Shown here in pieces: positions 1 to 64,000 of a stretch of 64,000 bases of DNA. Under the pieces are notes generated by a model. That model ran no database searches and was not told the origin of the DNA. It saw only the letters and a program-made list of their open reading frames with translations. Source of the stretch: Candidatus Woesearchaeota archaeon CG10_big_fil_rev_8_21_14_0_10_44_13 (lineage in GTDB: Archaea > Nanobdellota > Nanobdellia > Woesearchaeales > UBA12501); the NCBI GenBank assembly GCA_002762985.1, contig PCXZ01000018.1:741-64740 (forward strand), given 5' to 3'. Position 1 is the stretch's first letter, and each line of letters opens with the position of its first letter. The position numbers were made by a program, and so were the translations under genes.

Positions 1-104
1 GACAGTCGAGACATCCAGATCGACGACCTGCGTCTCTGTGCAGCCGCTGATAAAAGCTACAATAAACGCTGCCAGTAGCATCACTGCAATGCCTGCTCTT
101 CTCA
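1..104 (-). CDS. Lipoprotein N-terminus, partial (gene continues off the window)
   Basis: Minus-strand ATG at 102-104 translates to MRRAGIAVMLLAAFIVAFISGCTETQ, a signal peptide followed by a lipobox-like Cys. Confidence 0.35.
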
Positions 105-119
105 TGTTTTTTCTTCCTC

Positions 120-524
120 TCATATTATCACTGCGAATATCATCCCGATGACGAATCCTATGACTGCGCCGAGTATGAAATCCGTCACGCCGCATGTAAG
201 GAAATCCTTTCCGCTTAGCTTGTTCTCCCTGCTCTTTGTCTCAAGGAAATCAACCCTTTTCCTTACGGCCGCAGATATCCTCTTCCTGTCCCTCATCTTA
301 TTTATGGTGTCTGCAAGCTCTGCATCGCCTATCGAATGCCTTATCCATGCCGCAAAGTCATTCTTGTTCGCATTCACATGGTGGTTGAATGCTGCTTCCG
401 CCATTATGTCAAGGGCTTCTGCAAGCTGTTTCAGACTGGCAATATTAGTGCCCATGTGCAGCTTGAAATGGCTGTTCTCCTTGACATCCTCAAGCAGGTC
501 TGCTGCTTTTTCCGGAGTTATCAT
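120..524 (-). CDS. Hypothetical protein with C-terminal TM helix; paralog of 577..951
   Basis: 134-aa ORF sharing the motif L..AL..M....FNHH.N..KNDF..WI with the neighbouring ORF. Confidence 0.5.
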   Translation of the reverse strand: MITPEKAADLLEDVKENSHFKLHMGTNIASLKQLAEALDIMAEAAFNHHVNANKNDFAAWIRHSIGDAELADTINKMRDRKRISAAVRKRVDFLETKSRENKLSGKDFLTCGVTDFILGAVIGFVIGMIFAVII

Positions 525-576
525 ATCACACCTCTTTTTTACCTTTTTTTATAAACTTTATTTACTATGCTTACGA

Positions 577-951
577 TCATAATGCGCTTTTGCCTGTCTT
601 CCTCTTCACATAGAACACTATGGTCTCTTTGGCCCCCATCCTGTTCTTGCCGAGTATATTATGCGCAAGATCATGGTGCTGCATTATATCCTTTATCCAG
701 TTGCTGAAATCGTTCTTTTCCCTGTTCGCGTGATGATTGAACACATCATCAGTCATCCTGTCCAGTGCTGCAACAAGCTCCTTGAGGTTCTTCAATACCT
801 TGCCGTCGCGCACATAGAAGACGAACTGGTCCGGCACATTCTCATCCCAGTACCTGAGCCTCGCTTTTCTGGCTGCTGCAGGCACTGCCGGCTTTCCCGG
901 GCTTTTGGCCTCGGCTTTAGCCTTTGGTCCTCCTTTACCCCTTTTTACCAC
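577..951 (-). CDS. Hypothetical protein with basic Lys/Ala-rich N-terminus; paralog of 120..524
   Basis: 124 aa; carries the same FNHH...KNDF..WI core as the 120..524 ORF. Confidence 0.5.
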   Translation of the reverse strand: MVKRGKGGPKAKAEAKSPGKPAVPAAARKARLRYWDENVPDQFVFYVRDGKVLKNLKELVAALDRMTDDVFNHHANREKNDFSNWIKDIMQHHDLAHNILGKNRMGAKETIVFYVKRKTGKSAL

Positions 952-1038
952 TTTTCCACCTCTTTTTCTTTTTTTATGCTTACCTGATATATATTTTTTG
1001 TTGTCTTGGCTGCCTTTGAACCCGCAATAAGCGGATCA

Positions 1039-2295
1039 TCATGACCTGAACACCTGCGAGGATGACTTGTTTCCAGCAGGAGCATCAAGGTAAAGGCTGC
1101 CGTTCCTCTGCTTAACCCTCAATACAAGGTCGTTCAAGGCGTTCATGAATGTGATGAAACCGTCATAAGGGGTGTCGTAAGGGTTGAAATACTTGTGCAC
1201 ATCACCATCTGAAAAATACTTCACGCACATGTAATAGAAATGGTCGCTTGTCTGCATCTTCCTCCATTCCTCAAGAAGCTCCTTGTCCCCGATCATCTTT
1301 ATCTCTTTCTCCAGCATGTACAGCTGCTTTATAGCAGATTGCTGCATCCTGTTGCCCAGCCAGGCGCTCAGGTCCCTCTCAACATCCGCCCACGACAGCG
1401 TGAAGGGTACGTTTATCTCCCCTACGGGCTCATGATCCTTGACGAGCTCTGAAGGCAGCTTGAAATTATTGTCAGGGTTCCTCAATACTTCCTCAGGCAG
1501 CCTTTTCATGAAATCGAATATGCCTGTGTCCCCCCATTGGTGCTCTCCGAAGGTCTCATAATCCATGAAAAGGTTTATGTTCGTGCCGTTGCCGTTCACT
1601 GAGTTGACCCACTGCATGTATTTTTCAGCCGTCAAAGGCCATTCATTCCATCCCCTGTTCGAGAACCTGAATGCGATATCATCGCTCAGCCTGTAATTCT
1701 TCAGCAGCAACCTTATCTTTTCGCAGCCCGCCGGCTTGTAGACGAAATTAGGGCTCCTCCATTCTAGGCATTTGTCCCATCCTTCAGCAAGTATCCCCTT
1801 ATAGCCCATATCCTCTATCACTTTCGCCATGTCGTTGTTGTATATGAGCTCCGTGTTCCTGAATATGGAGGGGGTCTGGCCGAAGAGCTTTTTTATCTTG
1901 TCCCTGTGCATCTCTATCTGCTGCCTGAACTCGTCCTTTGAATAGAGATATGAGAGGCTGTGGTAGTATGTCTCTGAGAGGAATTCCACTTTCTTCGTCT
2001 TTGCGAGCTCCTTGAATGTGTCAAGTACGTCAGGGAAATACTGTTCGAACTGCTCAAGCGCCGTGCCTGTGATAGAGAAAGACACCTTGAAATCCCTTTC
2101 TGCATCCTTGTACCTGTTTATCTGCTCGAGCAGCAGCCTGTTCATGGGAAGATAGCATTTCCTGCCTATCTTCAGCATGACTTCTATGTTCTTCTTATTG
2201 TCGAAGTAGCTGTGGTTCTTGCCGATGTCAAAAACCGAATATTTCCTCAGCCTGAAAGGCTGATGCACCTGAAAGTAAAAACAGATGCTTACCAT
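1039..2295 (-). CDS. Glycoside hydrolase family 57 (alpha-amylase / 4-alpha-glucanotransferase-like)
   Basis: N-terminal FYFQVHQPFR signature typical of GH57; 418 aa. Confidence 0.85.
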   Translation of the reverse strand: MVSICFYFQVHQPFRLRKYSVFDIGKNHSYFDNKKNIEVMLKIGRKCYLPMNRLLLEQINRYKDAERDFKVSFSITGTALEQFEQYFPDVLDTFKELAKTKKVEFLSETYYHSLSYLYSKDEFRQQIEMHRDKIKKLFGQTPSIFRNTELIYNNDMAKVIEDMGYKGILAEGWDKCLEWRSPNFVYKPAGCEKIRLLLKNYRLSDDIAFRFSNRGWNEWPLTAEKYMQWVNSVNGNGTNINLFMDYETFGEHQWGDTGIFDFMKRLPEEVLRNPDNNFKLPSELVKDHEPVGEINVPFTLSWADVERDLSAWLGNRMQQSAIKQLYMLEKEIKMIGDKELLEEWRKMQTSDHFYYMCVKYFSDGDVHKYFNPYDTPYDGFITFMNALNDLVLRVKQRNGSLYLDAPAGNKSSSQVFRS

Positions 2296-2343
2296 TTTTC
2301 CTCCTTTAGCTTTTCCTCTTTTGGCATTTTTTATCCTTTATTA

Positions 2344-3561
2344 TCATCTGATCAGGTTCTCATAAACATCCATGCATTTCCTTGCAGGCTCATCCCAGCT
2401 GAATCTCCTCACTTCTGTTGAGCCATGTGCAGTGAGCTCATCCTTCAGTTCATCATACCTCAGGATAGAGACGACCTTGTTCGTCATCTCATCTATGTCC
2501 CAGAAATCCACCTTAAAGGCGTTCCTGAGCACCTCTGAGACTCCGCTCTGTTTGGATATCACGACAGGCACATTGTTCTTCAATGCCTCGAGTGGCGTTA
2601 TGCCGAAAGGCTCGCTCACAGAAGGCATCACATAGACATCAGCCATCTGGTATGCCCTGTCAACATCAGCTCCCTTGAGGAACCCTGTGAACAGGACCTT
2701 GTCTGCTATCCCAAGATCAGCCGCTTTCTGGATTATGAAAGGGAGCATATCGCCTGTCCCGCTTATTATGAATTTCACATTAGGATACATGTCAGATATC
2801 CTCCTTGCAGCATAGATGAAATAATCGGGGCCTTTCTGCAGGGTCACCCTGCCGAGGAAAAGGACTGTCTTGAGGCCGTCATTTATCTTGGCATCAGGGA
2901 AATCGTTCTGCTCGAATTCAACTGCATTATGGACTACTGTTATCTTTTTCGGGTCAATGCCGTAATGCTTCACGACCATGTTCTTCGTGTAATTGCTCAC
3001 CGTGATCACCTTGTCTGCCTTCATCAATCCTTCTTTCTCAAGGTCATAGACATACTGGTTGATGCCATTGCCGCCTGTCCTGTCAAATTCAGTGGCATGC
3101 ATATGCACGACCAATGGCTTTCCGCTCACCTCTTTTGCATATATGCCTGCCTGATAGGTGAGCCAGTCATGGCAGTGTATGACATCATAATTCCCTTTCT
3201 CTTTCTCTGCTATTATTTTTGCCCTCCTTGAGAACAGGTAGACTGCCTGGAAAAGGTTCTTCCCGTATAAGCTTATCTTTTCAGCGGGCATTGTCGTCAG
3301 CTCTTTCAGGAATTCGTTCTCATTCATGTAAGGTGTCACCATCGATTCTACCTCTTTGAGTGTGATGTTGCTCATCGCCGAGATCAGCTTGGTGTTCGAA
3401 TTGTCGGATTTGGGCGTCTTAGGCGCCACGAAGATCACCTTTGTGCCGTTATTAGAGAGGCCTTTGACCAGGCCATGGCATGCTGTGCCTAATCCTCCTG
3501 AGCTGTACGGCGGGAACTCCCAGCCGAACATGAGCACCCTTGCGCGCCTATCTCCCTTCAT
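2344..3561 (-). CDS. GT4-family glycosyltransferase (glycogen/starch synthase-like)
   Basis: MFGWEFPPYSSGGLG N-terminus and EPFGITPLEA motif; 405 aa. Confidence 0.8.
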   Translation of the reverse strand: MKGDRRARVLMFGWEFPPYSSGGLGTACHGLVKGLSNNGTKVIFVAPKTPKSDNSNTKLISAMSNITLKEVESMVTPYMNENEFLKELTTMPAEKISLYGKNLFQAVYLFSRRAKIIAEKEKGNYDVIHCHDWLTYQAGIYAKEVSGKPLVVHMHATEFDRTGGNGINQYVYDLEKEGLMKADKVITVSNYTKNMVVKHYGIDPKKITVVHNAVEFEQNDFPDAKINDGLKTVLFLGRVTLQKGPDYFIYAARRISDMYPNVKFIISGTGDMLPFIIQKAADLGIADKVLFTGFLKGADVDRAYQMADVYVMPSVSEPFGITPLEALKNNVPVVISKQSGVSEVLRNAFKVDFWDIDEMTNKVVSILRYDELKDELTAHGSTEVRRFSWDEPARKCMDVYENLIR

Positions 3562-3890
3562 ATGATATTGACCTCTCCTTTCTTCTCAAATTTTTTAACA
3601 GGATTTGCTTGTGATGTTTTAGTGGCATTCTTATGCAAAGTCCCTGTCTTCTGGATACGGCCAGCCTGTTCGATCCCTTTCTCTGTAGCTTCGACTATCC
3701 TGACGTATCTGCTGCTGAAAACTTCCTTGGCAAGGCCCTTGCCTATGAGAAATGTCATGTGGTTGTCGACTGTCTTCCAGTTGATGCCTGTCTCTGATGC
3801 TATCTGGTTCAGTGTTTTCTGGCCGGACACGACATTCTCAAGAATAAGATTCCTCAGTTCTGTAAACAGCCTCTTTTTTTGCTGAACCAT
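3558..3890 (-). CDS. Small winged-helix transcriptional regulator
   Basis: 110 aa, HTH-like segment LNQIASETGINWKTVDNHMTFLIGKGL; start overlaps the GT4 gene by 4 nt (ATGA). Confidence 0.55.
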   Translation of the reverse strand: MVQQKKRLFTELRNLILENVVSGQKTLNQIASETGINWKTVDNHMTFLIGKGLAKEVFSSRYVRIVEATEKGIEQAGRIQKTGTLHKNATKTSQANPVKKFEKKGEVNII

Positions 3891-4152
3891 ATATATCTCC
3901 TATAGACTAGTATACGAAAGGCACTACTAGTTTATAAATTTTTTGCTTTTATAGACATAACTTAATATCATTTTAACTATATATACCAATTATAAAAATA
4001 CTAAGATATATTTATGATATACCTATGTTATGATTAAAAATATAAGATATAGAGAGAGGCATATTTGCAAAATGATTGAGTATTCAATAGTAATGTTAAA
4101 ATTATTTAAATCGAGCTACAGAAGCCTTATCAGGGGTAGAAGGTGAACTAAT

Positions 4153-5976
4153 ATGGAGATTAAAGCGGACTGTCTTTTCGAGGTTTCATGGGAGGTATGC
4201 AACAAGGTAGGAGGCATATACACTGTGATAATGTCGAAGGCTGCCCTCATAAACCAGAAGTATAAGAACTATTTTGTGATAGGCCCTTATTTCGAGAACC
4301 AGGCAAAAGAGATCTTTGTCGAGCAGGAAACCCCTTCTGAATTCAGGAGAGCCTTTGATGACCTCACGAAAGAAGGCATATTCTGCCATTATGGCATATG
4401 GCAGATAAAAGGCGAGCCGAAAGCGATACTCATAGATTTCCAGAATTTCATGGGCAGGAAGAATGACCTGAAGAAATTCTATTGGGACACGTTCAAGATC
4501 GATTCATTGTTTGCAGAATGGGATTTTGATGAGCCTATGCTATGGTCTACTGCTGCGGGCAAGCTGATCGGGAGATACTGCATCTACAACAACAAGAATA
4601 ATGGGCAGAAGATCGTAGGGCATTTCCATGAATGGATGTCAGGTTTCGGATTGCTTTACCTGAAGAATGCCAAGAAAGAGGAGGGCATTAAGATAGGGAC
4701 TATATTCACGACCCATGCAACAATGCTTGGCAGGAGCATAGCCGGAAGCGGCGAGCCATTGTATGAGATGCTGGATAGCATGGACCCGATGAAGGAAGCA
4801 TACAATCATGGCGTGCAGGCAAAATTCCTTGCTGAGAAGGCGTGTGCGCTGAATGCCGACATATTCACCACGGTGAGCGAGATAACTGCAATTGAAGCAG
4901 AGAAGATACTCGGGAGGAAGGCTGATGTCCTCCTGCTCAACGGCCTGGACATATCAAGATTCCCGACGTATGAGGAATGCGCCATCAAGCACAGGAAGAA
5001 CAGGGAGATAATAAGGGAGTTCGTCGCATATTATTTCTTCCCGCATTACAAGTTCGACCTTGAGCAGACGCTGCTTTTCTTCATAGTCGGAAGATATGAG
5101 TTCAAGAACAAGGGCATTGACATCTTCATAAAGGCGCTTACAAACCTAAATGAAATCATGAAGAAAGAGGACACAAAAAAAACAGTTGTCGCATTATTCT
5201 GCATACCGAGGGATGTGCATGGTGCGAAGCTCGAGCTCTCATTGAACAAGAACAGCTACTATCAGATAAAGGATTTTGTCGAGGAAAACCTAGAAGAATT
5301 CAAGGAAAAGATAATAAACAATATAATGACATGCGACGTGAATGCGTTCAATGATGTGAAGAAATTCCAGCAGGAAAAGATATTTGACCAGGATTTCCTG
5401 CTTGAAGCGAAGAAGATAAGGATCAATTTCATGAAAAAAGGCAATCCGCTCATCGTTACGCACAATATCTCTTATGAAGAGAATGATGACATAGTAAGGA
5501 ATCTCGTCAACACTGGTCTTGACAACAAGGAAGAGGATAAAGTCAAGGCCATATTCTACCCGGTCTACCTTTCAGGCATAGACGGCCTGATAGACCTGCC
5601 TTATTATGAGGCCATAACTGGCTGCCATCTCGGGCTGTTCCCCAGCTATTATGAGCCCTGGGGATACACGCCACTGGAGTCTGCTGCTCTCGGCGTACCT
5701 TCCCTCACTACGGACCTTGGCGGTTTCGGAAGGTTCCTGATGCAGAAAGGGGTCATCAATAACGGCGTTTTCATACTGCAGAGATTCCACAAGACAGAGG
5801 AGGAGACAGTGCAGCATTTCACAGAGATACTCCATAATTTCACAAAGCTTGATGACAAGGGAAGGGTCAGGCAGAAGATACTTGCGAAGGAAGCGTCAAA
5901 TCTGGCAGATTGGGGGGAATTGATAAATAATTATTATGAAGCCCATAATGGGGCAGTAAGAAAAGAATGGGGATAA
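4153..5976 (+). CDS. GT3-family (eukaryotic-type) glycogen synthase
   Basis: FEVSWEVCNKVGGIYTV N-terminal motif; 607 aa. Confidence 0.85.
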   Translation: MEIKADCLFEVSWEVCNKVGGIYTVIMSKAALINQKYKNYFVIGPYFENQAKEIFVEQETPSEFRRAFDDLTKEGIFCHYGIWQIKGEPKAILIDFQNFMGRKNDLKKFYWDTFKIDSLFAEWDFDEPMLWSTAAGKLIGRYCIYNNKNNGQKIVGHFHEWMSGFGLLYLKNAKKEEGIKIGTIFTTHATMLGRSIAGSGEPLYEMLDSMDPMKEAYNHGVQAKFLAEKACALNADIFTTVSEITAIEAEKILGRKADVLLLNGLDISRFPTYEECAIKHRKNREIIREFVAYYFFPHYKFDLEQTLLFFIVGRYEFKNKGIDIFIKALTNLNEIMKKEDTKKTVVALFCIPRDVHGAKLELSLNKNSYYQIKDFVEENLEEFKEKIINNIMTCDVNAFNDVKKFQQEKIFDQDFLLEAKKIRINFMKKGNPLIVTHNISYEENDDIVRNLVNTGLDNKEEDKVKAIFYPVYLSGIDGLIDLPYYEAITGCHLGLFPSYYEPWGYTPLESAALGVPSLTTDLGGFGRFLMQKGVINNGVFILQRFHKTEEETVQHFTEILHNFTKLDDKGRVRQKILAKEASNLADWGELINNYYEAHNGAVRKEWG

Positions 5977-5991
5977 GGCAAGAGGATAAAT

Positions 5992-6945
5992 ATGGGGGAG
6001 CTTAGAAAAGATTATTTCCTTGACAGATGGGTGATCATCGCGAGCGAAAGGGGCAAGAGGCCTCATGAGTTCGTGCAGGAACAGGTGAAACAGAAGGCTG
6101 GCAAATGCTATTTCTGCCCAGGCAGCGAGGATGAGACTCCCCCTGAGATATTCAGGATTGGCGCAAAGAACAGGTGGAAGATGAGGGTCTTCCCAAACAA
6201 GTTCGCCGCAGTGAGGCAGGAAGGCCAAGCTTCCATAAAGACCGACAACATATTCTATACCTTCTCTGCAAATTACGGCATGCATGAGGTGATCGTAGAG
6301 ACGAATGACCACAAGAAGCAGCTCTGGGACCTCGCTCCGAAAGACATAGTCGACCTGATCTCGCTTTATTCGATGAGGATAAAGGAACTGGGCAAGATGA
6401 ATGGGATAAAGTATGTCCAGGTCTTCAAGAATTCAGGAAAGGAAGGCGGTACATCGATATTGCACTCGCATTCCCAGGTGATCGCATACAATAAGGTGCC
6501 TGAACTGGTGGAACAGGAGGCAAAGGCGATAAAGGAATTCAAGGAGAAGATGAATATCTGCCCTTACTGCTGCATAATCAACAGCGAAAAGGATTCTTTC
6601 AGGAGATGCTTTGAGAACAGGAATTTTGTCGCTTTCGCGCCTTATGCCTCGAGATTCCCTTTCGAGATATGGGTGCTGGCAAAGCAGCATGTGAAAAGCA
6701 TAACTGATCTTGACAACGGCCAGGTAAAGGATCTTGCAGAGGTCATGAACAGCATACTAAAAAAACTGAAGAAGCTGAATGCGCCTTATAATTTCATGCT
6801 GCATAATTCCCCCGCAGGCGAGGATTTCCATTTCCATATCGAGATACTGCCGAGGCTCGCAACATGGGCAGGGTTTGAGTTCAACGGCACGATAATAAAC
6901 ACCCTGCCTCCTGAAGAGGCTGCGAAGTTCTATAGGGGGGAATGA
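5992..6945 (+). CDS. GalT-family nucleotidyltransferase (galactose-1-phosphate uridylyltransferase / nucleotide-sugar phosphorylase-like)
   Basis: N-terminal CYFCPG zinc-type motif, HSHSQV histidine-triad-like motif, duplicated HIT-like halves; 317 aa. Confidence 0.7.
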   Translation: MGELRKDYFLDRWVIIASERGKRPHEFVQEQVKQKAGKCYFCPGSEDETPPEIFRIGAKNRWKMRVFPNKFAAVRQEGQASIKTDNIFYTFSANYGMHEVIVETNDHKKQLWDLAPKDIVDLISLYSMRIKELGKMNGIKYVQVFKNSGKEGGTSILHSHSQVIAYNKVPELVEQEAKAIKEFKEKMNICPYCCIINSEKDSFRRCFENRNFVAFAPYASRFPFEIWVLAKQHVKSITDLDNGQVKDLAEVMNSILKKLKKLNAPYNFMLHNSPAGEDFHFHIEILPRLATWAGFEFNGTIINTLPPEEAAKFYRGE

Positions 6946-6989
6946 AGGTTTTGAGTTGATTGCTCTATCTTTAATGTGTTTTTCTAACA

Positions 6990-7150
6990 ATTTATGCATC
7001 AAAATCAACATTCCATTCGCCTCCAAGGATGAACTTCCTGATATGGCTCATGCCCTCTTCTTTGATTTGCTGAATTACCCCACTACAACCGCTCCCCAGC
7101 CCAGTACGTTGTAGGAGGGGGACGGGGGGGACCTTGGTCCCCCCGTAGAT
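6990..7150 (-). repeat. Intergenic repeat family, copy F (inverted orientation)
   Basis: Reverse complement matches core ...GAAGAGGGCATGAGCCATATCAGGAAGTT...GGAGGCGAATGGAATGTTGATTTTG and hairpin module TAGGAGGGGGACGGGGGGGACC..GGTCCCCCC. Confidence 0.7.
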
Positions 7151-7294
7151 ATTGTTGGTTTATTTCAAAAACATAAATTTTATGAACAAAAACCTAATAA
7201 AAAAACACAAAACCATCACCAATCCAAAAACTATATAAACAACTTCTTTTCATATACTAATAATAAATATCTAAGTGAAAAAAGAGGGGGCTAA

Positions 7295-9139
7295 ATGACT
7301 AAAGTCGTGCATACATTAGGCAATTCTACACTCCAGGGAGAAACACCTAACCCCCATTTCATCCTCACAAACAAGATAGGAGGTTATTTCTCGCTGAGCG
7401 ATTACCAGTCATCAAGGTATCAGGGGGCGTTCTTCTGCGACAATTTCGACATGTTCAAGGTCATAGAGAATATCCTCCCCTTGAATTCCGGGAAAGTCGT
7501 CAAGGTGACGAATAAATTCTACTGCATAGAGAGGGAGAGGGAGAACGGACTGAAAGAGACATTGTTCATGCCTTTGTTCCACAACTCAATAGGGTATCAG
7601 CTAAGCGCTGAAACAGACATACAGATCGATCTTGATGTGAGAAAAGCGTATGATGTCAGGGAATTCGGCAGGTATTACAGGATCTACAAGGAGAAGGACA
7701 AGATAATCATAGAGTTCACGAAAAAGACAGACAGCAAGGAGGACAAGACGCATGCGAAGCAGGAATTCACGGTCTATGTCGTGATAGACAACGGCAAGGA
7801 GTTCAGGAAAGCCAATGAATTCTACCAGGTCAGCTATCCTTTCGACAGGGAAAGGAACTCATGGCCATGGGAGAGGTATGTGTACAGGTCTATCATAATA
7901 AAAGCGGACAGATTGGTCATCTCGTTCTCCAAGAACAAGAACAAAGCCATACAGGAGAATGAGAAGCTGCTCAGCAACCTCAGGAATGTCAAGGAAAAAC
8001 AGCAGATGTATGTGAATATCACGAAGAAATTCGAGGACGAGAAGATGACGATGGCTTACAGGTCTGCATGCTCATCATTGGACCATCTTGCTAATGTGAT
8101 AAGCAACAAGAAAGGCATCTATGCAGGGTTGTGGTGGTTCTTCCAGTACTGGACAAGGGATGAGGCAGTATCCTTGAGGGCATTGATGATACAGGGGAAA
8201 TACGACCTTGTCAAGGACATACTGTTCAGGAAGCTGAAGGAGATAAAAGACGATGGAAGGATCCCTAACAGGTACCCTGCTTCTGATCTCGAGTCTGCAG
8301 ACGGGATAGGCTGGGTCATGAAGAGATGCTATGACCTGTTCGAGGAATTGTACAGGAAAAACCTCATCACGGAATATCTCTCAAAAGATGACCTCACATT
8401 CATGAAGAAAAAAGTGGAGGATTCCGTCTATATGCTGCTGAAGAGGTATACAGCCCAGGATTTTGCCATAAACAGCAAGCTTGAGACATGGATGGACACT
8501 GAATACAGGGGGGATAACAGGGAAGGTATAAGGATAGAGATTCAGGCATTGAGGCTCTGCACTTACAAGCTCATGAAGCTGCTGTGCAGGACAATGAAGG
8601 ATGATGTGGGCCATAATATGGCTGTCCATCTTGAGAACGACCTTGCGAAAAAAGTGAGGGAGAGGTTCTGGAACGGAAGGTATCTCAAGGACGGTGTCAA
8701 TGATGAGACGATAAGGCCTAATGTGTTCATAGCCCATTATGTATACCCTGAATTGCTGTCCAATTCGCAGTGGGAGAAATGCTTCAAGACGATAATGCCT
8801 AAGCTGTGGAACGGCTGGGGCGGCATCTCGACCATAGACAAGGAAAACCCATTGTTCTGCAACTATCATGCCGGCGAGAACAACCAGAGCTACCACAGGG
8901 GCGACTGCTGGTATTGGCTGAATAACCTTGCGGCAGTATGCATGAATAGGGTCAATAAGAGGAAATTCAAGGAGTATGCTGATAAGATCCTTGAAGCGAG
9001 CACCCATGAGATACTGTTCTCAGGTGCGATAGGCCATCATGCAGAGATAAGCTCTGCTGCCAACAGGGAGAGCAAAGGCTGCTTGATGCAGGCGTGGAGC
9101 GCAGCGATGTACATAGAGATGGTTGAGGAGATGTTCTAA
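7295..9139 (+). CDS. Glycogen debranching enzyme (amylo-alpha-1,6-glucosidase, GDE C-terminal domain family)
   Basis: GLWWFFQYWTRDEAVSLRAL motif; 614 aa. Confidence 0.8.
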   Translation: MTKVVHTLGNSTLQGETPNPHFILTNKIGGYFSLSDYQSSRYQGAFFCDNFDMFKVIENILPLNSGKVVKVTNKFYCIERERENGLKETLFMPLFHNSIGYQLSAETDIQIDLDVRKAYDVREFGRYYRIYKEKDKIIIEFTKKTDSKEDKTHAKQEFTVYVVIDNGKEFRKANEFYQVSYPFDRERNSWPWERYVYRSIIIKADRLVISFSKNKNKAIQENEKLLSNLRNVKEKQQMYVNITKKFEDEKMTMAYRSACSSLDHLANVISNKKGIYAGLWWFFQYWTRDEAVSLRALMIQGKYDLVKDILFRKLKEIKDDGRIPNRYPASDLESADGIGWVMKRCYDLFEELYRKNLITEYLSKDDLTFMKKKVEDSVYMLLKRYTAQDFAINSKLETWMDTEYRGDNREGIRIEIQALRLCTYKLMKLLCRTMKDDVGHNMAVHLENDLAKKVRERFWNGRYLKDGVNDETIRPNVFIAHYVYPELLSNSQWEKCFKTIMPKLWNGWGGISTIDKENPLFCNYHAGENNQSYHRGDCWYWLNNLAAVCMNRVNKRKFKEYADKILEASTHEILFSGAIGHHAEISSAANRESKGCLMQAWSAAMYIEMVEEMF

Positions 9140-9269
9140 GGAAAGGAGTTTTTTGTGGACACCAGACAATATTTTTTATAAGGGGCGCATTTCTTTCCTC
9201 TAAAATTAGCCACACCCAAAACCGCACAACCTCCAATCTATCCCACCCTATCACCTCAAGGTACTCGAT

Positions 9270-9420
9270 TCACAAAAGGGAGGTAGGGGGATTTAGTTGT
9301 GCGCAGTTGCGATTGTTGAATGGGTTTAAATTGTGCGGCCGTGAGCCATATCAGTGGATTGTGTAGTGGAGGCGAACGGGAGGATGAGGGTCGTCGTGAT
9401 GCAAAAAAGTAGGGATGAGC
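9270..9420 (+). repeat. Intergenic repeat family, copy E (diverged 5' module)
   Basis: GTGAGCCATATCAGTGGATTGTGTAGTGGAGGCGAACGG core followed by GTGATGCAAAAAAG tail. Confidence 0.6.
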
Positions 9421-9463
9421 ACAGCAGCTGCTGAACAATAGGGTGGTTTTAATAATACCCATA

Positions 9464-9880
9464 TCACTGTTTCAATTTAGAACTCTTGAACTTGTCCGGC
9501 TGGTATGCATTAAGCCTTCTCACTTCCGCCTTTATGTTCCTCTTCTTCAGCTCTGCCTCGAAATTCTCAGGAAGCTCCTGATCATAGCCCAAACAGATGA
9601 TGTCCGGCCTTGTCTTCTCTATTATGCTGATCTTGTCCTTCAGGTCTCCCATGAGGACATCATCAACTTCCTGGACTTTCTTCACCCTCAAAAGCCTTGT
9701 CGTCTCATTGTTGATAGGGAACAGGCCTTTCGCCTGCTTCACATTAAGGTCTCTGCCTATGACAACAACTAATTTTGAATCCAGACCTCCTGCCTTCTTG
9801 GCCTGGCTGAAGAAATTGAGATGGCCAGGATGCAGGATGTCGAATGTACCGAATACGATTACCTTTTTTGGCGGCGGCAT
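9464..9880 (-). CDS. ribL: Cytidylyltransferase-like nucleotidyltransferase, probable archaeal FAD synthase RibL
   Basis: GTFDILHPGH (GxFDxxHxGH) motif, 138 aa, adjacent to the riboflavin operon. Confidence 0.65.
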   Translation of the reverse strand: MPPPKKVIVFGTFDILHPGHLNFFSQAKKAGGLDSKLVVVIGRDLNVKQAKGLFPINNETTRLLRVKKVQEVDDVLMGDLKDKISIIEKTRPDIICLGYDQELPENFEAELKKRNIKAEVRRLNAYQPDKFKSSKLKQ

Positions 9881-9941
9881 GGATAGCAGTTAGGGGAGGA
9901 GGTTTTTAAAGTTTTTGAAGTTAATCTAAAAAAACAAAAAT

Positions 9942-10589
9942 TTAAAACTTTACTGAAGCAAACCCGCCCAATACATAGGTTGGTCTTTTTCCGCTTCCAA
10001 TGCCGGAGATGTCTGCTGCCGGGCCAATTGTGAATTTGCCTCTTCCAATGCCCAATCTCATCCTTGTCAGGTCATAGTTATAACTATTGTCAGTCATATT
10101 GACGACCTCTTCCATTCTTCCAGCCAGCTTCCATTTTCCGCCTATGCCTTTAGTATAACCTAAAACTCCTGTAAATTCGGTATTTGGGTTTTCGCTGAAA
10201 TTCCTTGTTATTAAAGCATATGCTGTAAGATTTTTCCCTGCTTCCCTGAAATATTGAATTCCCAGCCTTGCATCTAATTCTGAACCGGGGACATATTGTG
10301 TTTCTGCAACAGCATCAAATCCTTTACCCAATGCGTAGCTCAGGTCCACTGACGTAAATGAACCAACCATGCGGCTATCATCTAAAGTTGTCCTGTTCCT
10401 AAGAAAGAAGTTTGCTCTCTTGGCAATCTCCCCGCTAAGCTTTGTGTCTATTGTTGTAGAAACATTGCTGTTGGCATCTGCTCCTGAAACAATCTCCACA
10501 GTGGCGTCTGCTGCCTTTGCAGGGATTGCATTAATCAAAGCAATGTAAACTCCAATGGCCATCATTCCGATTTTCTTTATTGTTGACAT
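9942..10589 (-). CDS. Secreted beta-barrel OMP-like protein
   Basis: Signal peptide ending AKA/AD; Gly/Thr/Ser/Tyr-rich mature part with alternating pattern and a C-terminal ...ASVKF aromatic end. Confidence 0.45.
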   Translation of the reverse strand: MSTIKKIGMMAIGVYIALINAIPAKAADATVEIVSGADANSNVSTTIDTKLSGEIAKRANFFLRNRTTLDDSRMVGSFTSVDLSYALGKGFDAVAETQYVPGSELDARLGIQYFREAGKNLTAYALITRNFSENPNTEFTGVLGYTKGIGGKWKLAGRMEEVVNMTDNSYNYDLTRMRLGIGRGKFTIGPAADISGIGSGKRPTYVLGGFASVKF

Positions 10590-10611
10590 CTTATTTGCCT
10601 CATTTCATCTT

Positions 10612-11022
10612 TCATTTTATTTTATTTAGGGCATGATATTCCTCTAAAGAAATTTTCATTCTTTTTACCTCTTTTTGGAATATATAGGCCATATTCAAAA
10701 GAAGTGCGCCGCAATAAACGGATGTAATCGCAAATAGATTGGAATCCAATGAGGCATTTTCAGAACCTACCAATGAAATCAGTCCAGTGGCAGACATACC
10801 TGCACCCATATACCCTACTGCATTCCTTACTGCCTTCCCCGTTTTTAATCCTGTTTCTAATTGTTCTTCTTTAGACTGATCTTCTGAAGGAAGTTTTAGG
10901 GGATACAATGAGATTTCTAATATTTTATCTGTTATTTCCGATTTGCTGATTGGATAAGTTAATGCTTTGCCCACATAAGGCATCTTTCCGGCTGTTTCGT
11001 TCAGTTTTGTTCTTATTGACAT
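10612..11022 (-). CDS. Hypothetical protein
   Basis: 136-aa ORF with Gly-rich hydrophobic segment. Confidence 0.4.
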   Translation of the reverse strand: MSIRTKLNETAGKMPYVGKALTYPISKSEITDKILEISLYPLKLPSEDQSKEEQLETGLKTGKAVRNAVGYMGAGMSATGLISLVGSENASLDSNLFAITSVYCGALLLNMAYIFQKEVKRMKISLEEYHALNKIK

Positions 11023-11149
11023 TTTCTCAACCTCGATTATTTTTTATCCTAATGTAGTAACAACACCACCTATTATAAATATCTTACCACACCATAACTG
11101 GTATAGCAACCATAAGATTTATATATAAAACCCCCTCAAAACACCAGAT

Positions 11150-11917
11150 ATGGACATTTCAACACTCAAAGAAGCCGGCCTGACAGAAGGAGAGATCAAG
11201 GTATATCTTGCTTTGTTAGAATTAGGCTCCAGCACAACGGGCCCGATAGTTGAGAAATCCAGGATAGCCCGTTCTATTATTTATCAAATTCTAGAAAAGC
11301 TTATGCAGAAAGGCCTTGTCTCTGTCATAACAAAAGAGAAGACAAAATATTTCCAGGCTGCAGAGCCGAATAAGATATTGGATTACATTGATGAAAGGGA
11401 AGAAAGACTGCAGGAAAACAAGGAGATGATTGAAAAACTGCTGCCGGAGCTTGAACTCAAGCAGAAGATGGCTGTGAAGAGCGCGACAAACATGTATTTT
11501 GGTTACAAAGGCATCCGCACAGCACATGAACATCTGTATTTGAAGCTGAAAAAAGGCGAAAGCTATGATTATATGGGCGTCCCTGCTTTCCAGCCAGAAG
11601 AACAGCATCTTTACTGGAAAAGGGATCATGTCAGAAGAATAAAGGCAAAAATAAAAACAAGAATATTATTCAATATAGATGCTGATCAAAACACATTAAA
11701 AAACAGGAATTCATATTGGGGGGTTGATGCAAGATACATGCCTGAAGGGATAAGAACTCCTGCCTGTTTTGCCATCTTCAAGGATACAACAATAATCATC
11801 TTGCAGTCCCCTCATGCCCTCGCAGTAGAAATAATCAATCAGGACATCGCAGACTCATTCCAGGCCTATTTCGAGGAATTCTGGAAGAGGAGTGAGCCGT
11901 TTAAACCAAACCCCTAA
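11150..11917 (+). CDS. TrmB-family transcriptional regulator
   Basis: N-terminal LTEGEIKVYLALLELGSSTTGPIVEKS.IARS.IYQILEKL wHTH; paralog of the 63275.. ORF. Confidence 0.75.
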   Translation: MDISTLKEAGLTEGEIKVYLALLELGSSTTGPIVEKSRIARSIIYQILEKLMQKGLVSVITKEKTKYFQAAEPNKILDYIDEREERLQENKEMIEKLLPELELKQKMAVKSATNMYFGYKGIRTAHEHLYLKLKKGESYDYMGVPAFQPEEQHLYWKRDHVRRIKAKIKTRILFNIDADQNTLKNRNSYWGVDARYMPEGIRTPACFAIFKDTTIIILQSPHALAVEIINQDIADSFQAYFEEFWKRSEPFKPNP

Positions 11918-12483
11918 ATCTCATGCCCCATCTTCTCTCTTTTCGCATCAAGATACCTCTTGTTATGCCCGTTCGGCTGGACAACGATGGGTATCCTCTC
12001 AGAGACCTCTATGCTTCCGTTCAGCCCCTTTATCTTCTCAGGATTATTCGTGATCAGCCTTATCTTCTTCAGACCGAGATCCTTCAGGATTGCGACAGCA
12101 GCAGAATAATCCCTCTCATCGGCCCTGAAGCCCAGCTGGTGGTTGGCTTCGACTGTGTCCATGCCTTTGTCCTGCAATGAATATGCCTTCATCTTGTTCA
12201 GCAAACCTATGCCCCTGCCTTCCTGCCTGAGATAGATCAAAACACCGTTCCTGCCTTCAGCGATAATCTGCATTGATCTTTCAAGCTGCTCCCTGCAGTC
12301 GCATCTCAATGAGAAAAGAGCCTCTCCTGTCAGGCATTCGGAATGGATCCTTACAAGAGCGCCATCTTCAGGATTCCCTGCTACCAAGGCCATGTGGCAT
12401 TTCTCTCCTTCAGAATAGGGGATCAGCCTGAACTGCCCGAATTTTGTGGGAAACTTCACCTCATCCCCTTTATTTAGCCTCAT
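11914..12483 (-). CDS. ribA: GTP cyclohydrolase II
   Basis: RIHSECLTGEALFSLRCDCREQL zinc-binding motif. Confidence 0.85.
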   Translation of the reverse strand: MRLNKGDEVKFPTKFGQFRLIPYSEGEKCHMALVAGNPEDGALVRIHSECLTGEALFSLRCDCREQLERSMQIIAEGRNGVLIYLRQEGRGIGLLNKMKAYSLQDKGMDTVEANHQLGFRADERDYSAAVAILKDLGLKKIRLITNNPEKIKGLNGSIEVSERIPIVVQPNGHNKRYLDAKREKMGHEI

Positions 12484-13586
12484 ATATATCCCTCTATGAC
12501 GACATCATCGCCTATCTTCCTTATCTCGACATCCCTGAGGTTTATCGCCTGGTCCATGTTCCTTATGCCTTCTCCGCCGAGAGGCGTCTTTGCATCCCTG
12601 CCGCCGATGATCTTGGGGGAGATGAAATAGACGAATTTGTCGACTATGCCTTGTTTCAGCGCAGAGGCGCTTATCTCTGAGCCCCCTTCAATCATTATAT
12701 TTGTTATACCCCTTAGGACAAGCTCATACATCAGCTCTTTCAGGTCAACCTTATCTTCATCCTTCCCGACAATCACAACACCGATGCCTTTCTGCTCAAG
12801 CGCCACCTTTTTCTGCCTGTCGCATCTCTTTGTCGTTGCGATCAGCGCATTCTTGTCTGCCAATATCCTTGAATCCAATGGTATCCTCAATCTGCTGTCG
12901 AGTATTATCCTCAAAGGGTCCCTTCCGTTCTCCATCCTGCATGTAAGCCTAGGATTGTCGTGAAGGACGGTGTTTATGCCGACGATGACTGCATCAACCC
13001 GGTTCCTGAGTTCATGGACATATCTCCTGCTCGCCTCTGAGCTTATCCATTTCGACATCCCTGTAGTGGTTGCTATCTTCCCGTCCAGCGTCATGGCTGC
13101 CTTCAATATGACGAACGGCCTTTTTGTAGTGACATATTTTATGAATGCCTCGTTCAGCTTCCTTGTCTCCTTCTCCATTATGCCGTATTCAGTCTCTATC
13201 CCGTGTTTTTTCAGTTCCCGGAAGCCATTCCCGTTCACTTTCGGATTCGGGTCCTGGATAGAGGAGACGACCCTGCTTATGCCTGCCTCGATTATCGCTT
13301 TTGTGCATGGGCCTGTACGGCCATAGTGGCAGCAGGGTTCAAGAAGGGTGTACATGGTTGCGCCTTTCAGCATGCTCTTGTCGCTTACAGAATTCATCGC
13401 CTCGATCTCAGCATGAGGCATGCCAGCTTTCTTATGGTACCCATGGCCTATCACTGTGCAGTCTTTGACTATGACTGCCCCCACTATGGGATTCGGAGAA
13501 GTCCTTCCTTCAGCTTTCCTGGCCAGCTCAAACGCAAGCTGCATGAAATAGCTGTCCTCTTTTTTTCCTCGCCCTTCCATTTTCAT
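12480..13586 (-). CDS. ribD: Bifunctional riboflavin deaminase/reductase
   Basis: HAEIEAM ... PCCHYGRTGPC deaminase motif plus C-terminal reductase domain; 368 aa. Confidence 0.85.
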   Translation of the reverse strand: MKMEGRGKKEDSYFMQLAFELARKAEGRTSPNPIVGAVIVKDCTVIGHGYHKKAGMPHAEIEAMNSVSDKSMLKGATMYTLLEPCCHYGRTGPCTKAIIEAGISRVVSSIQDPNPKVNGNGFRELKKHGIETEYGIMEKETRKLNEAFIKYVTTKRPFVILKAAMTLDGKIATTTGMSKWISSEASRRYVHELRNRVDAVIVGINTVLHDNPRLTCRMENGRDPLRIILDSRLRIPLDSRILADKNALIATTKRCDRQKKVALEQKGIGVVIVGKDEDKVDLKELMYELVLRGITNIMIEGGSEISASALKQGIVDKFVYFISPKIIGGRDAKTPLGGEGIRNMDQAINLRDVEIRKIGDDVVIEGYI

Positions 13587-13603
13587 TCACAGATTATGAG
13601 CTT

Positions 13604-14029
13604 CTATTTAAGCCTTCTCAGCATCTTCAGGCATGACTCTACTGACCGTTTTGCATACTCATCGATCCTGTCAACGGCTCCTGCATGGGTTATCTTCGGC
13701 CCCGTAACTCCCAGTGCGACGGGCTTGTCGAACTGTACTGCCAGGTCTGCCATCTTCCTTGCCGCATTCTGCGCAACGATGTTGTCATGGTCAGTGTCCC
13801 CTTCGATGACGGCGCCCAAAGTCACAACTCCGTCTATATTCTTCATCTCAAGAAGCCTCTTTATAGCCAATGGCATGTCAAATGCTCCCGGCACCCTCAT
13901 GACCTTCTCCACCTTTGCGCCCATGAAGACTGCATGCTCTTCTGCCATCTTCGCCATGAGATGGGTGATGTCTGCGTTGAAATCCGACACAACAAACCCT
14001 ATCTTTTCATTCATTTTTATCCCCCGCAT
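13604..14029 (-). CDS. ribH: 6,7-dimethyl-8-ribityllumazine synthase
   Basis: 141 aa, lumazine synthase fold motifs (GAFDMP, TLGAVIEGDT). Confidence 0.8.
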   Translation of the reverse strand: MRGIKMNEKIGFVVSDFNADITHLMAKMAEEHAVFMGAKVEKVMRVPGAFDMPLAIKRLLEMKNIDGVVTLGAVIEGDTDHDNIVAQNAARKMADLAVQFDKPVALGVTGPKITHAGAVDRIDEYAKRSVESCLKMLRRLK

Positions 14030-14066
14030 TGTTTTTTATCATTAAATCACCATAAAACATAAGAGA

Positions 14067-14543
<477 letters not shown>

Positions 14544-14949
14544 TTAGATGCAATTTTGATAATAAACCATGGATTTTTTATTTAAGTTTTGCTACTTATT
14601 TTCGGGTAACTATGAAAAAACAGGAGACTGGAAGAGATGATGGATCGGATCTGCAGCAGCATACGGAAAAAAATCAGAAAAATATTTTTTTGGAAAAAAA
14701 ATCAGAAAATCCGGAAAAAATCAGAAACATTTATAAAGAAAAAAAATATACTCACTAATAGCAGACGAAATTCAAAATAATTTTCAAGAATAGTATTAAA
14801 AAACAACGAGGTGAAAACTTGGCAAAGAAGAAAGCAGCAAAGAAGAAATCAGGAAAAAAGAAGAAAAGAAGATAAATTCTGTTAAAGCCCCTTAGTGCAA
14901 AGCAATGAGGGGCGATTTTTTTTAAGTTGATTCGATTCTGGATTGAGAC

Positions 14950-16212
14950 TCAGAATTCCCCTAATGAAGTCTGTTTCTGCCTGATTTTCTGCGGATTCTC
15001 AGCTATCTTCCTGTCCTCATCGCTGAAGACAGGAATCCCATACTCGCCGTCAAATCCCGGCTTGACTTCTATCTTCCCTTCCCTGTTCCTGATTATCATC
15101 TCAGCTATCTTTGGGCTTGTGAACTTCATAAGCTCATTCTCGCTGGCGTTCAGGAGTATGTTGAACTCAGACTTGAAGTTCGCAATAAGGTTATTGTATT
15201 CTTTCCATACTGCCTGTGTTGCTATCTCCCTGTCCAGGAGCTTCGCAAGTATCTCTGAGAGAGGTATCAGTCTCCTGAATGGCTTCGCCCCTTTAGGCCT
15301 GAAACCCATCGGCCTGTCTGCCAATGCCTCCACCCTCTCAAGCACCCCAACAGTAAGTTTTTTCCCGCAATTAGGGCAGATATCCCCTAATTTCCTTGCC
15401 TGCTTCGGATCCAGGCAGATATTGCAGTTCCTATGGCCCGTGTAATGGTATTTACCATATCCAGGATCAACCTCTATCGTCCCCTGCAATCCTTCCCTTG
15501 TCCTGATCGCCTTTATCAGATTGTCATAAGTCAATCTTATGTCGAATAGAGTAGCTTCCCTTCCTATCCTCCATGGCCAGAAGCTATGCAGGTCAGAGGA
15601 TGACACCAAAGCGAAATCATCAAGCTGTGAAAGCCTCCAGTTCATCTCGGGATCAGAGCTCATACCAGTCTCAAGAGCATGGATATTCCTAGTCTGGTCC
15701 TGGAAGCAGTCCTTGACAGAATCAAATCCGCTATTTGAACCAAACATGCTGAACCACGGCGTCCATATATGCGCAGGTATCACTTCTATACCCCCGGCTA
15801 TCTTCATCATATCTTCAACAAACTCAGGGCACGGCATCCCGAAGATGGGCCTCCCGTCATAATCCACCCTTCCTTTTTTCTTAAGATATTCTGTTATCTG
15901 CCTCACGATATCGAAGTTTTTTGCAAGAACGACAAGATGGACCTTCCTTCCTTTCCCCTGGTGGGTGTAGATGAGCGAGAGCTCGGTCTGGAGGACGAAC
16001 GGGAATCCGTCTTTTGTCCTTAATATCCCTGTGTCATCCTCTGCGAGCTTCTGCTTCAGCTCTTCAATCCATTTCGGATGCGTGAAATCGCCTGTGCCGA
16101 GAAGATCGACGCCTTTTATCAGCGCATACTTCTGCAGGTTATCTATGTCAAGGGATGTGCTCGTACCTCTGCTGAACCTGCCGTGGATGTGAAGATCTGC
16201 TATTATTGCCAT
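14950..16212 (-). CDS. Endonuclease Q-like (PHP domain plus zinc ribbon)
   Basis: ADLHIHGRFS PHP motif and CNICLD...CPNCGKK zinc ribbon; 420 aa, as in archaeal EndoQ. Confidence 0.6.
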   Translation of the reverse strand: MAIIADLHIHGRFSRGTSTSLDIDNLQKYALIKGVDLLGTGDFTHPKWIEELKQKLAEDDTGILRTKDGFPFVLQTELSLIYTHQGKGRKVHLVVLAKNFDIVRQITEYLKKKGRVDYDGRPIFGMPCPEFVEDMMKIAGGIEVIPAHIWTPWFSMFGSNSGFDSVKDCFQDQTRNIHALETGMSSDPEMNWRLSQLDDFALVSSSDLHSFWPWRIGREATLFDIRLTYDNLIKAIRTREGLQGTIEVDPGYGKYHYTGHRNCNICLDPKQARKLGDICPNCGKKLTVGVLERVEALADRPMGFRPKGAKPFRRLIPLSEILAKLLDREIATQAVWKEYNNLIANFKSEFNILLNASENELMKFTSPKIAEMIIRNREGKIEVKPGFDGEYGIPVFSDEDRKIAENPQKIRQKQTSLGEF

Positions 16213-16345
16213 GTTACCCCCTTCAGCCTCGAATGCTTCCTGCCCTCTTTAAAGCATAGCGCAAAGCATATAAAAATATTGCGGGAAAAACTATGACAGC
16301 AAACTTTATTAATCGAATCAACCCTAACCCTTTATAAAAGAGCAT

Positions 16346-16918
16346 TTGGCCGATAAAACCAAAAGAGGTGGCATAATGAACATAAAAGAGAATATTCTCA
16401 GGATGAAAGATATGACCGAGCTCATGCTCGATCTGGCTTATTCTGCTGTTTTCCTGAAGGACAGGCAGATAGTCGACAAGGTCAAGGATATGCATAAGGA
16501 GATAGGTCTCCTTGAGGAGCAGACATTGAAGATGGTCTTCAAGATAAAAGAGTCTGATGAGGACAGGATGTTCATAGTCAACCTTACTGATTACATCAAG
16601 GACATATCGAATGCTGCACTGCAGATTGCAGAGCTTTCTTCCGGCAAAGGCACGCCGCCAATTGTGAGGGATATCCTCACAGAGAGCAGCAAGATGGTGA
16701 TAACGGCAAAGATACACCCCAAATCATCTTATGCTAACAAGATGATAGGGCAGAACCATATAAGGACGAACACAAAGGCGACGATAATAGGCGTGAAGAG
16801 GAGCGGGAGCTGGATATTCAGCATAGACAAGAACTTCAGGCTTATGCCTGATGATGAAGTGATTGCAATAGGGAGCTATGAAGCGGACAAACTTTTCAAG
16901 AAATACGCTTCTGACTGA
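16346..16918 (+). CDS. PhoU-like plus TrkA_C domain regulatory protein
   Basis: PhoU-like helical N-terminus; C-terminal TrkA_C-like segment IIGVKRSGSWIFSIDKNFRLMPDDEVIAIGS. Confidence 0.6.
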   Translation: MADKTKRGGIMNIKENILRMKDMTELMLDLAYSAVFLKDRQIVDKVKDMHKEIGLLEEQTLKMVFKIKESDEDRMFIVNLTDYIKDISNAALQIAELSSGKGTPPIVRDILTESSKMVITAKIHPKSSYANKMIGQNHIRTNTKATIIGVKRSGSWIFSIDKNFRLMPDDEVIAIGSYEADKLFKKYASD

Positions 16919-16931
16919 TCGCTAGCCTAAA

Positions 16932-17471
16932 ATGACATTCTCTGATTTCAAGGAGATATCCGCGGGGCAGTTCGTATCAATAACCGGAGGGCTGATTGCA
17001 GGCATAATCCTTGCCTCAATCAAGGATGATCTGCTGCTTGTTCCGGGTCTCCTGATATTGATCCCTGGGTTCCTTGAGATGAAAGGCAATGTCAATGGGT
17101 CTTTGGCCTCAAGACTCAGCTCTGCATTGCATATCGGCCGCATAAAACCGAAGATAGACAACTCACCCTTCATAAGAGAGAATCTCCTTGCATCACTCAT
17201 CCTTGTCCTTTTGGTCGGAACAGTGCTGGGTGTGGCTTCTTTGGCCGCAACATACATCTACTTCCATGTTTTTTACATAAAGATAGTGTATATAGCCATC
17301 CTGACCTCATTGATATCGGATATCCTTTCTATCCCTCTGACCACAGTAACCTGCTTTTGGCTTTTCAAGAAAGGCTATGACCCTGACAATATAATGGGAC
17401 CGTATGTGACGACAACAGGGGATATAATAAGCCTGATAGCCTTGTTTTTGGCTGCATGGGTGATAGTATGA
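16932..17471 (+). CDS. MgtE-type divalent cation transporter membrane domain (half-transporter)
   Basis: Multi-TM protein with LIPGFLEMKGNVNGSLASRLSS MgtE-like motif. Confidence 0.65.
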   Translation: MTFSDFKEISAGQFVSITGGLIAGIILASIKDDLLLVPGLLILIPGFLEMKGNVNGSLASRLSSALHIGRIKPKIDNSPFIRENLLASLILVLLVGTVLGVASLAATYIYFHVFYIKIVYIAILTSLISDILSIPLTTVTCFWLFKKGYDPDNIMGPYVTTTGDIISLIALFLAAWVIV

Positions 17472-18028
17472 AGATATTCTGGAAGATAATGAAGGAGAGC
17501 ATAAAGATACTCATACTTGCCTCCCTCATAAGCTCTCTCGGAGGCATAGGCCTTGAGAGCGTCAGTGCAAGGCTTGTCGCCCTCATCCCTCTCCTCATAC
17601 TGATGCCTGCGATGAATGATATGATAGGCGATTTCGGCGCGATAATCTCCTCAAAGATATCCACCATGCTATATCTCGGCAGGCTTAAAGAAAAAAGATG
17701 GTGGGGCTCGCATGAAGCAGGGGATGTTTTCCTGACAGTTGCTGTTGTTTCTATCCTTAGCGCAGTATATATCAGCCTTCTTTCCGGAGCAATAGCCTTG
17801 TTCAGGGGATTTGACCTGAAAGGCGTGTTCCTCCTGAAGCTTGTCATTGTCACGATAATGACGACGATAATACTCATCGTGTTCATGTTCTGGCTTTCTG
17901 CCACTGCAGGATTCTACACGTTCAAGAAGAATGAAGACCCGAGCAATTTCCTGATACCCCTCACGACATCAGTGGCGGATCTCGGCAGCATGCTCATAAT
18001 GACGAGCATGATAATGTGGTTCTTCTGA
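17456..18028 (+). CDS. MgtE-type divalent cation transporter membrane domain (second half)
   Basis: Paralogous to the preceding ORF (LILMPAMNDMIGDFGAIISSKIS); 16-nt overlap. Confidence 0.65.
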   Translation: MGDSMKIFWKIMKESIKILILASLISSLGGIGLESVSARLVALIPLLILMPAMNDMIGDFGAIISSKISTMLYLGRLKEKRWWGSHEAGDVFLTVAVVSILSAVYISLLSGAIALFRGFDLKGVFLLKLVIVTIMTTIILIVFMFWLSATAGFYTFKKNEDPSNFLIPLTTSVADLGSMLIMTSMIMWFF

Positions 18029-18097
18029 AAATGGCCCTGTGAAACAAAAGTTTTTTATATTAAGCCATGAAATACCCGGATATTCGAAAGTGATCGG

Positions 18098-18622
18098 ATG
18101 GAAATAAGAAAAGAGACGGATTTTCTGGAAAAGAGCAGGCAGTTCGCCGATTGGCGCAGGAAAAACAAGGATAATTACCTATCTTATATCCTTTTCATCA
18201 GCGGCGAAAAGGAAGACAAGCTTGAGATGGGCTATCATAACAAGAAGAATGACAAGGTCACTACTTTCTGCATAACTAACTGCGGGAAAAAGGAAAGGGG
18301 CATAGAGATCAGGCCTGAGGAGAATGTATTCAAGAAGCCGGACATGGATGTCAAAAAGCTTGAGATGGACACAGTGAAGATAGATGTGGGAGAGGCATTG
18401 GCAATAGCGCAGAAGCTCCAGAAAGAGAAATACCCTGCAGAGGCCCCGATAAAGATAGTCCTAATACTGCAGAACCTTGACCCTTACGGCCAGATATACA
18501 ACCTGACGTACGTCACAAAATGCTTCAAGACGCTCAATCTCAAGATAGATTCCGAGACAGGGGATGTGGTTGAAGAGGATCTTGTGTCTTTGATGCAGAT
18601 GGGCGGGAAAGAAGCCAAATAA
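18098..18622 (+). CDS. Hypothetical protein
   Basis: 174-aa ORF. Confidence 0.4.
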   Translation: MEIRKETDFLEKSRQFADWRRKNKDNYLSYILFISGEKEDKLEMGYHNKKNDKVTTFCITNCGKKERGIEIRPEENVFKKPDMDVKKLEMDTVKIDVGEALAIAQKLQKEKYPAEAPIKIVLILQNLDPYGQIYNLTYVTKCFKTLNLKIDSETGDVVEEDLVSLMQMGGKEAK

Positions 18623-18734
18623 GGGGATTTTTTAACAGGAATATATTTCTTATAATATTGAATGGTTTGTTTACATTTAATATCCAACATTATTTGCGGG
18701 ATAGATATGGTAATCTTTTATAGGACATACAACC

Positions 18735-18910
18735 TTATCTGAGGGGGAACGCGGTTCCCCCCGTCCCCCTCCTATAACGCAACTATGTTGGAGAGCAGTT
18801 GTTTGCGGGCAGTTGAGCGAGATAATGAAGAGAGCATGAGCCATATCCAGAAGTTCTGCGATGGAGGCGAATGGAAGGGGGATGATACAAAAAACTTAAA
18901 ATTGAAATAT
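18735..18910 (+). repeat. Intergenic repeat family, copy A
   Basis: TTATCTGAGGGGGAACGCGGTTCCCCCCGTCCCCCTCCT hairpin module, GAGCCATATCCAGAAGTTCTGCGATGGAGGCGAATGG core, GATGATACAAAAAACTTAAAAT tail. Confidence 0.7.
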
Positions 18911-19040
18911 GGGAGAATAACGAGTAGGTAACTCACCAGTAATCAAAATCCAAAAACATCTATTCTTTATAATACAACATCAAGAATATATTATTCATCG
19001 CAACATTATTTAAAAACAAAATGCCACAACACCTTTATGC

Positions 19041-19466
19041 ATGAAGCTGAAAGTCAAAAAACTCCAAGAAGATGCTATTCTTCCTCAGCATGCCAAAAAA
19101 GGCGATGCTGCCATCGACCTGAGTTCGTGCGAAGAGCTTGTTCTTAAGGCAGGAGAGAAGAGGCTTGTGAGGACAGGAATAAGCCTTGCGATACCAGAAG
19201 GCTTTGCCGGCTTTGTATGGGACCGTTCAGGCCTTGCAGCCAATCATTCTGTCCACAGCATAGCAGGAGTAGTCGATTCTGGGTACAGGGGTGAAGTGAA
19301 GGTCGTCCTGATAAACCTCAGCAAGGAGGATTTCAGGATCGAGAAAGGCATGAGGATAGCGCAGATGGCGATCCAGCCTGTTTCCTCAGTGGATGTCGAA
19401 GAAGTTAGGGAGCTGGATAATGATACTGAAAGGGGAAAAGGAGGATTTGGAAGCACTGGAAGATAG
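19041..19466 (+). CDS. dut: dUTP diphosphatase
   Basis: GDAAIDL ... RSGLA dUTPase motifs; 141 aa. Confidence 0.85.
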   Translation: MKLKVKKLQEDAILPQHAKKGDAAIDLSSCEELVLKAGEKRLVRTGISLAIPEGFAGFVWDRSGLAANHSVHSIAGVVDSGYRGEVKVVLINLSKEDFRIEKGMRIAQMAIQPVSSVDVEEVRELDNDTERGKGGFGSTGR

Positions 19467-19513
19467 TTAGCAAATATTAAATACTTGATAAGGATATAAA
19501 AAAGAGGTGTAAG

Positions 19514-19630
19514 ATGGCAGTGAGCTATAACGCAAAGAAGAATTGCAAGAAACTTGATTGTTTCTTCGATTGTGACGGGGAGAAACCTTCGGAAGCTGCA
19601 GAGGAAGAAGGATTGAAGGAAGCGATGTAG
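19514..19630 (+). CDS. Possible 38-aa Cys-containing small protein
   Basis: Strong SD AGAGGTG 7 nt upstream of the ATG; MAVSYNAKKNCKKLDCFFDCDGEKPSEAAEEEGLKEAM. Confidence 0.25.
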   Translation: MAVSYNAKKNCKKLDCFFDCDGEKPSEAAEEEGLKEAM

Positions 19631-19703
19631 CTGTTTTATTCTCTTTCTTGGAATATTGTTCTTGTGCGTTAGCTTTATTAATACATCACACAGAAGCATT
19701 CTG

Positions 19704-20153
19704 ATGCCAAAGATAAACTATACTGAAGAAGACCTTGAAGACCATAATGGCATGGGTGCGGTGATAAAAGATGATAAAGGCCAGATTCTTGTGCAGGAGC
19801 ATGTCAAATATGGCTTCTGGACCCTGCCGGTTGGGAAGGCAAAAAAAGACAGCGACGTGAAGGAAGGCCTAAAAAAGGAGCTTCTTGAGGAATGCGGGAT
19901 AAATGCAGTGAAATTCAGGGAGATAGCAAAGAGAGATTATTATTATACAAGGAATAAAAGAAAAGTTCTGGTTATGGTGCATCTTTTTGAGATAGAAAAG
20001 TATGAAGGGATTATTGAGAACAGAGAGCCTGAAAAGCACAGAAAACAGCTGTTTATGGGCCTTAAGGAGATAGTTAAGCTTCCTTATCTCTCTGACATAA
20101 CCTTGTTCTATCTTGAAACGCTCGGGATCAAGAGGAAAGCGAAACTGAAGTGA
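19704..20153 (+). CDS. Nudix hydrolase
   Basis: Nudix box GKAKKDSDVKEGLKKELLEECGI; start taken at the internal Met. Confidence 0.7.
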   Translation: MPKINYTEEDLEDHNGMGAVIKDDKGQILVQEHVKYGFWTLPVGKAKKDSDVKEGLKKELLEECGINAVKFREIAKRDYYYTRNKRKVLVMVHLFEIEKYEGIIENREPEKHRKQLFMGLKEIVKLPYLSDITLFYLETLGIKRKAKLK

Positions 20154-20157
20154 GCTG

Positions 20158-21606
20158 TTACCCTCCTTTTTTGTCCAATTTCAAATCATCATCCTGATTG
20201 TAGTGCAGATCGTATCTCAATGCCAATTCTGCCTTCTGGAGCTCTGAACCTATGTCCAAAGCATGGCTCATCTGAGAGATGACATGTTTCCTGTCAAGCA
20301 TCCTGAATATCTCTGCTGCGTTCCTGCCCCTGAACTCGTCCAGCTTCTTGCCTTCCTGGCTGTAATGCGAGATCACAATCTCTTTCTTCTCCTTATCCAC
20401 CTTTATCACAACATTGCCTCTTGGGTCCCATTCATGCTCCTTGCCCTTGTAATATATGTCAAGGATCTCCTGAACTTCTTTCATGCTCTCTTCATATATA
20501 TGGGCAGAAGCCGAGAATATTGTCATAGAGCCCATCTTTATCCCTGTCTCTTCAGAAACGTGCTTCTGGAGTTTCCTCAGCGCAAAGGCGTTCTGCGGCC
20601 ATCCCCTGTACATGTCATGGCTCCTGAAATATGCATTCATGAACAGCCTGTTGTCCTGCACGATGAAATTGACAAGGTCAAGGCATGGCGCATGCTCGTT
20701 ATACACATCCTTGCCAACATCCCATGTGACTGCTATGGCTCTCCTTGTGAAAGGCTCTTTCTTCAGCTTTTCTATGACTGACCTTATCTGGTCTACGCCT
20801 TCATGATCCATTAGCCTCTGGCCATAGGTGTAGTTTATGCCCTGGATTTTGTTGGCAGTCAGGACTTGGGGGTAATATGCCTCAAGCTCTTTTTTCGTGA
20901 AATTGAAGAAATCGTACCATCTCGGCTCTTCGGGGTCTTCGTCAGTTATTACAGCGACGATATTGAGCAGCTCTTTCTGCGTAGTGCTGTGGTGGCTTTT
21001 CTTTATGTGGCCGAACCTCATTATCTTGCTAAGGAGGATTATCCATGCCATCCCGACTGTCTTCGCCCTTATCTTGAATACAGAGCTGTCTGTAGGGAAT
21101 CTTTCAGGCAGCTCAAGCTTTGGCTCTGGGAAAAGCCTTGGCTTCCCAAAAGGCTTCCTGCCCTTGTCAATAGAACCTATCCTTTCTGCTATCTTCTTCG
21201 GATCGATCACTCCGATCATATTTATTATCTCAACATTCTTCCTGAATTCTGCAACCGCTTCATCAGGTATCTCTTTCTCTATGTGTGCGTTTTCAACTCC
21301 GAGAATGTTATGCCTGCTGTCTATGCCGTTTTTTGCCAGGCTTAAAAGCGCTTCACCGCTCCCTGACTTGTCTGTGCCGCAAAGGATTATGTATCTTATC
21401 GCAGGATTCGCGAATATGTTCCTTATTATGGCATTTATGCCTGCCTTCGAGTACAATTGGCCGATTGTAGAGAAAGAATTCCTGTCAAGGCCTTTCGCTA
21501 TCATCTCTTTCTCAGTCCACAAGGTGATTATGCTGATATTGCTGTCCTTATCACCGACTATAAGATTCTCAGAAAAATAAATAGGCCATCCCTCCTTCAT
21601 CTGCAT
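20158..21606 (-). CDS. thyA: Thymidylate synthase (ThyA family) with an ~170-aa N-terminal extension of unknown function
   Basis: C-terminal TS domain with RRAIAVTWD and HAPC nucleophile motifs; 482 aa in total. Confidence 0.75.
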   Translation of the reverse strand: MQMKEGWPIYFSENLIVGDKDSNISIITLWTEKEMIAKGLDRNSFSTIGQLYSKAGINAIIRNIFANPAIRYIILCGTDKSGSGEALLSLAKNGIDSRHNILGVENAHIEKEIPDEAVAEFRKNVEIINMIGVIDPKKIAERIGSIDKGRKPFGKPRLFPEPKLELPERFPTDSSVFKIRAKTVGMAWIILLSKIMRFGHIKKSHHSTTQKELLNIVAVITDEDPEEPRWYDFFNFTKKELEAYYPQVLTANKIQGINYTYGQRLMDHEGVDQIRSVIEKLKKEPFTRRAIAVTWDVGKDVYNEHAPCLDLVNFIVQDNRLFMNAYFRSHDMYRGWPQNAFALRKLQKHVSEETGIKMGSMTIFSASAHIYEESMKEVQEILDIYYKGKEHEWDPRGNVVIKVDKEKKEIVISHYSQEGKKLDEFRGRNAAEIFRMLDRKHVISQMSHALDIGSELQKAELALRYDLHYNQDDDLKLDKKGG

Positions 21607-21609
21607 TCC

Positions 21610-22308
21610 TCATCTGAATATATCCTTTGATTTTTCCCATACTATCCTTTGTATGTCCCCTATCTGCATTATCCTTCCTTCTTTTACGCATTCGATCATG
21701 ATCCATCGCTCTTTTTTTGCTATCTCCATGTAGGCCTGCTCTGTGTCCTTCAGGTGGGAAGTGTCTGCTTCGTGGATATCCTTCCTGTTGCCTCTTTTTG
21801 TTATCAATGTCTGGGCGATCTCAGCAGGGACATGCAGGAAAATAACCGCATCAGGCCTCGGTATCATGTTCTGGCTGTATTCAAGGTCATCTATCCATTC
21901 CATGAACCTCTTCCTTTCCCCTGGATCCTTTATCTTTGATGCCTGATGGCCTTTGTTCGATTGCTGGTACCTATTGGCGATTATGATATCGCCTTCTTCA
22001 AGCCATCTTTTCATCATGGGTGCTGCATCAACCCTGTCCTCTGCATAGAATCTTGCGGCATCATACGGGCTTACGTCCTCTACTTTGCCGAATTTCCCGG
22101 CAAGATAATCCTCTACTTTCTTTGCGCATGGCCTGCCGTACTGCGGGAAATCGATTGTTTTTACCTTGAAGCCTTCTTTCTCAAGCTTTTCCACAAGAAG
22201 CTTTGATTGGGTAGCCTTGCCAGAGCCGTCAGTGCCTTCGATTACGATAAGTTTTCCTTTATGCTCCGATTTTCCTCTTTTAGGCATGTGTACCCCCAAG
22301 CCAAGCAA
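21610..22308 (-). CDS. tmk: Thymidylate kinase
   Basis: LIVIEGTDGSGKATQ P-loop; likely start at the internal Met (MPKRGK, ~22287). Confidence 0.85.
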   Translation of the reverse strand: MLGLGVHMPKRGKSEHKGKLIVIEGTDGSGKATQSKLLVEKLEKEGFKVKTIDFPQYGRPCAKKVEDYLAGKFGKVEDVSPYDAARFYAEDRVDAAPMMKRWLEEGDIIIANRYQQSNKGHQASKIKDPGERKRFMEWIDDLEYSQNMIPRPDAVIFLHVPAEIAQTLITKRGNRKDIHEADTSHLKDTEQAYMEIAKKERWIMIECVKEGRIMQIGDIQRIVWEKSKDIFR

Positions 22309-22401
22309 ATTATCAGGTTTTTATATAGTTTGTGGTGGTAAAAGTTTAAGGTTGTTTTGTTTATAGTGCTATTATTGGCAGAAGGAATTTTTTTACATAG
22401 A

Positions 22402-22513
22402 ACGCCGCCATCACCGCGGCTCGACGATCTCCTCACGTCGTTCGGAGCCCTACTCGGCACCCCGGAGGGGCCGACCCCCGCCTCGCCGAGCGCAGTGGCG
22501 GCGTGCGCAGGAC
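22402..22513 (+). other. GC-rich structured island, candidate cis-regulatory or small RNA upstream of the ACS gene
   Basis: ~110 nt of >70% GC in a ~40% GC genome; 9-bp terminal helix (ACGCCGCCA / TGGCGGCGT) enclosing at least two internal hairpins. Confidence 0.3.
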
Positions 22514-22566
22514 AAAACAAAAAAATATATAAACCAACCAATAAAATAATGTTATCAGGGGGTTTT

Positions 22567-24564
22567 ATGGACGTCGTAAAGACTATATTCGAAGGAGCGA
22601 AAAAACTGCTTGCATTGGCAGAGAAAAGCCTTAAAGAAGGTGATGTGAAGCCTTTTTCTGATACTGAGTACAATCTTCCTGTAGTATATGCGCTGTTCGG
22701 CAGGGAGATAAAGGGAAAAGAGGATGCTGCTGAGATTCTCGATAAGATAAGGAAAAAGCTAGAGAAAGAGCAGACATTGGAGAATGCTCTAAAGGCAGGG
22801 GTTTATTCTTATGCCCTGCTGGAGCTTGTTGAAGCCGTAAAATATGCTAAAGAGAATAAGACCAATTTCATCCCTGACACTGTGATAAGGAGCCTGGGCC
22901 TGCCTCTGGTCAATGGGACGATCCCTGGCGTCGCTGTTGTTGTCGGAAAGGCAAAAGACGAAGAGGAGATGAAAAAAGTCCTTGAGGAAGCTGTCTCACA
23001 TGCGCTACTTGTCCTTGTTGTCGGAGAATGCTGCAATCAGTATGATAAGACAAAATTTACTCCTGAGAAAAATGTCATCCCTATAGGCGCAGAACCCACA
23101 AACCTTGCCCACGTCATGAATATTGTGTTTAGGATACCGATGATCTTCGCAAAGATACCTCCTGGAGAGAAAAAAGAGATAGAAGAGTATATAACGGAGA
23201 GGGTTCCTGCTTTTGTGGTGGTTCTCGGAGAGATTGATGAGGTTGTTTTAGCTTTGGGAGCCGGCTGTTTAAGGTTAGGATTTCCAATCACTACAACAAA
23301 TGAAGCTGGAAAAGCAGTGGAACAAATCTTTGTAGGCCCTGCAGAAAAACTTATTGATGAAGGTGTAAAAAGAAAGGGGATTAAATCGAAGAAACTGGAC
23401 ATAAGACTGCCTATGGGCTATGGGAACCTTTATGTCGGGGAAACGATAAGGAAAGAGGATATGGCCCTGGAATTCGGCGGGAAGAAGTCAAAGGCATTCG
23501 AGCTTGTCCAGAAAGATGATTCCATAGAAGACGGTAAAGTCGAGATCATCGGCAAGGACATTGATGGCCTTGCAGAGAATGCGAATGTGGGTTTGATAGT
23601 CAGTGTGGCAGGAGACTTTGAGAAGGATGCAGAGCCTGTGTTCGAGAGGATGATACATGAGCACCTCAATAAGATAGAGGGATTCATGCATCTCGCTTCA
23701 AGGGATATCATATGGTGCAGGTTCTCCAATGAGGCCAAGAAGAAAGGGCTGAAGCTGAAGAATCTGGGAGAAGTCCTTGTGAGATCGATGAAACAGGAAT
23801 TCCCATTGATAGAGAAGGCTTCAGCGACAATAATAACAGATGATGATGAGTTCAGCAAGCAGCTTGCGCATGCGAAACATGTCTACAAGGAGAGGGATGA
23901 CAGGATAAAAGGCCTTACAGAGGAGAATGTGGATATGTTCTATGGCTGCACTATGTGCCAGAGCTTCGCCCCTAATCATGTATGTGTCATAACACCCGAG
24001 AGGATTGCGCTGTGCGGCGCGATAACATGGCTGGATGCAAAGACTGCGATGAAGATAAATCCTTCTGGCATGAATTTTGAGATACCTAAGGGAAGCATCA
24101 TTGACAATGAGAAGGGGGAATATGAAGGTGTGAATAAGATCGTGAAGCAGAAATCCCACGGCAAGATCGACCGTTTCCATCTCCATTCGATATTCGGCTT
24201 CCCGCATACAAGCTGCGGCTGTTTTGAAGCGATCGCGTTCTATATCCCTGAAGTCGACGGCATAGGCATTGTGCACCGTGATTTCAAGGGAGAAACCCCT
24301 ATCGGGATGAAATTTTCCACTCTTGCAGGAATGACTGGAGGAGGGCTGCAGTCAGAAGGGCTGATCGGAGTGGGAACTGCTTATGTTGCATCTAAGAAAG
24401 CGTTCCTGGGCCAGGGCGGCAGGGGGAAGATAGTTTGGCTGCCGAAGGAGCTGAAAGAGAGGTATAAGGATGATATTCCTGCTGAGATTTTTGGGAAGAT
24501 TGCGAGTGAGGAGGATGTGAAGGATATAAATGAGCTGCAAAAATGGGTTGATGGAAAGAAATAG
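22567..24564 (+). CDS. acsB: Acetyl-CoA synthase catalytic subunit (AcsB/CdhC family), bacterial-length
   Basis: C-x2-C-x8-C-x9-C ... (+67) C-G-C spacing identical to the A-cluster ligands of Moorella AcsB; YVGETIRKEDMALEFGG middle-domain motif; alternative start at 22549. Confidence 0.8.
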   Translation: MDVVKTIFEGAKKLLALAEKSLKEGDVKPFSDTEYNLPVVYALFGREIKGKEDAAEILDKIRKKLEKEQTLENALKAGVYSYALLELVEAVKYAKENKTNFIPDTVIRSLGLPLVNGTIPGVAVVVGKAKDEEEMKKVLEEAVSHALLVLVVGECCNQYDKTKFTPEKNVIPIGAEPTNLAHVMNIVFRIPMIFAKIPPGEKKEIEEYITERVPAFVVVLGEIDEVVLALGAGCLRLGFPITTTNEAGKAVEQIFVGPAEKLIDEGVKRKGIKSKKLDIRLPMGYGNLYVGETIRKEDMALEFGGKKSKAFELVQKDDSIEDGKVEIIGKDIDGLAENANVGLIVSVAGDFEKDAEPVFERMIHEHLNKIEGFMHLASRDIIWCRFSNEAKKKGLKLKNLGEVLVRSMKQEFPLIEKASATIITDDDEFSKQLAHAKHVYKERDDRIKGLTEENVDMFYGCTMCQSFAPNHVCVITPERIALCGAITWLDAKTAMKINPSGMNFEIPKGSIIDNEKGEYEGVNKIVKQKSHGKIDRFHLHSIFGFPHTSCGCFEAIAFYIPEVDGIGIVHRDFKGETPIGMKFSTLAGMTGGGLQSEGLIGVGTAYVASKKAFLGQGGRGKIVWLPKELKERYKDDIPAEIFGKIASEEDVKDINELQKWVDGKK

Positions 24565-24600
24565 TTATGTAATTTTAACCTGACATTTCAAAAATATTTG

Positions 24601-24800
24601 TGGGGAAACTACGTTTCCCCTTACCCCCTTCCTACATTGTGCTGGGAAGGGGAGCAAAAGCAGGCATTCAGGTGAGTTGTTTAAGGCAAAGAAGAGGGCA
24701 TGAGGCATATAGGGAAGTTGTGTGATGGAGCCGAATGGAATGTTGTTTTTGAAAAAAACAACTAAGAAAACCGAAGGTTTTCTGTTGAGGAAAAAATAGT
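24601..24800 (+). repeat. Intergenic repeat family, copy C (between acsB and cooC)
   Basis: TGGGGAAACTACGTTTCCCCTTACCCCCTTCCT hairpin module; CATGAGGCATATAGGGAAGTTGTGTGATGGAGCCGAATGG core; second hairpin GTTGTTTTTGAAAAAAACAAC. Confidence 0.7.
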
Positions 24801-24823
24801 TTTATGGGGAAAAGATTATTAAA

Positions 24824-25564
24824 ATGATAGTAGCAATCTCAGGCAAAGGCGGCGTAGGCAAGACAGTCTTCTCAGCTTTGACCATAAAATACCTCACGTC
24901 AAAAGGGAAGAAAGTCCTTGCTGTCGATGCAGACCCTGATGCGAACCTTGCAGAGGCCCTCGGTGTTGAAGTCGAGAACAGCATCGGCGGGATAAGGGAG
25001 GAATTGCAGAAGATCCAGCACAAGATACCTGGCGGACTGACAAAAGAGGCTTTCCTGCAGAGGAAGATACAGGAGATAATAAGCGAACATAAGGGTTTCG
25101 ACCTTCTTGTTATGGGGCGTGCAGAAGGCCAGGGCTGCTATTGCTGGGTCAACAACATATTGAGAGAAAACATAGACAAATTATCTGCCAATTATGATTT
25201 CACAATAATCGACTGTGAAGCGGGGCTTGAGCATCTGTCAAGAAGGACGACAAAAGATGTTGATATTATGTTCGTAGTGCTTGACCAATCAAGGCTTTCC
25301 CTTAACACTGCATTAAGGATAAAAGAGCTGGCAAAAGAGGTTGATATAAATTTCAAGAAGCTTTTCATAGTGCAGAACAAGGGCCAGAACAAGAACTTTG
25401 AGAAAGAGGCAGGGAAGGAAGGAATCAAGGTCATTGGAGTCCTGCCTGAAGACAATGAGATCGTGAGGCTGTACAGCGAGGGGAAAGCCATAACTGGCAT
25501 AAGCGAGAAGGCAAATGCTTATTATTCTGTCAAACAGGTTTGGGAGAACCAAAATATTTATTAA
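24824..25564 (+). CDS. cooC: CooC/AcsF-type Ni-insertion ATPase (MinD/ParA family)
   Basis: Deviant Walker A SGKGGVGKT and GQGCYCW CxC nickel-binding motif; 246 aa. Confidence 0.8.
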   Translation: MIVAISGKGGVGKTVFSALTIKYLTSKGKKVLAVDADPDANLAEALGVEVENSIGGIREELQKIQHKIPGGLTKEAFLQRKIQEIISEHKGFDLLVMGRAEGQGCYCWVNNILRENIDKLSANYDFTIIDCEAGLEHLSRRTTKDVDIMFVVLDQSRLSLNTALRIKELAKEVDINFKKLFIVQNKGQNKNFEKEAGKEGIKVIGVLPEDNEIVRLYSEGKAITGISEKANAYYSVKQVWENQNIY

Positions 25565-25603
25565 CTCTCCCCGAATCCTCCCTCTCATGAAAGGGGGTTC
25601 AAT

Positions 25604-26212
25604 ATGAGGATTTCTGCAGTCATAGAAGCTGATACTATAGAGAGCGCCCACCCCAAGGTCCTGGAATTGATCCATAATGAGGGGGATGAGCACAGCGACG
25701 AGTATGGGGCCAAGACAAGGGAAGTCTTCAACCTAATGATAAAGGTGAAGAACCCGACAGAGAAGATGATTCCGCATGCTTTCCACATGACGAAGATGGA
25801 ATTGGAGGAGTATGCCCTCAAATATTACCTCAGCCCGAAAGTCGAAGGCGAAGTCTACACCTATGGGGAAAGGATGCTTGATTTCAAAGGGGATGGGGAA
25901 TACAACCAGATCCAGCATATCATCGACAAGCTCAAGAAGAATGCAAACTCAAGGAGAGCTGTTGTTGTCTTATGGGATCCCACAAGGGATGGGACAAAGA
26001 TTGAGCATCCTCCGTGCATGGACATGCTGGTGTATAACCTCAGGAACGGGAAGCTCCATTGCACTTCTGTTTTCAGGAGCAATGACATGCTGAGGGCATG
26101 GCCGGCCAATGCATTCGGGATAACAAGATTGCAGGAATTCATCGCAGGAGAGATAGGATGCGAAGTCGGCACATTGACGACAATGTCAATAAGCGCGCAT
26201 ATTTATCTGTGA
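25604..26212 (+). CDS. thyA: Thymidylate synthase, short archaeal type (ThyA family)
   Basis: SRRAVVVLWD and EHPPCMD nucleophile motifs; 202 aa; paralog of the 20158..21606 ORF. Confidence 0.75.
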   Translation: MRISAVIEADTIESAHPKVLELIHNEGDEHSDEYGAKTREVFNLMIKVKNPTEKMIPHAFHMTKMELEEYALKYYLSPKVEGEVYTYGERMLDFKGDGEYNQIQHIIDKLKKNANSRRAVVVLWDPTRDGTKIEHPPCMDMLVYNLRNGKLHCTSVFRSNDMLRAWPANAFGITRLQEFIAGEIGCEVGTLTTMSISAHIYL

Positions 26213-26220
26213 GGATATCC

Positions 26221-27231
26221 ATGAAAACTAAAACGATATTGATTTTGGCAATTCTATGCATCTTCATTGTTTCATGCAGCGAGCAGCCTGGACAGCCTGA
26301 AGAAACAGGAGCCAAAGACACTAAAGCAGTTCAAACAATCCAGGAGGAAGCCAAAGCGCCTGAAATAACAAGAGAAAGCAAAATCCCTTCAGATGCAGTT
26401 AAGGTTACTCCTCAGACAGACATCAATCCTCCAAAATCAAAATCAGACGAATACGATGACCCTATTCCTTTATCCTCGGCAATCAACAGCGCAGGAGCTG
26501 AAGATTCCCCATTCATGATGCCAGATGGAAACACATTATATCTCTTCTTCACGCCCGATGTAAGGGTCCCTGTTGAAAAACAGCTTCTTGACGGTGTCAC
26601 AGGAATTTGGGTTTCAAAAAAAGTGATTGGAGAATGGGGCAAACCTGAAAGAGTTGTGCTCCAGGACCCTAAAAAGCTTGCGCTGGACGGCTGCGAGTTC
26701 GTCCTCGGCAGCACGATGTGGTTCTGCTCTGCACGGGAAGGCTATGCAGGCATAAACTGGTTCACAGCAGAATTCAAGGATGGGAAATGGCAGGATTGGA
26801 AGAGTGCGGATTTTAACCCTGATCATAAAGTAGGAGAGCTGCATATCTCAAATGACGGCAATGAGCTTTATTATCATTCAGACAGGCCCGGCGGCAAAGG
26901 CGGCCTGGACATCTGGGTGTCAAAAAAGGTCAATGGGGAATGGCAGCAGCCGGAAAATGTTGAGGCAGTCAACTCAGAGAGGGATGATGGGTGGCCTGCA
27001 TTGAACCCTGAGGAGAATGAGCTTTGGATTTACAGGGATTACGGGCTGTTGAGGTCAAAGAAAATCAATGGAGAATGGCAGACGCCTGAACCGATGTTCT
27101 CGCCGCTTGCGGGCGAAGCGACACTGGACAATGAAGGGAATGTCTATTTTGTCCATCATTATTTCAAGGACGATAAGATGATAGAAGCGGATATTTACGT
27201 TGCGCATAAAAAAGCGGTAAAACGGCGGTAA
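26221..27231 (+). CDS. Lipoprotein with PD40/TolB-like beta-propeller repeats
   Basis: MKTKTILILAILCIFIVSCSEQ lipobox; repeated DGN.LYF/YHSDRPGGKGG.DIWVS units. Confidence 0.55.
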   Translation: MKTKTILILAILCIFIVSCSEQPGQPEETGAKDTKAVQTIQEEAKAPEITRESKIPSDAVKVTPQTDINPPKSKSDEYDDPIPLSSAINSAGAEDSPFMMPDGNTLYLFFTPDVRVPVEKQLLDGVTGIWVSKKVIGEWGKPERVVLQDPKKLALDGCEFVLGSTMWFCSAREGYAGINWFTAEFKDGKWQDWKSADFNPDHKVGELHISNDGNELYYHSDRPGGKGGLDIWVSKKVNGEWQQPENVEAVNSERDDGWPALNPEENELWIYRDYGLLRSKKINGEWQTPEPMFSPLAGEATLDNEGNVYFVHHYFKDDKMIEADIYVAHKKAVKRR

Positions 27232-27241
27232 GGTGAATAGG

Positions 27242-27712
27242 ATGAAAGCAAAAATCATGGTTTTGGCCTTTATTGTGATGTTCGCATTGAGCGGCTGCGG
27301 AAGCACAAAGTGGGATATCTTCAAGGACGGGAAATTCAGCATAAGCTATCCTGTGATGAATATGGGCAAAGACCTGAATGAGAACCTGATGCTGCAGACA
27401 GGCAATTCCAGATGCATGCTCCTGGTGAACAAGTACCCTGGGCAGTCAGACGTGAAGGGATTCGCAAACTACATAAAAGACCTGCTGACAAAAGAACCTG
27501 CAACGACAATCACAAGCGAGGACATCAATGACTCAGAAGCCAATTTTGAACTGAGGGTCATCTACAGCAACAAGCCGTACATCTCAAAAGTCAAGTTAGT
27601 GTCGTGCGAAGGTGCAATGTACAATATAATGATGAACTGCCAGGAAAACGGCTATGAAAAGAATGCCCAGGATGTGGAATCCACACTAAGCTCGGTAAAA
27701 TGCAGTGAATGA
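27242..27712 (+). CDS. Lipoprotein, function unknown
   Basis: MKAKIMVLAFIVMFALSGCGS lipobox. Confidence 0.5.
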   Translation: MKAKIMVLAFIVMFALSGCGSTKWDIFKDGKFSISYPVMNMGKDLNENLMLQTGNSRCMLLVNKYPGQSDVKGFANYIKDLLTKEPATTITSEDINDSEANFELRVIYSNKPYISKVKLVSCEGAMYNIMMNCQENGYEKNAQDVESTLSSVKCSE

Positions 27713-27716
27713 GTGA

Positions 27717-28484
27717 ATGATAAACAAGACAAGGATAGGCGATATCGAAATCGGAGGGGAATCGAGATTCTTCAGGTTCGAAGAGAAAGATGATTTCAGG
27801 ATGGCATTCGCCCTTGCATATGATGAGCATAACCCAAAAATCATCGAAGAGAATGATGTGGATGCTGTCGCTATAACTATAAGAAGTGATAATCCTGAGG
27901 AAGCGATAAAGCAGGTCGAGGATTTCAGGAGTAGATGCAAGAAGCCGTTGATAATCTACACCCAGGACAACCCTAACACCGACCATATAATCATAGATGC
28001 TATAGCAAGGAGATTCCCCGGCCAGCATTTCCTTTTCTGCTCAGCGACAGTCAAGAACAAGGCGGCAGATATAGCGAATTCCGCCCTCAAGTTCGGCCAC
28101 AATGTAAGCGCTTATACGACATTGGATCCTGGCGGAGCCATCTCCCTTAACAAAGACCTCTTGAAGACGGGCCTGAAGCCTAAGCAGATCGTCATCGACC
28201 CGCTGACATCATTCATAGGGTATGGCATTGAATACTCTATAAGCGCGATGGAGAGGATAAGGCTGGATGCATTAGCCACAGACGAGACATTGAGGATGCC
28301 TATTCTTGCAGACCTGTCCGCTGTAAACCAGCTGAGAGAGGCCGATACGAAGGAAAAACAGCTCCATTGGGAGACCATGACTGCAGTCGCATTGATCGCT
28401 GCAGGCGCTGACCTGTTCATATTCAGGCACATAGAATCGCTGAGGAAAGTGAAGGGATTCGCAGAAAAGATGAAGAAGAGATAA
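27717..28484 (+). CDS. acsD: Corrinoid iron-sulfur protein small subunit (AcsD/CdhD family)
   Basis: IVIDPLTSFIGYGIEYSISAMERIRLDAL and WETMTAVALIAAGADLFIFRH match AcsD motifs recalled from Moorella. Confidence 0.7.
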   Translation: MINKTRIGDIEIGGESRFFRFEEKDDFRMAFALAYDEHNPKIIEENDVDAVAITIRSDNPEEAIKQVEDFRSRCKKPLIIYTQDNPNTDHIIIDAIARRFPGQHFLFCSATVKNKAADIANSALKFGHNVSAYTTLDPGGAISLNKDLLKTGLKPKQIVIDPLTSFIGYGIEYSISAMERIRLDALATDETLRMPILADLSAVNQLREADTKEKQLHWETMTAVALIAAGADLFIFRHIESLRKVKGFAEKMKKR

Positions 28485-28521
28485 TGCACACATGAGATAA
28501 ACAGCCGAGGTAAAAAACAAT

Positions 28522-29649
28522 ATGAAACTGAGCCCATTCAACCTTTATCCGCATCTTCCGAAGAAGAACTGCAGGGAATGCGGGGAATCCACATGCCTGG
28601 CTTTCGCCGTGAAGCTGCTGAACAGGGAAGCAGAGCTTGAGAAATGCCCGCATGTCAATGATGAACAGAAATCAAAGCTTAAGGCCATGTTCGAGCCGCC
28701 TGTGAAAGAGATAAGATACAAAGGATATAAGATGGGGGGAGAAGAGGTGATTCACAGGCATGAGCTGACATTCCATAATCTTCCGCTAATTGCATCGAAA
28801 AACAGGCCGGATATATTTTTTGAGAGGGCTGGCAAGAGGATGTCTGTTGAGCTTAAAGAGGCTCAGGATGACATCGGCGGGATCATATGGTGCAAAGAGA
28901 AGGCAAGAGCAGATGAATCCATAGAGAAGGCAAAAAAGGATGATCTGCCCGTGATAATGAGGGTGAATTCGATAGAAGAGGCAAAATCATTCTCAACAAG
29001 ATATGACAAGATCATGGTTGAATTCCACGGCTCTCCTGCAGAGGTCTTCAGGAATCTCAAGGATTACAGGGAGAGGGCGATAAAGGGTGAGCAGGGATGC
29101 AATCTTCCGACGATGTTCCTGGCTGATGATGAGGCAGAAGCGGCTTATGCATTGATGAGGTATGCGAATATTGTCGTGATAAACAACGAGGAAAAGGAAT
29201 TCCTTGAGCCATTCATGTATCTGCGCCAGGCGATATTCTCTGACCCGAGGATCCCTGCAAAAGTGGATGCTATACTCTACAAGATAGGGACTCCTGATGA
29301 GAACAGCCCTATCTTCGTCGTAGGAAATTATGCCCTGACATATTACACTGTCTCAGGCGACATAAACTCCCAGAAGATAAACTCCTATCTCATCGCATTC
29401 GACACTGAGGGTTTGAGCGTCTGGACAGCAGTCGCTGCCAATAAGTTCCTCCCTTCAAAGATAAGAGAGGTAATTGAAAACTCAAGGCTTTCTGAGAGGG
29501 TGAAGAACAGGACTCTGGTCATCCCGGGCTTCGCAGCGCCCTTAAAGGGAGCGATTGCAGAGGAAACCGGATGGAAGGTGGTTGTAGGGCCTGAGGACAG
29601 CAGGGAGATAGGGAATTTTATAGAGGAGATGAAAAGAGAGAAGCAATGA
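28522..29649 (+). CDS. acsC: Corrinoid iron-sulfur protein large subunit (AcsC/CdhE family), shortened
   Basis: N-terminal C-x2-C-x4-C-x16-C [4Fe-4S] motif (CRECGESTC...C); 375 aa. Confidence 0.7.
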   Translation: MKLSPFNLYPHLPKKNCRECGESTCLAFAVKLLNREAELEKCPHVNDEQKSKLKAMFEPPVKEIRYKGYKMGGEEVIHRHELTFHNLPLIASKNRPDIFFERAGKRMSVELKEAQDDIGGIIWCKEKARADESIEKAKKDDLPVIMRVNSIEEAKSFSTRYDKIMVEFHGSPAEVFRNLKDYRERAIKGEQGCNLPTMFLADDEAEAAYALMRYANIVVINNEEKEFLEPFMYLRQAIFSDPRIPAKVDAILYKIGTPDENSPIFVVGNYALTYYTVSGDINSQKINSYLIAFDTEGLSVWTAVAANKFLPSKIREVIENSRLSERVKNRTLVIPGFAAPLKGAIAEETGWKVVVGPEDSREIGNFIEEMKREKQ

Positions 29650-29654
29650 TCATC

Positions 29655-30428
29655 TCAGTGCCTCAGCCAGAACAGGTCCATCATGATTATTTCTGTCAGG
29701 GATTTGACAAACTTATCAGGCTCAGCTTCTCCTGTGAAATCAAGGTCTCTTGTCCATTCGTCAGGGCAGGCTATGGTGAATCCTGCGCCTGCCCTTCTTG
29801 CCGAGATTATCCCTTTTGGGGAATCCTCTACAACGACACAGTCTTTTATGGGGACTTTTATGGCTTCTGCGCCTTTTAGATAGGGCTCAGGATGGGGCTT
29901 TGTATGTATCACATCTTCTTTGGCGATTATCAATGAGATATACCTCCTAAGGCCGGATATCTCCAAAGAGCTGCTGACACTTTGTCTGTAGCCTGTTGAG
30001 ACTGCTGCTGAGGGTATCAAAAGGGCAGCAAGATACTGGAGAAACTCGAGCGCCCCGTGCTTCCTATTGAGATTAGGAAGAAGATGGTTGATGAATATCT
30101 TCTCTCTTTCCCTCTTTGCGAACCCCAGGTCCAGCCTCTCGCCCAGGTCATCTCTTCCTTCAATCTTATTATCGTCCAGGATGCCCTGAGTCCCTTTTCC
30201 ATCCCCCTTAATCCAATAATCAATATGCGTCTGCTTGGTGATCGAAACGCCATATGCTGCGAAGAATATCTTGTTCTCTAGGTAATGCAGCGGTTCAGAA
30301 TCCACCAATGTGCCGTCTACATCAAGCAAAGCCCCTGCATATTCCCTTAAAGGGTTGAGCCTTTTTTCATGAGGCTCATGCTCTTCTGGCCCGGATTTTT
30401 TCAGTGGTACAGCATCTAATCCTATCAT
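29655..30428 (-). CDS. HAD-superfamily hydrolase (beta-phosphoglucomutase-like)
   Basis: LLDVDGTLVDSEP DxDGT motif. Confidence 0.7.
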   Translation of the reverse strand: MIGLDAVPLKKSGPEEHEPHEKRLNPLREYAGALLDVDGTLVDSEPLHYLENKIFFAAYGVSITKQTHIDYWIKGDGKGTQGILDDNKIEGRDDLGERLDLGFAKREREKIFINHLLPNLNRKHGALEFLQYLAALLIPSAAVSTGYRQSVSSSLEISGLRRYISLIIAKEDVIHTKPHPEPYLKGAEAIKVPIKDCVVVEDSPKGIISARRAGAGFTIACPDEWTRDLDFTGEAEPDKFVKSLTEIIMMDLFWLRH

Positions 30429-30541
30429 AAACTCGCCTGCATCCTGTTTACACGCTATTGTTTACACAATATTAATACAGTTTAGAACCTCTTTTAAAGC
30501 CATGAAAAGATAAGACTATAAAAATTTAACCTAATGCCTAT

Positions 30542-30865
30542 CTAATCCATCACCCTCAATATCTTCTCCTTGGACCTGAGCCCGTGCGCAATCCCTACTC
30601 TCTTCTTGAGAAGCCTCGAGAAGAATTTGATCACTTCCTTATTGGCCTTGTCCTTGTCAGCAGGAGCAGCTACATCCACTCTCAATGCGTTCCTTGCCTC
30701 ATCTATGCCGATTATCTTCGTCTCTTTTGCATTGGGCTTTACGATGATCCTGATCTGCTTCTCCTGGGAAAGTTTGCCTGCATCCATTTTATCGGTCTGA
30801 TGAAGGGATGTTGTCCAGCTATCGCTCAGCTGTAGTCCCTCCATGTATGCTTGCACTTCGTGCAC
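30542..30865 (-). CDS. DUF167 (YggU-like) protein
   Basis: IRIIVKPNAKETKI...LRVDVAAPADKDKANKEVIKF pattern; true start may be the internal Met near 30787. Confidence 0.55.
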   Translation of the reverse strand: MHEVQAYMEGLQLSDSWTTSLHQTDKMDAGKLSQEKQIRIIVKPNAKETKIIGIDEARNALRVDVAAPADKDKANKEVIKFFSRLLKKRVGIAHGLRSKEKILRVMD

Positions 30866-31149
30866 CTGAAGAATTTTGTCTCAGGCTCGTCGCTTGCGCG
30901 GGTCTGGACAAGCCAGAAGAACGCCTTTGTGTTGTGGCATTTGGGGCATTCTGCCTGCACTTCAGGCATTGACTCGAAATCTTCCCTGTCCACAACTTCG
31001 ACCTGCTTCTCTTTCGCGACGGTCTCCTTCAGCCTGGCCTGCGCAAGATCCTTGCTCTTGTAGCCGCAGGAGCATGCTAAAAGCTTCTTGTTATCTTCTC
31101 TTTTCGGCATCAATATTGCGCCGCATTTCGGACAAAACATTTTACGCAC
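30826..31149 (-). CDS. tfs: Transcription factor S / RNA polymerase subunit M
   Basis: N-terminal CPKCG..CSCG and C-terminal CPKCHN...RCTKCKHTW TFIIS-type zinc ribbons. Confidence 0.85.
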   Translation of the reverse strand: MRKMFCPKCGAILMPKREDNKKLLACSCGYKSKDLAQARLKETVAKEKQVEVVDREDFESMPEVQAECPKCHNTKAFFWLVQTRASDEPETKFFRCTKCKHTWRDYS

Positions 31150-31801
31150 CCCTCATACAGTGTATGAAACTATCCTTGCCTGTCACGCTGTTGATCAGGC
31201 ATACGAATGAGATCTTTATCCAACCGAGATAAGGCACCCTCAGGACGGCCTTGCCTACCACATCTTTCTGCGGTATCTTATACTCAAAAGGGAATGAGAT
31301 CGAATTATGGTCTCCTTTGGTCCTGTAGAAATAAAACCCGTCTTGGCTCTCAATGTACGTGACCCGGTGGATTATAGGCTCGGGCCTTATGTTGCTGTTG
31401 TAGACTATCACATCCCCTCTTCCCGCTGCGCCTGAAGTTATGCCTTTCAGGACCATTATATCCCCTTTGTTGAAACCATTCTTGAAATCATAAGTCAGGA
31501 ATTCCTCCTTGCTTATCCCTTCCATAGTGTACCATTCTGCCTGCGGACCCCACCACTCATTGAAATCGCCTTCATGCTCCATGCTGTTAGATATAACTGC
31601 GACAACAGGATGCGATGTGTTCAGCATCATCCCGAGCCCCGGGTAGATGACCCCTTTTATCAGTATAAAAGCGACAAGGATATTGATGACCCAGCTCAAG
31701 AAACTATCTTCCTCCCAGAAGAAATACCAGAACTTCCCCCAATACCTCTTTACCTTCTTTAAAAGGCTTTCAGGGCCTTTTGAGCCGTTTTTGTCAGCCA
31801 T
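31142..31801 (-). CDS. Signal peptidase I (archaeal Sec11-like)
   Basis: N-terminal TM and VISNSMEHEGD catalytic-Ser region. Confidence 0.55.
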   Translation of the reverse strand: MADKNGSKGPESLLKKVKRYWGKFWYFFWEEDSFLSWVINILVAFILIKGVIYPGLGMMLNTSHPVVAVISNSMEHEGDFNEWWGPQAEWYTMEGISKEEFLTYDFKNGFNKGDIMVLKGITSGAAGRGDVIVYNSNIRPEPIIHRVTYIESQDGFYFYRTKGDHNSISFPFEYKIPQKDVVGKAVLRVPYLGWIKISFVCLINSVTGKDSFIHCMRGA

Positions 31802-31894
31802 GAATGTTGCTGTAAATGGAGATATTATAAAGGTTGCGGTGAGGGGCCATAAAAAATCAAAAAGCTATATAAATACGCCCTATTTACTGCATTT

Positions 31895-32854
31895 ATGAAA
31901 TTCTGCCCAAAATGCGGAAGGAAGGGAATAGACGGTGTCTTGTGCAGGGACTGCTCTTCTGAGCAGAGCTCCATAAAGTTCAGGGAGATAAGGATAAAAT
32001 TCTGCATAGACTGCAAATCCTACCTGTTCAAGAACAAATGGGTGAAGGCGGATTCCATTGAAGAAGTGATCAAGAGGATTGCGAAGAAATCATTGAAGAG
32101 CAGGATAGCCGGCGAGATAATCCCTTTATTGCCCGAGATAGAATTCAAGCCGGGCATAAATTATGATTTCGAGGTGAAGATAAAAGTCTCGCCGAAAGAG
32201 AAATATTTCATCCCTGCACGGATAGAGATGACGACATGCCCTAAATGCAGCAAGAAAGGCACAAAATATTTTGAAGGTGTGCTCCAGCTGAGAAACCCGA
32301 ATGAAGAGGTGATAGGTTTCATAAGGAATGACATCAGGGGGCAGGCCGGGAAAGGAGTTTACATAACAAAAGAGGAAAGAGTGGAATACGGCAAGGGGGT
32401 TGATTTCTATATCACGTCGCAGAAATACCTGCAGACGCTCGGATTCAAGCTGCAGAAGAAATTCGGGGGGATAATGAAGGTGAACTCCAGGCTTTTCTCA
32501 AGGAACAAGCAGACGAGCAAGGATATATTCAGGGTGAATGTGCTTTTTGAGATGCTTGATTTCAAGGTGGGTGATGTCGTGCTTGTCGGGAACAAACCGA
32601 TCAAGGTGACAGACATAAGCAAGATAGCCACAGGGTATGACCTTGCCATGGAAAAAAAGACGAATTTTGAATACAAGAAGAAGGATTACAGGGTGCTTGA
32701 GAGGAAAAAGACGAGCGTGGTCAAGATATACCCTTCTGTGGAGGTCATGGATCCTGAGACCTACCAGAACCTGAAGACAGGCAACAGGAAAAATGTGAGC
32801 ATGGGGGATGAAGTCGAGGTTGTGATTGTCGAAGGGATTGCATATATGGTATGA
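31895..32854 (+). CDS. NMD3-family ribosome export/biogenesis protein
   Basis: CPKCG..C..C and C..C zinc clusters at the N-terminus; 319 aa. Confidence 0.75.
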   Translation: MKFCPKCGRKGIDGVLCRDCSSEQSSIKFREIRIKFCIDCKSYLFKNKWVKADSIEEVIKRIAKKSLKSRIAGEIIPLLPEIEFKPGINYDFEVKIKVSPKEKYFIPARIEMTTCPKCSKKGTKYFEGVLQLRNPNEEVIGFIRNDIRGQAGKGVYITKEERVEYGKGVDFYITSQKYLQTLGFKLQKKFGGIMKVNSRLFSRNKQTSKDIFRVNVLFEMLDFKVGDVVLVGNKPIKVTDISKIATGYDLAMEKKTNFEYKKKDYRVLERKKTSVVKIYPSVEVMDPETYQNLKTGNRKNVSMGDEVEVVIVEGIAYMV

Positions 32855-32985
32855 TTTTGGCATGATTATCTTTATTCTTATCCTTATTATGATTTATTGT
32901 CATCTATCCATACCCACATCATCAGCGGGATTAGGGGCATCAACAAAATATTTAAATACGCCTGGCATTTAACAGGATAAACGAG

Positions 32986-33936
32986 GTGAAATTCATGAGC
33001 AAAGTCGGTTCTATATTAGTAGTGGTTGTTTTAGCTGCGCTTTTGGTATTCATAGGATACAGGTACTCTGAGGATATAACAGGCGGCACTGTCAAGACGG
33101 CTGAAATAAAGTGTTTTGACACAGACAATGGCAAGGACCATTATCTCAAAGGGAATGTCACCCTGGGTTCTGATTTAAAAACCGATTTCTGCGCCGTAAG
33201 GCCTGGTGAAGTCGCCTCAAGGAATAACAAGGCAGGGGATCTGATGGAATATTATTGCAAGGATGACAAGACATATGATGTCCTGGCTTATGCATGCCCA
33301 AAAAGGTGCAAGGACGGCAAGTGCGTAATGCCTTTGTCAGATGAGTTTTTCATGCTTGACCCGATAGAGACTGCAGATAGGACATTAAAGCCGTGTGTTG
33401 ATTCTGACGGCGGGAAGGTGTATTCCAATAAGGGGGGATTGTCAGGCTCGACAATAGACCCAAAAACTGCAGAAGATGAATGCGTGCTGATGGGCGGGAA
33501 GAGCGTTGTTGCTGAGAGATACTGCTATTCGAAGGAGAGAGGCGCTTTTGAGTATTATGACTGCGCCAAGGAAGGGAAAGCGTGTGATAACGGCGCTTGC
33601 ATAGTTTTACAGCCGGTAATCGAATCAAGCAGCCTAAAATGGGCTTATGCTGTCCTGAATGACAATGTCATGACGAATGAGCCTGGCTGCACATACGGCG
33701 GAGAGGGCAATTTCCTTCCCACAACACAAGGTTATGTGAACATTGCGGCAGGACTGACACCGGCGCAGGACAGCTATAGAGGATATGTCGGCAAGACTAT
33801 CACAGAGTATTGCGACAAGGATGATATCACAATAAAATGGGAACTCTATTGTGACAGCCATGGCTATGCCCATATGGCCAAAGTAAAATGCGAAAATGTC
33901 TGCCAGCTCGGCGCATGTGATATGAGGGAGCGCTGA
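32986..33936 (+). CDS. Secreted Cys-rich protein with internal tandem duplication
   Basis: N-terminal TM/signal; two ~75-aa repeats each starting C.D(T/S)D.GK and holding 6 Cys. Confidence 0.5.
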   Translation: MKFMSKVGSILVVVVLAALLVFIGYRYSEDITGGTVKTAEIKCFDTDNGKDHYLKGNVTLGSDLKTDFCAVRPGEVASRNNKAGDLMEYYCKDDKTYDVLAYACPKRCKDGKCVMPLSDEFFMLDPIETADRTLKPCVDSDGGKVYSNKGGLSGSTIDPKTAEDECVLMGGKSVVAERYCYSKERGAFEYYDCAKEGKACDNGACIVLQPVIESSSLKWAYAVLNDNVMTNEPGCTYGGEGNFLPTTQGYVNIAAGLTPAQDSYRGYVGKTITEYCDKDDITIKWELYCDSHGYAHMAKVKCENVCQLGACDMRER

Positions 33937-33986
33937 ATTTTGTTTATTTTTATTATTCCTTTTTATTTTATATACAGGTGAGTTAT

Positions 33987-34154
33987 ATGTGGCCATTCAG
34001 GAGAAAGAAAATTAGTAAGGTTGATTACAGCAGGATTGCTGAAGAGGACAAGGAGCTTCTCACAGAGGATGACCTGGCGAAGTCTGATGCAGAATTCAGG
34101 GAGGAATCCGGGTTCATAATAACAAGATTATTGAATAGGTTCAAGAAATTGTAG
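33987..34154 (+). CDS. Possible 55-aa small protein
   Basis: GGTGA SD 7 nt upstream of the ATG; charged ORF. Confidence 0.3.
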   Translation: MWPFRRKKISKVDYSRIAEEDKELLTEDDLAKSDAEFREESGFIITRLLNRFKKL

Positions 34155-34237
34155 GGAGCTTTAATCAGGGGATAACCAGATTACTGTTTCTAAGGAACAT
34201 AAAAAAGAAAAAATATAAAAAAGAAAAAATAGATTAT

Positions 34238-35353
34238 TCAGTCAGACTCCTCTTCTGTCCGTGCAGTTATGCTGACAGCGCCGCCGACGTCGACATTCTC
34301 GTCATCCTCTTTATCGTCATCTTCCTGCTCGTCTTCCCTCTCTTCCTTGATTACGGGCTCCTGCGCATCTTCCTGTTCCTGCTCATCTTCGGCAGAGTCG
34401 TCGTCTTCCTCATTTTCAGAGGATTTCCTCTCTCTGGTCTCCTTGCCTTCCCTTACCTCAGCCTTGACCTGCGCCTTTATCTCTTTGCCCATCTCTGTCA
34501 CTTCTTCAGAGGATTTGCCTGTCTTTGCCTGTATGGCTATCTTGACCTTGTTCTTCTTCAGCTCGACTTTGACTTTTGCGTCACCGACTTCATTTCTTAG
34601 CTGATTGACGAGGGCAGCTATCTTCGCCTGCTGCTCTGCAGTCAACTGGAGCTTCTCTTCTGCTTTATCCTTTGCGTCTTCCATCTCCAATTCCTGCTCA
34701 TCAAGCTCATTCTCTATCTCAGTCTGCTCTTTGAGCTGCTCTTCAGGCGCATCGTCGCCGTCCATCTCCTCTACAGCCTGTTTGACATGACCGAGAGCTT
34801 TTCCATGCTCCTTTCTTGCTTTTTCGGCATCATCAAACTTCTTCTCAGCTATCATGGTCTTGACTTCCATAAGCCTTTCCCTTGCATTGGCCAGCCCTTT
34901 CTGGGCCTTTGCTGATTTGCCTAATGTCAATGCCAGGCTCACCCTTTCTATAGCCCTCTCAATCCCCCATAATACTGGCTGATCAGGTGTTATTCCTGCA
35001 TCTTCAACCTCTTCTGCTGTAACGACACCCGTCTCTACCGCATCAACTTCTACTATTTCGACTGTCTCTTCAGCAGGTGCTTCTGCAGGGGTTTCTGTTT
35101 CAGCTTCTGGCTGCTGCACAACAGTCACAGTTTCAACTGCTTCTGGACTATCAACTTCTGTTACGGCTGGCGCTTCAGTCGTTGCTGCATCTGTTGATAT
35201 CTCTGTCACTACAGGTGTGTCTGTTGCTGCAGAATCGTCAGCTAGTGCTGGATCTGCCGCAACTTGGCTTGTGTCTGCATCCTGTGCGAATGCCAGTGAG
35301 ACTACGCTCAATAGCATAAGCAAGGCCACAAAAAGACTTGCTATTTTTTTCAT
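34238..35353 (-). CDS. Secreted highly acidic protein with Thr/Ala/Glu/Pro-rich N-terminal region and poly-acidic C-terminal tail
   Basis: Signal peptide MKKIASLFVALLMLLSVVSLAFA; low-complexity acidic composition. Confidence 0.55.
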   Translation of the reverse strand: MKKIASLFVALLMLLSVVSLAFAQDADTSQVAADPALADDSAATDTPVVTEISTDAATTEAPAVTEVDSPEAVETVTVVQQPEAETETPAEAPAEETVEIVEVDAVETGVVTAEEVEDAGITPDQPVLWGIERAIERVSLALTLGKSAKAQKGLANARERLMEVKTMIAEKKFDDAEKARKEHGKALGHVKQAVEEMDGDDAPEEQLKEQTEIENELDEQELEMEDAKDKAEEKLQLTAEQQAKIAALVNQLRNEVGDAKVKVELKKNKVKIAIQAKTGKSSEEVTEMGKEIKAQVKAEVREGKETRERKSSENEEDDDSAEDEQEQEDAQEPVIKEEREDEQEDDDKEDDENVDVGGAVSITARTEEESD

Positions 35354-35501
35354 TTTTTCGCCTCCTTGGAATTTATACTTGTTTATGAACTTGTTTGTGA
35401 TTTGAACTTGTTCATGGTCATCTCAGCAATAGTCTATCTTAGCCATCGTTTTTTTGGTCCCTTCATTCCCAGTGGGTCCAGGGGGGGTTTTAATGTTAGT
35501 T

Positions 35502-35903
35502 TTACATGGTTTTATTAATATTGCTGTCATCTTTGCTGAGTCTGAGCTTATCTTCCAAAACAGCCATATCCTTTCTTAACAGATGTACGGAGTATTGCGC
35601 CAATGTCGAAGCGTCTATAGGTTCGCCGACTTCAGTCCGGAAGATAGTTTCGCTTGATATTCCCATTATGGGCAGCAATTGTGATCTGAGTATGCCATAA
35701 TGCTCTTTTAGGTCTAAAAGCATCAGAAGAGAGATGTCTTTCCTGCCTGCTGAGAGCAGTTCTCCTGCCATAGAAAGCTGGTTCATAGCATAACCCAGAT
35801 ATGAAAAATAATCCTTCTCGCCATTCAGCATTCCGCTTTGGTCCGGCATCCCCAGATATGCGAAAACAGATGTGAGGTTTTGTTCAGGTGTTTTTAGTTC
35901 CAT
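35502..35903 (-). CDS. Hypothetical protein
   Basis: 133-aa ORF. Confidence 0.4.
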   Translation of the reverse strand: MELKTPEQNLTSVFAYLGMPDQSGMLNGEKDYFSYLGYAMNQLSMAGELLSAGRKDISLLMLLDLKEHYGILRSQLLPIMGISSETIFRTEVGEPIDASTLAQYSVHLLRKDMAVLEDKLRLSKDDSNINKTM

Positions 35904-36226
35904 TTTAATCCATTGTTTTGGTTGTTTTTATTTGATTGTTTTTTATCAATGATTTTTTATTAATATTTTATCCCTGCTTTATCCTTGCTATGCCCTTGCT
36001 ATGCCTCTCCCTAAAATCAAAAAATGCTGGAGTGACAGTAATCGGACCCAGGCCACGGGTCATCATGATTTCCCAAAGGGGTTGGTTGTGTGGTGGCCAT
36101 CATCATAGCCTGAGCCCATCTTAAGTATCAGTTAGCGGCTAACTACTTATTTGTTATCTGAAGAACTCAGCCTTTATACGGTTTATCAAGGAAGAATAAG
36201 TGTTTTATAAGTTCAAATATGTTCAT

Positions 36227-37153
36227 TTACAGTTTTTTAAGGAAAACAAGGTTTTTCTTGCCTCTTTTCTCCTTATGGACGACATTTCGCTCTTCTAACT
36301 CCTTCAAAAGGCCGGAAAGCTTTGCTTTGGAAAATCCAGTTATAACCCTTAATGTGCCCTGTTCGCACTGGCCTTCCCTCTGCTTGAGTATATTGACAAC
36401 CTGCTCCTCATCCTCCTTAAGGTGTTTCTCAAGCATATCCTCCTTTTCGACGACTTTCTCGACAACCCTCTCCACGCTTGGCTTTCTCTTAAAAAGGAAT
36501 GCCACGAGAGCGATAAGAGCGATTATTATTATCCCTAGTGCCCAGATGAGGTAGCTGTTCCCTTTCTTCTCGATGAACCTGACAAAAAAGCTTTTCTCAT
36601 CGCCTTTGTTCAGGCCTGAATACCCCCATGCAAGATTGATCAAAAGGCCGTCTGTAGTGACTGCATCAGGCAGAGGATATGCCGGGCTTGTGCTGATGTC
36701 TGATTTAGGCAGTGGCTTCTCAAGCACGGAATTCTCCGGCAGCGTAAGCGTGACTTTAAGGTTATCCGCATCATAAGGCATCCTCATGCTCACTATGAAC
36801 TCCGACCTGTCGACAAATTCCCCAGTAACGTAGTTCAGCCTTATGCTCTTCGATGAATTGAGCCTTGCCCTTATCCTGCCATCTTCCACTTTTGATTCGA
36901 CAAATGCATTGTCGATGTAGAGTGAAGCTGTTTTTACATCGTCTGGCACATCCAGGAATATCTCGTTTGTTGCCTTCTCGCTGAAAAGCATCTCCTTGTC
37001 GACGACGACCTTGCCATAAGCCATATGGAAATTTATCGTATAGTTCTCAAGCGTCTCTGCTGATGAGAGCGATGGGGATAGAAGGACCAATGCAGATAAT
37101 ATGAATATGGCTGCAGCATCTGATATAGACGAGTGCGTATGAGATTTCCCCAT
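36227..37153 (-). CDS. Membrane-anchored protein with extracellular domain and cytoplasmic winged-helix domain
   Basis: Signal/TM, central TM LIWALGIIIIALIALVAFLF, C-terminal wHTH VVNILKQREGQCEQGTLRVITGFSKAKLSGLLKELEE. Confidence 0.5.
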   Translation of the reverse strand: MGKSHTHSSISDAAAIFILSALVLLSPSLSSAETLENYTINFHMAYGKVVVDKEMLFSEKATNEIFLDVPDDVKTASLYIDNAFVESKVEDGRIRARLNSSKSIRLNYVTGEFVDRSEFIVSMRMPYDADNLKVTLTLPENSVLEKPLPKSDISTSPAYPLPDAVTTDGLLINLAWGYSGLNKGDEKSFFVRFIEKKGNSYLIWALGIIIIALIALVAFLFKRKPSVERVVEKVVEKEDMLEKHLKEDEEQVVNILKQREGQCEQGTLRVITGFSKAKLSGLLKELEERNVVHKEKRGKKNLVFLKKL

Positions 37154-37227
37154 TTGAATGCATAAGCTAGCAAAATATTTAAATCTATCGGAAAGTGATA
37201 TGACAAAGAGAGGTTCATAGAGGTAAA

Positions 37228-38295
37228 ATGATAAGTATAGACGGCAATTATCTTGAAGGAGGGGGCCAGATCCTTAGGACGGCGCTGGCATTGTCCGCCA
37301 TAACGCAGAAACCTTTTGAGATATCTGACATAAGGAAGGGGAGATGCGAATCCGGGCTCAAGCACCAGCATATGTACTGCGTAAGGGCATTGAGTGAGCT
37401 GTGCGATGCAAAAGCCGATGGCGATGATGTAGGTTCTGAAACCCTGAAGTTCTTCCCGGGGAAGATAAAGCCGAAAACCATTGATATAGACATAGAGACG
37501 GCAGGCTCGATCACTCTTCTGCTGCAGTCCCTGCTTCTGCCATGTCTTTTTGCAGGAGGTAGGACAAGGCTCAGGATCACAGGCGGGACAGACGTAAGAT
37601 GGAGCATGCCCGTGGATTATTTCAGGAACGTGCTTCTTCCGCAGCTTCACAAATACGCAGAGATTGATTTTTCCCTTGCAAAAAGAGGGTATTACCCCAA
37701 AGGAAGCGGCAGAGTGGAGATTAACATAAAGCCGAAGTTCAATTTTGATGACAGGATGCAGGCAGATGACATCGTGCTGCTGGAACAGGGTGATATCATG
37801 CAGATCAAAGGGATAAGCCATGCCTCTTCTGACCTGCAGAAGGCAGAGGTGGCAGAAAGGCAGGCAATGTCTGCCCAGTCTATGCTTAAGCAGACAGGCT
37901 GCCCTGTTGACATAATCACTGAATATCATAACACGGCTTCGACAGGCTCGGGCATCGCCCTCTGGGCCATATTCTCAAAGAGCAAAGAAGGGGTTGATTT
38001 TGTCAATCCGATAAGGATAGGCGCGGATGCTTTGGGCGAGAGAGGCAAGAAGGCAGAAGAAGTGGGGAAGGAAGCTGCTGAGAGGCTGATCGGGGAGATA
38101 AGATCAAAGGCGCCTGTTGACGAGTATCTTGCGGATAATTTAATCCCTTTCATGGCGCTGTTCGGGCAGGACGGGATGTTCAAAGCAGCCAGGATAAGCA
38201 ATCACACGCTTACGAATATCTATGTTGTGGAAAAATTCCTTGATGTCAAGTTTGTAATCGATAAAGAGAACAATGTCATCTCAGTAAAAAAATAG
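37228..38295 (+). CDS. rtcA: RNA 3'-terminal phosphate cyclase
   Basis: LEGGGQILRTALALS hallmark motif; 355 aa. Confidence 0.85.
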   Translation: MISIDGNYLEGGGQILRTALALSAITQKPFEISDIRKGRCESGLKHQHMYCVRALSELCDAKADGDDVGSETLKFFPGKIKPKTIDIDIETAGSITLLLQSLLLPCLFAGGRTRLRITGGTDVRWSMPVDYFRNVLLPQLHKYAEIDFSLAKRGYYPKGSGRVEINIKPKFNFDDRMQADDIVLLEQGDIMQIKGISHASSDLQKAEVAERQAMSAQSMLKQTGCPVDIITEYHNTASTGSGIALWAIFSKSKEGVDFVNPIRIGADALGERGKKAEEVGKEAAERLIGEIRSKAPVDEYLADNLIPFMALFGQDGMFKAARISNHTLTNIYVVEKFLDVKFVIDKENNVISVKK

Positions 38296-38305
38296 ATCTA
38301 AGGAA

Positions 38306-40318
38306 TCAGCCAATTGTGCTGAGTTCAATATCCGTCTTAAGCTCCATTATCTCATAATAGATCTTCTTCTTGTCATCTATCGAAGGGAGCCTTGAATACA
38401 TCGGTTTGAGCCTGTTGTAGAGGTCCTTTGCCCTGTGTATGTCCTTTATCTCAAGAGCATTCCTTGCGGCCTCGATCATAGAATAGATGTCGAATGTCTC
38501 CTTTCTCCTTGTCTCCATCATGTCCTTCTCTACTTCCTCTTCTGCGGGCCTTTCAATCAGCTCCCTTGCTACATAAGCGCCGAATTTCTCCTTTTTCAGC
38601 TCTCCTTCCTCTTTTTCTATCCTGTGGTAAGCCTGCTTGACCCTCTTCTCTTTCTTGTTCAGTATGCTTGATCTTTCTGACAATGCTTTTTCCCTCCTCT
38701 CGATCTCCTCAAGATCCATGAGCCTAGTGGATTTCTTGTTTATCTCTGTATCAAGCTCCCTTATATCCTTCTCCATCTGCTGCTCTATCTTGTCGCGGGA
38801 TTTCTTCAGGGATTCCACATTGGCCCTTAACTCCTTGACCTTGCTTATCTTGTCAAGTTTCCTCTCGACGTCGTCAGTCTTCTGCTGGAGGTTCTTCTCT
38901 ATGTTGACTATGTTGTTCTCCCTCTGCCTGAGGTCTGCCTGCATCTCCTCAAGATCCCTCCTCTTCATGTCGAGCTTTGCAAGCTCTGCCCTCAGGCTGG
39001 TCTCCTTGCCGGAAAGCATGATCCTTGTCTTTTCCATCTCCTCTACGAGCCTCAATACCTCATCCTCTCTTGACTTGAGGAGGTCATTGCTCTTCTCGAG
39101 CTCTTCTACGCTCTTCAGCAGCTCGTCTTCTTTATCAGCAAGTATCCTCTCCTTCTCGTCAAGGTCCTTGACATATGTGGATTTCTCGTCCACTTCCTGC
39201 TGAAGCGTCCTCCTCTTGTCTGTAAGCGAAAGTATCTCCTTCTCTATGGTCTCTGATCTCTTGTTCATAGAACTCTCCTTCGATGATATCTCTTTTTCCT
39301 TGTCTATGGTGAACTTCTCCCTCTCATTGAGGTTCTTTTCCTTTATCAGAAGCTCGTTCTGCTTGGCTCTCAGGCCCTCGTCCAGCTTGTTCTGCTGCTG
39401 CTCTTTCTTTGCTATGCCCTCTTCCCTGTCAAGCAGCTCATCATGCTTCTGCCTGAGGTATTTCCTCTCTGTTTTTGTCAGCTTGATCGTCTCCTTGAGC
39501 TTCTCGTCAGCCTTCTTGTTCTCGATTTCGAGGGCTTCTTTCTGCTTTTTTATTAGGTCTGTCTCCCTCATGAGGGAATTCCTGCTCTTCTGGAGGGCCT
39601 CGATCTCTTTCTTCGCTACCTTGACCATCCTGTTGACCTGGCTTTCGCGCTCATCATGCTTCTTGTGGGATTCTGATATGGCCTTCTCTTTCTCTATCAG
39701 GGAAGACTCTTTCTGGTCGAGATCGAGTTTCCTCTGCGTGATCTTGTCTGAAAGCTTCAGGAGCAGGTCCTGTTTTTCCTTGAGGGTCTTGTCATGGACA
39801 GGCGCCTCCTTGCTCTTGAATTTCGCCTGCTGCTCAAGCTCTTTGAGCTCAGCCTCTTTCTGCTGGATGCCTTCAAGCAGGCTGTCATGGACGTCCTGCA
39901 GGTTCTTTATCTTCTTCTCAAGCTTGTCTTTTTTCAGCGGGATCTTGTCTTTCTCCTTCAGCTCTGCTTCCCACCTGTCAAGCTCTTCCTTCCTTTTTGT
40001 GAATATGACCTGTTCAGGGATCCTGGTTTCTGCCAGGGATTCTGCTTTCTGTTTCTTGCCTTTCTTTTCCTTCTTTTCGGGAATTGCCGCTTTTATATCG
40101 CCTATGTCGCCTTTGATCTCCTCTTTTGGGAATTCAGGTATCTCTTGAAGCGGAGGAAGCCCAGCAAACTCGTCTACCTTGCCCTCTTTGCCCTCTTCAG
40201 GAGATTTCTTCTTCTTGCCGAATAATTTAGAAAACAGCCCTTTCTTCTCTTTGGATCCTTCAGGCAAGGGAGGTGGCCCTAAAATCTCTTCCATCTTTTT
40301 TATGTCGTCATCAGCCAT
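38306..40318 (-). CDS. Large Lys/Glu-rich coiled-coil protein
   Basis: ~670 aa of heptad-like K/E-rich sequence; start chosen at MADDD. Confidence 0.55.
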   Translation of the reverse strand: MADDDIKKMEEILGPPPLPEGSKEKKGLFSKLFGKKKKSPEEGKEGKVDEFAGLPPLQEIPEFPKEEIKGDIGDIKAAIPEKKEKKGKKQKAESLAETRIPEQVIFTKRKEELDRWEAELKEKDKIPLKKDKLEKKIKNLQDVHDSLLEGIQQKEAELKELEQQAKFKSKEAPVHDKTLKEKQDLLLKLSDKITQRKLDLDQKESSLIEKEKAISESHKKHDERESQVNRMVKVAKKEIEALQKSRNSLMRETDLIKKQKEALEIENKKADEKLKETIKLTKTERKYLRQKHDELLDREEGIAKKEQQQNKLDEGLRAKQNELLIKEKNLNEREKFTIDKEKEISSKESSMNKRSETIEKEILSLTDKRRTLQQEVDEKSTYVKDLDEKERILADKEDELLKSVEELEKSNDLLKSREDEVLRLVEEMEKTRIMLSGKETSLRAELAKLDMKRRDLEEMQADLRQRENNIVNIEKNLQQKTDDVERKLDKISKVKELRANVESLKKSRDKIEQQMEKDIRELDTEINKKSTRLMDLEEIERREKALSERSSILNKKEKRVKQAYHRIEKEEGELKKEKFGAYVARELIERPAEEEVEKDMMETRRKETFDIYSMIEAARNALEIKDIHRAKDLYNRLKPMYSRLPSIDDKKKIYYEIMELKTDIELSTIG

Positions 40319-40450
40319 TCTAATCCCCCAAATCATCCCTCTGATATAGTTAACAATATATCTATTTATATATCTTTGTTGTAATTTTAGAATGAAAACA
40401 GGGCGTATTAAACAAAAAGATTTATAAATAAGGCCTAAAACAGCCAAAGT

Positions 40451-40630
40451 ATGGCAGAAACAGATAAACCGGTATGCAGCTCATGCAAGAGAAGGGTATC
40501 TAATCTGAACAATACTACGAGGTTCAAATGCCCTAAATGCGGCAAGTATGAGATTGTAAGATGCGGCCATTGCAGGGAGATCGTTGCAAAATACAGGTGC
40601 CCTGGCTGCAACTTTGAAGGTCCTAATTAA
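40451..40630 (+). CDS. Zn-ribbon protein (four CxxC pairs) of the type found upstream of aEF-1beta
   Basis: 59 aa: CSSC, CPKC, CGHC, CPGC. Confidence 0.6.
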   Translation: MAETDKPVCSSCKRRVSNLNNTTRFKCPKCGKYEIVRCGHCREIVAKYRCPGCNFEGPN

Positions 40631-40631
40631 A

Positions 40632-40907
40632 ATGGCACAGGTAGTCATAACATTCAGGATAATGCCTGAGGGCCCTGACACTAACCTTGAAGCGATAGAA
40701 AAAAAGGCTTCTAAGATCATTGCAGAGTTCGGTGGAGAGGTAGGCAAATCTGAAAAAGTGCCTGTCGCTTTCGGCATCAGCTCGCTGAACCTCATCTTCA
40801 TAATGGACGAAAGCATAGGCTCGACTGAGACGCTTGAAAAGGACATAAGCGGGATAGAAGGCGTTAATTCTGTTGAAGTAGTTGATGTGAGAAGGGCTGT
40901 GGGATAG
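40632..40907 (+). CDS. Elongation factor 1-beta
   Basis: MAQVVITFRIMPEGPDTNLEAIEKK ... VAFGISSLNL ... IEGVNSVEVVDVRRA. Confidence 0.8.
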   Translation: MAQVVITFRIMPEGPDTNLEAIEKKASKIIAEFGGEVGKSEKVPVAFGISSLNLIFIMDESIGSTETLEKDISGIEGVNSVEVVDVRRAVG

Positions 40908-40927
40908 AATAACCTTATATTGTTTGA

Positions 40928-41155
40928 TTATTTATTTTTGAAATGCCTTTCTTCAAGCCTCCCGATTATTCTATATTTACATGAGATGATGGATATAAAA
41001 CCTGCCAAGAAAATAACGAGCCATATGATAAAACTAATTAATTTGAATGAAATAAGGATCTCAGCAAGTATAATCAGCACAATTCCCATCCAGAAATAAG
41101 GCATTCTGACAAGCTCTTTAAAATACTCTTTCCTATAAGCCATAAACTTAAACAT
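40928..41155 (-). CDS. Small membrane protein
   Basis: 75 aa, two hydrophobic helices. Confidence 0.3.
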   Translation of the reverse strand: MFKFMAYRKEYFKELVRMPYFWMGIVLIILAEILISFKLISFIIWLVIFLAGFISIISCKYRIIGRLEERHFKNK

Positions 41156-41173
41156 TTTCTAAATAAAAGAATT

Positions 41174-41443
41174 TCACAGCAGATTCTTCACTTTCTCTAT
41201 GTTCTCTGCGACTTCTGAGCCCTTTTTCGTCAAAGTGAGCAGCTTCAGCCTTCCCTGCTTGTCAAAATTTATCAGTCCTGCCTTCTCCATCTGCTGGAGT
41301 ATCTTGACGACATGAGAATAAGTGCAGTCTATCTGTTTTGCGAGATTAGAGGCATAGACTTCCCCCTTGGCATTCTTCAGATTGACCAGCATCATAGCCG
41401 GTTTTTCCCTGAAAAAAACGCCGAAAATTGGTTTAGTCTTCAT
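41174..41443 (-). CDS. Small winged-helix DNA-binding protein
   Basis: VYASNLAKQIDCTYSHVVKILQQMEKAGLI HTH segment. Confidence 0.5.
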   Translation of the reverse strand: MKTKPIFGVFFREKPAMMLVNLKNAKGEVYASNLAKQIDCTYSHVVKILQQMEKAGLINFDKQGRLKLLTLTKKGSEVAENIEKVKNLL

Positions 41444-41704
41444 TTCCAACCCCCCGAACACATACCTCGAATGTAAAGGTTATTTAGTAAAGTATAGTTT
41501 TTAGTGCTTATTTATAAAGCTTTCTAATCCCGCAGGATTTCTGCATCGGTTTTCGTTTTCGTTCAGTGCCGAAGGATTCTCTGACAGGAAATTTTGATCT
41601 GAATACAGCAAAAATTATAAACGCAGGAAAAAATTTCAATGAAAAGGCGAAAAAACCAAGGGATCGATCGGTAAAAGAGAGATAAGGGGGCATGGACAGG
41701 ATAG

Positions 41705-43591
41705 ATGAGCAGCGAATTTCTATTTCCGCATGAAAAGATCAGGAAAATCCAGGATGATCTGGTTAAAGATATAGCTGATGCTGTAAAAAACAGGAAACAT
41801 ATGATAGCCCATGCGCCTACAGGGCTGGGGAAGACTGCCGCTGTGCTGGGGCCTTCATTGAAGCGCGCGATAGATGAGAATCTCTCTGTGCTCTTCCTCA
41901 CATCAAGGCACACGCAGCACATGATCGCTGTAGAGACGCTGAAGGAGATAAGGAACAGGCATAATATTGATTTCAATGCGGTCGACATCATAGGCAAGAA
42001 ATGGATGTGCGCAATGCCCGGCGTCGAGCTCCTTTATTCCTCAGATTTCTCTGAGTATTGCAAGGCTGTGAGAGAGGACGGCAAGTGCGAGTTCTACATA
42101 AATACAAAAAACAACAGCAAAGCCACTGTCCAGGCCAGGAAGATCCTGGATGACATAAAAAAAATGGGCTGCATGCACACTGAGAAGCTGATAGAGCTGG
42201 CTAAGCAGGAGAAAGTCTGCCCATATGAGGTCGCCTCGATGCTCGCTTCCGAATCTAAGGTGGTGATCGCGGATTATTCCTATGTCTTCAACCCGGGCAT
42301 AAGCGAGACCTTCTTCGCAAAGGCGAAAAAAGAGCTCGACAGGTGCATCGTGATAATAGATGAAGGCCACAATCTGCCGAACAGGATAAGGGATTCGGCA
42401 ACAGAGAAGCTTTCCAGCTTCACTATCAAGAAAGCCATGAAAGAGGCGAAAAAACACGGCTATGATGAGATTGTTTCAGCGCTCTCACAGATACAGGACA
42501 TACTCAATGATTATTCGAAGGGGATGAAGAGTTATTCTGAAAGGCTTGTGAATAAGGATGATTTCATGAAAAAGATCGCAGGGATAAAGGATTATGACGA
42601 GCTCATTGCAGACCTTGAATTCACAGGGGATGCGATAAGGGAAGAGCAGAAGAAATCATCTGTGGGGGCAGTATCGAGATTCCTTGACAAATGGAGAGGG
42701 TATGACGACGGATTCGCAAGGATATTCTCTGTCAGGGAATTCAAGATGCAGCCATTTCTCACGCTTTCCTACAGGTGCCTTGATCCTTCCGTGGTCTCGA
42801 AGGAGATAATCAGCGGGTCCTATTCCACAATACTCATGAGCGGAACATTGAACCCTACGGAGATGTACAGGGACCTGCTGGGATTCCCGAAGGATACTGT
42901 CGAAAGATCGTATGAGAGCCCTTTCAAGGAAGAGAACAAGCTTACCCTTGTGGTCCCTGAGACGACGACGAAATTCTCAATGAGGCATGATGAGCAGTTC
43001 ATGAGGATTGCGGAGATCTGCGCAGATATCGTGAACATGGTCCCGGGGAATTCTGCGATATTCTTCCCAAGCTATGCGATAAGGGACAGGGTGTATGCAT
43101 ATCTTGACAGCCGATGCAAGAAGACGACCATGCTAGAGCACCAGCGCCTTACGAAAGAAGAGAAGGCCGAGGTCCTTGAGAAATTCAAGAGCTATAGCAA
43201 GTCAGGGGCGGTATTGCTGGGCGTTGCGACCGGCTCTTTCGGCGAGGGGATAGACCTGCCGGGAGACCTGCTGAAATGCGTCGTTGTAGTGGGATTGCCT
43301 CTGCAGCAGCCTGACCTTGAGACAAAGGAGCTGATAACCTATTATGATAAGAAGTTCGGGAAAGGGTGGGATTATGGGTATATCTTCCCTGCTTTCAACA
43401 AATGCCTGCAGAATGCAGGAAGATGCATAAGGTCGGAGACAGACAGGGGCGTTGTCATCTTCCTTGACCAGAGGTATATCTGGCCGATGTACAAGAGATG
43501 TTTTCCTGAGGATTCTGACATCAAGGTCACGACGCATTACAAAGAGATGATCGACGAGTTCTTCGAGCCTATGCAGAGGAAGCTGGGTTGA
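41705..43591 (+). CDS. XPD/Rad3-family FeS DNA helicase
   Basis: HAPTGLGKT Walker A, DEGH box, four-Cys FeS domain between the helicase motifs. Confidence 0.75.
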   Translation: MSSEFLFPHEKIRKIQDDLVKDIADAVKNRKHMIAHAPTGLGKTAAVLGPSLKRAIDENLSVLFLTSRHTQHMIAVETLKEIRNRHNIDFNAVDIIGKKWMCAMPGVELLYSSDFSEYCKAVREDGKCEFYINTKNNSKATVQARKILDDIKKMGCMHTEKLIELAKQEKVCPYEVASMLASESKVVIADYSYVFNPGISETFFAKAKKELDRCIVIIDEGHNLPNRIRDSATEKLSSFTIKKAMKEAKKHGYDEIVSALSQIQDILNDYSKGMKSYSERLVNKDDFMKKIAGIKDYDELIADLEFTGDAIREEQKKSSVGAVSRFLDKWRGYDDGFARIFSVREFKMQPFLTLSYRCLDPSVVSKEIISGSYSTILMSGTLNPTEMYRDLLGFPKDTVERSYESPFKEENKLTLVVPETTTKFSMRHDEQFMRIAEICADIVNMVPGNSAIFFPSYAIRDRVYAYLDSRCKKTTMLEHQRLTKEEKAEVLEKFKSYSKSGAVLLGVATGSFGEGIDLPGDLLKCVVVVGLPLQQPDLETKELITYYDKKFGKGWDYGYIFPAFNKCLQNAGRCIRSETDRGVVIFLDQRYIWPMYKRCFPEDSDIKVTTHYKEMIDEFFEPMQRKLG

Positions 43592-43623
43592 AGATTATCA
43601 AAATAACCAGAAGAAAACCACAG

Positions 43624-44208
43624 TTAATATATGACTTGGGAGACTATGCACTTATGGGCATCAAAGCTGCCTTTAAGGGCCTTAAGCTCGTTTAAGACTG
43701 CTTCAACTTTTGATCCCAATTCGCATATCTGGGTCGGTTCTGCAACAACCCCTGTGAAATCCTGAATATTATATACACCACCCACATTTTTCTTTCTACT
43801 ATTAAACCTCATCCTACTGAGTAATCCAAGGCCTCCCTCTTTCATTCCTTCTTTTAAGCATAGATCCCTGTACTGAACGACAGCTTCTACAAACTCTTCA
43901 GGAGTAGGTTGATATATCAAAGGAAGTTCCCAACTTACCATTTCAGGGTCTATATGATTCAAACTTGGTTTAAAAGGATTCTTAAAATCAATTGAATTAA
44001 AAGGCCATTTCTCTCTTTCGAATCTTGACCAGATTACTGGTTTTATATCAGAACTCTCACAGTATCTTTTTATAGCAGAATCAACCTCATCAGCAACATG
44101 CTTCCTGAATTTGCTGACTTCCTTAAAGGATTTCCTATCATTTATTATTTCAGGGTTTGTTTCCATCAAGCCCATTGAGATAAGATATCTTCCCACCATG
44201 CAGGGCAT
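43624..44208 (-). CDS. Hypothetical protein
   Basis: 194-aa ORF. Confidence 0.4.
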   Translation of the reverse strand: MPCMVGRYLISMGLMETNPEIINDRKSFKEVSKFRKHVADEVDSAIKRYCESSDIKPVIWSRFEREKWPFNSIDFKNPFKPSLNHIDPEMVSWELPLIYQPTPEEFVEAVVQYRDLCLKEGMKEGGLGLLSRMRFNSRKKNVGGVYNIQDFTGVVAEPTQICELGSKVEAVLNELKALKGSFDAHKCIVSQVIY

Positions 44209-44779
44209 GATGATATTGCTACTATATAAATGTTTCGGAACAGCTATTACTCTTGAGTAACAACTGCCCTTAATCCGCAGAATTCTTGCTTTAAAGGCCT
44301 CAATTCGCTTTTTACCTTGCTTCCTGTTTGCGAACTCATCTTCCTGTGTCCTGGCTCAATCTGAGATTGCTCTTGATTGCGTTTTGATTTCAGGCAATCT
44401 TCAATCTGTGAAGCTCCACTGATATTTAAGCTCTTGCCTTATTTTGTGAGAATTTGAGCCAATATGGCCATGGTACCATTTTTAGGACTAAAAATAGGAC
44501 TAAAAGTTGTGTTATAGTCTTTATATACTTTGAAATCTTATAGAAGATTGTGCCAGATTTTGTGCAAGATTTTGTAACAATTCGTTGCAAAGGGGTTTTA
44601 TATACTTTGAAATCAATAAGCTTCCGTTGCTTCAACGTTGTTTTTGTTAAAGATGTTAAAATAGTCACTTCACTAGTAGTGTGCTTATAAAATGTATACC
44701 TAAAAAAATTGTACAATTTTCTGTACAAAAAGTTTAGTTAGGGTATTTATATAGTCCAAAAACAATCAGGAGGTTCAAG

Positions 44780-45289
44780 ATGATGCAGTACAAACGAGAG
44801 CCTTTAGAGGATTTTGAGATAGAAGCCCTGAAGAAGGCCTGCGAATCATTTGAAGATTCATTAGTCGTCAATGTCCTGTTAGAGACGGGCATGAGAGTAT
44901 CTGAACTTGCCAATCTGACAAAGGATCAAATCTCTTGGCAGAGAGACTGCATCGCAACAATAGGCAAGGGCGGAAAAAGAAGGGTAATCCCTATGAGCAA
45001 AGCCACGAGGTTTTACCTTACTGAACATTTTAAAGACCATTCAAAGATAGAGTTTGGCCAGAGATGGATTCAGAAGATTGTAAAAAGAATAGCTGAAAAA
45101 GCCAGTATAATGAAGAAGATAAGCCCTCATGTTCTCAGGCATACTTTTGCAGTCTGCTACATCCACAAAGGCGGAAACATAAGGGCTTTGCAGGGCATCT
45201 TAGGCCATTCCCACATACAGACCACCGATATGTACCTCAACTATTCGGGCATAAGGGTTCTGGAGGATTTCAAGCGTGTATGGGAATGA
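44780..45289 (+). CDS. Tyrosine recombinase, catalytic domain only (169 aa)
   Basis: R (ETGMRVSE), K, HVLRHTF, LGHSHIQTTDMYLNYS catalytic residues. Confidence 0.7.
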   Translation: MMQYKREPLEDFEIEALKKACESFEDSLVVNVLLETGMRVSELANLTKDQISWQRDCIATIGKGGKRRVIPMSKATRFYLTEHFKDHSKIEFGQRWIQKIVKRIAEKASIMKKISPHVLRHTFAVCYIHKGGNIRALQGILGHSHIQTTDMYLNYSGIRVLEDFKRVWE

Positions 45290-46350
45290 TGGAAACAAGA
45301 AATAATTCATTTGAGAATCTAATCCTACTCTGCGGAGTTATTATTGTCTTATACAAATGGTTTGAATCTTATCAGGAGGAGCTTTTAAGTCCTTTTCAGG
45401 AGATAAATTGGCTTCATGTTGGAATATACTTTGTCATCATCCTATCTTCTGTAATACTCTTAATCTTTGCCTACAAGAGAAGGAAACAACACTTAGAGAG
45501 GAAGAGAGCAGAAGAGGAAAAGCTGCAAAGACAAGAGAAACAGTTGAAAGGGCTTTTGGGTACAACCTTTGGCTATTATTCCTCAGATGAAACAAGAGAG
45601 AAATTGAGGGAGATAAAGAAAGCGATATCCTCAATTCCGGAAAAGATAACCTCAAAATATGACCTGAACGGATTCTACGAAAAAGTTGAGAATATAATCT
45701 CTGAAAAGATAGGGCAGGAGAATGAATTACGGGAAAGAGAAAAAGCAAGAATACGGACTGAACATGAAGAAGCAAAAAGAAGGGAACAGGAAAGAGAGCA
45801 GAAACTCAAAGAAAGCAAGATTGAAATAAAAAAGCCAATCATAGAACGGCATGGCAAAAAGCTGGAGAAATCATTCTATCGTGTCAAGGATTTAAGCGAG
45901 GATGAAAGATTAAGAGCAATATCGCAGGGCTTTAAGCATTACAGAGGAATTGAGCTTGACGGCCATCTGTGCATTGGCGGGTTTTACATAAAGAACAATA
46001 AGAAAGAAAGCTCTTATCATTTCACTGCAAAACATCTCTTTGCAGAGCTTCGCCCCAATTCAAAGATAGAGTACGGCTTGGGAGACAAGAGGGCTGATGT
46101 GGCTTATATCTGCAAGGATTACAAATTGGGGCTTGAGATTGAGACAGGAACCAATAAGATTGAGCAGTTAGCAGCAAAAATCCCATGGCTGGAAAGGAAC
46201 TTCAGCCAGTGGATTTTTGTCTGCTCAAGGAAGGTCATGGGTAAATATGTGCATTTGGTTGATGGCAAGAAAAGCTTCTGTCTATCTCCAAAAAGGGCAA
46301 AGGAGAAGGTCTTGGAGCTGACTGCACCCAAATGCACCGAAAGGATTTAG
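45280..46350 (+). CDS. Hypothetical membrane / coiled-coil protein
   Basis: N-terminal TM helices, RKRAEEEKLQRQEKQ coiled coil, conserved-looking C-terminal domain. Confidence 0.4.
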   Translation: MGMMETRNNSFENLILLCGVIIVLYKWFESYQEELLSPFQEINWLHVGIYFVIILSSVILLIFAYKRRKQHLERKRAEEEKLQRQEKQLKGLLGTTFGYYSSDETREKLREIKKAISSIPEKITSKYDLNGFYEKVENIISEKIGQENELREREKARIRTEHEEAKRREQEREQKLKESKIEIKKPIIERHGKKLEKSFYRVKDLSEDERLRAISQGFKHYRGIELDGHLCIGGFYIKNNKKESSYHFTAKHLFAELRPNSKIEYGLGDKRADVAYICKDYKLGLEIETGTNKIEQLAAKIPWLERNFSQWIFVCSRKVMGKYVHLVDGKKSFCLSPKRAKEKVLELTAPKCTERI

Positions 46351-46364
46351 GCGAGAAGCCGTTA

Positions 46365-46392
46365 AAACCTCGAAAACAGGCTTTTCGAGGTT
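46365..46392 (+). terminator. Perfect 11-bp stem hairpin after the 45280..46350 gene
   Basis: AACCTCGAAAA cagg c TTTTCGAGGTT. Confidence 0.35.
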
Positions 46393-46664
46393 CAAAATGG
46401 ACGGGTAATATAGGCCTGATTGGTGCGCTTAAGCCCCCATTTAATAGCAGGATAGGCAAGGCCACGTATCAGATGGAGCTTTATCTAAACAAGGAGAGGT
46501 TCAAGGAAAGGATAGGGGAGATAACTAGGAAGGGGGTCTTGCCTGTGCTGGTGTGGTTTTATAAGGAAGAGAGGTAATATGTTAAGAACAAAAATATTAA
46601 GACTTGGGAAAGAGAAAGTTCTTCTGAGTTAATTTTATATAGTGAGTTCTGCTTTCTTATATGT

Positions 46665-47150
46665 ATGGGCATCTTTAAGGCAGTCAAAGAGATGATCACA
46701 CTCATATCTGAAATGCCCAAAATATTGTTAGTAAGTATGGGTTTCTTATGGGTAGGAAGCATAGTTTGGTATTTAAAAGAACCAAGCGAAAATGGTCTTT
46801 TGGGGATGGGATTTATATTTGTTATTACTATCATAAATATTTATTATTATACAAGAGAGGGATTTAAGGATTGGATAAAAGGTGAGAAATTAAAAGTTCT
46901 TATAAGAAGATTATACTTAGATGGCGATAAACAATTATTGAAGGAGATAAAAGAGACTGATTTAGATAATCTGCCTTATGCAATTTGGGATGGTGCTGAA
47001 TATGCTGAGATATACAAAAAAGTATTAGGTTATTCAATAAAGGCAAGAAGGGGGGATAATTGTATGTATAGTCTTACGGATAGGATACTCGGTGGGGATA
47101 TTCATCTACGTAGTATTCACGAGACTATTAAGAATAAGAGATTAAAATAA
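46665..47150 (+). CDS. Hypothetical membrane protein
   Basis: 161-aa ORF with N-terminal TM helices. Confidence 0.35.
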   Translation: MGIFKAVKEMITLISEMPKILLVSMGFLWVGSIVWYLKEPSENGLLGMGFIFVITIINIYYYTREGFKDWIKGEKLKVLIRRLYLDGDKQLLKEIKETDLDNLPYAIWDGAEYAEIYKKVLGYSIKARRGDNCMYSLTDRILGGDIHLRSIHETIKNKRLK

Positions 47151-47258
47151 TAATCGGGCATACCCCTCGGCTTTCTTTTATAATTTTGTGTTAATTTGGT
47201 ATATAATGCCCTCAGTTTAATCCATTTATGGCCGGAAAGAATAAAATTATATAAATTC

Positions 47259-47909
47259 TTAATCTTTATAGATTTTCACTTCTTTTAATCTTTGCTTTAA
47301 TTTATCAAGATTTTCCTTTCTTCTGTGAAAATCTTTAACCTTATTTAGATGTTCAATATTACATTCAAGATAATATATAATTCTTTTTTTATCAAAATCA
47401 ATATTTAAAGTTTTAAGCATATTTTTCCATTCTGGCGTTCCAAAAACTATTATCTTATCTACAACTTCAGTTATGTTGGATATATTCGTCGTATCTTTAT
47501 GATCTTTATGAACTGCCCCTTGGAGATTAATTGTCCCCTTTTTTAAATTAATTTGAGTGACAGTAGATATGCTTTCGTGATATCCAGTATTACCTCCATA
47601 TAGTATTTCAACAAAATCATTTAGTTTTGGGTATCTATTAGTTCTTATAAATATATCCCCAGGAAAACAAAAGTCAGATATTATGAATCCGATAATTTCA
47701 ACTTCAACATATTGTGTGGTCCTCCTCGACTTTAAATAAGATTGAAAGCATTTTGTTAGTTTAACAGGTAATTCATTAAAAATATCAATCAAAAAAGCAA
47801 AGCGTTCTGGTTGTTTAAGAATTTCCTTTGCAAACCTTTTTGGATCTGCTCTTTCAATCGTCTCTTTAATCTCTTGTTTTTTATCAAAACGCACCATATA
47901 ACCACCCAA
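47259..47909 (-). CDS. Hypothetical protein
   Basis: 216-aa ORF. Confidence 0.4.
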   Translation of the reverse strand: MGGYMVRFDKKQEIKETIERADPKRFAKEILKQPERFAFLIDIFNELPVKLTKCFQSYLKSRRTTQYVEVEIIGFIISDFCFPGDIFIRTNRYPKLNDFVEILYGGNTGYHESISTVTQINLKKGTINLQGAVHKDHKDTTNISNITEVVDKIIVFGTPEWKNMLKTLNIDFDKKRIIYYLECNIEHLNKVKDFHRRKENLDKLKQRLKEVKIYKD

Positions 47910-48007
47910 TCCCCTATTTGGGATATCTTTATTTATAAATATTTGTCCATAAAAACCAAAAACTTTATATATAACCTAGTATTATACCATGTAATAGGGT
48001 GTTATAA

Positions 48008-48178
48008 ATGGTAAAAATACTAATTGACTTATCTGACGATGAAGATAAAATAGTTGAAGTGTACAAACTAATGAATAATCTCAAAACTAAACAAGAAGCA
48101 ATTAAACAGATTGTGCAGTACTTTAAGGTCGATATAAAACCGAAAAATGTCAAAGAAAAAGATTATTATTCAGTCTGA
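48008..48178 (+). CDS. Possible 56-aa ribbon-helix-helix-like small protein
   Basis: MVKILIDLSDDEDKIVEVYKLMNNLKTKQEAIKQIV pattern (strand then helix). Confidence 0.3.
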   Translation: MVKILIDLSDDEDKIVEVYKLMNNLKTKQEAIKQIVQYFKVDIKPKNVKEKDYYSV

Positions 48179-48189
48179 GGAGGTAAAAA

Positions 48190-48795
48190 ATGGAAATTTC
48201 AACAATAGTCTGGATCGGAGCATCAGTCTTTGTAGCAGTTATATTGTATATTTTAATTAAGAATTGGGTTGTTATATACAACAAATTTGTATACTGGAGA
48301 ACCAGGGCAGAGAGAAAATTCGCAGATATTGATGTTGTGATGCAACAAAGGATTGATATGCTCCCTGCACTTGCTCAGATTGTTAAGAAATATGATATTC
48401 ATGAATATAAAGCGCTTAAAGAGGTAATTGAAGCAAGAAGTCGCTGGACAAAAGATGCTTCTCTGAATGAGAAAGTTCAGACAGTTCAAGAGATTGATAA
48501 CAGCTTTTTAAGGATTCAGGCAGTTTTTGAAAAATATCCTCAATTAAAAGCAGATGCTTTACATCAGAGCATCCTAGGGCATGGCAATGTTTCAAGGATG
48601 GAATCAAGATTAAGAGAGTTTAGATTAGGATATAATAGGGTGGCTCAGGACTATAATGAGAGAGTACAAAAATTTCCTAGAAATGTAGTAGCAAAGGTTC
48701 ATGGGTTTAAGTTGTTAGACTATCTAACTATGGGCAACCAGGTAAATCAAGGGCCACAGCAATCCTATAAACCAAAAGAATTATTTGAAGAATAA
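48190..48795 (+). CDS. LemA-family membrane protein
   Basis: N-terminal TM helix then the LemA-like region YWRTRAERKFADIDVVMQQRIDMLPAL. Confidence 0.65.
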   Translation: MEISTIVWIGASVFVAVILYILIKNWVVIYNKFVYWRTRAERKFADIDVVMQQRIDMLPALAQIVKKYDIHEYKALKEVIEARSRWTKDASLNEKVQTVQEIDNSFLRIQAVFEKYPQLKADALHQSILGHGNVSRMESRLREFRLGYNRVAQDYNERVQKFPRNVVAKVHGFKLLDYLTMGNQVNQGPQQSYKPKELFEE

Positions 48796-48803
48796 TTATC
48801 AAA

Positions 48804-49301
48804 ATGAGAATTTTTCAGAGATGGTTTTGGGAAAGATATTGGCTTCTTTTTGTTGTCTTAGTTATACTAATTTCTGTAATTAGTGCTTTCTCGGTGAAAA
48901 CAATTTTGTTATCTTTATTATTAACCTGGGGATGGTCAAGAATAAAAACTATCCTCAGAAAACACAAAAAGAATGTATATAGAACAATACCTCAAAGAAG
49001 AAAGTTTATAAGAAGATTTAGAAGATCTGGGTCTCAAAAGAGATTTAAAGGAATAAATCCAGATTATCTACCCACTCGAATAGAGACACAAGCACATAAA
49101 GACTTCCATAGAAGATTATCTCAATGGAAAATGAATCATCCAGGTAAAGAACCTAATAAAAACCAAATGTATAGGTTGGCGATAAACTCAAGTCATGATA
49201 CTTTGAGAACAAGAGGAGCAAAGGGTCATTGGGGGCGCCAGAAGATAAGGAAGAAAATTCTTGAAGGTAAAAATGTCGTAAAGAAATACGAGATGAAATG
49301 A
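48804..49301 (+). CDS. Hypothetical basic protein with N-terminal TM
   Basis: 165-aa ORF. Confidence 0.4.
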   Translation: MRIFQRWFWERYWLLFVVLVILISVISAFSVKTILLSLLLTWGWSRIKTILRKHKKNVYRTIPQRRKFIRRFRRSGSQKRFKGINPDYLPTRIETQAHKDFHRRLSQWKMNHPGKEPNKNQMYRLAINSSHDTLRTRGAKGHWGRQKIRKKILEGKNVVKKYEMK

Positions 49302-49302
49302 T

Positions 49303-49869
49303 ATGTTTAATCAACAAAAGAAAGTAAAACCAATTATAATAGGGGTATGTGGTAGAAGTTGTTCAGGCAAGTCTACTGTCGTTAAAGCGCTAGAAGAGAA
49401 GTATAAAGGCGAATTTCTGAATATAAATCAAGATAAATTCTTCAAGGTAAAAGCAGATAATTGGGAAAGTCCTGAATCTTTAAGAATAGATAGATTGATT
49501 TATTCTATCAAAAAACTAAGAAATGGAGAATCAACACATATACCTAGTCACAGATGGACAGAAGTTTTTGATAGGGAAGTAATACCCCCTAAAGTCATTA
49601 TTGTTGAAGGTTACCTTCTTTTTGCTGATGAAGAACTATCTAAACTATTTGACAAGAAGATATGGGTTGATGTTTCTGATGCCAATATCATATATAGAAG
49701 AACAAAAAGAGACGGCACAAGTAAACATATAGATTATACCATGAATAAGGTGATACCTGAATCTAAGAGATATGAAGAGATACAGAGAAAGAGGGCAGAT
49801 ATAATTATTGATGGAAATAAAACAAAAGAAGAAATAATACAAGAATTTGAGAGGTATATCAAAAAATGA
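49303..49869 (+). CDS. P-loop nucleoside/polynucleotide kinase-like protein (uridine kinase / PRK family-like)
   Basis: IIIGVCGRSCSGKSTV Walker A; 188 aa. Confidence 0.55.
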   Translation: MFNQQKKVKPIIIGVCGRSCSGKSTVVKALEEKYKGEFLNINQDKFFKVKADNWESPESLRIDRLIYSIKKLRNGESTHIPSHRWTEVFDREVIPPKVIIVEGYLLFADEELSKLFDKKIWVDVSDANIIYRRTKRDGTSKHIDYTMNKVIPESKRYEEIQRKRADIIIDGNKTKEEIIQEFERYIKK

Positions 49870-50060
49870 CAAAAATAACCTATTCTTTAATAAACACAAT
49901 TAGAAGAATATTCCGCAAACATAAACATCATGCAGTATATGATAAGAAGTGGTGTCACTGGTATTGTAGTAAATGTAACCGTGAACTATATTATAATGAT
50001 CTGCCACCCAAAGTCTGGAAGCATTTAATGCAAAAATCAAGGAGGGTAAAAAGACATTAA
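49866..50060 (+). CDS. Small basic His/Cys-containing protein
   Basis: 64-aa ORF with HKHH...C.W.CSKC. Confidence 0.3.
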   Translation: MTKITYSLINTIRRIFRKHKHHAVYDKKWCHWYCSKCNRELYYNDLPPKVWKHLMQKSRRVKRH

Positions 50061-50061
50061 A

Positions 50062-50769
50062 ATGGGCAACTATTTAATAGAATTTAGATTTCAATCTAAG
50101 CGAATAAGAACTTATCTTAAAGGTATGATTTATGAGATAAACAGGAGGTTTGGAGTTGGAAAAAGAAAACATATCCCCCATATAACTCTGGTTGGCCCCA
50201 TTATTACAAATAATGAGGGAAGACTCATATCTGATTTTGCAAGAGTATGTTCCCAAACAAAAGTTATGAAATTTAAAGGTGAAGGGTTTGGAACATTTGA
50301 CAATAATAGGGTTGTGTTTGTGGATATTGGAGCTACTGATAAACTCAACGAGTTTAGGATAAATCTTGTAGAAGCTTTAAGACCTTATTGCAAACTTCAA
50401 TCCCAAGACAAGAAAAAAGAGAAGGATAGATTTAAGTACCATTCTACATTAGCCATGAAATTAAATCAAAGTGAGTTTGATTCTATCAAAACTTATATCA
50501 GAAATAAGCCTGCTCCGGAATTTAAACAGATTGTTATGAGGATTACTTTACTCAAAGGAGGAAAGATTTTAAGAGAATATGATTTCATGCAAAAAAGATT
50601 ACTAAAAAGAAGACAAGCACTAAATAAAATGATTTTAAGAAATAGTAAAGAACTTCTACGTAGATTTATAGAAGGTAAATATGACCCCAATGAGAGGCTA
50701 AAACAGGCAATTGAATATAAACAGCCTACTTTATGGGATAAGATTAAAAGCTTTTTTGGAATAAGATAA
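50062..50769 (+). CDS. 2H phosphoesterase superfamily protein (LigT / cyclic phosphodiesterase-like)
   Basis: Two H-x-T/S-x motifs: HITLVGP and YHSTLAM. Confidence 0.6.
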   Translation: MGNYLIEFRFQSKRIRTYLKGMIYEINRRFGVGKRKHIPHITLVGPIITNNEGRLISDFARVCSQTKVMKFKGEGFGTFDNNRVVFVDIGATDKLNEFRINLVEALRPYCKLQSQDKKKEKDRFKYHSTLAMKLNQSEFDSIKTYIRNKPAPEFKQIVMRITLLKGGKILREYDFMQKRLLKRRQALNKMILRNSKELLRRFIEGKYDPNERLKQAIEYKQPTLWDKIKSFFGIR

Positions 50770-50774
50770 ATAAA

Positions 50775-51182
50775 ATGACCCCAAAAGAGATAACTCAAGG
50801 GATGGTAGACAAACAGTTTAAAAGATTAGAGATAAATCTAAAAAAAGCAGCAGATAAGTCCCCAAATAAATTAAAAACAATTCTTAAAAAAATGGCAAGT
50901 GAGGCTCCCGAGGCGACTGTTAGTATATTAAGAAAAATGGTTATTAGATTAATAGATGAAGTAGAAGAATCAAAAAAACAAATAAAGACAACAAAAAAAC
51001 ACGAAGAAAAGATAAGAAAACTGAAAGAATATCGTATGTTTTTTTTAGAGATTCTTGTTAAACTCCAAGGCTACAAAGACGTTAAAGATTATCAGAAAAA
51101 GAATATACGCATATTTAGTAAGGAAGTAAGAGATCATCTTGAACAGAATGATTATGAGATTAAAATAGATAGGAGTAAATAA
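50775..51182 (+). CDS. Hypothetical protein
   Basis: 135-aa ORF, Lys-rich. Confidence 0.4.
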   Translation: MTPKEITQGMVDKQFKRLEINLKKAADKSPNKLKTILKKMASEAPEATVSILRKMVIRLIDEVEESKKQIKTTKKHEEKIRKLKEYRMFFLEILVKLQGYKDVKDYQKKNIRIFSKEVRDHLEQNDYEIKIDRSK

Positions 51183-51188
51183 ATGGTA

Positions 51189-51599
51189 TTAACATATAAT
51201 CTGCAATATTAGGGATATAATGCCCACCAAGATAGTTGTGATTGTTAATACTATAACCCATTTTGTTAATCTTTCATTATTCCACATGCTTATTAAACTC
51301 AAACCAGTTGGCCCAAGTTTTATCATGTTACCATCTTTTGATTTTACTAATACTCCCTGCTTAACAAAAGTGTCTATATCCTCTTCGGAAAGAATTTGTT
51401 TTGTCCATGCTATACCTTCCACAAAATCACTAGGATAATATTTATAGTAGCGATATAAAAGCTTTTTAATATCCTTCTTGCAGGCTTCATGCTCTTCCAA
51501 TGATTTTATCATAGCTTTAAGTAACCCTTTCTTTATAGTGGGATTAGTTATTTGTCTTGGGCCTTCTCTTTTTCTAATTTTGATATCCATATTATACAC
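51189..51599 (-). CDS. Hypothetical protein with C-terminal TM helix
   Basis: 136-aa ORF. Confidence 0.4.
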   Translation of the reverse strand: MYNMDIKIRKREGPRQITNPTIKKGLLKAMIKSLEEHEACKKDIKKLLYRYYKYYPSDFVEGIAWTKQILSEEDIDTFVKQGVLVKSKDGNMIKLGPTGLSLISMWNNERLTKWVIVLTITTILVGIISLILQIIC

Positions 51600-51669
51600 T
51601 TAGTAGACCCCCTATATATTTATTATGGTCAGAAATGGATGTTTATTGAATATCTTTAGCTCCTTGCCT

Positions 51670-52404
51670 TCAATATACCCTTTCTAACACTTCCATCTTA
51701 TCCTTATACTCTTCCAGCGAGATGTCCCCATTTGCATACTTCAGCTGCAACAGCTGGATAGGATCATTCACCAGATGGAAGCTTTCCTTCTTCTTGTGGC
51801 CAAAAGCAGTATTGATCTTGTTCTGCAAATCCTTGTTGCTTATATGGGCATATATCTGCGTTGTGTGGATGTCAGAATGGCCTAATGCCCTCTGCACATA
51901 ATACAGATCAACACCTTTCTCCAAGAGAAAGGTGGCAAAAGTATGCCTCAAAGTATGGAAGCTGTAAGCGTGCCTCTGCTGTCCACAAACAGTTTTTTCT
52001 GTCTCAATCAGCAGGCCTGCTTCTTCCAGGCATTTCCTGAACTTGTTTGATAACTGCCCTTCTGCCATCCATCCTTTAAACACAGCAGGGATTACATACT
52101 CAGAACCATTGATCCTGAACCATTTCTCCAGTATTGGCTTTAGCTTCTCTGGAAGCATCACATATCTGTCCTTGCTTCCCTTGCCTTGCACAATCTTAAT
52201 CCTCTCGCTCTCAAAGTCAATGTCCTGCTTTTTCAGGCTGCAAGCCTCACTTATCCTCAAGCCGCAGCATAATGCCAATAAACAAGCGATGAATATATCT
52301 GTTTCCTTAATGCAATTGAACAGCTCCAATAGCTGTTTCTTGTTCAGCACATTCGGCAGTTTCCTGCCTTTTTCTTTTATCTTCCTTATATTGACCATTT
52401 TCAC
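51670..52404 (-). CDS. Tyrosine recombinase / integrase, catalytic domain
   Basis: GLRISEA (R), HTLRHTFA (HxxR), LGHSDIHTTQIYAHIS (Y). Confidence 0.8.
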   Translation of the reverse strand: MKMVNIRKIKEKGRKLPNVLNKKQLLELFNCIKETDIFIACLLALCCGLRISEACSLKKQDIDFESERIKIVQGKGSKDRYVMLPEKLKPILEKWFRINGSEYVIPAVFKGWMAEGQLSNKFRKCLEEAGLLIETEKTVCGQQRHAYSFHTLRHTFATFLLEKGVDLYYVQRALGHSDIHTTQIYAHISNKDLQNKINTAFGHKKKESFHLVNDPIQLLQLKYANGDISLEEYKDKMEVLERVY

Positions 52405-52787
52405 ATCTCCTTAATCAGCCTTAAGCCAAGCTGTTTTATGTCAATCTGAAGGCCTGTCTCTGTCTCATGCCTTCTCTCAAAGAACAGCTTGATGGCCTTC
52501 TTCTGGCTCAGGTAATGGTTTCTGAGCTGAAACTTTATCTCTTCAGGAACTCTCTCTAATAAAGCCCAGCGATAGACAGTAAACGGATTGTAGGAATTCT
52601 CTATCAGGGCATTGTATAGCTCTCTTTCTTTTCCAACAATCATCCCCTTTCTTTTGTTGTAGTGGTATGTTGCCAGTCTGCTCAGCAAAGGACACATTTC
52701 CTGAACACTCAGATCAGGGAAGTGCATCTTTACCAGCCCTCTGACCTTTTCCAGCTCTTCAAAAACACTTTTGCGAATTCCTGCCAT
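52401..52787 (-). CDS. Integrase N-terminal SAM-like domain as a separate ORF (split or frameshifted integrase)
   Basis: 128-aa ORF overlapping the integrase start by ATGA. Confidence 0.45.
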   Translation of the reverse strand: MAGIRKSVFEELEKVRGLVKMHFPDLSVQEMCPLLSRLATYHYNKRKGMIVGKERELYNALIENSYNPFTVYRWALLERVPEEIKFQLRNHYLSQKKAIKLFFERRHETETGLQIDIKQLGLRLIKEM

Positions 52788-52996
52788 TCTTTACGACCTC
52801 CCGTTTAGCAACTCTCTCAGATGCCAGAATTCGCAGGAATCAGCCCGTCAGCGCAAGAATTCGCAGATTTTAAATCTTTCTATTTTCATCTCTTTTTAGT
52901 AGTAACTAAAATCCCTTTTATGATTAGTATACACATCCCTATACTAATCCTCATAATAGTAACATTTATATACTAGTCTATCATTATACCGGTATT

Positions 52997-53404
52997 ATGG
53001 TCGTACTCTTCGATCAATACAATCTGCCGGAAAATGTCTATGAAGTAGTATTCGCCACAGAGCAGCAGGCAGTCGTCGGAAAGCTCCTCATCGATGAGCT
53101 GAAATCCCACGGCGGAGAGATGGGCAAGACAGAGATGTCATTGTTCGCGAATAACCTCCATGAGGGGACTATCATCGAGGTCGATGAGCCGGGCCCGATG
53201 GGCAGGATCACGAGGAAAAAGCTGAAGATCTCATACAACAAGAGGCAGTTTTACGACAGGATACTCACGCCGATGAAGGCCATGGGCATGATCGATTATG
53301 ATCTTTACCAGAAGAGATACAAGATATCGGACAAATTCAACAGGGCTCTCACGAAGATAGGCATCATGTGGAGCCAGGAGGTCCATAAGAAGCCCAGGAT
53401 ATAG
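52997..53404 (+). CDS. Hypothetical protein
   Basis: 135-aa ORF. Confidence 0.4.
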   Translation: MVVLFDQYNLPENVYEVVFATEQQAVVGKLLIDELKSHGGEMGKTEMSLFANNLHEGTIIEVDEPGPMGRITRKKLKISYNKRQFYDRILTPMKAMGMIDYDLYQKRYKISDKFNRALTKIGIMWSQEVHKKPRI

Positions 53405-53606
53405 CAGGACTATGGGGCATCACATTCAAAGGCTCCCTATATGGTTCTGTTTTCTCAACCACCCCCAACGAAACCCTTTTCATAATAGGGAGCCTTTCAT
53501 ATTCATTCTGGGACATTTGATGTTACTTATTGCATTCTTTTCGCTCAGCAACAACAATATTGGCGCCTAGATATGCTGATTACTAAAAACAATTAACAAC
53601 AATATC

Positions 53607-53700
53607 GGTGGGGAAACTACGTTTCCCCCTGCCCCTTCCTGCAACGGGCCGGAGAAGAGGGAGCATTTGGTGGTTATTGCCTTATCTTGTTTGGGATATC
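53607..53700 (+). repeat. Intergenic repeat family, copy D (truncated)
   Basis: GGTGGGGAAACTACGTTTCCCCCTGCCCCTTCCT hairpin module and GAAGAGGGAGCAT core fragment. Confidence 0.55.
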
Positions 53701-53873
53701 AACATACTCCAAACCTCTTATAACCCCAGTTTTCTGTGGTTTTAAGCTGAGCCATTATAGCTACTGATTAGTAGTTAAAAAAAGGAAAGATTTATATATT
53801 AGTTGTCCCATATATTGCTTACCGAGCAAAAGAGATGGTTTGGAAAGGGTGAAAAAAGAAAAAGGGTTGGAAT

Positions 53874-55052
53874 ATGGCGGAAATTATCAAAAAAGCAATT
53901 GAGTACTTCATTAAATCTTTTGAAGGGATATCTGATAAAGATAGGGACTCCCTTGCCAAAATGTCTGAGATGGACAAGGAGATATTGAGATATATCAAGA
54001 CTAAGAATATTTCTAATTTACACGCCCATTACCAAAACAGGAGGGAGCAGATAAACCCTTTGATTGAGCGTATAGGGTTGTTCGGTCTGATGATCGACAG
54101 GAACCATCTAAGGCTCAGCAAGAAGAAAGAAGATGATTTGATTGCCGAGACATATTCCCTGGATAAGATGATAGAAATGCAGGATGCTCTAGAAAATCCA
54201 AGAAGGCTTATCACAAAGATAGATGAGTACAAGAACATAATCAGCGCATTGAAAAATGAAGAGAATAGATTAAGCAAGATAAGGGATGAGCTGGCAGACA
54301 AAGTTGACAAGCTCATAACAATAGACGACTTAACAAAGTTGTATCGCAAGGAATTCTTTAAAAAAAGGGCGATAGAGGAGATTGCAAGGGCAATGAGGAC
54401 AGGGGAAGGATTTCTTATATTAATGTCGGACATAGATCATTTTGGCGAGTATAATGATACTTTCGGCCATATCCCCGCAGGTGACGAGGCATTAAAGACT
54501 GTTGCAAGGGTATTAAGCAGATCAGTAAGGGAAGGGGACATTGGTGAAAGGCATGGAAATGATAATTATGAGAATGAAGGCGGCAGGCAGGGCGGCGAAG
54601 AGTTCGTATACCTTATACATGGGGTGCCAAAAGAAAAAGCGCACAGCATAGTTGACAGGGTAAGAAAAAATGTCGAATCTACAGTATTCGATGAATACAA
54701 TCCCCTCAACCCGGAAAAGAACGGATATGGCATGATGACCTCGCCTGACTGCATCCAGCCAGGATATGACAGCAAGAAAATCACCACAAGCATAGGTTAT
54801 TTAACATTCGATCCTAATGAATTCAAAGACCCTTCTGCATTCAGATATTCCACTGATTTTGAAAGGATTTCCAATGCAAAGGAGATACGCCCGAATGATA
54901 TATTCATGGAGATGATGAGGCGCATAGATGCAGCGTTATATGTGGCCAAAGGTTCAGGCAGGAATAATGTAAAAAGGTATGATCCTAGCATGGAGATTGG
55001 CAACAATGCAAAAGTACATGAACTTAGCATGGAGAATTGCAAACATGAATAG
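53874..55052 (+). CDS. GGDEF-domain diguanylate cyclase with N-terminal coiled-coil region
   Basis: DIDHFGEYNDTFGH..GDEAL, RQGGEEF, TTSIGYL, IDAALYVAKGSGRNNV motifs. Confidence 0.7.
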   Translation: MAEIIKKAIEYFIKSFEGISDKDRDSLAKMSEMDKEILRYIKTKNISNLHAHYQNRREQINPLIERIGLFGLMIDRNHLRLSKKKEDDLIAETYSLDKMIEMQDALENPRRLITKIDEYKNIISALKNEENRLSKIRDELADKVDKLITIDDLTKLYRKEFFKKRAIEEIARAMRTGEGFLILMSDIDHFGEYNDTFGHIPAGDEALKTVARVLSRSVREGDIGERHGNDNYENEGGRQGGEEFVYLIHGVPKEKAHSIVDRVRKNVESTVFDEYNPLNPEKNGYGMMTSPDCIQPGYDSKKITTSIGYLTFDPNEFKDPSAFRYSTDFERISNAKEIRPNDIFMEMMRRIDAALYVAKGSGRNNVKRYDPSMEIGNNAKVHELSMENCKHE

Positions 55053-55719
55053 AATGCATCTTAAGCTCGAACAGGTGAAACTCGCAGGGAAAGTCATCAC
55101 GACTGACTCTTTTGAGGAGATCAGCCTCATAGGTGGCTGCGACCAGGCTTATACAAATGATGGCAAGATAGTATCGACGATAGTCGTGCTTGACAAGAAC
55201 CTCAAGGTTGTTGATTCTGCGAATGCTGTTGCTGAATGCAGGATGCCGTACATCCCGGGATACCTCTTCTACAGGGAAGCCCATGTCATAATAGAGGCTT
55301 TCAACAAGCTGAAACAAAGGCCGGAGATACTCGTTGTCGACGGCAACGGCATACTCCATCCGAGAAGGATAGGCATGGCCTCGCAATTAGGCATAGTCCT
55401 TGACATCCCTACGATAGGCGTTGCAAAAACGCTCATGATGGGGCAATCAATGGACGGCAGGATCGAAGTTGACAAGGAGATAAGGGCGATAGAGGTGAGA
55501 ACAAGGGAATTCGCAAAGCCTCTGTATGTGTCTCCTGGCCACAGGATCAGCCTGAAGACTGCTGTCGAGATGATACAGAAGATGATCGTCCAGCCGCACA
55601 AGCTGCCTGAGCCATTGCACCTGGCACACAGGTTTGCGGACAAAAAGAGAGACAGGTTGGCCAATGGGCCGAAGTTCGGACAGGAACCATTGAAGACTGC
55701 ACAAGAGATAGATGTCTGA
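55045..55719 (+). CDS. nfi: Endonuclease V
   Basis: GGCDQAY ... VVLD ... YIPGYLFYRE ... VDGNGILHPRRIG ... IPTIGVAKT. Confidence 0.8.
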   Translation: MNRMHLKLEQVKLAGKVITTDSFEEISLIGGCDQAYTNDGKIVSTIVVLDKNLKVVDSANAVAECRMPYIPGYLFYREAHVIIEAFNKLKQRPEILVVDGNGILHPRRIGMASQLGIVLDIPTIGVAKTLMMGQSMDGRIEVDKEIRAIEVRTREFAKPLYVSPGHRISLKTAVEMIQKMIVQPHKLPEPLHLAHRFADKKRDRLANGPKFGQEPLKTAQEIDV

Positions 55720-55769
55720 TTATTTTCTAATTCTTTTCCAAATTTTTTTATAATAAAAACTCGCGCTCG

Positions 55770-56105
55770 GAGCTACTGAAAATCTGCGGATTTTCATACT
55801 CAAAAACTTTGTTTTTGACTACGGAAAATTGCGATTTTCATAGTCACGCCCGCTTCGCTCGGTGACTATCTCCTGCCTTTAGGCCGGAGTATTACGCTCC
55901 TCGCATTGATAGCGAGTTTTTAGTCTTGAAAACGCTCAGAAATCAAAGATTTCTGGCGTGCCAAAAATGCTTTGCATTTTTGATCATGGCGCAATCGCAC
56001 TGAAGTGTGAGGTATTACTTGCGAACTTGTTCGCAAGTCTGAAAATCTCGACTTTAGTCGGGATTTTCTTTAAACCGCCAGAAAATGGCTTACGCCATTT
56101 TCAAT
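55770..56105. repeat. Array of at least eight distinct perfect hairpins in a convergent intergenic region
   Basis: GAAAATCtgcgGATTTTC, CAAAAACtttGTTTTTG, GAAAATtgcgATTTTC, CAAAAATGCtttGCATTTTTG, CTTGCGAACttgGTTCGCAAG, GAAAATC..GATTTTC, GAAAATGGCttacGCCATTTTC. Confidence 0.6.
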
Positions 56106-56138
56106 AAGAATATAGTTATTGGTAAGGCCAGCAGCAGT

Positions 56139-56843
56139 TCAAATCCAGCCCATCAGCATGGCTATCCCCATCAGCAGGAGCAATATGCTTGCGATCAGAT
56201 GCAGGCCCCTTATATGCTTGTCTTTCCATCCTGAAACCCTATCCACAGTAGAATAGCCCACATAGACGATTATCGTTATCGCTATCATGGGTGCTACAAA
56301 TATGAGGTTGTAATACAGCAGCCAGGGTATTGTCTTGAAGAGATCAAGGTAAGACAATATTCCTGAAGCGATTATATAAGGGCCTATCGTGCATGGAAGT
56401 AGGAATACTGTGACAAAGATCCCGGCGATGAAAGCCCCCCAAGGCGAAGTCGCATGTGATATCATCCTTTTTACCTTGGGCCTCATGAACAGCGGCATCT
56501 CAGTGCCTACGCTTCCTGGCTTGTAGCTTATGAAATCCTTAAGATTGAGCAGCCCCAGCACTATCGCGACAACAGCAAGCGCCTGCGAGAAATAGACCCT
56601 TATTGATGCTATGTTATGCACGAATGTCTTGAAGGCCCCGATGAAAACAAAACCATATCCCAGATATAGCAGATAGACTGCAAACGTGAATGAGAATCCG
56701 CCGAGCAGGATCCTGTATCTCTTCTTCGGGTCTGACGCGAGCATCGCTATGAGTATCAGAGTGAGCACGGCTATTGCGCATGGATTGACAGCATCGGCTG
56801 CAGCCAATGCGGTTATCTTCCCTATTGTAAGGTCAGCTGCCAT
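56139..56843 (-). CDS. ccdA: CcdA/DsbD-family thiol-disulfide transporter membrane protein
   Basis: AADAVNPCAIAVL motif, multi-TM, 234 aa. Confidence 0.7.
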   Translation of the reverse strand: MAADLTIGKITALAAADAVNPCAIAVLTLILIAMLASDPKKRYRILLGGFSFTFAVYLLYLGYGFVFIGAFKTFVHNIASIRVYFSQALAVVAIVLGLLNLKDFISYKPGSVGTEMPLFMRPKVKRMISHATSPWGAFIAGIFVTVFLLPCTIGPYIIASGILSYLDLFKTIPWLLYYNLIFVAPMIAITIIVYVGYSTVDRVSGWKDKHIRGLHLIASILLLLMGIAMLMGWI

Positions 56844-56912
56844 TTTCCACTTTTTTTGATATGATTTATTCTTTTGATATGAAGTTTATTTATGTAATTT
56901 AATTCTTTTTCC

Positions 56913-57284
56913 TTAAGAACAACCTGTCAGGCTCAATAAAACATCTATCTCCTGGACCCCGATATGCCTTTCCCCGTTGATGAACCATGTCGGGACGCTT
57001 GTCACATTCTGCTGCGAGCATTTCTGGCCTTCGATAAGGCAGTCCACTATATTAAGGAACATGAAATTCTTTCCGAACAACTTCTCCTGGGCAGCGCACG
57101 CATGGCATCCTGTAGAGATGTAGATTGTTGATTTTGATGCTATGCATTTCACTGTCTCCCTGCTCGGCCCTGAATCAGGAGCCGTATTGAAGAACCTGAA
57201 ATAGATCAACAGGAAGACCACTGCGATTATCAGCAACAGAGCCCATACATCTATCTTTACATTTTCACCCAGCTTTATTTTCAT
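56913..57284 (-). CDS. Membrane-anchored thioredoxin-like protein
   Basis: N-terminal TM plus STGCHAC CxxC motif. Confidence 0.6.
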   Translation of the reverse strand: MKIKLGENVKIDVWALLLIIAVVFLLIYFRFFNTAPDSGPSRETVKCIASKSTIYISTGCHACAAQEKLFGKNFMFLNIVDCLIEGQKCSQQNVTSVPTWFINGERHIGVQEIDVLLSLTGCS

Positions 57285-57382
57285 TCATTAGCCGGATTGG
57301 GGGGGGCTGTTTTTATAGTTTTCTGTTTGAATGGGTGTTTTATTGAAAAATTTTATATAGCCCTTAGTAAGCCCATAAGGAT

Positions 57383-58093
57383 ATGATATCAATAGTCCTT
57401 ATAAGCCCGATAACGCCCGGCAATATAGGCGCAATAGCAAGGGCGATGAAGAATTTTGACTTCAAAGAGCTCATACTTGTCAATCCGAGATGCGATCACA
57501 TTTCAAAAGAGGCGATGGACAGGGCTTCGCATGCGAAGGATATCCTGAAAAAAGCGAAGAAGATGGCATTCAATGAGGTTTTGGAAAGGTTTGATTATAT
57601 TGTCGGGACAACATCGAAGATAAGCACGGATTACAATATCCCCAGATGCCCGATCTCGCCGGAACAGTTCGCAGAAAAGCTTGATGAGATCAAAGGAAAG
57701 ACGAAATTCGCATTATTGTTCGGCAATGAATCATTCGGGCTTACCAATAAGGAGATAGATGGATGTGATTTCATGATCACTGTGCCTTCTTCAAAGGATT
57801 ATCCTGCTTTGAACCTGAGCCATTCTGCTGCGATAATACTCTATGAGATCTATGCGAGGAAGGGCAGGAAGAAGGTGACAAAGGAGATATGGCCTATAAC
57901 AAACAAGGAGAAGAAGCAGATTGCGAAGATGGTGGACAATGTGCTTGACAGCATGATCTTCGAGACAAAAGAGAGGAAGGACACCCAGAGGAAGGTCTGG
58001 AAGAAGATGGTCGGTAAGAGCTTCATGACAAGGAGAGAAGCTTATGCATTGATGGGATTCCTGAAGAAGATATTGCAGAGGAAGTTTAGATAG
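57383..58093 (+). CDS. SPOUT-class RNA 2'-O-methyltransferase (TrmJ/TrmH-like)
   Basis: LISPITPGNIGAIARAMKNF and LLFGNESFGL motifs. Confidence 0.7.
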   Translation: MISIVLISPITPGNIGAIARAMKNFDFKELILVNPRCDHISKEAMDRASHAKDILKKAKKMAFNEVLERFDYIVGTTSKISTDYNIPRCPISPEQFAEKLDEIKGKTKFALLFGNESFGLTNKEIDGCDFMITVPSSKDYPALNLSHSAAIILYEIYARKGRKKVTKEIWPITNKEKKQIAKMVDNVLDSMIFETKERKDTQRKVWKKMVGKSFMTRREAYALMGFLKKILQRKFR

Positions 58094-58115
58094 ATTGATT
58101 ATTTTTTGATTATTC

Positions 58116-58379
58116 CTATTTCAGCCCCAAAAACTCAAAAATCTCCTTCATCTTTTCGGGATTAAGCGAAACGTGAATTTCACCTGTTGATCTTTTTGAG
58201 AGCAAAAAGCCAAGTTTATGCAGTTCCTTTATGGCTTCTTTTGTAACCTTCGCCCCGGCAAGATGAGATGGCAGTCCTCTAGCAAGATTCCTTTCCTCTG
58301 TGTGCGAATTGCCCCACTTAGGTGGCTTCATTGCCATGAGCTTTCTCAGTATCTTTTCCTGGATTGCCCTTTTTTCCAT
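58116..58379 (-). CDS. Hypothetical small protein
   Basis: 87-aa ORF. Confidence 0.35.
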   Translation of the reverse strand: MEKRAIQEKILRKLMAMKPPKWGNSHTEERNLARGLPSHLAGAKVTKEAIKELHKLGFLLSKRSTGEIHVSLNPEKMKEIFEFLGLK

Positions 58380-58515
58380 GAATAATTTGAAATCAAGATT
58401 CTTAATAAGCCTTTCTGAGCTTTTTCTGGAGATTTTCCGGATATTTCGGAAGATTTACAAAAATTAACTTTTTGGTATAATATCATACCAAAATAGAAAG
58501 TTTTATATACTTGCT

Positions 58516-58860
58516 GTGATTACCTTCTTGCTTATGGAAGAAACAACAATATTCAGAGAGGCATTTGGAGACTCACCAGTCATAAGGGTGCTTGATTTCC
58601 TGATAGAAGGCAGAAACTTAGATTATAGCCTTACAGACATAGCAGAAAACTCGGGTATTGGTTGGACAACGCTGCACCGAATCTGGGGCAATCTTGAAAA
58701 ACTGAAGATAGTGAAGCATACAAGGATCATAGGAAAGGCAAAGCTTTACAGATTGAACATGGAAAATGATGCTGTCAGAAAGCTGATAAAGGTGTATGAT
58801 GCGCTGCTTGTGCAGGAGACAGAGAAGGCACCGAAGAAAAAGATCATTGTTTCTCATTAA
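58516..58860 (+). CDS. Winged-helix transcriptional regulator
   Basis: YSLTDIAENSGIGWTTLHRIWGNLEKLKIV HTH. Confidence 0.5.
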   Translation: MITFLLMEETTIFREAFGDSPVIRVLDFLIEGRNLDYSLTDIAENSGIGWTTLHRIWGNLEKLKIVKHTRIIGKAKLYRLNMENDAVRKLIKVYDALLVQETEKAPKKKIIVSH

Positions 58861-58887
58861 TTGTAATATCATTATAATAAATCAGAT

Positions 58888-59361
58888 TTATCTCACATTC
58901 AGCAGCACAGGCCAAAGGTACATGTACATCAGGACGCCGACAGCAGCGAACAGCAATATGCCTCCGATAATCTCAAGGATTATGACAAGGATGTGCTTCT
59001 TCTTCCCTTTCTCAGGGAAGAATTTCTGCTCTATCTTCTCCTGGGCCTTGAACTCTATCTCAGGTATGGGCTCGAATTTCTGGAGTTTTGCCTGTTCTGA
59101 CATCTCAGGAATCTGTTCGAATGAAGGCAAGGAAGGCATTTCAAGAAGTTTTTCCGGTTTTTTTTTCTTATCGCTCTTCTTCTGTTTTATCTCCTCTTTC
59201 TTCTCTTCGTGGTCCCTCATCTCCCTGCTGACGACCCACAGGGCCTCGTCAATATCCCTCTGGCTATAGCTGTATCTTTTAAGCAGTTTAGTTATATCTT
59301 CTATAGAAAACCCTTTCTGGAATGCATTCCTGACATAGTCTAGCAGTTTCTCTTCAACCAT
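58888..59361 (-). CDS. Hypothetical protein with C-terminal TM anchor
   Basis: 157-aa ORF. Confidence 0.4.
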   Translation of the reverse strand: MVEEKLLDYVRNAFQKGFSIEDITKLLKRYSYSQRDIDEALWVVSREMRDHEEKKEEIKQKKSDKKKKPEKLLEMPSLPSFEQIPEMSEQAKLQKFEPIPEIEFKAQEKIEQKFFPEKGKKKHILVIILEIIGGILLFAAVGVLMYMYLWPVLLNVR

Positions 59362-59459
59362 TCCCTCTACCTCTTTTTTTACCGCACTTTCCTGTTTTAT
59401 TACCGGTTGTATTCAGCCTGAGTATTTAAAATTTACCAAATAAGCGATACCCGATATGG

Positions 59460-59804
59460 TCATTTCTTCATATTGTCAAGGTATTCCTTGACATTCTTGT
59501 CTATGCTCGGCTTTGCGCTCGGACCAAGCCCATAATATGTCTTCTCTGCCTCAGGGCCCCAGCTGTAATCGCCTTTCACCTTCTCTATCTTGTCGACCTT
59601 GAACTCATTTGTCTGTATGCCTTTCTTCAGGTGATAATAGATCGACCTTAATGTGACTTTAGGATAGATTGCCCGGTATATCTTGTATAGGTCGTAGCCA
59701 GAAGACGGGCCCAGAAAGTAAATTATCTCGACTATGTTCTGTCTTATCTGAGATTTAACAGGTCTTCCTCTAACCATCCGCCCACCTATTGCATAGTTAA
59801 GCAA
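59460..59804 (-). CDS. Hypothetical small DNA-binding-like protein
   Basis: 114-aa ORF, basic, wHTH-like YDLYKIYRAIYPKVTLRSIYYHLKKG. Confidence 0.4.
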   Translation of the reverse strand: MLNYAIGGRMVRGRPVKSQIRQNIVEIIYFLGPSSGYDLYKIYRAIYPKVTLRSIYYHLKKGIQTNEFKVDKIEKVKGDYSWGPEAEKTYYGLGPSAKPSIDKNVKEYLDNMKK

Positions 59805-59899
59805 AGGTTATTTATATAGTTTGCTATATTGAAAAGAAATAAATTAATGATGATTATAGGATTAAATGTAGGATAATATAAGCGGATGAAGAGGATTAT

Positions 59900-60532
59900 T
59901 CACCTGAACCTCAATATCCTCACTGCCTTCTCAAGGTCATTCTCATCTATCACAAACAAAGTGTCAGTCCATGTGCTCATGGTCTCGAAGATGTTTATGC
60001 TGTGGTCTCCGAACAGGGAGTAGAGATATGACAGGACTCCTGGCGTCCTCTCTATCGCATTCGATGTCTTTATGGTTATCTCAGCTAGGCCCTTGTTCTC
60101 CCTTATCAGATCATTCTTGAATAGCCCCCTAAGCTCTTCTGAGAAATCATTTGTAGTGATGATGGTTATTGTGCCGGTGCCCTCTATCACCTGGAAAACC
60201 TGCTTCTGCTTCTTGACCTTCTTCTCTATGTCCAGCAGATAGTCGAAATACGTCCCTTTCTCTATTATGAAGACCACAATCCCTGTCTTTATCTCAAGCT
60301 TGCTGTTGCTCAGGATCTCCTCGATCTTCCTCTCAGTGGATATGTCCGCCTTGAGCTTCCTCTCGAGCCTCCTGCACGCAATCAGCACAGCGTCGAAGTC
60401 TTTCTTCTTCAGGCCGATCTCCTTTATCAGTCTCCTCGAGAGCGAAGAGTAGTTTATTATGCCCTGCTTCAGGCCGGCCCTCACTGTCCTGTTCTGCATT
60501 ATATAATTCTCCACTTCCTTTGTTATGCTCAT
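59900..60532 (-). CDS. Hypothetical protein with possible C-terminal ACT-like domain
   Basis: 210-aa ORF. Confidence 0.35.
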   Translation of the reverse strand: MSITKEVENYIMQNRTVRAGLKQGIINYSSLSRRLIKEIGLKKKDFDAVLIACRRLERKLKADISTERKIEEILSNSKLEIKTGIVVFIIEKGTYFDYLLDIEKKVKKQKQVFQVIEGTGTITIITTNDFSEELRGLFKNDLIRENKGLAEITIKTSNAIERTPGVLSYLYSLFGDHSINIFETMSTWTDTLFVIDENDLEKAVRILRFR

Positions 60533-60619
60533 CCGCTGAGTCTGCGGCTTCCATTATAAAAATGTTTTGTTTCAGACATTTTTGTTTATTTTGTTCAGTA
60601 TGGGGCATCGGATTTATAT

Positions 60620-61261
60620 ATGAAACCGGAATCTGTTCTTCCTTGTTTTGGAGGATGGAGATTAATGGAGATTGTCGTTGCAAAATCATTGGATGATATC
60701 AATCAGATAGCATTGAAAGAGCTGATTGAGAGGGGGTTTGGGAAGAGGCTTGTTGAAGGATATTTCAACAATATAGACCCTGTCGCCTTCTTTGTTGCCG
60801 TGAATCAAAAAGAGGACATCAAGGAAGGGCCGTATAAAGGCGCAATTGTCATCGTTGACCCGCATAACCCTTATTCGCCGGGATTGAATTATGCAGACAA
60901 GATGATTGTCGCTGAGGAACACAGGGGGAATGGCGTTTTCTCTACTTTATGGGATGAGGTCAAGAATTATAATCCTAAGCTATTCTGGAGAGCCAAGAAG
61001 ACGAACCCTGCAAATGAGCTTTACAAAAGCATTGCAGGAGAACCTCAAATCACCCTCCCGTGGAATGTATATAGCATAGGATTAAAGAGGTTTGAGAGGA
61101 ATTGGGCTAGGAATTATGCAATCGCACTGCCTGAGTCTCTTGTGATGACAGATGAAGATGGCATTGATGAAAAAGTAACAACTTCACCCATAATAATCCC
61201 GGGAAAAATGCCGCAAGTCCCCTTATCAGAAAGAGTTTCTGGATCTTCTCCCTCTTTTTAG
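60620..61261 (+). CDS. GNAT-like acetyltransferase (tentative)
   Basis: IVAEEHRGNGVFSTLWDEV resembles GNAT motif A. Confidence 0.4.
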   Translation: MKPESVLPCFGGWRLMEIVVAKSLDDINQIALKELIERGFGKRLVEGYFNNIDPVAFFVAVNQKEDIKEGPYKGAIVIVDPHNPYSPGLNYADKMIVAEEHRGNGVFSTLWDEVKNYNPKLFWRAKKTNPANELYKSIAGEPQITLPWNVYSIGLKRFERNWARNYAIALPESLVMTDEDGIDEKVTTSPIIIPGKMPQVPLSERVSGSSPSF

Positions 61262-61442
61262 TCTTCTTTTAGTTTTCTACACCAGAGCCAAAACGATTGC
61301 GAGTATGACAAGCCCGATTATGAGCATCTTAAGGCCGTTGTCATCATTCGCGCCATGTTCCTTTGGCTCCATGCCGAATCTCCTGTCATATCCCTTCATA
61401 AGATCACTGCAATACTTTTTTCAGAAGAACAAGAAGTATTAT

Positions 61443-62435
61443 TTAAAGCTTTGTCTTCTTCGCCTTAGGGCACTTCTTCATCTCCCTCATCGCTTCATTC
61501 CATCTCAGGAGTATGTTCTTTGCGCCGTAATGCTGTATGACTGATTCGGCATTCGTAAGCCCCAGCTCCATCGCAAACCCCAAGTCATATCCTTTTGCCA
61601 ACCCTGCGACAAAGCTTGATGCGAAAGCGTCGCCAGCCCCTGTTGTCTCGACGACCTTGACTTTCCGCGGGAGGATCGTGTACAGGTCTATGCCGTCAGA
61701 GCAATAAGCGCCTTTCGGGCCGTCTGTTATCACTACAATCTTCGGGCCCAGCTGCCTGACGCCTTCCATGAGCTTATCTATCCTTTCTGCCCCGCTTTTT
61801 CCGAGCAATATGGCTGCCTCTTCCCTGTTGAATACGAGAAGATCGACCCTGTCGAGCAATGGCTTAAGCTTCGCTTTCCCGTCCTTCACCTGGTATGTGC
61901 TCGGGTTGAATGCGACTTTTATGCCGTTCTTCTGCGCAAAATCCATGAGCCTCACTGCAGCATCAAAAGATTTTCCGGTCATCGATGAGAAATAATACCA
62001 TTTCGCCCTGAGTTTTGCCTTATTGAGCCTCTTGAAATCGAGATTTTCGCTCGCATCCCTGTAAACAAGTATTGTGCGGTCATGGCCTATGCTGTCAAGG
62101 ACGACAGAATAGTTTGTCTTTTCCCTGCCTATCGTGCCTATAAAATCAGCTTTCTCCTTCTTTAATTCCCCGATTATCCTCTTCCCGTTAGCATCATCTC
62201 CGATGTTCCCGAGATAAGCTGTCTTCAGCCCGAGCCTTGCGAAGCTCACCGCAGTGTTGGTGCCTCCGCCGCCTGTCATGAACTGCAGGTCTTTGATGAG
62301 GATCTTAGAACCGAGAGGGTAGCAGGTGAAGATCTCCTCTGATCTCTTGGTCTTTATGTCTATGAGATCATCGCCTGATGTCTTGACAAACACATCTACT
62401 GTCGCAGAACCTATTGTTATGACATCATATGGCAT
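61443..62435 (-). CDS. PfkB-family carbohydrate kinase (ribokinase-like)
   Basis: GGGGTNTAV and ETTGAGDAF motifs. Confidence 0.8.
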   Translation of the reverse strand: MPYDVITIGSATVDVFVKTSGDDLIDIKTKRSEEIFTCYPLGSKILIKDLQFMTGGGGTNTAVSFARLGLKTAYLGNIGDDANGKRIIGELKKEKADFIGTIGREKTNYSVVLDSIGHDRTILVYRDASENLDFKRLNKAKLRAKWYYFSSMTGKSFDAAVRLMDFAQKNGIKVAFNPSTYQVKDGKAKLKPLLDRVDLLVFNREEAAILLGKSGAERIDKLMEGVRQLGPKIVVITDGPKGAYCSDGIDLYTILPRKVKVVETTGAGDAFASSFVAGLAKGYDLGFAMELGLTNAESVIQHYGAKNILLRWNEAMREMKKCPKAKKTKL

Positions 62436-62517
62436 TTTTGGCCTCTTTTGCATAGGGAAGTAAAGGAGGGGTGTTTAAAAATATTGTGATGTTGTTAGGT
62501 ATGAAACAAATCATCAT

Positions 62518-62746
62518 TATCTGAGGAGGAACGCGGTTCCCCCCGTCCCCCTCCTGCATTTGACTGGGCGACTGCGCGGTTGTTTTTGGGAAGTTGAGCA
62601 AGGGTAAATTTGTGCCTCAGTGAGCCATATCCGGAAGTTGTATGATTTATGGCGAACGGAATGTTGATTTTGGAACAAAATCAACTAATAAAATTCGCAG
62701 ATTTTCTGTTGAGGGAGATGATGCAAAAAACTTAAAATAAAAATAT
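62518..62746 (+). repeat. Intergenic repeat family, copy B (full length)
   Basis: TTATCTGAGGAGGAACGCGGTTCCCCCCGTCCCCCTCCT; GAGCCATATCCGGAAGTT core; GTTGATTTTGGAACAAAATCAAC hairpin; GATGATGCAAAAAACTTAAAATAAAAATAT tail. Confidence 0.7.
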
Positions 62747-62812
62747 AGAAACTAAAAAAATCAGTTTTGTTTAAAATAATAATAAAAACATAAAAAAAGA
62801 ATTAAAATAAAT

Positions 62813-63181
62813 TCATTCCTCCTCAGCGAGCTTTATTATCGCCTTTATTGCAACGATCAATGCTGCTGGTGCGACAAAAACAGCGATGAAAGAGAGCGTC
62901 GACTGCATCAATGTCCCAAGCCCCGTTATATACATGTCTATCACTACCAATGATTGGGAGATAGACGCCATCACTATCAAAGCGATCGCTGCAACAAGGA
63001 ACTCTGTGACCTCTTTCGCCGTTATGTTCAGGAATCCCACCAAAACTCCCAGGATAACCAAACCCAGCATCATTATGGAAGTCACATCGCTGTTGAGTGC
63101 CGTCGAAAACAACGCCAGGACCAAGGCCAGCAGAAGCCCGACCAAAAATGAATAATGGCCCACTTTTCTCATCATTGCCAT
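62813..63181 (-). CDS. Hypothetical integral membrane protein
   Basis: 122 aa, 3-4 TM helices. Confidence 0.45.
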   Translation of the reverse strand: MAMMRKVGHYSFLVGLLLALVLALFSTALNSDVTSIMMLGLVILGVLVGFLNITAKEVTEFLVAAIALIVMASISQSLVVIDMYITGLGTLMQSTLSFIAVFVAPAALIVAIKAIIKLAEEE

Positions 63182-63274
63182 TGAACCACCTCTTGTTTTT
63201 TTGATATGCCTTTTTGGATATATATTGTTTAGATTAAATAAATAAAATGCTCAAGAAGTATATAAATTTTTTGC

Positions 63275-64000
63275 CTATGGCTTTGCGATTTTCCAGAGCC
63301 CCTCAAAATAGAGCTTGAATTTGTCTGCCATATCTTTTGAGTGGATGAGGAAAGCGACTGGCTTTGTCGACCATGATATGAACATGACCCTATCCTTCAC
63401 AATATCTACATTAGCAGGGAGAGGCGTGTTCAGATATCTTATCTGCGCAAATTTTTCCAGTGTCTTCGCTGTTTTAGAATCTTTTTTGTAATCGGGCTGG
63501 CTTATTCCCCTAATCCTATGGCCCATCTTCCTGTACAAGGGCTCAAGCTTAAGGAAAAAAGTGTCTGTGACTTCAGTAAGGCCATGGGTTTCAGGCTCGT
63601 GATTGTACAGCCACAGATATTCATCATCGGCCCCCCAATAAGCGGCCATCTTTGAAAATGCAGAAAATGCCCCTTTCATCCCTACAAAAACCTCTGCTTC
63701 AAGTTTTTCTCCTGTCTCTTCAGATAATCTTTTGAGGCCAGGCAGTATTTTCTTGAGCTCTGCCTTCTCTTCCTCTATCTTCTTCTGCTGCTTTTCAACA
63801 TATTCCATCAATTTTTCAGGATCATAAGCCTGATAGTACTTGGTTTTTTGCTTTGTCACGTAGCTTACAATCCCTTTTTCTGCCAGCCTTTGCAGGACTT
63901 CATAGATATTGGAATAGGCAATCCCTGATGTTTTCACTATAGGACCTACAGTTGATGGGCCGTGCTCAAGCAAAGCAAGGTAAACCTTTGTCTCTCCGTC
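63275..64000 (-). CDS. TrmB-family transcriptional regulator, 5' end beyond the window
   Basis: Reading frame continues past 64000 (..DGETKVYLALLEHGPSTVGPIV); paralog of 11150..11917. Confidence 0.7.
   Translation of the reverse strand, partial: DGETKVYLALLEHGPSTVGPIVKTSGIAYSNIYEVLQRLAEKGIVSYVTKQKTKYYQAYDPEKLMEYVEKQQKKIEEEKAELKKILPGLKRLSEETGEKLEAEVFVGMKGAFSAFSKMAAYWGADDEYLWLYNHEPETHGLTEVTDTFFLKLEPLYRKMGHRIRGISQPDYKKDSKTAKTLEKFAQIRYLNTPLPANVDIVKDRVMFISWSTKPVAFLIHSKDMADKFKLYFEGLWKIAKP

Follow-up and report, generated by a model that had tools for sequence, protein, structure and literature searches.

Towards the end of a 64-kb stretch of archaeal DNA (the window, by which the whole analysed stretch is meant) lies a short, hairpin-rich repeat whose stem arms appear to change in step from copy to copy. 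The question raised by this locus is whether the stems are held by selection on secondary structure, at the level of RNA or of DNA, as a preliminary description proposed, and what sort of element could carry such a constraint. Several features can be stated directly: the pairing is constrained; the build is modular; there is no coding capacity; and the element differs by presence or absence between relatives. The reading that we consider probable, if only just, is that the element is a lineage-specific, dispersing, non-coding repeat of Woesearchaeota-like (DPANN) archaea that is structured as RNA, and that the stem first noticed, hairpin 2, is one of its stems.

Seven copies of the family were counted in the window, six on the forward strand and one on the reverse strand, a density of about one copy per 9 kb. 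Coordinates are given for six of them:

Copy A, 18702-18912, forward strand: core hairpin at about 18834-18874; without the cassette of hairpins 2 and 3.
Copy B, 62494-62770, forward strand: the whole inserted element, antisense between two reverse-strand genes, a PfkB kinase and a 122-aa ORF.
Copy C, 24562-24796, forward strand: between cdhC and cooC; core at 24657-24746.
Copy D, 53568 to about 53800, forward strand: 5' domain intact (hairpin 1, C-tract and second hairpin); core degenerated to CTGAGCCATTATAGC.
Copy E, 9190-9412, forward strand: type-2 5' domain (CCACACCC..UCCCACCC); core at 9295-9387.
Copy F, 6946-7225, reverse strand: the sole reverse-strand copy; core at 7005-7095.

Copies A to E came from repeat finding and alignment, and copy F was added by a covariance model of the core (R1), which matches copy B at 62573-62667 with 73.5 bits. 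A second model, built on the 5' domain (R2), confirmed copy D, which R1 misses (53593-53669, 73.8 bits), and found no additional copies in the window. Copy B was delimited on its left by aligning it to the orthologous sites of L026 and L027, which are empty; on its right, the A/T-rich flank allows only an approximate boundary. Outside the window, 13 further non-identical copies are known, 12 in Ga0210057 metagenome contigs and one in a Candidatus Nanoarchaeia MAG (L005). A strict core pattern searched against public collections recovered one true member in the Nanoarchaeia MAG and 10 in Ga0210057, and R1 and R2 added three. Pattern matches in L014 and L016 are repeats of the L005 copy, and one in L012 looks like chance. 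The same pattern had no match in IMG/VR, where a viral origin was looked for, and literature searches by sequence string and keyword returned no published description of the family.

The stems that raised the question are those of hairpins 1 to 3:

Hairpin 1 of copy A, 18743-18761, forward strand: GGGGGAAC/GTTCCCCC.
Hairpin 1 of copy B, 62525-62543, forward strand: GGAGGAAC-gcg-GTTCCCCC, with one A.C mismatch.
Hairpin 1 of copy C, 24602-24620, forward strand: GGGGAAAC/GTTTCCCC.
Hairpin 1 of copy D, 53610-53628, forward strand: GGGGAAAC/GTTTCCCC.
Hairpin 1 of copy F, 7125-7144, reverse strand: GGGGGGAC-caag-GTCCCCCC.
Hairpin 2 of copy B, 62663-62685, forward strand: GTTGATTTTG-gaa-CAAAATCAAC, that is, GTTGATTTT(G)-gaa-(C)AAAATCAAC.
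Hairpin 2 of copy C, 24742-24762, forward strand: GTTGTTTTT-gaa-AAAAACAAC.
Hairpin 3 of copy B, 62688-62707, forward strand: ATAAAATT-cgc-AGATTTTCT, decayed, with one mismatch and one U.G pair.
Hairpin 3 of copy C, 24765-24783, forward strand.

Hairpin 2 is present where it was first described, one base downstream of the interval 62662-62684 originally assigned to it. Direct reading of copies B and C bears out the exchange of A:T for T:A at stem position 5. The loop contrast that had been drawn between them (ggaac vs gaa) was a matter of how the stem was drawn: both loops are GAA, because the extra G:C pair of copy B belongs to the stem, which then has 10 bp. For hairpin 1, the paired switch that had been reported is real between copy A and copies C and D; copy B had been given the arms of copy A, and its A.C mismatch had been overlooked. 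The hairpin-1 pattern GGGRAACNNNGTTYCCC has four matches in the window where shuffles predict 0.01, and the stem recurs as GGGGAAC-caag-GTTCCCC in L017 and as GGGGAAAC-gtg-GTTTCCCC in L018. Altogether five stem versions are seen, complementary in all but copy B's, with A:T and G:C exchanged on both arms at two stem positions and broken pairs in one of about 64 stem cells. Covariation extends to hairpin 3: copy C and L008 have CC/GG in the inner stem, L008 also has TT/AA, and L023 has TAT/ATA. An extra hairpin confined to one subfamily shows paired substitutions as well (CAAATG/CATTTG, CCAGATG/CATCTGG and GAGATGG/CCATCTC). Across hairpins 1-3, the only stem exceptions are copy B's hairpin-1 mismatch and its decayed hairpin 3.

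Paired changes of this kind might in principle arise with no structural selection, if hairpin-templated repair or template switching during replication produced those in hairpins 1-3 and shared ancestry accounts for the remainder. Hairpins 1 and 2 are perfect palindromes; the independent events are few (hairpin 1 varies at two positions, hairpin 2 at one); and copies C and D, like copies A and B, are near-identical in their hairpins. All of this suits templated repair. The core of the element provides the more discriminating case:

Core hairpin of copy B, 62618-62659, forward strand: CAG-UGA-GCC ... GGC-GAA-CGG, with tandem G.A, enclosing a conserved AUAUC..GUUGU loop.

The core consensus is 5'-C-R-U-(G-A)-G-C-C / G-G-C-(G-A)-A-Y-G-3', with a conserved loop AUAUC..GUUGUG..UGGA. 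In an alignment of 18 non-identical sequences, 97.2% of helix cells are paired, with 11 both-side changes, no one-side changes and three unpaired cells; the both-side changes fall at four of the six pairs. They include: A:U in 11 sequences against G:C in seven; C:G to G:C in copy C; C:G to A:U in a copy at L009 (3119-3257, hereafter L009b); and C:G to G.U together with U:A to C:G in L008b. None of 500 shuffles matched the observed covariation, a statistic that overstates the number of independent events because many copies share descent and only three lineages are known as carriers. The shuffle control ignores relatedness; the core variants are scattered over unrelated types of 5' domain. When the partner strand was slid by 1-3 columns, pairing fell to about 30%.

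The UGA/GAA internal loop is symmetric (3x3) in the alignment, and the R:Y pair that flanks it covaries in 18 of 18 sequences, so the core helix is continuous past the loop. Since the loop is symmetric and has no bulge, the core is not a kink-turn, and an L7Ae-binding motif of that type was ruled out. Two further helices fared less well. The inner stem UAUC/GRUG is 78% paired and showed zero paired changes in the covariation test, and a long-range helix between the C-tract and a G-tract reached p = 0.07 in a test of cognate against non-cognate pairs and is without covariation support. Conservation along the element is uneven: pairwise identity is 76% in the core but drops to 48% across the 46 alignment columns on its 5' side. 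This means that the core is maintained, either copy by copy or in the lineages that source new copies. Its unpaired nucleotides, too, are highly conserved.

These observations place strain on the templated-repair explanation. The core helix is imperfect (tandem G.A), its arms lie 24-100 nt apart, and it nonetheless covaries at four pairs; for this helix, templated repair is already disfavoured, though it may have acted in the perfect palindromes. Nor could the process yield hairpins inserted precisely at loops, as in L009b, where two hairpins sit within the core loop and insertions are thus tolerated exactly where loops are predicted, or sequence-unrelated stems around a conserved loop. We regard it as a very improbable account of the family as a whole. 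In the larger alignment, stem-breaking single changes are rarer than paired ones (none against 11 in the core, with the same tendency in hairpins 1-3 and the subfamily hairpin), which supports the structural reading. The original proposal of selection on secondary structure is thus favoured, by the core covariation and by the paired substitutions in hairpins 1-3 and the subfamily hairpin.

Which molecule carries the fold is a separate matter. Points for a forward-strand RNA include a G.U pair in the L008b core, a U.G pair in hairpin 3 of copy B, U.G pairs in the small 5' hairpin and a nine-pair closing helix in copy A. A point against is the hairpin-1 mismatch of copy B, which is A.C on the forward strand and would be G.U on the reverse. 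Copy A folds better than its shuffles on the forward strand (z = -3.75, vs -1.86 on the reverse), and the free energy is lower on the forward strand in 10 of 13 copies; once corrected by shuffling, the z-scores of the 13 copies are not consistently better on the forward strand. Folded as a whole, the elements exceed shuffles in stability by a modest margin, which for type-2 copies is near zero. Together, the G.U pairs and folding energies lean, without being decisive, toward a forward-strand RNA, and the constraint may instead act on single-stranded or cruciform DNA.

The element as a whole is about 200-280 nt long, intergenic and modular, with a variable 5' domain, the conserved core, an optional cassette, and a 3' box followed by an A-rich tail. 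The type-1 5' domain comprises: CAACAATATCTG; the G+C-rich terminal hairpin 1; a C-rich tract, CCCCCUCCU; and a small hairpin, CCUR..UGGG. The type-2 domain has CCCCACCC..UCCCRCCC and an AAUGUGC..GCACA hairpin, and L005 represents a third type. The C-rich tract is conserved in both of the first two. The 3' modules of copy B are as follows:

Cassette, 62662-62711, forward strand: optional, 50 nt, hairpins 2 and 3, with TGTTG direct repeats at both ends.
3' box, 62720-62745, forward strand: GATGCAAAAAAC-TTAAAATA, then the A-rich tail; common to most copies.

Further material is accommodated near hairpin 1. In L019, L013 and L007, a domain of about 130-150 nt (an estimate) lies within or after it. 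In this subfamily (L019 430-670, reverse strand; L013 10789-10990; L007 13400-13567, reverse strand) the insertion at hairpin 1 contains multiple hairpins and GGYGGTGTCAATGG.

The cassette runs in the order hairpin 2, CTAAG, hairpin 3, CTGTTG. It is carried by copies B and C and twice in L008, and about 15 other copies are without it. L008 3051-3161 is 79% identical to window 62662-62768, and the cassettes of copy B and L008 are far more similar than the elements that carry them. Hairpins with A/U stems of this kind (an A-run pairing with a U-run, the loop often being GAA or AAA) are also common outside the family, and are concentrated in convergent intergenic regions: six perfect ones lie at 55.76-56.11 kb of the window, and all eight in L023 fall in a single long convergent spacer (11.85-12.51 kb), with none elsewhere in that locus. 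Because they present oligo-U on both strands, a role as bidirectional terminators or 3'-end stabilisers is plausible. Archaeal termination needs only oligo-U, so the contribution of the hairpins to termination is uncertain.

These convergent spacers have features of their own. The 350-nt spacer at window 55760-56110 holds about ten short A/U-stem hairpins (for example TGAAAATC-tgcg-GATTTTCA and CAAAAATGC-ttt-GCATTTTTG) and a 23-nt tandem unit repeated 3.1 times. Pieces of it recur in Ga0210057 loci, L018 3098-3138 being 97.5% identical to window 56033-56073. The L023 spacer (11850-12510), which is orthologous to the site of copy E, is occupied by a different hairpin-rich element with its eight A/U-stem hairpins, a 20-bp long-range inverted repeat (GCAGGCAGCAACAACATTGG / CCATTGTTGTTGCTGCCTGA) and a nested repeat (GGCGGTGATGAT.. 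/ ..ATCATCACCGCC). A shared loop, CGCTTCGCTC or its complement GAGCGCAGCGA, appears at window 55839-55862, L013 10914-10940 and L013 at about 11150-11180 on unrelated stems (GTCAC/GTGAC, GGACCATT/AATGGTCC and CCACGGGTT/AACCCGTGG). A conserved loop on unrelated stems suggests a class of hairpins recognised by the loop.

The element does not code for protein. There is no conserved ORF on either strand, and the reverse-strand 'MAHAL..' peptides are not conserved. A small ORF from an ATG or GTG at the start of the core was rejected on account of in-frame stops in L007, L017 and L018 and a frameshift in copy B. Known RNA families are likewise missing: Rfam 15 had no match in the whole window at gathering thresholds; at E <= 10, copies B and C gave only chance-level matches; and five copy-bearing loci gave only tRNAs. 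No CRISPR array was found in the window. An own promoter was considered and set aside, the TTTATATAG box upstream of copy F, L017, L018 and L019 matching the genome-wide BRE/TATA consensus; in copy F, L017 and L019 this box precedes a divergently oriented neighbouring gene. The family 3' box, GCAAAAAAC-TTAAAATA, also resembles the BRE/TATA promoter consensus of the genome. The promoter consensus itself, AAAACTATATAAA (BRE plus TATA), is found seven times in the window (for example at 7227, 22320, 31861, 47243, 57310 and 59811), where 0.13 occurrences would be expected; it often precedes an ATG by about 30 nt, a spacing that implies many leaderless transcripts.

The genes of the window include NMD3, an XPD-type helicase, an MtrA-like fusion protein, glycogen-metabolism enzymes and a CODH/ACS cluster. 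As the nearest homologues of two window proteins are labelled Woesearchaeota, Nanoarchaeota or Nanoarchaeia, the host is taken to be an uncultivated DPANN archaeon. The fusion protein (20158-21606, reverse strand) joins MtrA-like, thymidylate-synthase-like and pterin-binding DUF4346 domains and is conserved in the syntenic L023. At 53874-55052, a 392-aa protein contains a GGDEF diguanylate-cyclase domain (E = 4e-24), a domain unusual in archaea.

Comparison with relatives shows where the repeat is missing. Contigs from several samples that carry the window genes are 99.96-100% identical to one another and so are uninformative on strain variation. More distant relatives, at 74-88% protein identity, have empty sites in all four testable cases (A, B, C and F). 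The cdhC-cooC spacer is 12 nt in L022, whose CooC is 88% identical, vs the copy C of about 235 nt in the window. In L023, which shares synteny with the window over 22 kb at 74% protein identity, neither R1 nor R2 finds a copy, against three in the window; the L023 spacers at the sites of copies F and A, 100 and 118 nt, are both empty. At the copy B site, L026 and L027 (PfkB 84% and 79% identical) have empty spacers of 100 and 119 nt, and the alignment sets the left end of copy B directly after the conserved PfkB promoter, with no duplication needed.

Copy C is inserted at the cdhC-cooC junction of the CODH/ACS cluster (22357-25564). With it come U-tracts and, immediately before cooC, a TATA-like AAAAAATAGTTTTA, by which expression of the cluster may have been rewired.

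The surroundings of the copies vary. They take both orientations relative to their neighbours and are tied to no single gene family, and copies of one subtype occupy unrelated contexts in a sister genome (E vs L010). Only two copies adjoin tRNA genes. One, in L019, lies tail-to-tail with a 99-nt tRNA gene (196-294) that probably contains an intron and was missed by ARAGORN but found by Rfam; the other, in L009, adjoins a tRNA-Arg at 2999-3074. Some copies are degraded: D has decayed, the copy at L007 (about 13340-13567) has lost its core, and that in L019 is interrupted.

One alternative is that the copies are genes for a trans-acting small regulatory RNA, multiplied by duplication, in which the C-tract CCCCCUCCU mimics an anti-Shine-Dalgarno sequence and pairs with G-rich ribosome-binding sites while the core is a protein-binding scaffold. 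The retention of the C-rich tract in both types of 5' domain, the GGAGG and GAGGGGG motifs upstream of window gene starts, the constancy of unpaired core nucleotides and the indifference of the copies to neighbouring genes and their orientation would all fit such a gene. The genomic distribution speaks otherwise. We know of no regulatory sRNA family that comes near a density of about one copy per 9 kb; the absence of any copy from the syntenic 22 kb of L023, where the window has three, and the decayed, core-deleted and interrupted copies also sit poorly with a set of regulators. We judge this alternative unlikely.

A dispersing repeat invites a search for the means of its movement. In local alignments, the 5' leader and its own reverse-complemented 3' tail score 20.3 on average and non-cognate pairs 19.5, giving no sign of terminal inverted repeats; apparent leader/tail complementarity in L019 and L013 failed the same cognate vs non-cognate test. 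The longest flank repeats, at 8-11 bp, are of lengths that shuffles also produce, and their distance from the conserved ends is inconsistent. Candidate target duplications (AAATAGTT at copy C, ATATGG and CAACATTATTT at copy A, TTGTT at copy B) were dismissed as inconsistent and within chance. Neither TnpA, TnpB nor RAYT was found among the 20 largest window ORFs (Pfam) or beside about 20 copies, in all some 0.25 Mb of genomes covered, and no reverse transcriptase was seen in the window or adjoining copies. Since the searches for a mobilising enzyme, for terminal inverted repeats and for target duplications were all negative, the word 'dispersing' refers here to presence and absence between relatives and to nothing further.

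Another possibility would be a constraint on single-stranded DNA, the repeat being a non-autonomous relative (PATE or REP-like) of IS200/IS605-type elements, with hairpins that a Y1/HUH transposase acting in trans would recognise and a core that may be a remnant of a TnpB omega RNA. IS200/IS605 elements share the lack of terminal inverted repeats and of a consistent target duplication, and the compensatory changes in hairpins, the conserved 3' box followed by variable DNA and the common orientation of six of the seven window copies would fit as well. The ends, on the other hand, do not match: the G+C-rich hairpin is found only at the left end of type-1 copies, and the right end is an unstructured A-rich tail. 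The tandem G.A and the 23-nt conserved loop are unlike the DNA hairpins bound by transposases, Rfam gave no match even to HEARO and omega-type families, and the enzymes themselves were missing from the sequence surveyed. An origin from a TnpB/IS605 guide RNA was rejected, no transposase-like ORF lying in the window or beside the copies. We consider the single-stranded DNA alternative quite unlikely.

Returning to a structured RNA, the core might do more than fold. It could be an active module, self-cleaving or protein-recruiting, that drives propagation, making the repeat a SINE- or retrozyme-like mobile element that spreads by way of RNA; we know of no such class in DPANN archaea. Consistent with this are the invariant unpaired nucleotides, the hammerhead-like tandem G.A, the hairpin insertions tolerated at loops, the A-rich 3' tail, the lack of inverted repeats and the flank repeats of variable length. 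The likeness to hammerhead domain 2 (G8-A9 / stem II / G12-A13-A14) resides in U-G-A-[GCC...GGC]-G-A-A, a tandem sheared G.A on a short G+C helix. The hammerhead ribozyme itself was rejected: of its CUGANGA...GAAA core only the UGA/GAA half is there, the CUGA turn, three-way junction and cleavage site are absent, and no Rfam hammerhead matched at E <= 10. An active core of this kind is, in our estimation, a decidedly long shot.

If the element is a dispersing repeat structured as RNA, as we prefer, it would be transcribed, probably from the forward strand, and selection would act on the folded RNA. A factor encoded by the cell or by the element itself would recognise the core, and hairpin 1 may serve as a protective 5' stem. 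The A/U-stem cassette could act as a U-tract-bearing module for termination or stabilisation, of a kind common in the genome, and the element would have spread through intergenic regions.

Elements of this kind are already known from bacterial dispersed repeats; this is a new family, not a new principle. In the Bacillus cereus group, bcr1 is transcribed and non-conserved in position and keeps its RNA fold through compensatory changes, with some copies unstructured, and the pneumococcal SPRITE is terminator-like (PMC3184786). The present family resembles bcr1, BOX, RUP and ERIC in being short (about 150-250 nt for these repeats), non-coding, multi-copy, intergenic and not conserved in position among close relatives, and it shares with bcr1, BOX and SPRITE a lineage-specific distribution and a fold kept by compensatory changes. 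In contrast to bcr1, which is bacterial, has a fixed 5-bp direct repeat and has been shown to be transcribed, the family belongs to a DPANN archaeon, has no fixed flanking repeat and is known from sequence; its build is also the more modular of the two, a single conserved core hairpin being combined with interchangeable 5' domains. As small stem-loops with A- and U-tracts at gene 3' ends and in convergent spacers, the cassette of hairpins 2 and 3 and the similar hairpins outside the family recall SPRITE and REP/BIME, although the cassette stems are A/U-rich, not G+C-rich, and no RAYT was found beside copies. MITEs, archaeal ones included, are similar in size, copy number, lack of an ORF, intergenic insertion and filled vs empty sites in relatives, whereas here terminal inverted repeats and fixed-length target duplications are missing and the most conserved part is internal, not terminal. 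With the PATEs of IS200/IS605 and TnpB omega RNAs, the family has in common the lack of inverted repeats and duplications, a hairpin in sub-terminal position and, close to one end, a non-coding segment with structure; it differs in having no nearby TnpA or TnpB, no paired end hairpins and no model match.

DPANN archaea have tiny genomes, and to our knowledge almost nothing is known of their non-coding RNA or small mobile DNA. The family adds a candidate RNA class that is supported by covariation and absent from Rfam, with interchangeable domains and hairpin cassettes targeted to loops. It marks recent genome change in the lineage, one copy lying inside the CO-dehydrogenase/acetyl-CoA synthase cluster, and it hints at a larger set of small hairpin modules with a possible role in punctuating transcription in the host lineage. 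Were the core to prove catalytic, or to be the handle for a mobilisation machinery, its importance would be much greater.
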